From positions 1 to 27,909 of the forward strand of contig CAZDTP010000053.1 of assembly GCA_964508365.1 (NCBI GenBank): 27,909 nucleotides of DNA, read 5' to 3'. Positions 1 to 27,909 of this stretch are shown here, one piece after another. How positions within the stretch are numbered: position 1 is the first letter of the stretch; each line of letters opens with the position of its first letter. The stretch is from an uncultured archaeon (GTDB taxonomy: Archaea > Asgardarchaeota > Lokiarchaeia > Sigyniarchaeales > SOKP01). The notes beneath the pieces were generated by a model. The model did not search any database. It saw only the letters and a program-made list of their open reading frames with translations, and was not told the DNA's origin. Made by a program: the position numbers and the translations under genes.

Positions 1-1113
1 GGATATTACTCGTTCTTCTTTAACACAGGAAACGCTTCAGAAGTTGGTGCCTATACCATCACTTTCTTAGCTACAAAACAAAATTATTCAAATGGAGTTC
101 CAGTTTCGAGCTTCATAATTAATGTTATTAATAGACCAACTATGCTAGATACGAGTGCGACTGTATTATACGTCAGCCAAAAAATATACGTACAAGAAGC
201 GTATAACCTCACTTTTGAATATATAGACTTTTTGACTTCGAATCTTATCAAAAATGCTGACGAAATGAGCTTTGTTTTACAAAAACTCGACGCTGATGGA
301 GTGCCAATTCCTGGAATATCGTTTTCAGGAACTTTAATTGAGACGATTAACCATAGATATGTTCTGGATCTTAATACAGAAACGCTTACTTACGGAGAAT
401 ATTCAATTGTTGTTACGCTTAACAAAGATAATTACGAATTTAGAGTATCCATAGTTTCTTTGACGATAAACCTAAGAGTATTTGCAGAAGTATTATCAAT
501 ATCTACTTTAACGGAGATTGATTCGGGCGGAGCTCTACAGTTTCAGGTCACTCTTACTGACCCTAATAACAACTCTGTTCCGATAATCGGTGCTACGCTT
601 TACTTTACCATGCGAGGGACTAGAACTGACCTCACAGATAATGGTGATGGCACCTATTCTCTATATATTGCTTTTATCGCAGATGCGTTCTTTTTACCCG
701 AGACGATCCCTGGAAGCTTGACGCTCGAGAAAGCTAATTTTACGACTATTGTAAAAGATATTACAGTAGTAGTTAAAATGACCGAAATTTTCCCTGGATT
801 CCCAATGTTTTACTTTCTGATGATTGTAGGTGCTATTGTTGCTGTTGCTGGAAGTCTGATTGCTTATAGAACGATTCAACAAGCGAGAATTCCTACTTTT
901 GTTAAAAAAGTAAGACAAATGAGCAAAAGTATAAAAGGAAAGAAATCTATCTCGGACTCGCTTTTGTATCCATCGAAAGACGAGGTCATTGTAAAGAAAT
1001 TTGGAGATAGATGGGAAGTGCTTGGTTTATCTTTGGACGAAATTTTAGGACTTGATGCAATAAAAAAGAAGAAATTACCAGAAACAACTGATTTAAAAGG
1101 AGGTAGCGAATAA
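1..1113 (+). CDS. C-terminal part of a large single-pass membrane/surface protein with tandem Ig-like beta-sandwich repeats and a basic cytoplasmic tail (5' truncated by window edge)
   Basis: Frame 1 is open from position 1 (GYYSFFFNTGNASEVGAYTITFLATKQNYSNG...) into the ORF called at 142. About 100-aa beta-rich repeats carry a K-x-N-[YF] motif (TKQNY, NKDNY, EKANF). One hydrophobic helix (MFYFLMIVGAIVAVAGSLIAY) is followed by RIPTFVKKVRQMSKSIK. TAA stop at 1111-1113. Confidence 0.8.
   Translation, partial: GYYSFFFNTGNASEVGAYTITFLATKQNYSNGVPVSSFIINVINRPTMLDTSATVLYVSQKIYVQEAYNLTFEYIDFLTSNLIKNADEMSFVLQKLDADGVPIPGISFSGTLIETINHRYVLDLNTETLTYGEYSIVVTLNKDNYEFRVSIVSLTINLRVFAEVLSISTLTEIDSGGALQFQVTLTDPNNNSVPIIGATLYFTMRGTRTDLTDNGDGTYSLYIAFIADAFFLPETIPGSLTLEKANFTTIVKDITVVVKMTEIFPGFPMFYFLMIVGAIVAVAGSLIAYRTIQQARIPTFVKKVRQMSKSIKGKKSISDSLLYPSKDEVIVKKFGDRWEVLGLSLDEILGLDAIKKKKLPETTDLKGGSE
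1099..1104 (+). promoter_or_regulatory. Shine-Dalgarno site (GGAGGT) for the gene at 1116, embedded in the last codons of the upstream gene
   Basis: GGAGGT lies 11 nt before the ATG at 1116. Only 2 nt separate the upstream stop from that ATG. Confidence 0.7.
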
Positions 1114-1115
1114 AA

Positions 1116-2219
1116 ATGCCAGTCGGATTAGTAGTAATGAAATGGGACGAAAGAGTTGGTACGGAAATCTTAGCAAAATATCCCGAAGAGATCGTAATCA
1201 CAGATAAAACGCTTATGCAAGTATACAGTACACACGAGTATAGTGGAGAGTCGGGGATGATAAGTTTAATGGTAGGGTCGTTAAACATTGCATCCTACTA
1301 CACAGGACCCGAGAAAGGGTATTACATCCTTATGCTTTTAAACCTTGACGACGACCCTGACGCTTACGAAGGGGGATTAGCTGACGCTTCCAGAATAATT
1401 TTACAAAATCTTGAGGATGATGCCTATCTAAGTATGATTCCTTCGCTATTTAGAAGATTGTCGGTGTATCCTACGTTGAATAGCGAACAACAATTAGCAA
1501 TGACATACCAAGACGAGATAAAGAGGATGATAATCAATCGCTTACGAGACGAGGGCACGGTATCGAAATCTGAACTAATGGTCTGGTTAAAAGACAGATA
1601 CAAACAAGGTTTCGTCGATTTAGAAAGCGTTTTGATAGAATTGATTAAGCGGGAATTGATAAAAGAAACTTCAGTTAAAGGAATGCCGTCAGAATTAATT
1701 TTTCTCACTAACGACGTTTTAATGCTACGAGTTCCCCCAGTTCAACTACTCAAGGATCCTGCGGATAGAGGGTTGCCTTCGCAATTAGCGTCGGATTATA
1801 GGACGGAAACTAAAAAGTTCTTTCAAAACTATAGACCATCAGATCAGGATAACCTCAGAGTGATTGAAATCATTATCAATCCTCAAGTCTACGAAACGCT
1901 GCGTTTATTGCGAACTGCCATCGTCACCAAAAACGATCTTGAGAAGCTAAAAAAGAAGGGTGTCGACGATATAGACGACGTGTTGAAAATGTTGTGGGAG
2001 AGTCAGATGATTCAGGTGTTCCAGGACGATAAAAACAACGAATACTACGCATTGCTATCGGATTTTTACATCGATAAGGTATTTCCTAAGTATTTACTTA
2101 ATATTATCAAAGCTGAATACGAGAAGAAATCGAAAGCCGATCAGGTATTAATAGAATACTTAACCGTGCTTGAGAATTCTTATTTAACCTTAAAAGCGGC
2201 TGTTAAGTCTGAAGATTAA
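1116..2219 (+). CDS. Conserved hypothetical cytosolic protein: N-terminal longin/uDENN-like domain plus two predicted winged-helix domains
   Basis: 367-aa ORF with SD. The N-terminal pattern fits beta-beta-alpha-beta-beta-beta-alpha (VGLVVMKWDERVGTEILAKYP ... NIASYY ... YYILMLL ... helix). Two wHTH-like segments follow (SKSELMVWLKDRY...DLESVLIELIKRELIKET; TKNDLEKL...DIDDVLKMLWESQMIQVF). The gene is certain; the fold is inferred. Confidence 0.6.
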   Translation: MPVGLVVMKWDERVGTEILAKYPEEIVITDKTLMQVYSTHEYSGESGMISLMVGSLNIASYYTGPEKGYYILMLLNLDDDPDAYEGGLADASRIILQNLEDDAYLSMIPSLFRRLSVYPTLNSEQQLAMTYQDEIKRMIINRLRDEGTVSKSELMVWLKDRYKQGFVDLESVLIELIKRELIKETSVKGMPSELIFLTNDVLMLRVPPVQLLKDPADRGLPSQLASDYRTETKKFFQNYRPSDQDNLRVIEIIINPQVYETLRLLRTAIVTKNDLEKLKKKGVDDIDDVLKMLWESQMIQVFQDDKNNEYYALLSDFYIDKVFPKYLLNIIKAEYEKKSKADQVLIEYLTVLENSYLTLKAAVKSED

Positions 2220-2220
2220 A

Positions 2221-2262
2221 TTTTTTTATTTTTTTTTTCTCTAATTTTTATTTTATTTTTTT
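2221..2262 (+). terminator. Probable archaeal oligo(T) terminator
   Basis: Several T7-T11 runs immediately after the stop at 2219. Confidence 0.5.
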
Positions 2263-2325
2263 TATCATATAACTAACAACAATTAAATTTTTCAATATCA
2301 TAACATTATTTTTCTTCGATGTAAT

Positions 2326-3669
2326 ATGGCACCAGAAGAAGAATATTATGAAAGTTGTAAACAATACTTAGACGTCCCAGAAGCGATTGGATTAGATGGT
2401 ATCGACTTGGAGAAGTATATCATTGCCTCATACATTATCAAAAGGCCTCGTGGAATGAATGTCAACTATTTATCTAGGTTTGCTGCTATTGAGCAATCAA
2501 CTGGAACCTGGGTAAGAGTGCCTGCAGAAACAGCTGAGGTTCGGAAGGAGCATGTCGCCAGAGTGCTTGGTGTGTACGAGCTTCCACACTATGAGTTTGT
2601 GCTTCCATCAAAGACAGATCACCCTGACAGACTTTATTTCGTTCAAATTGGTTTCCCTATCTCAAATATAAAGGGAGATGGTATTCCAATGCTTCTTACA
2701 TCTGTTATAGGGAACATCAGTATAACTCATGGGTTAAAATTAGTCGATGTAGCATTTCCTAAAGCATATTTAGAAGACTTCAAAGGTCCAAAATTCGGAA
2801 TAGATGGATTGAGAAAGCTTCTAAAAGTACCCGAACGCCCTATGCTAAATAATATGGTGAAACCTTGTACCGGCCACACTTGTGATGTTGCAGCAGATTT
2901 AGTTTATCAAGCTGCTGTTGGAGGGTGCGATGTCGTAAAAGACGATGAACTTATCGGGAATCCAGCTTTCAATACACTCGAAGATAGAATAACTTCTGTT
3001 ATGGAAGCTGTCGACAGAGCAGACTCTGAAAAAGGAGAAAAAACTCTTTATACCATAAATATTACAAGCAAGTTTCCAGAGATGTTCGAAAATGCCGATA
3101 AGATGATTGAATTAGGTGCAAACGCCTTAATGATCAACTATCTCACGGCAGGATTTGAAGCTTTAAGAGCTGTTGCCGAGGATCCTTCTATAAAGGTTCC
3201 GATTTTGGGTCACATGGATTTTGCTGGGGCTTATTTTGGGGGAGAATGGACCGGTTTAACGAGTATGATAACTCTCGGAAAGTTCCCAAGGATGTGTGGA
3301 GCGGATACAGTCGTAATTCCAGCCCCTTATGGAAAAGCAGAAATATTGGATGAACGTTACGAACAAAACTTAAAAGTACTGAGATACCCCTTCCAACACA
3401 TAAAACCTACACTACCTATGCCTAGCGGAGGCATTACACAAGGTATGGTTGAAAAAACTATGAAAGAAGCCGGAAAGGATATTCTTATAGGGAGTGGTGG
3501 AGGAATTCATAGTCATCCAGATGGACCAACTGCGGGCGCGAAAGCATTTAGACAGGCTATTGATGCAGTAATGAATGGAATCGAAGTTAAACAGTATGCT
3601 AAAGACCATAAAGAATTAGGTAAAGCTCTTGGAGTATGGGGAACGGGAAAAACTGCTCTAATTGAATAA
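2326..3669 (+). CDS. RuBisCO-like protein (form IV RLP)
   Basis: RuBisCO large-subunit motifs EQSTGTW, IGNIS, KPCTG, VVKDDE, GHMDFAG, YGK, MPSGG and GGGIHSHPDG. The K177 equivalent is Cys and the R295 equivalent is Met, which indicates form IV rather than a carboxylating RuBisCO. Confidence 0.9.
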   Translation: MAPEEEYYESCKQYLDVPEAIGLDGIDLEKYIIASYIIKRPRGMNVNYLSRFAAIEQSTGTWVRVPAETAEVRKEHVARVLGVYELPHYEFVLPSKTDHPDRLYFVQIGFPISNIKGDGIPMLLTSVIGNISITHGLKLVDVAFPKAYLEDFKGPKFGIDGLRKLLKVPERPMLNNMVKPCTGHTCDVAADLVYQAAVGGCDVVKDDELIGNPAFNTLEDRITSVMEAVDRADSEKGEKTLYTINITSKFPEMFENADKMIELGANALMINYLTAGFEALRAVAEDPSIKVPILGHMDFAGAYFGGEWTGLTSMITLGKFPRMCGADTVVIPAPYGKAEILDERYEQNLKVLRYPFQHIKPTLPMPSGGITQGMVEKTMKEAGKDILIGSGGGIHSHPDGPTAGAKAFRQAIDAVMNGIEVKQYAKDHKELGKALGVWGTGKTALIE

Positions 3670-3670
3670 A

Positions 3671-3695
3671 TTTTATTTTTTTTATTTTTTTTTTC
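3671..3695 (+). terminator. Oligo(T) tract between convergent genes, probable terminator of the RLP gene
   Basis: TTTTATTTTTTTATTTTTTTTTT directly after the TAA at 3669. Confidence 0.5.
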
Positions 3696-3705
3696 CTAAA
3701 GCGAT

Positions 3706-4662
3706 TTATTGGATATATTTATTTAACAGAACTCTACAATCTGGATTAAAATTTTCATTTTTAACATTTTTACTTATATCATTCCCACAAAGATCTATAA
3801 ACTGAAGATTTGAAAGTTGATTAATATAATCCAGATTTTTTTGATCACTAATTTGATTATTAGGTAAAACTAAATGTGTTAGATTCTTTAGTTCAGTTAT
3901 TCCCTCTAAATCTCCAATTTGATTATTTGATAGGTCTAATGTTTTTAAATGCTTTAAATTGCCTAATCCGGTTATTTGAGAAAGGTTACGAAGGTTATTT
4001 TTCCATCCCCATGGCGTTCCTTTTACTTCAAATTCAAGATAATCGGATAGGTCTAATTTCTCAATCAATAATGTTTTTTCATCTAATTCGAAATACACAT
4101 TAGGAATTTCTTCAATTATGTCTTTAATAGTTAAAAAATTGATGAGAACTGCTGCAAGTTGTTTGTGAGATAATTTATCAATTGGTTTTCTCTTGAAATA
4201 AGATTTTAACGCTTTACGATATTTTTTATTCCCATAATCTTTGTCAATATTAAGATATTTTATATCTCTAATTTTTTTTATTTGTTCAATTAAAATAGAC
4301 TTTGCCTCGCTTGTGTGTATCTTAACTAGTGAATTTACTACTGTTATTAAGGAATAATAGGAAGTTTCGTGTTGGATAACCCATTGAAATACAGGAAGAC
4401 TGATTTCAAGAAAATTAGTGCTTATATATTTTGCCGCTGCATTTCTTATAACTTCACTTGAGTCTGAAATAATTAAGTTTTCAAAAAACTCAAACAAAGT
4501 TTTTGTATTTATTTTTAAGGTTTTAAGAATAGCAATAGCTTCCATTCTAAATTTTTCTTCGTCGTAATTCTCAATTATGGAGGTCAACAGTTTTATTGCT
4601 GTAGATTGATCTATGCGTTTGTTGTTATAATCTTCTAGAATGGTATAAGGATTTATATCCAT
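3706..4662 (-). CDS. N-terminal HEAT-like domain + C-terminal leucine-rich repeat protein (short, SDS22/internalin-like LRRs)
   Basis: LKHLKTLDLSNNQIGDLEGITELKNLTHLVLPNNQIS repeats. The N-terminal helical module (ENLIISDSSEVIRNAAA) is shared with the paralogues at 10077 and 11473. Confidence 0.85.
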   Translation of the reverse strand: MDINPYTILEDYNNKRIDQSTAIKLLTSIIENYDEEKFRMEAIAILKTLKINTKTLFEFFENLIISDSSEVIRNAAAKYISTNFLEISLPVFQWVIQHETSYYSLITVVNSLVKIHTSEAKSILIEQIKKIRDIKYLNIDKDYGNKKYRKALKSYFKRKPIDKLSHKQLAAVLINFLTIKDIIEEIPNVYFELDEKTLLIEKLDLSDYLEFEVKGTPWGWKNNLRNLSQITGLGNLKHLKTLDLSNNQIGDLEGITELKNLTHLVLPNNQISDQKNLDYINQLSNLQFIDLCGNDISKNVKNENFNPDCRVLLNKYIQ

Positions 4663-4734
4663 GATGAGTTTAATTCGAAATAATTAACTTTACATTTAAA
4701 TCAATTAAAAATTCTAAATCCAAAAATAAAATAA

Positions 4735-5691
4735 TTAAGTAAATTTACGTCCTATTACATTTTTCATTAATTCTTTGATTTGATATTTTAATTTATTAAA
4801 AGGTTTCAAATTACCTGAAAATGGTGTATTTATACCGTTATTCATTATTGGTTCTAATTGAGCTTCTATTATTTTAATTTTCTGCATATTTCCTTCGCTC
4901 AAGCATGAAAGGAAATAATCATTTCCGTATTTTTTAAATGTTAAAAAACGATAATTCTGAAAACCTAATTTTACCGCTATCCATCGAGGGTAAGCACCAG
5001 TGTTTCCTAGCGTGTTTGCTGCTATTGCTTCTATTTTTGCAGTTAGTAATGATTCTTTCATTTCATTTTCTTCCGCTGGATCTTCAAATTCACCGGGAAC
5101 TTTTACATTCAATATATCCTCATCGTCAAGCAAGAGTGAAATGACACCAATCGACATCGATGATAATCCTACATAATCTAATCTAAGCCAATCCTCCACA
5201 TATGGGATTTCTTGATCTGAAAATACCTCTTGTAATCGCATATATTCTTTCAAAATAAAGATTAATTTACCTTTAAATTTATTTTCGATATCATACTTCT
5301 CAAATTTACTTAAGCGATTAACATCTTTATCTCGTATTAAATCTGAAAAATGTTTAGCCATTTGTTCAAGAACCCATTTTCCTTTTTTATCGGGGAATTT
5401 ACCAAAGATGACATAAATAACATTGTTCTTTTCAAAGAATTGACATTTTTCTTCTTCATCATTTTCAGATATAAGGAGCATTTTATCAAGATCTCCACCT
5501 AGTATACTAGTAGCTATGTAATCTAAATTATTTGTTAATTCCAAAAAATAGAGCCATTTCTTATTGCTGGCAAACAATTGAGTTCTCTCTACCGATGTTA
5601 TTCCACAAAACTTAAGATATTCATTATCTCCCTCTAAATTAATAAAATCTCCGTCCAATGATATATCCTTGACTTTGTCTTTTTTTCTCAC
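4735..5691 (-). CDS. Hypothetical protein, possibly two longin-like domains; true 5' end probably further upstream (frame open to 5913, includes a Zn ribbon)
   Basis: 318-aa ORF from GTG at 5691. The frame stays open for 74 more codons, encoding CEYC-x13-CPRC. The alpha/beta pattern repeats twice and suggests longin/roadblock-type folds (inference only). Confidence 0.6.
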   Translation of the reverse strand: MRKKDKVKDISLDGDFINLEGDNEYLKFCGITSVERTQLFASNKKWLYFLELTNNLDYIATSILGGDLDKMLLISENDEEEKCQFFEKNNVIYVIFGKFPDKKGKWVLEQMAKHFSDLIRDKDVNRLSKFEKYDIENKFKGKLIFILKEYMRLQEVFSDQEIPYVEDWLRLDYVGLSSMSIGVISLLLDDEDILNVKVPGEFEDPAEENEMKESLLTAKIEAIAANTLGNTGAYPRWIAVKLGFQNYRFLTFKKYGNDYFLSCLSEGNMQKIKIIEAQLEPIMNNGINTPFSGNLKPFNKLKYQIKELMKNVIGRKFT

Positions 5692-6015
5692 ACCTGGTAA
5701 TTTTTTTGCTGCCGTTTCTGTTTTAGGTATAAATTCTTGAGGAGCAGTCTTTTTAACTTCCTCATTCGATGAATCATTATATTTGAAAATATTAGCTAAG
5801 AATTTTCCACATCTAGGGCAAAGTTGGTCTTTTGGAAAGGGCTTTACAAGTTTATAATTGCAATATTCACATGTGATACTCTCGGCCCTTGGATTAAAAA
5901 AAAGATTTGAAATTCAAAACCAACTCTAGAAGAATTTTAATTTCTTAAGGATAATTAAATCTAATAAATAATTATTGCTTGAAATAAATAAAAAATTTTG
6001 TGAATAACAATGAAA

Positions 6016-7107
6016 TTATAGATATTTTTCAGCAATAGAAGCAAAAGCTTCTAGGAATTTAGAGTTTTCTTCTTCTGTTCCAACAGTGATTCTAATATAA
6101 TTGTAAAGACCAGGCTTACTGAAGTGTTTTACTAAAAATTTGATATCTTTTAAATCCCATAGGAATTTTAAGGTTTTTGATTTGTCATCAAATTTGACAA
6201 ATATAAAATTCGCATCTGACGGTAACACACTAATTCCAGGATAATTGTTCAAATTTTCTGATAACCTATTTCTTTCTGCTAATATTTTTTTATTCTGTTC
6301 GTAAACTTTATTCTTGTGTTTAATACAGGAAAGTGCAGCTATTTGCGCAATTTGGTTAGTGTTAAATGGTAGTTTAACTCTATTCATCTCTTTAATTATT
6401 TCAGCATCAGCTAACGCATAACCAATCCTCAGCGAAGCAAGAGAAAAAGTTTTTGAGAAACTCCGGCAAACAACTAAGTTTTTGACATCTTTCAATAATG
6501 AAAGACATGTATAATCAGAAAAATCGGCATACGCTTCATCTACTACAACAATTCCAGGAAAATTATGACATATTTTCAGGATCGTATCGTTATCATATGA
6601 CTTCCCATTAGGATCGTTTGGAGAATTAATAAACAATAGTTTTCCTTTTTGCTCATAAACGCTTTCAGGAATACTGAAATCTTCGTTTAATTTTACCTCA
6701 TTTATTTTAGCGTTATAAAGATTAGCTAAAACATTATATAAACTAAAAGTAGGGTAAAGTATGACAACTTCATCTCCAGGATCCACAAACACTTTGAAAA
6801 TTACATCTAAAACATCGTCTGAACCATTTCCTACGAAAACTGTGTTTCTATTTGTTAAAGTATCTTTATCTCTTAATAGTTGGTTGAGAATCGCTTTACG
6901 AACCTCAAGTGCACTTGAATCGGGGTATTGTCTTAGGATATTTTTGTCTTTTAGTGCTGATTTTATATCCAGTAGTATTTCTTCTATTGGGGGATAGGCA
7001 TTTTCATTAACATTTAATTTTACCCAATCTTCTCCTTCGGGTTGTTCAACTGATTCAAAAGCTTTGTACTTGGTTAAATTTTCTCTAAATAATTTTTCTA
7101 ATTCCAT
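6016..7107 (-). CDS. hisC: Histidinol-phosphate aminotransferase (PLP-dependent, class I/II)
   Basis: Motifs KLNVNENAYPP, GNGSDD, SPNDPNG, VVVDEAY, RSFSKTFSLASLRIGY (PLP lysine), SDANF and IRITVG. Confidence 0.9.
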   Translation of the reverse strand: MELEKLFRENLTKYKAFESVEQPEGEDWVKLNVNENAYPPIEEILLDIKSALKDKNILRQYPDSSALEVRKAILNQLLRDKDTLTNRNTVFVGNGSDDVLDVIFKVFVDPGDEVVILYPTFSLYNVLANLYNAKINEVKLNEDFSIPESVYEQKGKLLFINSPNDPNGKSYDNDTILKICHNFPGIVVVDEAYADFSDYTCLSLLKDVKNLVVCRSFSKTFSLASLRIGYALADAEIIKEMNRVKLPFNTNQIAQIAALSCIKHKNKVYEQNKKILAERNRLSENLNNYPGISVLPSDANFIFVKFDDKSKTLKFLWDLKDIKFLVKHFSKPGLYNYIRITVGTEEENSKFLEAFASIAEKYL

Positions 7108-7307
7108 GCTAAATCCCGATTTTTTAAGTATAGGTTAAATGCCAGTAAAATCTTAATTCTTTAATATTTTAAGTAACATATCGCTTACATTTATTTTTTT
7201 TCTTTATCCTTAGTTTTTTCAAGCGTTAAAAAAAGATGAAAAACTCAATTTTTAAATGTATGAAACCTATTAATTTTATAATATTATTTAAAGAAGTTTG
7301 ATTTAAG

Positions 7308-8186
7308 ATGGATTTCGCTATAATGTTCAAAGTCTTGGAAGGGGGCGTAAGCGAACCAATTAAGTGGTCAAAAGACCATTTAACACCAGAAAGTAACATT
7401 ATTATTTTAGATGAAGGTTCATCTTCAGTTTTTTTGTGGTATGGAGCTAAACAAGGTTTAGTTTCTAGACGAACTGCCCTTCGACAAGCAGAATCACTTA
7501 AAGGCCACGGGTTTTCTGTAGGAAAAAGTATTGTGGGAAGAGATATAAAGGATTTAAAAGAAATCGATGAAAGAAAGATCGGTAGAGTTCCAGAAAACGA
7601 TGAACTAAATGATGAATTACAAACTCTCCTTAATAGAGGATTCAAATACTTGGATGACTATACTGTTACTTTTGATTTAGATGGAAGTATACCTTCAGCA
7701 GTTAAACTTGCGTCTAAACCCGTTTTAACGGAAGCAGCAATGCCGGAGACGGTAACTAGACCAGTAGATAAACCAGAACCCGTAGCGATTAAAACCCAAC
7801 CAGTACAAGAAGAAATAAAACGCGCCTCGGAATATGACACTGAGCCTGATCTTCCTAAAGAGACTACCCCTATTAGAAGCCAAACAATTGTGGATACTCC
7901 AATGTCTACCCTAGAGCATGATATGGCACCAGAACCTGAATTAGACCTTTCAATACAAGCTAAAATAGGTTTTGTTATAATTGGCGTTTTAAATCACTAC
8001 GATGATATTTGGATTTCAAAAAAAGAGGATGGCAGTTATTCTGTCGAACATATGGATGGAAAAGTATGTGAGTTTTCTGTTTCTGAAGGAAAAATAAAAT
8101 TCTCTAGTGACTCATTTAAAGGTATATCAACTAATATAAAAACCGAAATTCAGAAAAAATTTGTAGATCTTTCAAAATTATTATAG
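7308..8186 (+). CDS. Gelsolin-like domain protein with Pro/Thr/Glu-rich linker and small C-terminal domain
   Basis: The N-terminus LTPESNIIILDEGSSSVFLWYGAKQGLVSRRTALRQAESL fits the gelsolin/villin repeat consensus (L-x-x-x-x-x-x-ILD-x-G-x-x-x-x-x-W-x-G-x...helix). It is followed by a low-complexity linker and an about 80-aa globular C-terminus. Confidence 0.7.
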   Translation: MDFAIMFKVLEGGVSEPIKWSKDHLTPESNIIILDEGSSSVFLWYGAKQGLVSRRTALRQAESLKGHGFSVGKSIVGRDIKDLKEIDERKIGRVPENDELNDELQTLLNRGFKYLDDYTVTFDLDGSIPSAVKLASKPVLTEAAMPETVTRPVDKPEPVAIKTQPVQEEIKRASEYDTEPDLPKETTPIRSQTIVDTPMSTLEHDMAPEPELDLSIQAKIGFVIIGVLNHYDDIWISKKEDGSYSVEHMDGKVCEFSVSEGKIKFSSDSFKGISTNIKTEIQKKFVDLSKLL

Positions 8187-8301
8187 ATTTTTTCCCAATT
8201 TTTTTTAATATTGGAGTTTAAATTTTAAGACTTTTTCTAACATAATAAGCATTTCGAAAGTGACATAATCTTAATTTTAAATAAAATAGTAGAGTGATAT
8301 T

Positions 8302-10059
8302 ATGAGATTTAAAGCTTTAGCAATCCTTTTTTCAGAACTCGAAGCTACTACGAAAAGGCTTGAAATGACGGATATACTATCTTCATTTTTTGAAAACATA
8401 AAAAAAAGTAATGATTTCAAGGATCTTGATAAGATCATTTATTTGTTGCAAGGACAATTAGTTTCAAACATTAAGCAATTTCCAAAAATTGGAATTGCGG
8501 AAAATACGATAATTGAAGCATTAAATATACATTCTACCATTAAAAAAGAAAGAATAAAGGAAATTTTGAGAAAAACAGGAGATATTGGAGCTACAGCAGA
8601 ATTTATACTCAATAAAAAGAATGGACAAAAATATATGCTTAATTATATAAGTTATTTTAGTGAAACTGAATCATCACTAGAAATATCAGAATTATATAAT
8701 GCGATGCAAAAAATAGCATATAGTGAAGGGACAGGTTCACATGACACAAAAATTGGGATTTTACGAGAGCTAATGAGTAAAACTTCACCCTTAGAAACTA
8801 AATACTTATTGCGTATAATTACATCAACTCTAAGAGTTGGTGTTTCTACGATGACAATCATAGATGGTTTAGCATTAGGATTTACAGGAGAGAAAAAATA
8901 TAGAGATTCTGTTGAGAAAGCTTTTAACTTGCATCCTGATTTAGGAGATATTACTATAATTTTAGCAGAAAATGGAATATCTGCTGTTGAGAAGATAGAT
9001 ATAGAGTACGGAGTTCCAATAAGAATGATGTTAGCATCAAGAGTCCCTTATGGAGAAATTATTGAAAAACTTGGAAGTCCTCTTACTGTGGAATATAAAC
9101 TTGATGGTGAAAGACTTCAGATTCATAAAGAACATGAAAATGTAAAGTTATTTTCTCGGAGATTGTTAAATATTTCTGAACAATACCCGGATGTATGTCG
9201 GGTTATTATTGAAAATATTAGTGCAAATAATGTTATTATGGAAGGTGAAGTCGTAGCAATGGATCCCTTTTATGAAAAAATGCTCCCATTTCAAGTATTA
9301 AGCAAACGGCGTCGCAAACATGACATCGATGATATTATGAAGGAGGTACCTGTGTGTTTATTTTTATTTGACATATTAAAATGCGAAAACGAATCGTATT
9401 TAAGTAAATCTTTCCTAAATCGTAGAAAAAAATTAGGAGAAATCGTCACTGAAAGAGATGAATTACGCTTAGTAAAATCGAAAACTATTACAAATACAGA
9501 AGAATTGCTAGATTTTTTCAATGAAGCTCGAAGGGAAGGAAACGAAGGGATTATGGCAAAATCTGTTAAGGATAACTCTGTATATCAGGCGGGAAATCGC
9601 GGTTTTTTATGGATTAAATTAAAAGGATTAGAAGGAGGTAAATTAAAAGACTCTGTGGATGTTGTATTAGTTGGTGCTTTCCATGGTAAGGGTCGAAGGA
9701 CTGGCGTTTATGGAACTTACATTGGAGCGGTGTATGATCCAGTAAATGGGAAGTTTATAGCTTTCACTAGGTTTTTTTCCGGATTGACAGATGAATTGTC
9801 AGAATCATTAACAAAAGATATGGATAAATATATAGCGAAAAAAAAACCGAATAATGTTATTTGTGAAGATATCCCAGATGTTTGGCTTGAACCGGAAGTA
9901 GTGGTTGAAATAATTGGAGATGAAATAACGATTTCTGAGAAGTTTCTAACTTTAGGATATTCTATGCGATTTCCAGTTTTCCAAAAATTTAGGCCTGAAA
10001 AGGGACCAGAAGATATTACTACTGTTAATGAAATTGACGATCTTTATAAATCTCAATAA
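8302..10059 (+). CDS. lig: ATP-dependent DNA ligase (archaeal/eukaryotic LigI type)
   Basis: Motif I EYKLDGER, motif III EGEVV, LFLFDIL, motif IV EGIMAK, motif V WIKLK, OB-fold MRFPVF, and an N-terminal DNA-binding domain (LRIITSTLRVG). Confidence 0.95.
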   Translation: MRFKALAILFSELEATTKRLEMTDILSSFFENIKKSNDFKDLDKIIYLLQGQLVSNIKQFPKIGIAENTIIEALNIHSTIKKERIKEILRKTGDIGATAEFILNKKNGQKYMLNYISYFSETESSLEISELYNAMQKIAYSEGTGSHDTKIGILRELMSKTSPLETKYLLRIITSTLRVGVSTMTIIDGLALGFTGEKKYRDSVEKAFNLHPDLGDITIILAENGISAVEKIDIEYGVPIRMMLASRVPYGEIIEKLGSPLTVEYKLDGERLQIHKEHENVKLFSRRLLNISEQYPDVCRVIIENISANNVIMEGEVVAMDPFYEKMLPFQVLSKRRRKHDIDDIMKEVPVCLFLFDILKCENESYLSKSFLNRRKKLGEIVTERDELRLVKSKTITNTEELLDFFNEARREGNEGIMAKSVKDNSVYQAGNRGFLWIKLKGLEGGKLKDSVDVVLVGAFHGKGRRTGVYGTYIGAVYDPVNGKFIAFTRFFSGLTDELSESLTKDMDKYIAKKKPNNVICEDIPDVWLEPEVVVEIIGDEITISEKFLTLGYSMRFPVFQKFRPEKGPEDITTVNEIDDLYKSQ

Positions 10060-10076
10060 CCCAGTGATTTGTGTAA

Positions 10077-11459
10077 TTATAAATGTATTCTAACGCCTCT
10101 ATCTTCCATTTTCTTTAAAAAATGAGGAATTATTTCAAAATTATTTTCACTTAAATATAATTCTTCTAAACTTTCGAGAGATTGAATAGTTTCTGGAATT
10201 TTTTTTAATTTATTTCTCGAAATATTTAAAATCTTTAAATTTTTCAACTTTCCTATGGTTTCTGGAATCGATTCTAACTTATTATCGCATAAGTTCATTA
10301 TTTCTAAAGAAGTAAGGGAATCTATTGACGATGATACAGTAGATAACTCATTTCTTTCTAGATCTAACAATTTAAGTGAAATTAATTCAGTTATTGGTTT
10401 TGATAATGTTGTTAATAAATTCCAACTTAAGTTTAGTTTTTTTAAAGATTTTAAGGATGAGAAAGATACTGGTAGATTCGTTAATTTATTATCATGAAGA
10501 TTGAGCTCTTCAAGATTTTTAAGGTTTCCAAATTCTTCTGGTAACATGTAGAGCTGATTTAGCCGTAAATTCAATCTTCTCAACGATTTTAAAGAGGAAA
10601 TTGAGGATGGGAGTTCTTGAAGTTCATTCTTCCAAAGTGTTAACTCTTTTAAACATTGCAGTGAACCTAGGGTCTTTGGAAGGTTATTAATATTGTTAAT
10701 ATTTAAATTTAGAGATTCTAAGGAATGAAGATTGCTTATCCATTCAGGAATTTCCGTAATTTGGTTATACCTCAAAGACAAAATTCTTAAGTTGAGAAGA
10801 TAACTTATAGCAATAGGCAATTTAGTCAGTCCCTTGAACATAAAGTTTAGTTCAACAATTCTACAGTCCTCAATGGTATATTTGAGTCTAAAATGTAATT
10901 TTTTCAAATACACTAAAGAGTAATAATTGATTAAAATTTCAGTCAATTCACTATGAGAGCAATCTTTTACATCGCTTTGAGATTTCAGAATTTCAATGCC
11001 AATCTTAAAGTCTCTATCTTTAATTTGATCTATTTCTTCAAGTAAAGCTAATTTTCCAAAAGAATCCTCTTTTTTTTCAATGAATTTAAGAATAGAAATT
11101 AAAGAATTATAAGTGGTACTCAATATTGTTGGAGATTCTTCATGGTTAAGAGTCCACCTCATAAGTTTTAATGCTTTATCTTTAAAATTTTGATGTAGTA
11201 TTAATGCAGCTTCGTTTCTAATTTTAACATCGGAATCAGAGATAAGTAAGTTTTCGATAAAGTCATAAAGTGCTTCTTCTTCAATCCCGACGCTCCCAAA
11301 TGAATTGTAGATTTTTTTTAAAGTTTTAAGACTTTCAACGCGTTGCTTAGTTAGATTGCTGTTTTCTATTAATGAAATTAGTTGTTGTACTGCTGTTGGA
11401 ACATCTATAGTATTCTTATTTATCTCATCAAAGATTTTAATTGGAGTACGTTCTGTAAT
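10077..11459 (-). CDS. HEAT-like + leucine-rich repeat protein, 460 aa if initiated at ATT 11459 (first ATG in frame is 11162, giving 361 aa)
   Basis: 23-residue LRRs (LPxxIxxLxxLxxLxLxxNxLxx). The frame is open from 11468. The 99 codons upstream of ATG 11162 encode the same N-terminal module as the two paralogues (TAVQQLISLIENS...FIENLLISDSDVKIRNEAA). GAGGT sits 6 nt before the ATT. Confidence 0.8.
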   Translation of the reverse strand: MTERTPIKIFDEINKNTIDVPTAVQQLISLIENSNLTKQRVESLKTLKKIYNSFGSVGIEEEALYDFIENLLISDSDVKIRNEAALILHQNFKDKALKLMRWTLNHEESPTILSTTYNSLISILKFIEKKEDSFGKLALLEEIDQIKDRDFKIGIEILKSQSDVKDCSHSELTEILINYYSLVYLKKLHFRLKYTIEDCRIVELNFMFKGLTKLPIAISYLLNLRILSLRYNQITEIPEWISNLHSLESLNLNINNINNLPKTLGSLQCLKELTLWKNELQELPSSISSLKSLRRLNLRLNQLYMLPEEFGNLKNLEELNLHDNKLTNLPVSFSSLKSLKKLNLSWNLLTTLSKPITELISLKLLDLERNELSTVSSSIDSLTSLEIMNLCDNKLESIPETIGKLKNLKILNISRNKLKKIPETIQSLESLEELYLSENNFEIIPHFLKKMEDRGVRIHL

Positions 11460-11465
11460 GCTATT

Positions 11466-11470
11466 ACCTC
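11466..11470 (-). promoter_or_regulatory. Shine-Dalgarno site (GAGGT) preceding the ATT at 11459
   Basis: The minus strand reads TAA CT GAGGT AATAGC ATT ACA GAA. The same GAGGT core precedes ATG starts at 1116, 13573, 15793 and 25997. Confidence 0.6.
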
Positions 11471-11472
11471 AG

Positions 11473-12972
11473 TTATTTATATATTATTAATCCCTTTTTC
11501 TCTAATGTATTTAAAAAAGGAGGAATTTCTTCTATATTATTAAAGTTCAAATCTAAAATTTTTAAATTTGTTAAGTTCACAAGAGATTTTGGCAGCAATT
11601 TGAGTGCATTTCCCCATAAGCTTAATATTTCAAGAGATGTAAGTGAACCAATCCAATATGGCAAATCAGTAAAATTATTCCAGCTTAAATTTAATGTTTT
11701 CAATTTTTTTAATTTACGAAAAGATTCAGGAAGAGTAGATAATTGATTATTCCATAAAGTTAACTCTTCAAGTTTAGAAATTCTTCCAATTGATTCTGGA
11801 AGTTCATGCAATTTGTTGTCAAATAAATGCAAAGATTCCAAAAAACTAAAAGATCCAATCCATTTGGGAAGGATTCTCAATTTATTTCCCCCTAAACCTA
11901 GAAACCTAAGATTCTTGAGGTTTTTAATCCATTTAGGTAGCTTTTCTATGCTATTCAAACCCATATCCAATCGTCTTATTTTGTTACTTCCTTTAAGTGA
12001 GAATTTAGTGTCGTTTAATTTATTTCCATGTAAATCTAACACCTCCAAATTTAGAATGTTTTTAATTGTTTTTGGGAGGCTTTTTAAGGAATTTGCTCTT
12101 AAATTTAAACTTTTAAGTGAATTTAAAGAACCAATAGAAGTAGGCAATTCCATAATTTTATTATATCTCAAATTTAATAATTTTAAGGATTTAAGAGAAC
12201 CAATTGAAGATGGAATTGATTTTATTTTATTGTAACTTAAATCTAATTTAATTAATGATGTTAGGGAACTAATGGAATCTGGAATTGTAATTAACCTATT
12301 AAATTTAAGGTCGAGGTTTTCGAGTGATGTCAAAAATTCAATAAACTCAGGGAACTTATTTAGTATCGTCCATCCAAATATATGGCTACTAACATCAGAC
12401 AAACCTAATTGAAGAATTAATCCATCTTTAACCTTAAAATTTATTTGCCCAAACTTAGTTTCCAAATCTTTTATTATAAAAGAATTTTCTACAATCCTCG
12501 AAAGCGCATAACTCGAGAGGTTTTCAATTTCTCCTTTTAGATATAGATCCTTTAAACTTTCTATTATTTTTTCGTTTTTAATTTCTCTTATTTTTTCTAT
12601 TAACAGCGATTTTGATTGCACTGTATCTATTCTGCCTAATATTTTTGATATCACTAACAAACATTTTAGAGACTCTTCGTGCTTAAAAGCCCACCTTAAC
12701 GGTTCGAGAGCATCCGTTAGAAATATTTTTTCAATAGTGGAAGCCGCAGCTATGCGTATGGATTCATTTGTATCAGAAATAAGTAAATTTTCTACGAGTT
12801 TAAAAACATTATTAGTATTTGCATTCAATTCAGCTAAGGTATTAATGCTTTCTATTCTTGTACTCAAATTATCGCTATTCTCTATAATTGAAATTAGTTG
12901 ATTAATAGCTGAGGTTTTATCCACTTTGTTATTAATATAATTTTTGTTAATAAGATATGGAGATGATTCCAT
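11473..12972 (-). CDS. HEAT-like + leucine-rich repeat protein (about 13 LRRs)
   Basis: Regular 23-aa LRRs. The ORF track starts at TTG 13020, but ATG 12972 (MESSPYLI) aligns with the start of the 4662 paralogue (MDINPYTI), so it is preferred. Confidence 0.85.
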   Translation of the reverse strand: MESSPYLINKNYINNKVDKTSAINQLISIIENSDNLSTRIESINTLAELNANTNNVFKLVENLLISDTNESIRIAAASTIEKIFLTDALEPLRWAFKHEESLKCLLVISKILGRIDTVQSKSLLIEKIREIKNEKIIESLKDLYLKGEIENLSSYALSRIVENSFIIKDLETKFGQINFKVKDGLILQLGLSDVSSHIFGWTILNKFPEFIEFLTSLENLDLKFNRLITIPDSISSLTSLIKLDLSYNKIKSIPSSIGSLKSLKLLNLRYNKIMELPTSIGSLNSLKSLNLRANSLKSLPKTIKNILNLEVLDLHGNKLNDTKFSLKGSNKIRRLDMGLNSIEKLPKWIKNLKNLRFLGLGGNKLRILPKWIGSFSFLESLHLFDNKLHELPESIGRISKLEELTLWNNQLSTLPESFRKLKKLKTLNLSWNNFTDLPYWIGSLTSLEILSLWGNALKLLPKSLVNLTNLKILDLNFNNIEEIPPFLNTLEKKGLIIYK

Positions 12973-13078
12973 TAATCTTCGAAATTTAGTTTTATTTTTT
13001 AGATTAATTATTATATTCAATCAAGATTTTACAACTTTATTTTATTTACTCTATTTGTCTAAATGTAAGTAGCGGTAA

Positions 13079-13573
13079 TTATTCTTTATCTGGCGGTTTT
13101 CTTCCTAACCACTTCTCGTAGAACGCATCGATATCGGGTAAAAAATTGAATATAATCGGATATCCCGGAGGTACGGCCTCAACATCTAATAGAGTAAAAC
13201 AATTAGGACAGAAAAATTCTCGAAGTTCTTCCCACTTCGGATCGCTTCCCATTAATTTTGGATAAATTTCTTCGATAGATTCAATTGTGTCCCTTACTCT
13301 GATTCTACATTTAAGCTTCCAATTTATATGATAATCTCCGAATTCGTATCCACAATCACATTTAACTATTCTTTCACCTTCTTTTGCTACGATGTAAAGG
13401 TGTTCGTGAAGAGGGAGGAGTATTCTTTCTTTCCAATTAAGTTTCTCTTGAAGAATATCCATAACTTTGTCAAATCTATTTTGATCTTTTCTTCCAGTAA
13501 TGATTGGTTTGAGCTCTTTCCATTTTAAATCACCCTCCATCATTCTTTCTAGAGTTTTTTTATCGATATCCAT
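13079..13573 (-). CDS. acxC: Acetone carboxylase gamma subunit
   Basis: LPLHEHLYIV, VKCDCGYEFG, NWK, RVRDT and ELREFFCPNCFTLLDVEAVPPGYP (Zn site CxC...CxxC). It is last in a hydantoinase A/B-type operon, with SD GAGGTG. Confidence 0.9.
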   Translation of the reverse strand: MDIDKKTLERMMEGDLKWKELKPIITGRKDQNRFDKVMDILQEKLNWKERILLPLHEHLYIVAKEGERIVKCDCGYEFGDYHINWKLKCRIRVRDTIESIEEIYPKLMGSDPKWEELREFFCPNCFTLLDVEAVPPGYPIIFNFLPDIDAFYEKWLGRKPPDKE

Positions 13574-13576
13574 TTT

Positions 13577-15793
13577 TTATTTCACCTCCAATTGAAAATT
13601 ATCATCCAATTTCCAAAATTCCTTAAATTCTCTACCCCATTTAGTAGATAAACTTAAGCTCTCTGAATACATCGTTATTACCGATTCATAAAAATCTCCT
13701 TTTAATATTATATCTCGCTCTTTTTTCCAGAATTCTTCAAATGATAAAGATTCGTTCTTTCTCTCCTCCATAATCCTTTTTTTTTGTATTCTTGTAGCTT
13801 CATTATCTATTTCCCATTCATTTTTATCATCATCAAAGTTTGCGATCACGCCATAAACATTTTTTACGATATCCGAGGTATATAATCCCTCATCGAGGTC
13901 TGTTTTAACATTTTCTAATTTGCGTTCAAGTGGATCTCCATAACCTGGTCCCCCGCTCTCAGAAAAATGAATAATGTCGTAGTTTTCGAGCGCAATTGGA
14001 TAGATTGTTCCTATTGGTATTCTCGTAATATCAGCTTGTAGATATCTCTCAAATTCGCCATTACTTGGATCAGGATCCCCCAACGGATAATTTTGTTGTT
14101 GTCGGAAAATTTCTTCCAAATTAGTATGTGTTGCAATTAATCGATAACTCGTAGCGTTAGGATATCCCCCATGCATTCCACCGGATCCATGAAAGACTAA
14201 ACCTTCCCTACCGGCGAAAAATTCTACTTTTTCAGAATTGGCGATGAAGGCAACACCCGCATAATTAGCTCCGCCACGGTATTTCCCATGACCCGGAGTA
14301 TTCGGTTTCACTTTTCTGGATAAATAAGGAATACCTCCTTGAAATAACTCCCATGTCTCAACATCTCCTAGATCTGCTTCAGGATTCCACATAGCATAAC
14401 CCCAATTAAGACCATCTCTAACGGCACTTGCCCCTAACCCTTGACCAGATATTTCGAATGTTGACAACATCCATCTTTCACCTTTTAATGGTCCAGCTGA
14501 ATAGATACCCCCACCTTGAATGGAGTCTCCAGTAAATCCATAACCAGGCACAACTTCTTCTCGAAAACCTCTTGAAAACAAACCATAGGACATGCATTTC
14601 ATCATCGTTGTATATGCAGGTATTAAATTACCCCATGGAGCTTGATAGGAAAGGTAAGGATCTCCTGGATTTGCCCATGATCCCAACGGGTAATTTTTTT
14701 CTACGGCGTAATAAGCTCCATCATTAACTTTATCGCCATAGATCAAAATTTGGGTTAATAACACCCATTGCCCTCCTTCCATTGCTCCCTTGTCGCAATT
14801 AAACGCGTTAGCACCTGCTGCACTAGCTCCATCAAACGAAAGAGAAAAACTACCATCTTCCTTTACTATCATTTCCATTGGGTGATTTGACAATTTATCA
14901 ACTCTTGCGATGGGTACCCAAGCCTGATCTTTCATAGGAAGGTCCATAAAGGAAGCAGCTCTGTATCTTCCAGGAATTAAGCGCTCTTTTACTCTTTCAA
15001 GAACTATTCTTCTTCCTTCTTCAATTGCTTCCCTCATAAATTTCTTGTAAAATTCAATCCCTTCTCTTTTTATGAACTCGTAAACAGCGTCTCTTATCAT
15101 TAAATTTCCTGCTAATCGACATTTTTCATCCAATTCCCAATACATAGGGCTTCTTACCGATTTCTTCGCGCCAATCATGTGATCGCGCCAAATTTTATCG
15201 TTAGAGCCGATTTTTCTGCAAGTGTAATAAACTCCATCATCAAATCTTTGAATTGAAGAAACTAAAGTATGACCAGGTGTGATACCTCCTATATCAATTT
15301 GATGAGTAACTCCCCCTGCCCAACCAATTAATTCCTCTTCCCAAAAAATCGGAATTAAGGTTTGTACATCGGTAGTATGGACATTTCCGCATTGTGGATC
15401 ATTATTTAGGAAAATATCTCCTTGATTAATCGTTGGATCTACCTCATATCCTTCTCTAATCATGAACTTAATTCCTTCGCTCATTGTATGGACATGCACC
15501 AAAATACCAGTAGAAACAACTATTGAATCACCTTCGGGAGTATATAATGCGAAGCAAAGTTCACCAATTTCTGTAACTATTGGGGATGCTGCGACATGCA
15601 ATGCAGTTTCCCTTGCTGAAACTAATGCACCTCTTAAACTTGCGTAAGCCTTCTCGTATCTGAACGGATCTTCTTCCTTTAAACTGAGTCTTTCAATTCC
15701 GTGATAACACTTGCTGTCTTTTAACAGCTTCTCGCTTTCTTCTAGCATTTCTTTAATTGTTTTTCCATCCCATCCAATTGGTTTTTTTGACAT
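13577..15793 (-). CDS. acxB: Acetone carboxylase alpha subunit (hydantoinase B/oxoprolinase superfamily, metal-binding)
   Basis: ARETA..AASPIV..GELCF.LY, GNVHTTD (HxxD), GGVTH, QRFDDG, GHGKYRGG and GGPGYGDPLER. These fit the bacterial AcxB pattern as I recall it. Operon with A and C subunits at 3-nt spacing. Confidence 0.9.
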   Translation of the reverse strand: MSKKPIGWDGKTIKEMLEESEKLLKDSKCYHGIERLSLKEEDPFRYEKAYASLRGALVSARETALHVAASPIVTEIGELCFALYTPEGDSIVVSTGILVHVHTMSEGIKFMIREGYEVDPTINQGDIFLNNDPQCGNVHTTDVQTLIPIFWEEELIGWAGGVTHQIDIGGITPGHTLVSSIQRFDDGVYYTCRKIGSNDKIWRDHMIGAKKSVRSPMYWELDEKCRLAGNLMIRDAVYEFIKREGIEFYKKFMREAIEEGRRIVLERVKERLIPGRYRAASFMDLPMKDQAWVPIARVDKLSNHPMEMIVKEDGSFSLSFDGASAAGANAFNCDKGAMEGGQWVLLTQILIYGDKVNDGAYYAVEKNYPLGSWANPGDPYLSYQAPWGNLIPAYTTMMKCMSYGLFSRGFREEVVPGYGFTGDSIQGGGIYSAGPLKGERWMLSTFEISGQGLGASAVRDGLNWGYAMWNPEADLGDVETWELFQGGIPYLSRKVKPNTPGHGKYRGGANYAGVAFIANSEKVEFFAGREGLVFHGSGGMHGGYPNATSYRLIATHTNLEEIFRQQQNYPLGDPDPSNGEFERYLQADITRIPIGTIYPIALENYDIIHFSESGGPGYGDPLERKLENVKTDLDEGLYTSDIVKNVYGVIANFDDDKNEWEIDNEATRIQKKRIMEERKNESLSFEEFWKKERDIILKGDFYESVITMYSESLSLSTKWGREFKEFWKLDDNFQLEVK

Positions 15794-15796
15794 ATT

Positions 15797-17983
15797 TTAT
15801 CGCACCTCCATGTGAAATACCCTGTGCTTATCTAGTTTTACTCGATAATTCGGTGGAACTAGTAAAGTAGTTGCGGGAGCTTCTATTACAGCCGGACCGT
15901 CGACAGTATTTCCTGCATCGAGCAATTTCATTTCCCATATCGAAGCATTATACCATTTTTTATCCCAAAATATTTCTCTTAATCCTTTTGATGCATCATC
16001 ATTTGGTCTTTCACTGCTAAGCTCAAGTTCTGGTAACTTAGGTTTTGGTACGGGGACAACACCGGTTCCTACAGCTTTTGTAATGTGATATCCTAATTCA
16101 GGACTCTTTGTTCCTCTTCGAAATATCATTTCGAAAAGATCATCGTATCTAATAAGAAGATCGTTTAATTCAACGGAATCAAAGCGATCCAATTCTTTCG
16201 AATGCTCAATTGTTAATTCCTCATAGGGTGATTGTACTTCTAAGTCGTCTAACATGCCAAAATATTGCAGCTTGAGAGATGGTCTAAACTCCATCTCATT
16301 AAGATTTCTACCTTCTTTTTCAAATTCATTCATAATTTTGATTTTTAAATCTCTCCATGTGGAAGTCATCATTGATGCTACAAATGAGCTCATATTTCTA
16401 TCAGGATCAATAAGTAGATCAACGGATATTTCGTGCCTGTAAGAATGATCAGCACAAGCACATCCGTAAGCTGAAAATGCAGCAGCCCACTCAGGTATCA
16501 TAATATCCTGAAAGGACAATCCTTTAGAATATCCCGCTACATGAAGCGGACCACCACCGCCAAACGATATGTGAGTATAGTTCTCTGGCCGAAATCCAAG
16601 TCCTTGAATCATTCCATTAAGGTGGTTTTTCATATTAATTTCAATTAAATCTAATGCTCCCCTTGCTGCTTCATATGGATCCGAATTGAAGGGTTTAGCA
16701 ATTTGATCATTAATATAATCATAAGCCCTTTTTTTGTTTAATGGGACTTTACCACCAAGAAAGTAATCTGGATTAAGATATCCTAATATCAAACTACAAT
16801 CAGTCATTGTTACGGTTTCTACTCCGGACTGCTCATTACAGACTCCAATTTTATATCCCGCACTTTCAGGTCCAAATTCTAATCTGCTTGATATATCATT
16901 ATATCGTACATACATTCCAGTTCCTGCACCAATAGAGTCCAATGCAATCATTGGGATGTTTAAGATAAATCCTCCAAGCGAACTTTCCCACTTAGTAGGG
17001 ACATATTTTTCCATGGTTAGACCTACGTCAAAACTCGTACCCCCAACATCTGAGGAGACTAAGTTTTGAATCCCATATTTCTCAGCGATGAATTTGCTCC
17101 CGATCATACCACCAATAGGACCTGAAACCATGGTTGGAATAAGTGATTTAGAGTAAGGAGACATCGTTCCTCCGTAAGATGTTAAAATTCTTAGAGGGGC
17201 TGGCACTCCCTTGTCTTTAAGTTTTTTAGCAATCGCTATTAGTTGTTCCCTTGATGGTTCTGCAGCATACTGTTCGATTAGAAGGGCGTTCAACCTAGGT
17301 GTTTCACCTCTTATAGGGTTATGTTCAGAAGAAAGAATTATTGGTATCTCCCTGCCATAATCCTTCATAACTTGTTTTGCTATTCTTTCAACTTCCATTT
17401 CGTGTCTTGAATTCATATAGGAGCAGAGTAAACACACACATATGCAATCGACTTTCATATCTAGTAATTCTTTTACAACTTCTACTACATCCTTTTCATA
17501 TAAAGGTATTAGTTCTTCTCCCCAAAAATTAATTCTTCCGCGCACGCCTTTAAACTGGTGCCTAGGAATCAAAGGCTGAGGATGCTCGTGCTCTCTGGCG
17601 TGCAATCGACCTGCATAATCAAGCCACATCCAGCATTGTAAAGCCCTCCCCAATCTATGGAGATCCTCAAACCCCGCATTAACAATCACTCCTATATTGT
17701 CATTTCCTTCCCTTTCTAAAAGCCTGTTTAGCATGGCTGTGCCTGAATACACTAAGGCTTCCACACCAGCACCAGTTTCTTCTAATGTTTTGTCCCATTC
17801 ACTTAAGGAATCTGATATTGAATTTAATATGCCAATAGATTCTTCTTTTCCCGTTGTCAAAGCCTTCCCAACTGCAAAACTACCTTTCTCATCAATAATA
17901 AACGAATCTGTCATTGTACCGCCAGTATCTAACGCTATAGCTTTTAAAAGATGTTGTTTACTTTCATTATTTGGTTTTGTCAT
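15797..17983 (-). CDS. acxA: Acetone carboxylase beta subunit (hydantoinase A/ATP-binding)
   Basis: ALDTGGTMTD, YSGTAMLNRLLER, SGPIGG, SDVGGTSFDVG, SIGAGTG, GPESAG, FGGGGPLH, FSAYG and GPAVIEAPATT. Confidence 0.9.
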   Translation of the reverse strand: MTKPNNESKQHLLKAIALDTGGTMTDSFIIDEKGSFAVGKALTTGKEESIGILNSISDSLSEWDKTLEETGAGVEALVYSGTAMLNRLLEREGNDNIGVIVNAGFEDLHRLGRALQCWMWLDYAGRLHAREHEHPQPLIPRHQFKGVRGRINFWGEELIPLYEKDVVEVVKELLDMKVDCICVCLLCSYMNSRHEMEVERIAKQVMKDYGREIPIILSSEHNPIRGETPRLNALLIEQYAAEPSREQLIAIAKKLKDKGVPAPLRILTSYGGTMSPYSKSLIPTMVSGPIGGMIGSKFIAEKYGIQNLVSSDVGGTSFDVGLTMEKYVPTKWESSLGGFILNIPMIALDSIGAGTGMYVRYNDISSRLEFGPESAGYKIGVCNEQSGVETVTMTDCSLILGYLNPDYFLGGKVPLNKKRAYDYINDQIAKPFNSDPYEAARGALDLIEINMKNHLNGMIQGLGFRPENYTHISFGGGGPLHVAGYSKGLSFQDIMIPEWAAAFSAYGCACADHSYRHEISVDLLIDPDRNMSSFVASMMTSTWRDLKIKIMNEFEKEGRNLNEMEFRPSLKLQYFGMLDDLEVQSPYEELTIEHSKELDRFDSVELNDLLIRYDDLFEMIFRRGTKSPELGYHITKAVGTGVVPVPKPKLPELELSSERPNDDASKGLREIFWDKKWYNASIWEMKLLDAGNTVDGPAVIEAPATTLLVPPNYRVKLDKHRVFHMEVR

Positions 17984-18125
17984 AGTCGATCGTCCCGTAT
18001 GTTTTTCACATTATTATTTCATAATTAGAGCTAATGCTATATATAATTGAAGATTAATTAAATAAAATCCAAATTTATCTTTTAATTATAGGTACATAGT
18101 ATTTATTATAATTAAAGGATCAATT

Positions 18126-20030
18126 CTAAAAATATTTCTCTAAAGCCAGTGCTTTAATTTTACTTATTGTGGGGTAACTACTTAGTTTATCCCAGCCTCG
18201 TTCGTCATAATAATCGTCCAATAATTTATTGGCAATATCTTGAGTAATAATTACTTCTCCGTAAAAATCCTGGAATTTAAGTACATTTTCTCCAATTTTT
18301 AATGGTTTAAACCATCCATTAGGGAATTTATCGTCCTTTCGAGAAAAACCTTCTTTTAAATTCATTAACTTCATTAAATTCCAAGAACGTTCAGCCGATA
18401 GTCTTAATTCTTCTTGATGTAAATTGAATCCAGTAATTAAATTGTATAAATCGGTTACTAATTCTAAACTAAAAAATCTATTCATTTGAGCTCTAGCGCA
18501 CAATCCTAGAGATGTTAGAACAGTGTACCAATCTTCAGAGTATCTCGTTAGTCGTCCAACATTTACGCCCATTTCTTTTTTGGGTGGATTAAAAATTCTA
18601 GAGAAAGCGGTTTCGGGAATGCCCATCCTGTTAAAATGGCCTTTCATTTTATCAAGAGTTCCCCCAGCGCCGACATAAGTCGGTGATCCACCTGAAGCTA
18701 CATGAGCGCCTTTAGGATTTACTACTTGTTCAAATTCCATTGTTCCTAATCGCAAAAACCTAGGTTCGAATATAATATCTAAACCTTTCACCGTAAGCAT
18801 TTCGTTTGAAAATGTTTTATTTCCCTCAGCCAATTTTTTCCACCCATCTGCTAATAAATCCCCGAATCCTTCTCTTTTTGCTGTTATCTCAATTAGATGA
18901 TTAAATGTCTTATAATCCCGCTTCCACTCGAAACCTAATGTTTCATTGGTGAGAATATCTCGTTCATTCATTTTACTTATAAATTCGAATAGTGCGGTCA
19001 TAGTTAATGAGTCCAATCCATATCTATTAATTAAATCAAAAATCTTTATCGCTTGGTCGTATGTGTCTATCCCATCAACGGTAAACATCAATAAGGGGTT
19101 AATGATTGAGGATGTGTAATTAATCAAACTGCTAAATTCTCCTTCATGTATTTCAAGGATATCTTTATCAGCCATAGGACAAGATGGACAAGCAATACGT
19201 CTTTTTTTCATTTTTTTTAAGTACATCCTATCGCTACATTGGCGAGCTTTTTTCTTTTGACCTTTTGCGGTTAAAAACATGCCAACGGGTAAACTTCTCA
19301 ACATACCCAATTCAATCCACGAATCTCTATGAGGATATTTACGAATACGCTCAATTAAACCTTTATATAAATTAGTAAACTTTTTTGGTTCTGCAATTGG
19401 AATCCCTTTTGTCCCTTGAGTCAATATAGCTTTAAGGTTTTTCGACCCCATAATTGCTCCAAGACCCCCACGCCCTAAAGTTGAGGTTTTATCTATTAGC
19501 GTCATCGAAGATTTAACAAGATTTTCTCCCGCTTGTCCAATAGCAATTACTCCACTTGAACCATGTTTCCTCTTTAAAAAATGAGTTGTTTCAACAATAT
19601 CTTTACCCCATATTACTTTAGCTTTACATAATTCTATATGATCGTCAAATATATGTAAATACACTGGTTTTTCTGATTTTCCAGTTATAATTATATGATC
19701 GTATCCCGCTTGCTTCAAGTTAAAAGCAAAACTCATACTTCCGCAAGAATTAGCAATGGCTCCGGTCGCCGGAAATTTTGAAATTGCAACAGTTCGAGAA
19801 GAACCAGGTACAATAGTTCCTACTAAGGGGCCAGTTCCAAATATTATTAAATTTTTTGATGAAAATGGATCCGTTAACGGTTTGAATCGATCAGCAAAAA
19901 GTTTAAAATTCATCCCGAATCCGCCAATGAACCTTTTAAGGTCTCTGACATCTTCATTAATAACTGACACTCTATTTTCCGTTAAATCTATGTCAAGTAT
20001 ATTTCCAGTGTAACCAAACCAATCCGTCAT
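18126..20030 (-). CDS. aor: Aldehyde:ferredoxin oxidoreductase family protein (tungsto/molybdo-bispterin), divergent active site
   Basis: GYTGNILDIDL, GTGPLVGT, AIGQAGENLV, GRGGLGAIMGSKNLKAI, CPSCP, YGLDSLT, SLGLC and YYDERGWD. Assignment is at family level only. Confidence 0.85.
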   Translation of the reverse strand: MTDWFGYTGNILDIDLTENRVSVINEDVRDLKRFIGGFGMNFKLFADRFKPLTDPFSSKNLIIFGTGPLVGTIVPGSSRTVAISKFPATGAIANSCGSMSFAFNLKQAGYDHIIITGKSEKPVYLHIFDDHIELCKAKVIWGKDIVETTHFLKRKHGSSGVIAIGQAGENLVKSSMTLIDKTSTLGRGGLGAIMGSKNLKAILTQGTKGIPIAEPKKFTNLYKGLIERIRKYPHRDSWIELGMLRSLPVGMFLTAKGQKKKARQCSDRMYLKKMKKRRIACPSCPMADKDILEIHEGEFSSLINYTSSIINPLLMFTVDGIDTYDQAIKIFDLINRYGLDSLTMTALFEFISKMNERDILTNETLGFEWKRDYKTFNHLIEITAKREGFGDLLADGWKKLAEGNKTFSNEMLTVKGLDIIFEPRFLRLGTMEFEQVVNPKGAHVASGGSPTYVGAGGTLDKMKGHFNRMGIPETAFSRIFNPPKKEMGVNVGRLTRYSEDWYTVLTSLGLCARAQMNRFFSLELVTDLYNLITGFNLHQEELRLSAERSWNLMKLMNLKEGFSRKDDKFPNGWFKPLKIGENVLKFQDFYGEVIITQDIANKLLDDYYDERGWDKLSSYPTISKIKALALEKYF

Positions 20031-20272
20031 TTCTCACCCTCCTTGAGTTCTAAAGCTCCATACAGACAATAATTTGCACATTGTCCGCAGTGAGTACATC
20101 CATCCAAGAATGAGATTTTGGGGATCAATTCGTAGATGTCAACAATTTGAATATAAGCTTCAGTAGGGGAATATTTATTTTTATATATGGAAGAACAGAT
20201 TAATTGACAGATTCTACATCCTGTACATCTTTCTACATGTATAATTATCTCATTTAATTTAGATTTTACCAA
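20027..20272 (-). CDS. 2[4Fe-4S] ferredoxin, probable AOR electron partner
   Basis: CTGCRICQLIC and CTHCGQCANYC. TTG start. Its TGA stop overlaps the AOR ATG (ATGA), with SD GGAGG. Confidence 0.9.
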   Translation of the reverse strand: MVKSKLNEIIIHVERCTGCRICQLICSSIYKNKYSPTEAYIQIVDIYELIPKISFLDGCTHCGQCANYCLYGALELKEGEK

Positions 20273-20395
20273 AATAATTCAAATCTTTAACGTACTTTTG
20301 CTAATTTGTAAATATTATTGGTGCGCTTTATATAATGTGTAATAATTTGAGTTTTTAATATATATAGATTTTTAAGTATCAAGTTATAATAAAAA

Positions 20396-21943
20396 TTAGA
20401 TCCTTTCTATCATCATTCCTCCTAAGATGATTGGACCGCCGGTTGAATTATAAATTTTTTCAGCTTTTTTCATATTATTCTGACTGTCAGAATATATTTT
20501 GAATATCAAATCTCCTTCTTTGATTCTTGCTCCTTGTTTTTTATAGAGCTCAACACCTGATTGTTTTGAATGGGGACAACCAGTAGCTTTCGCTATCTGA
20601 TTAATAATAGCATTATTTACACCAGTTATATGACCTGACTTTGTGGAGAAAAATTCTTTAGAATAAGGTCCTAATTTTATATCTTCAGGTATTATTTCTG
20701 GATTTCCACCCTGAACTTCAATTATTTTCTTCATTTTGTCGTAAGCTTTGCCTGAACGTAGTATTTCTTTTGCTAAAATTTGACCTTTTCCTTTTTGAGC
20801 TTTCCCCCCCATTTCAAGCAAGATACCAGCTAAATCTGTGGACTTTTCAATAAGAGAATTTGGACCCGCAGTATAATCATTAAGTAAGGTTAAAGCCTCC
20901 CTTGCCTCTAATCCGGGTCCTATAGCATGTCCTATTGGCTGGTGAGCTAAAGTTAAAGCACACTCCGCTTGAATCCCAACATTTTGCGCAATCTCTTTAA
21001 ATACATAAGCAAATTGTTTGCCTTTATCGGGGGTAATAAATTTAGTTCCTTCTCCAACTGGTATATCCAATACAAGCTTTTTGACTCCCAGAGATAATTT
21101 TTTAGTGATTATGGAAGGAATCATAAGTCCTATAGGATCCATATGTAATGGACGCTCGATTTCAATCAAAATATTGTCTGCTGGAGAAATATTTAGAGCA
21201 CCACCCCAAATTATGCAAGCATTTTCTTTAGATATAATGCTTTTTAATACATCAGGTTCGAAAGTAACAGGAGCTAAAACTTCCATTGAATCAGCAGTAC
21301 CAGAGGGGGAAGTAATGGCTCTTGTTGATGATTTTGGTATTGTTAACCCAGCAGCTGCTACGATTGGAACTATTATGAGCGTAACTTTATTACCGGGGAC
21401 CCCTCCGGTCGAATGCTTGTCGTAAACTTCTGGACCGAAATCGAAAACATCTCCACTTCTTGCCTCTGCATAAGTCAATGAAGTCATCTCTTCATGATCC
21501 ATACCATTTATCGAAACAGCTGTAATAAACGCTGCTAAATCTATTTTTGATAATGAACCAGAAACTGCATCCGAAATAATTTGGTTAATTTCTTCTGCGG
21601 CAAGCTTATTTCCCTTTATTTTCTTCTGAATAAACTTAAAAGAGTCGGGTGGGTCTGCTGGTTTCACTGAAATTATCATATTATCTTGAAGATTCTTTTT
21701 TTCCTTAATAATATCCATAAAAATCCCTATTTCTCCCGGATTCACGAGAGAGTCGGAATAATCAATTTGCAAAATTGCAATCCAATATCTCTCTTCAATA
21801 TTTTTAGTATCTAAATTTTTGATAATGATACGGTCACCTGCCTTTTGTCCTAATTTTACCGCATCTTTAATATTTAAAACTACATCTTTAGTATTTCCCG
21901 TCTCAAAGTTAATTGTTTTTACTTTTAGCTTCATAATTGACAA
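20396..21943 (-). CDS. deoA: AMP phosphorylase (archaeal thymidine/pyrimidine-nucleoside phosphorylase family)
   Basis: DKHSTGGVPGNKVT, KSSTRAITSPSGTADSMEVLAPV, IWGGALNISPADN, KKLSLG, QPIGHAIGPGLEAREAL, plus the N-terminal barrel extension typical of archaeal AMP phosphorylase. Confidence 0.9.
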   Translation of the reverse strand: MSIMKLKVKTINFETGNTKDVVLNIKDAVKLGQKAGDRIIIKNLDTKNIEERYWIAILQIDYSDSLVNPGEIGIFMDIIKEKKNLQDNMIISVKPADPPDSFKFIQKKIKGNKLAAEEINQIISDAVSGSLSKIDLAAFITAVSINGMDHEEMTSLTYAEARSGDVFDFGPEVYDKHSTGGVPGNKVTLIIVPIVAAAGLTIPKSSTRAITSPSGTADSMEVLAPVTFEPDVLKSIISKENACIIWGGALNISPADNILIEIERPLHMDPIGLMIPSIITKKLSLGVKKLVLDIPVGEGTKFITPDKGKQFAYVFKEIAQNVGIQAECALTLAHQPIGHAIGPGLEAREALTLLNDYTAGPNSLIEKSTDLAGILLEMGGKAQKGKGQILAKEILRSGKAYDKMKKIIEVQGGNPEIIPEDIKLGPYSKEFFSTKSGHITGVNNAIINQIAKATGCPHSKQSGVELYKKQGARIKEGDLIFKIYSDSQNNMKKAEKIYNSTGGPIILGGMMIERI

Positions 21944-22096
21944 AACTCGCTTGTATAAATATAAATTAGATATATTGGTTATATATCTTTAAGTAAATTT
22001 TCATAATATGCATATCTTTTACCTTATTTACTCAAGTTAATATATTTCCAATTAATTTATTTATTTCCTTTAATAAAGTTAATTAAATACTATCAA

Positions 22097-23248
22097 ATGA
22101 GATTGATTATGAATAAGTTTGAAAAAGCTCAAGAAGTACTCCATGACTTAGGAGGAGATGGTTGGTTAATTATATGTGTTGAAGATAGTGATATTAATTC
22201 CCGTTTCATGATAGGAGTCGAATCTCACGCTCGTCATTATATATATGTTGCTGCAGATGGAAATCACAAGATAATTGCAGTTGAAATGGAAGCTCCTATG
22301 ATAGAACGCTCTTTAAAAAAGAAAGGAGTAAAAGCTGAAGTGTTTTCGTACAAATCTATGAAAGAATTAGACGGTTTTCTGAGTCCTATTGTTAAAAAAA
22401 CCCGTATTGCTTTAAATTTCGGAGAAAATGTTTTGGACCCGGAGGGAACGGGATATGCAGATTTTATTAATGCTGGAGATTATTTATCTATGAAGAAATT
22501 GGCTCCTCAAACAGAATTTATATCAGCAGCGCCAATCATAGAAGCCTTAAGAAGTGTTAAAACACCAGATGAATTATCCGATTTACGAAATGTATGTAAA
22601 GCCACTATAGAGATTCTAGAGACAATACCCGATTGGGTAAAAGTTGGAATGACTGAAAATGACATAAAAGCGAAATTAGAATATGAGTATATGAAACTAG
22701 GTCAGCCCTCATTTGCATCAATAGTTGCTACTGGAGCTCACTCTGCGGATCCACACCATAATACATCTTTGAAAAAAATCGAGCAAGGAGTCTTGCTAAT
22801 CGATTCGGGTTTACAAATAGATGAGATGAGTTCAGATATTACAAGAACATTCTGGGTCGGTCTAAATCCTCCCGAAGATTTCAATAAAGCATATACTGCT
22901 CTTTATGAAGCGAAGAATGTTGCTAATGATTATTATACTGACGGAACCCCAAAGAATTTACCTGCTTTAAAATGCAGAGAACACCTAACTGCAAAAGGGT
23001 ACGATCATGAAAAACTTTTTTTCCATGGACTAGGGCATTCTTTAGGATTTGTAGCTCACGATATTGGGGGGGGAGTAAGCTGGAAAGTGCCTGAAACATA
23101 TAAGTTTAAAGAAAACATGGTGTTTACAAACGAACCAGGTTTATATTGGAGAGATAAATGGGGAATTAGATTAGAAGATGATGTAATAGTTGGTAAGGGT
23201 AAATGCGAACAAGTAACCAAAGTATCAGAAATTCCAATTCTAATTTAA
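22097..23248 (+). CDS. Xaa-Pro peptidase (M24B aminopeptidase P/prolidase family)
   Basis: RSVKT, SADPHH, LIDSG, SDITRT, HGLGHSLG...HD, TNEPGLY and GIRLEDDV (binuclear metal ligands). The start may be the second ATG (22109). Confidence 0.9.
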   Translation: MRLIMNKFEKAQEVLHDLGGDGWLIICVEDSDINSRFMIGVESHARHYIYVAADGNHKIIAVEMEAPMIERSLKKKGVKAEVFSYKSMKELDGFLSPIVKKTRIALNFGENVLDPEGTGYADFINAGDYLSMKKLAPQTEFISAAPIIEALRSVKTPDELSDLRNVCKATIEILETIPDWVKVGMTENDIKAKLEYEYMKLGQPSFASIVATGAHSADPHHNTSLKKIEQGVLLIDSGLQIDEMSSDITRTFWVGLNPPEDFNKAYTALYEAKNVANDYYTDGTPKNLPALKCREHLTAKGYDHEKLFFHGLGHSLGFVAHDIGGGVSWKVPETYKFKENMVFTNEPGLYWRDKWGIRLEDDVIVGKGKCEQVTKVSEIPILI

Positions 23249-23265
23249 ATTGAAGTAGAAATATT

Positions 23266-24573
23266 TTACATTTTTATAGAAATAGGAAAATCCTTTATTT
23301 CTTCTATTTCATTCTGGTCTGGGTCCACAAATTTAATAAAAATTTTGATGATATAATCTCCAGCTTCAAGTGGTTTAAGATTAATTTCCCATTTTATATC
23401 TTCGTTAGATCTAAGGGAATATATCTGTTTATTTGTGGTGCCCCTCATAATTTTTAATTGTTCTGGAAATTCAATGTTTAGCTTCAAATCTAACGCTTCT
23501 CCTTGGCTCTGGTTTTCAATTGTAATCTCAAGTGGAAAGGTTTGATCGACGAGAGGAGGTCTTAAATTTCTTATTGATGCTGTTAATGTAGCAGGAGGAG
23601 AAACCAAGTTAGCTATTATCAATTGAGTTTCATAAAAAAAAATCAAAACGTTATTTAACTCACAAGTAAGCACTATAGGACCGATACTTGATTTGTCGAC
23701 TTGAAAATGAGGTTTAATTTTGAATTGTAGATGAGTTTCCTTACTTATATCTATAGGTAGCGGAACGCTTGGTTTATTGTTTGTTGTTAAATTATCAGAC
23801 AAATTTATTAAAATTTTAGTAATATTAAATTGGTTCAATTCAAACTGATAGAAAGAGTCGTTTATGATTTCCTCTAGAGATTTTGCATCAAAATTTAAAT
23901 CTAAATCAAGAATTTCATTTGTGGTATAAGTTTCTTTGTCTAATTTAAATGTGGTCGTAATATTAAGCTTAATGTGCGTTATTAATAATACGAATTTTAA
24001 GAGTTTTAATTCTGTTTCTCTAAATTTATAATTTTCAATATTATCTTTGATTTTTTTGACATATTTAGATTCATTATCTCGTAAAGCCAGAGTAATTTCC
24101 GAAACAAGCTTAATCAGTTGATGCTCCTTAAAAAATTCTTTATCAACCTTTTTACTTGTTCTCTTTAAAAACTCCAACCCCTCGTTTGGAGTTCCCTTGA
24201 CATAGGAGCACATGTAAGAAAGTACGGAAAATATGACATAATTTGAGTCTTTATCCCCTTCACTCTTTAGTTTAGGAATGAGATTTAATGCTTCCTTATA
24301 AATCAGGTTTGCATCTATGAATTTGTTTGCCCGTAAACAAGCTTCTCCAGATTGTCTAAATAACTCTACACTGGTATCAAAACGTTCCATTTCCATAAAA
24401 ATTTTTGCACTCTTCATGAAACAGTCTTTAGCTTCTTCAAATTCATCTAATTTGAGGAGCAAATTTCCGACTAAATGGAAATTTTTACCCGCTTTTTTAA
24501 ATTGTTTCGCCTTAAAAAGTTGCTCAGCTTTAAGTAATTGTTTTTTAACTTCTAATCTTTGGTCCTTTCCCAT
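23266..24573 (-). CDS. TPR/SNAP-like alpha-solenoid protein with two C-terminal Ig-like beta-sandwich domains
   Basis: N-terminal helical repeats (KAGKNFHLVG, EAKDCFMKSAKIF, NLIYKEAL). C-terminal FPLEITIEN...NIEFPEQL...WEINLKPLEAGDYIIKIFIKF. No signal peptide or TM segment is visible. Confidence 0.7.
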   Translation of the reverse strand: MGKDQRLEVKKQLLKAEQLFKAKQFKKAGKNFHLVGNLLLKLDEFEEAKDCFMKSAKIFMEMERFDTSVELFRQSGEACLRANKFIDANLIYKEALNLIPKLKSEGDKDSNYVIFSVLSYMCSYVKGTPNEGLEFLKRTSKKVDKEFFKEHQLIKLVSEITLALRDNESKYVKKIKDNIENYKFRETELKLLKFVLLITHIKLNITTTFKLDKETYTTNEILDLDLNFDAKSLEEIINDSFYQFELNQFNITKILINLSDNLTTNNKPSVPLPIDISKETHLQFKIKPHFQVDKSSIGPIVLTCELNNVLIFFYETQLIIANLVSPPATLTASIRNLRPPLVDQTFPLEITIENQSQGEALDLKLNIEFPEQLKIMRGTTNKQIYSLRSNEDIKWEINLKPLEAGDYIIKIFIKFVDPDQNEIEEIKDFPISIKM

Positions 24574-24654
24574 TAAAAAATCACAATTATAATTAATTAA
24601 TTGTGAAATTAAAAATTAAGGGATAATTTTGACTTTTATAGTGGTTAAGAAGCA

Positions 24655-24677
24655 AATAAAAAAAAATAAAAAAAAAT
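24655..24677 (-). terminator. Probable oligo(T) terminator of the membrane protein gene
   Basis: A-rich tract on + (T runs on -) just after the TAA at 24686. Confidence 0.45.
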
Positions 24678-24685
24678 ACTTAAGA

Positions 24686-25291
24686 TTAATAAGCCATTAA
24701 GAGAAGAATGAATGCCACCATGATGATTGTTCCACTGACAGGAGTTATCCAAGTAAAAATAACAAACCCAATGATTAGTACAACCCACCATGAATAAGGT
24801 ACTTTGATATCGATCTTGTCAAATAGCGTTAGCAATAAAACTATCGCAAAAATAATCCCTACTATTGCTATTGCGATATTTCCCCCCAGAATAAACATTA
24901 TTGATTCATAAATTAAATAACCAGCACCAATCAATGCAACTATTTTTGAGGCAGTATATGATTTCTTCTGACTTAGTATTTCTATTATTGCTGCTATTAT
25001 TACTAAAATCCCTGCTAGAAATGAAGGTCCTACTAAATACTCAAAGAGTAGAAGAACGATTCCTATGATAAGTAGGACCCACCATATATAAGGAATCTTG
25101 ATCTTCTTAAAATCAATTATTTCTAACGAATCAAATATAAAAAATGCAATAATTAAGCCTAAAATCCCAAATATAATGGCTACCCAGTACGCTGTGTAAA
25201 AATAGAAAATGCTATCTCTGATTAAGATTAACGTACCAATAAGAGCAACAACTTTAGAGGCTGAAATTCCAACTTTAGAGCTTTCACCCAT
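24686..25291 (-). CDS. Polytopic membrane protein (about 8 TM) made of two tandem ~103-aa repeats
   Basis: ASKVVALIG...KIPYIWWVLLIIG (from aa 11) and ASKIVALIG...KVPYSWWVVLIIG (from aa 114). Almost entirely hydrophobic. Confidence 0.8.
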   Translation of the reverse strand: MGESSKVGISASKVVALIGTLILIRDSIFYFYTAYWVAIIFGILGLIIAFFIFDSLEIIDFKKIKIPYIWWVLLIIGIVLLLFEYLVGPSFLAGILVIIAAIIEILSQKKSYTASKIVALIGAGYLIYESIMFILGGNIAIAIVGIIFAIVLLLTLFDKIDIKVPYSWWVVLIIGFVIFTWITPVSGTIIMVAFILLLMAY

Positions 25292-25322
25292 AATTTCTCA
25301 CAAAAATTTGTTAAACTCTATC

Positions 25323-25342
25323 CTAATTCTATATAGAACTAG
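25323..25342. promoter_or_regulatory. Near-perfect 20-bp palindrome upstream of the membrane protein gene, candidate operator
   Basis: CTAATTCTATATAGAACTAG, with perfect 12-bp core TTCTATATAGAA (25327..25338). It lies 32-51 nt upstream of ATG 25291 and downstream of a TATATATA box (about 25369-25377). Confidence 0.35.
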
Positions 25343-25397
25343 AATATAACTAAAACTAGAAATTCACATATATATATTTTTATAACAATTTATATTA

Positions 25398-25420
25398 GAA
25401 GTTTAATAGGGTTAAACTTC
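25398..25420. repeat. 9-bp inverted repeat with 5-nt loop downstream of the SECIS
   Basis: GAAGTTTAA-TAGGG-TTAAACTTC. On the minus strand it is preceded by T-rich tracts. It could be a terminator/stability hairpin or an operator. Confidence 0.5.
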
Positions 25421-25454
25421 AAAAAATTAAAAAATTGGGGATAAAACTGTTTTT

Positions 25455-25523
25455 ACCGAAACCATTGCAGAATGGTCCGTCTTCTCGCGACTAAAATTTT
25501 CTCGCAAAAATCATTCTCTCGGT
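25455..25523 (-). ncRNA. Eukaryote-type SECIS element (cis-acting RNA) in the 3' UTR of the hdrA-mvhD operon
   Basis: RNA: ACCGAG AGA AUGA UUUUUGCGA GAAAAUUUUAG UCGCGAGAA GA CGG ACCAUU-CUGC-AAUGGU UUCGGU. Helix I is ACCGAG/UUCGGU. The core is AUGA...GA (tandem G-A kink-turn). Helix II is 9 bp. The apical loop carries unpaired AAAA. It starts immediately after the mvhD stop. Confidence 0.85.
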
Positions 25524-25997
25524 TTAATCTTTTTTCTTTTTTTCTTCAGAATCTTTTTTTTCTGCTTCTATTATTAGAGATTCTTTAATAGGATTGGTGC
25601 CTAGATTCTCTATTATTTCAGATATTCGGGTGACTTCTTCTTGAAATTTTTGGCCTTCAGCTGCACTACAGTTAAACATTTGGATTCTCTCCGGAGCAAC
25701 TCCGGTTGTTTTTAGAATTTCCCTTGTATATTCTACATTTTTAGCTGCTACTAAATTCCCAGTTTCATAGTCGCACTCTCCTTCGTATCATCCAGCAACT
25801 ATTACACCATCTGCTCCCTTTCCAATAGCTCTCATTATTAAGCTAGGTGTAACTCTTCCAGTACAATTTATTCGTATGGGTCTAATTGTTGCGGGATATT
25901 GAGCTCTAATCGTTCCGGCCATGTCTCCAGCGCCATAACCTCATTTCCAACACATAAAGGCTAAAATCTTTACTTGGTCTTTTACCTTCGCTGTCAT
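25524..25997 (-). CDS. mvhD: Hydrogenase iron-sulfur subunit delta (MvhD/VhuD), selenoprotein with two Sec residues, 157 aa; absent from the ORF track
   Basis: Manual translation: MTAKVKDQVKILAFMCWK-U-GYGAGDMAG...QYP...IRINCTGRV...GKGADGVIVAG-U-YEGECDYETGN...PERIQMFNCSAAEG. In-frame TGA at 25941-25943 (codon 19) and 25788-25790 (codon 70), both at conserved [2Fe-2S] Cys positions. SD GAGGTG at 26004-26009. TAA at 25524-25526. Confidence 0.93.
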
Positions 25998-26010
25998 ATT
26001 TTACACCTCT

Positions 26011-27909
26011 CTATATCTCTTCCAATATAGCATCAATTTGCTTCTCGTATTGGGGTTCACGATAGTATCTTAAAGTTATTGCTTCTGAGGGACAATTAGC
26101 TAAACAAGAACCACAACCTCTACATAGGATTTCATTGACTTCAGCACCGTCGGATTCAACTTCAATAGCGTTATAAGGGCAATTCAGTTGACATAATCCA
26201 CACTTCGCACATTTTTCATTATCGACAGTTGCACGAATTAAGAGAATTCGGTATTTATCCTTCAGCATTAATCTTGCTAAAGAAGATGCCGCAGCTCTCC
26301 CTTGCGCTATTGATTCTGAAATCGATTTTGGCCCTTGAGATACACCAGCTAATACTATTCCCGGAATTTTAGTGTCGATAGGATTTAAGCGCGAATGAAA
26401 TTCCTTGAAAAATCCATCGTGGCTTTTTTCAAGTTTCAAAATCCTCGCTAGCTTTTCTATCCCTTTAGCTGGTACCATAGCATTAGATAAAACAACCAGA
26501 TCATATTCAAATTCTTTTAATCCAGTAGTTCCAACAGTGTTTTGTAATATTACCTTAAGATTGTGCGTTTTGGGATCCTCTTTAAGTCTGGATACATTTG
26601 TTCTGATGTATCTTATTCCTTCTTTCCTTGAAGCTGTGAAGTATTCCTCGTAATCTTTCCCAGCAGCTCTTATATCCATGTAAGCTACAGTAACATCAAT
26701 ATCCGGAGCGTGTTGTTTGATGAGTTTTGTGTTCTTAACGGAGATCATACAACACACACCTGCACTACAGTAAGTATTCCTCGTTAAATCTCTTGATCCA
26801 ACGCATTGAATAAACAGAACGCTTTTAGGTTTTTTTCCATCAGAAGGACGTTTTAAGTGCCCAACAGTAGGTCCGTTTGGCGCTAATATTCTTTCAAGTT
26901 TTAATTGAGTGATTACATTAGGGTAGACATTATAACCTAAATAACCCGTTTCAGGTTCGTATTCGTCCCATCCCGTTGCTACAACTATAGTACCAACCTC
27001 AATTTCTAAAATTTCGTCTTCCTGGTCGAAATCAATTGCATCAACCTCACACGCTTTCTCGCATAGGTTACACTTGATGCATTGCGTCATATCGATTTGT
27101 GCTAACATCGGAACTGCTTGCGCAAACGATGCATATATAGCTTTTCTAGGATTCAGTCCTTCGTTAAATTCGTTATATCCGTAAGCAGGACAGACTTCCC
27201 AACAAGCACCACAGCCGTTACATTCGTTAGTTACATATCTTGCTTTTTTCCGGATTCTAACCTTAAAATTACCTACAAATCCAGTTACTTCTTCAACTTC
27301 ACTATAGGTATGTAAGTTTAACCCCGGGGTTCTAACTGTTTGGAGCATTACTGGGCCGAGGATTCATATGCTACAATCGTCCGTAGGAAAAGTTCGGTCA
27401 AGCTTTGCCATTTTTCCACCTATTGTAGGTTTTTTCTCTACTAAGTGCACATCAAATCCTTCTTCGGCTAGATCTATTCCTGCAGATAATCCCGCGACTC
27501 CACCACCAATAATAAGAGCTCTTTTTGTTATATCTACTTCTCTAATGAGAATTTTCTCTAAGGTAGCAGCTCGAGCGACTCCCGCGCGAATAGCATCTTC
27601 GGCTGTACTTTTAGCTCCGGGTATATCATTTCTATGAACGAAACTTGAGTGCTCTCGAATATTAACGAATTCTAAATATGATGGATCCAAATTCATCGAC
27701 TCTAATACGCTTTTGAAAACAGGTTCATGCGTTTTTGGAGTGCACGAAGCCATAAGCAATCGATTAGCGTTAAATTCAATCATCTTTTCTTTTATAAACT
27801 CAGCACCGGACTGTGTGCATAGAGAGATATAATCTATTGCTTCAACGACGTTCGGTAAAGTTTTCGAATATTCTGCTAACGCTTTAGTATCTATTATTTC
27901 GGCGATATT
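26011..27909 (-). CDS. hdrA: Heterodisulfide reductase subunit A, selenoprotein (5' truncated by window edge); split into two ORFs in the track
   Basis: One continuous frame from 27909 (NIAEIIDT...SLCTQSG...ASCTPKTHE). It contains the FAD motif IIGGGVAG, then FPTDDCSI-U-ILGP with TGA at 27364-27366 replacing the Cys of DCxxC, ferredoxin inserts CNGCGAC and CIKCNLC, QCVGSRD, YCSAGVCC, and C-terminal CAKCGLC and CRGCGSC. TAG at 26011-26013. Confidence 0.93.

Follow-up and report, generated by a model that had tools for sequence, protein, structure and literature searches.

An hdrA-mvhD selenoprotein operon of a Lokiarchaeial genome with a probable single 3' lokiSECIS for both cistrons

HdrA and MvhD (VhuD) are a textbook solved pair. 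The operon described here encodes HdrA, the flavin subunit of heterodisulfide reductase, and MvhD, a hydrogenase delta subunit docking to it. A cross-cistron reading with one lokiSECIS per HdrA-VhuD pair was made explicit by Mariotti et al. 2016 (PMC4989117), who found no SBP2. Huang et al. 2024 (PMC11227280) repeated and catalogued this reading, and reported the largest archaeal selenoproteome for bin41. In this sense a shared SECIS for hdrA-mvhD is already known from these papers of 2016 and 2024; no experimental test of it was found in the literature searched. In Methanococcus maripaludis reporters, a UGA-SECIS spacing of 520-679 nt was tolerated (Peiter et al. 2022, PMC9622424).

The window analysed here is a whole contig of 27,909 nt, and the contig end cuts hdrA. 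The operon lies on the minus strand, as do all of its features given below. The 5'-truncated hdrA (26011..27909) retained 632 codons and a TAG stop (26013-26011). Its partial product showed Pfam Fer4 and FAD-binding domains and matched HdrA of PDB 5ODC with an E-value of 8e-192. The intercistronic gap, AGAGGUGUAAAAU (25998..26010, 13 nt), contained a Shine-Dalgarno-like GAGGUG and was followed by mvhD/vhuD (25524..25997; 157 codons, ATG at 25997, TAA stop at 25526-25524), which matched Pfam FlpD (3e-43) and chain K of PDB 9SFI (1.8e-35). Re-reading of the sequence confirmed all coordinates given in a preliminary description, as well as its 13-nt gap with the Shine-Dalgarno motif (26010-25998). 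The pair was present in 68 of 70 public loci, its gap ranging from −1 to 41 nt. Close relatives were Promethearchaeota MAGs, including isolate bin41 at 96% MvhD identity. The genome is Lokiarchaeial (Promethearchaeota at NCBI), and its hdrA-mvhD(vhuD) is likely a bicistronic selenoprotein operon with one 3' lokiSECIS for both cistrons.

Three in-frame UGAs were visible. The hdrA UGA (27364..27366), U182 of the partial protein in DDCSI-U-ILGP, aligned to Cys197 of M. thermolithotrophicus HdrA (PDB 5ODC). This codon was UGA in 19/19 same-genus orthologues and in all 59 public loci covering the site. In mvhD, U19 (25941..25943; C-x-x-U, CWK-U-GYG) and U70 (25788..25790; AG-U-YEGEC) fell on the pair of non-standard residues given as 'X' in the VhuD chain of PDB 9SFI. 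Cys-type paralogues of hdrA and mvhD in the same genome had Cys at all three UGA positions. The preliminary description had placed the UGAs at conserved Cys positions, about 270, 430 and 1850 nt from the SECIS; the paralogues, 5ODC (for U182) and 9SFI (for the mvhD sites) agreed with the former, and the measured distances to AUGA were 276 and 429 nt for mvhD and 1852 nt for hdrA. Its count of three needs extension: all three were seen, but the orthologues point to a fourth. Against the 658 aa of the hdrA orthologues, the copy here lacks about 26 N-terminal codons, and an additional in-frame UGA (C-x-U) stood three codons past the contig end in 16/16 orthologues aligned across the region. The full count for the operon is thus probably four. 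Pattern and end-overlap searches of the assembly did not find the missing 5' end of hdrA, and the 5' part, including the 5' UTR, therefore rests on orthologues.

The lokiSECIS core occupied 25480..25514. Its AUGA (25514-25511) began 9 nt past the mvhD stop, directly 5' of a 9-bp main stem (helix II, 25510-25502 with 25490-25482). The 11-nt apical loop, GAAAAUUUUAG (25501-25491), had an A-rich start and a last base G preceded by A, and the stem was followed directly by GA (25481-25480) and then C. AUGA, the loop AAA and the terminal G were invariant in alignment A1. All tested traits of the lokiSECIS/Asgard type I eSECIS-like class were present (AUGA, stem, loop, GA and position near the CDS end), and the eukaryote-like structure previously proposed after mvhD is thus confirmed as a lokiSECIS. 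The genome contained ten lokiSECIS elements, each just 3' of a frame with an in-frame UGA, and compensatory changes occurred at 9/9 stem pairs among them. The element after mvhD is more than chance, because ten genomic copies lie beside UGA frames and all nine pairs covary. A single-sequence fold of the mvhD 3' UTR was no more stable than shuffles (z −0.44), and Rfam scans gave no SECIS or other family in the window (gathering score) or in 25200-27909 (E ≤ 10). Support for the lokiSECIS comes from covariation, not from energy.

In constrained folds, with a shuffle test, the element is predicted to form part of a three-way junction (25455..25523). Helix I (25523-25517 with 25461-25455) would close the lokiSECIS, and the helix III hairpin (25475-25471 with 25466-25462, loop CUGC) would be inserted between the kink-turn 3' GA and helix I. 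The first three-way-junction detector was too lax, with 44% of shuffles passing, and stricter criteria were used. The helix III loop carried GC in 10/10 genomic elements and G-Y in a few orthologues. The k-junction, as Wang et al. 2014 is cited in PMC11227280, joins a third helix, on the strand opposite the bulge, to a G.A/A.G kink-turn core, the same topology as in the folds predicted here. This likeness is topological only and drawn from predicted folds, and neither it nor the third-helix architecture was found in the main text of PMC4989117 and PMC11227280. We tentatively suggest that the lokiSECIS may be, rather than a simple eukaryote-like hairpin, a three-way junction with k-junction topology, an architecture conserved between selenoprotein families and between genera, and that it could dock an archaeal SECIS-binding factor through which UGAs more than 2 kb away and in another cistron would be recoded.

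The number of elements per operon was addressed with a covariance model, R1, built from the ten lokiSECIS elements of this genome. R1 detects the lokiSECIS type only, and unstructured or trans-acting signals escape both R1 and the structure scan described below. With filters off, R1 gave a single match in the whole window, after mvhD (60.6 bits, self-inclusive), and none in hdrA. Orthologous elements outside its training set scored 44-72 bits. Among the same-genus loci (21 scanned: 20 loci, 18 of them complete, plus L060), 19/19 complete loci had one strong match each, after mvhD. No further match at E ≤ 1 was found in the hdrA of those loci (two contig-cut) or, as far as each contig extends, in the preceding 1.5 kb. 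The public loci also had one match each, always after mvhD (67/67 complete), although the orthologues are related and the locus counts are not independent. Sliding RNAalifold over a 17-sequence operon alignment with 300 nt of 5' flank gave an SCI of 0.87-0.92 only at the SECIS; elsewhere, with hdrA, the gap and the 300-nt 5' flank included, it reached at most 0.39. Three hdrA-mvhD units of the genome (C53, C46, C92) had one SECIS each. The covariance scan of window and orthologues and the model-free structure scan thus agree with the preliminary description that the sole SECIS follows mvhD, and no second lokiSECIS-type element, the refuter it had named for hdrA, was found in hdrA, in the gap or in the orthologues' 5' flank. 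A separate R1 match at 20098-20188 on the plus strand (18.5 bits, E 0.15) was rejected, as it is antisense to a coding region and has no upstream UGA-containing frame. Pfam gave no match for the 'UU' frame on C22.

The Sec machinery, which the preliminary description had asked to be confirmed, was found in large part. In this genome (G000), tRNA-Sec lies at C19:8044-8191 on the plus strand, with two introns, a UCA anticodon, 9/4 acceptor/T stems and discriminator G. It was found by BLAST with tRNA-Sec of relatives and its structure was read by eye; it was missed by aragorn (with and without introns), by RF01852 on the genome, by Rfam on C19:1-18000 and by a custom structural regex. SepSecS (PF05889, 380 bits) and SelD (TIGR00476, 195 bits, one in-frame TGA) were also present. 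The EFSec-like gene, which adjoins tRNA-Sec and SepSecS on C19, scored 237 bits with the SelB model against a cut-off of 242, and the PSTK-like gene 154 bits with the PSTK model against 290, both cut-offs coming from other lineages. These two therefore stand as candidates below cut-off.

In the proposed mechanism, transcription would start at a promoter upstream of hdrA, outside the window and conserved in orthologues. The transcript would pass the 13-nt gap and mvhD and end at an oligo-U tract just past the single lokiSECIS. The first such tract past the operon, UUUUUUAAUUUUUU (25421..25434), is a candidate archaeal terminator; there was one U5 run in hdrA and none in the gap or mvhD. The single 3' lokiSECIS, probably with EFSec and Sec-tRNA(Sec), would act in cis on ribosomes at UGAs far enough upstream. 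Its reach would cover the mvhD UGAs (276 and 429 nt) and the hdrA UGA (1852 nt), and the further hdrA UGA, about 2.4 kb away and just off the contig, would very probably also be served. If the 3' element acts on any UGA far enough upstream, only UAA or UAG can serve as the stop of hdrA. Its stop was TAG here and TAA or TAG in 28/28 and 68/68 relatives, and never UGA.

Three other explanations have to be weighed. The hdrA gene may carry a signal of its own that is not recognised as such (local UGA context, a linear protein-binding motif or a non-lokiSECIS structure), with the 3' SECIS acting for mvhD only. R1 is blind to such elements, a weak consensus fold was present around the UGA (E_ali −3.8, SCI 0.21), and synonymous diversity dipped at codons 199-218, a dip resting on only 6-8 codons. 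The SCI of hdrA, gap and 5' flank, however, stayed far below that of the SECIS, and Rfam had no match even at E 10. Third-position entropy directly past UGA182 was 1.6 against a gene mean of 1.07, and constraint from an embedded element is thus absent at this place. In addition, a solo Sec-hdrA on C72 had a lokiSECIS directly after it, with about 1.45 kb between this element and the UGA. This case demonstrates that hdrA UGAs are paired with remote 3' elements. We consider a separate hdrA signal quite improbable. Separate transcription is also improbable. Here an internal promoter in the hdrA 3' end would give an mvhD-SECIS mRNA, in addition to the long transcript or alone, and if this were the sole transcript hdrA would be truncated at its UGA. 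The 1.3 kb of hdrA past the UGA was open and conserved (79-93% protein identity across 19 genomes), so it is translated. No oligo-U tract lies between the genes, the gap is only 13 nt, and the hdrA/mvhD junction was bridged by one RNA-library contig of a 94%-identical relative, weak evidence since strand and ends are invisible and DNA carry-over is possible. The RNA data, a small share of short Logan contigs of which none spanned the whole operon, speak neither way on the 3' end (SECIS/3' UTR, 25300-25560). TATA-like motifs, which would favour an internal promoter, occur everywhere in this AT-rich sequence, and synonymous diversity was mildly lower in the last 20 hdrA codons. An additional mvhD-only transcript is compatible with the shared 3' lokiSECIS.

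It is extremely unlikely that the UGAs are not Sec, whether suppression or an altered code makes them Cys or Trp codons or whether they lie in pseudogenes. In this genome 13% of long frames end in TGA, which is an ordinary stop there. In-frame UGA was confined to positions aligned with Cys in known selenoprotein families, each accompanied by a SECIS; the genes of the Sec machinery, including the EFSec-like and PSTK-like ones, are present, and the solved VhuD has non-standard residues at both of the same sites. Nothing counted for this explanation beyond Sec insertion being deduced from sequence. One element per hdrA-mvhD unit, with no other conserved structure, therefore makes a SECIS shared by both cistrons well supported. 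The cross-cistron recoding that the preliminary description had proposed was upheld on every testable point (single element, no other conserved structure, non-UGA hdrA stop and Sec machinery). From these results we infer a single transcript, a SECIS that acts from one cistron to the other and genuine Sec insertion. It may be speculated that the arrangement ties the synthesis of both subunits to selenium supply.

If one 3' element does act on two cistrons over about 2 kb, no SECIS would have been proposed to act over a longer range, and none other from one cistron to another; the host lineage, moreover, connects the Sec decoding of archaea with that of eukaryotes. The cross-cistron claim was published in 2016, and the locus is a clean, well-conserved test case, not a discovery. 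The operon is small (2.5 kb), its promoter region is defined in orthologues, and its SECIS and terminator are defined. The predicted three-way-junction context singles out helix III and its GC loop as mutation targets.

Compared with eukaryotic SECIS elements (SECIS_1), the element shares the AUGA/GA kink-turn core, the unpaired A residues of the apical loop, the 3' UTR site and, as in multi-UGA mRNAs such as SelP, a proposed long-range effect on several UGAs. It differs from them in a shorter helix (9 bp), a third helix after the 3' GA, a probably polycistronic mRNA and the lack of an Rfam match. The hdrA-vhuD genes of Methanococcales and Methanopyrus encode orthologous selenoproteins in synteny, with two VhuD UGAs and one 3' element as here, and the methanogen VhuD SECIS also has AUGA...GAC/AAC. 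The methanogen SECIS is of the archaeal type with a GAA_A bulge, whereas the element here is eukaryote-like and, unlike the methanogen SECIS, would have to span at least 1.85 kb together with a stop and a start codon. The published Lokiarchaeota HdrA-VhuD pairs (PMC4989117, PMC11227280) agree with this locus in gene order, the very short gap, the non-UGA hdrA stop, the canonical Sec site of HdrA, the two Sec sites of VhuD and a single AUGA/9-bp/11-nt/GA element only after VhuD. One hdrA UGA is visible here and one is placed off the contig from orthologues, and some published Lokiarchaeota copies have up to four. There is no essential difference from the published pairs, to which the present analysis adds the model-free structure scan and the three-way-junction context.

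The hdrA-mvhD pair lies on the minus strand of the window, which is a complete contig (C53) from a genome assembly of 4.07 Mb (149 contigs, 31.8% G+C). Given read-through of TGA, the hdrA frame stayed open between the contig end (27909) and a TAG stop (26013-26011), and the domain search detected HdrA-type Fe-S and FAD domains. Over its full length, the product aligned with the HdrA structure from Methanothermococcus thermolithotrophicus (5ODC; E 8e-192), in which the in-frame TGA at 27366-27364 corresponds to Cys197. A 13-nt gap holding GAGGUG separated hdrA from mvhD (vhuD). This gene started with the ATG at 25997, comprised 157 codons, and matched Pfam FlpD (3e-43) when both in-frame TGAs (25943-25941 and 25790-25788) were read through; the two sites aligned to two non-standard 'X' residues in the VhuD chain of PDB 9SFI. 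This genome also has Cys-type paralogues of hdrA and mvhD, and these have Cys at all three UGA positions. Paralogues and structural alignments thus bore out the preliminary description, which had placed the UGAs at conserved Cys positions, and, as it had anticipated, standard gene calling (table 11) gave fragments of both genes.

Nine bases past the mvhD stop began the AUGA of a SECIS element (25514-25479 including GA-C, minus strand), followed by a 9-bp helix with an 11-nt loop, GAAAAUUUUAG, and GA-C. These are the features given for the published 'lokiSECIS', the eukaryote-like AUGA/GA SECIS of Lokiarchaeota. A genome-wide scan with a simple pattern showed ten such elements, each just 3' of a frame with in-frame UGA: three hdrA-mvhD units, a solo hdrA, vhuU, a Prx-like gene, and four small or unknown frames. 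Their alignment displayed compensatory changes at 9/9 stem pairs, and R1, a covariance model built from it, recovered all ten across the genome plus one weak additional match. The solo Sec-hdrA (contig C72:1712-3737, L021) had a C-terminal extension and no mvhD behind it; its lokiSECIS was located 11 nt past its own stop, ~1.45 kb from the UGA. The SECIS comes after whichever gene closes the unit.

Several further loci were observed. On contig C22 (21280-21817; L025:281-818), a frame with two adjacent UGAs (HAD-U-U-ADN) ended 8 nt before a lokiSECIS. It had no match in a Pfam search and may represent a selenoprotein not yet listed, with two Sec residues side by side. At C4:47545-47580(-) and C89:6367-6401(-) (L026, L024), a lokiSECIS with a three-way junction followed short or unclear frames. 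In nine orthologous loci (L040, L043-L047, L053, L059, L060) the mvhD frame apparently extended to the UGA within the AUGA core, which would make the SECIS core double as stop codon, a dual role published for VhuU.1.

Four lines of analysis addressed a possible second signal for hdrA. With all filters off, R1 gave one match in the 27.9-kb window, after mvhD, and no match in hdrA. In the same-genus set (21 orthologous loci from other genomes, 79-94% HdrA identity, 1.5 kb flank), all 19 loci complete downstream of mvhD had one strong match each, always after mvhD, and at E <= 1 none of the 21 had a match in hdrA or upstream of it. Among 70 public loci fetched via MvhD, hdrA was directly upstream on the same strand in 68, and the 67 without a contig-end cut each showed a single match, only after mvhD. 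A model-free scan (sliding-window RNAalifold on 17 aligned sequences covering the full operon and 300 nt of 5' flank) gave a structure conservation index of 0.87-0.92 at the SECIS, and no window elsewhere exceeded 0.39. Third-codon-position diversity just 3' of the hdrA UGA was 1.6 bits against a gene average of 1.07, the opposite of what is expected for an embedded bacterial-style element. The scans and the orthologous loci, 5' flanks included, therefore agree with the preliminary description that the sole SECIS sits after mvhD, and no second SECIS for hdrA was found in them.

The stop codon of hdrA was TAA or TAG in 28/28 and 68/68 related loci, and TGA ended 13% of long frames in the genome. 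This usage fits a SECIS that would recode a UGA stop of the upstream cistron to Sec. On the coding strand, one U5 run was present in hdrA and none in the gap or mvhD; the first long U tracts, UUUUUUAAUUUUUU, were located 3' of the SECIS (25434-25421, minus strand). Metatranscriptome contigs from four studies partly covered both genes, and one, from a 94%-identical relative, crossed the hdrA/mvhD junction. This evidence is weak because the contigs show no transcript ends and the libraries possibly contain DNA.

Orthologous hdrA genes have 658 codons, of which the window copy lacks the first ~26 owing to the contig end; the missing piece was not found elsewhere in the assembly. Three codons past 27909, all 16 aligned same-genus orthologues (L040-L057) carried an extra in-frame UGA (C-x-U), which most likely brings the operon to four UGAs, with ~2.4 kb between the SECIS and the most distant one. 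Yet another UGA was present at codon 31 in the four closest orthologues (93% identity), where the window hdrA has Cys. The orthologues shared a promoter-like block that lies ~110 nt 5' of the hdrA start codon, which suggests that the unit begins with hdrA. Contig breaks coincided with several Sec-hdrA copies of this assembly; another hdrA with two in-frame UGAs (C82:12080-13377, L027) was also cut by a contig end.

The genome also encodes Sec machinery, whose presence the preliminary description had left to be confirmed. Contig C19 carried an EFSec-like gene (2090-2977), SepSecS (8417-9574) and, between them on the plus strand, tRNA-Sec (8044-8191, the same positions in L069); a PSTK-like gene was located on C7, and SelD had one in-frame UGA. 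In the tRNA-Sec, the acceptor stem has 9 bp and the T stem 4 bp, the anticodon is UCA and the discriminator base is G. Two introns interrupt the gene, one of ~25 nt in the anticodon loop and the other, of 31 nt, in the T loop. The latter matches the published Loki tRNA-Sec. Searches of the genome with Rfam RF01852 and aragorn missed this gene; an uninterrupted 89-nt form occurred in at least 11 genomes of the same genus.

Constrained folding predicted a three-way junction around the SECIS (25523-25455, minus strand), and the same junction in 9/10 elements of the genome. Helix I pairs the bases just 5' of AUGA with a segment 20-30 nt beyond GA and closes the element, helix II is the SECIS stem, and a short hairpin, helix III, directly follows the 3' GA. 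When perfect pairing was required over at least 4 bp in helix III and at least 5 bp in helix I, 9/10 elements passed against 0.98 expected from shuffled flanks (P ~8e-10). Pairing in the junction helices was kept despite sequence differences between gene families and genera, and the junction was also predicted in other genera (L061, L066, L067, L068). The helix III loop contained GC in 10/10 elements, with G-Y in a few orthologues. The predicted topology resembles a k-junction. The main texts of Mariotti et al. 2016 (PMC4989117) and Huang et al. 2024 (PMC11227280) make no mention of a third helix, and this predicted context of the lokiSECIS may be new.

Cross-cistron recoding, as proposed in the preliminary description, is correct as far as comparative data can test it, yet was already published. 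The main text of Mariotti et al. 2016 reports the HdrA-VhuD pair sharing one SECIS, and that of Huang et al. 2024 extends it to hundreds of Asgard genomes. The relatives found in this analysis were MAGs of Promethearchaeota; one of them, isolate bin41, was analysed by Huang et al. 2024. No experimental test of the shared SECIS was found in literature extending to a 2026 review. The closest experiment used a reporter in M. maripaludis, in which an archaeal SECIS was active over 520-679 nt (PMC9622424). The proposed shared-SECIS mechanism is plausible and agrees with the comparative data, and the window feature is a real, ordinary member of the published class.
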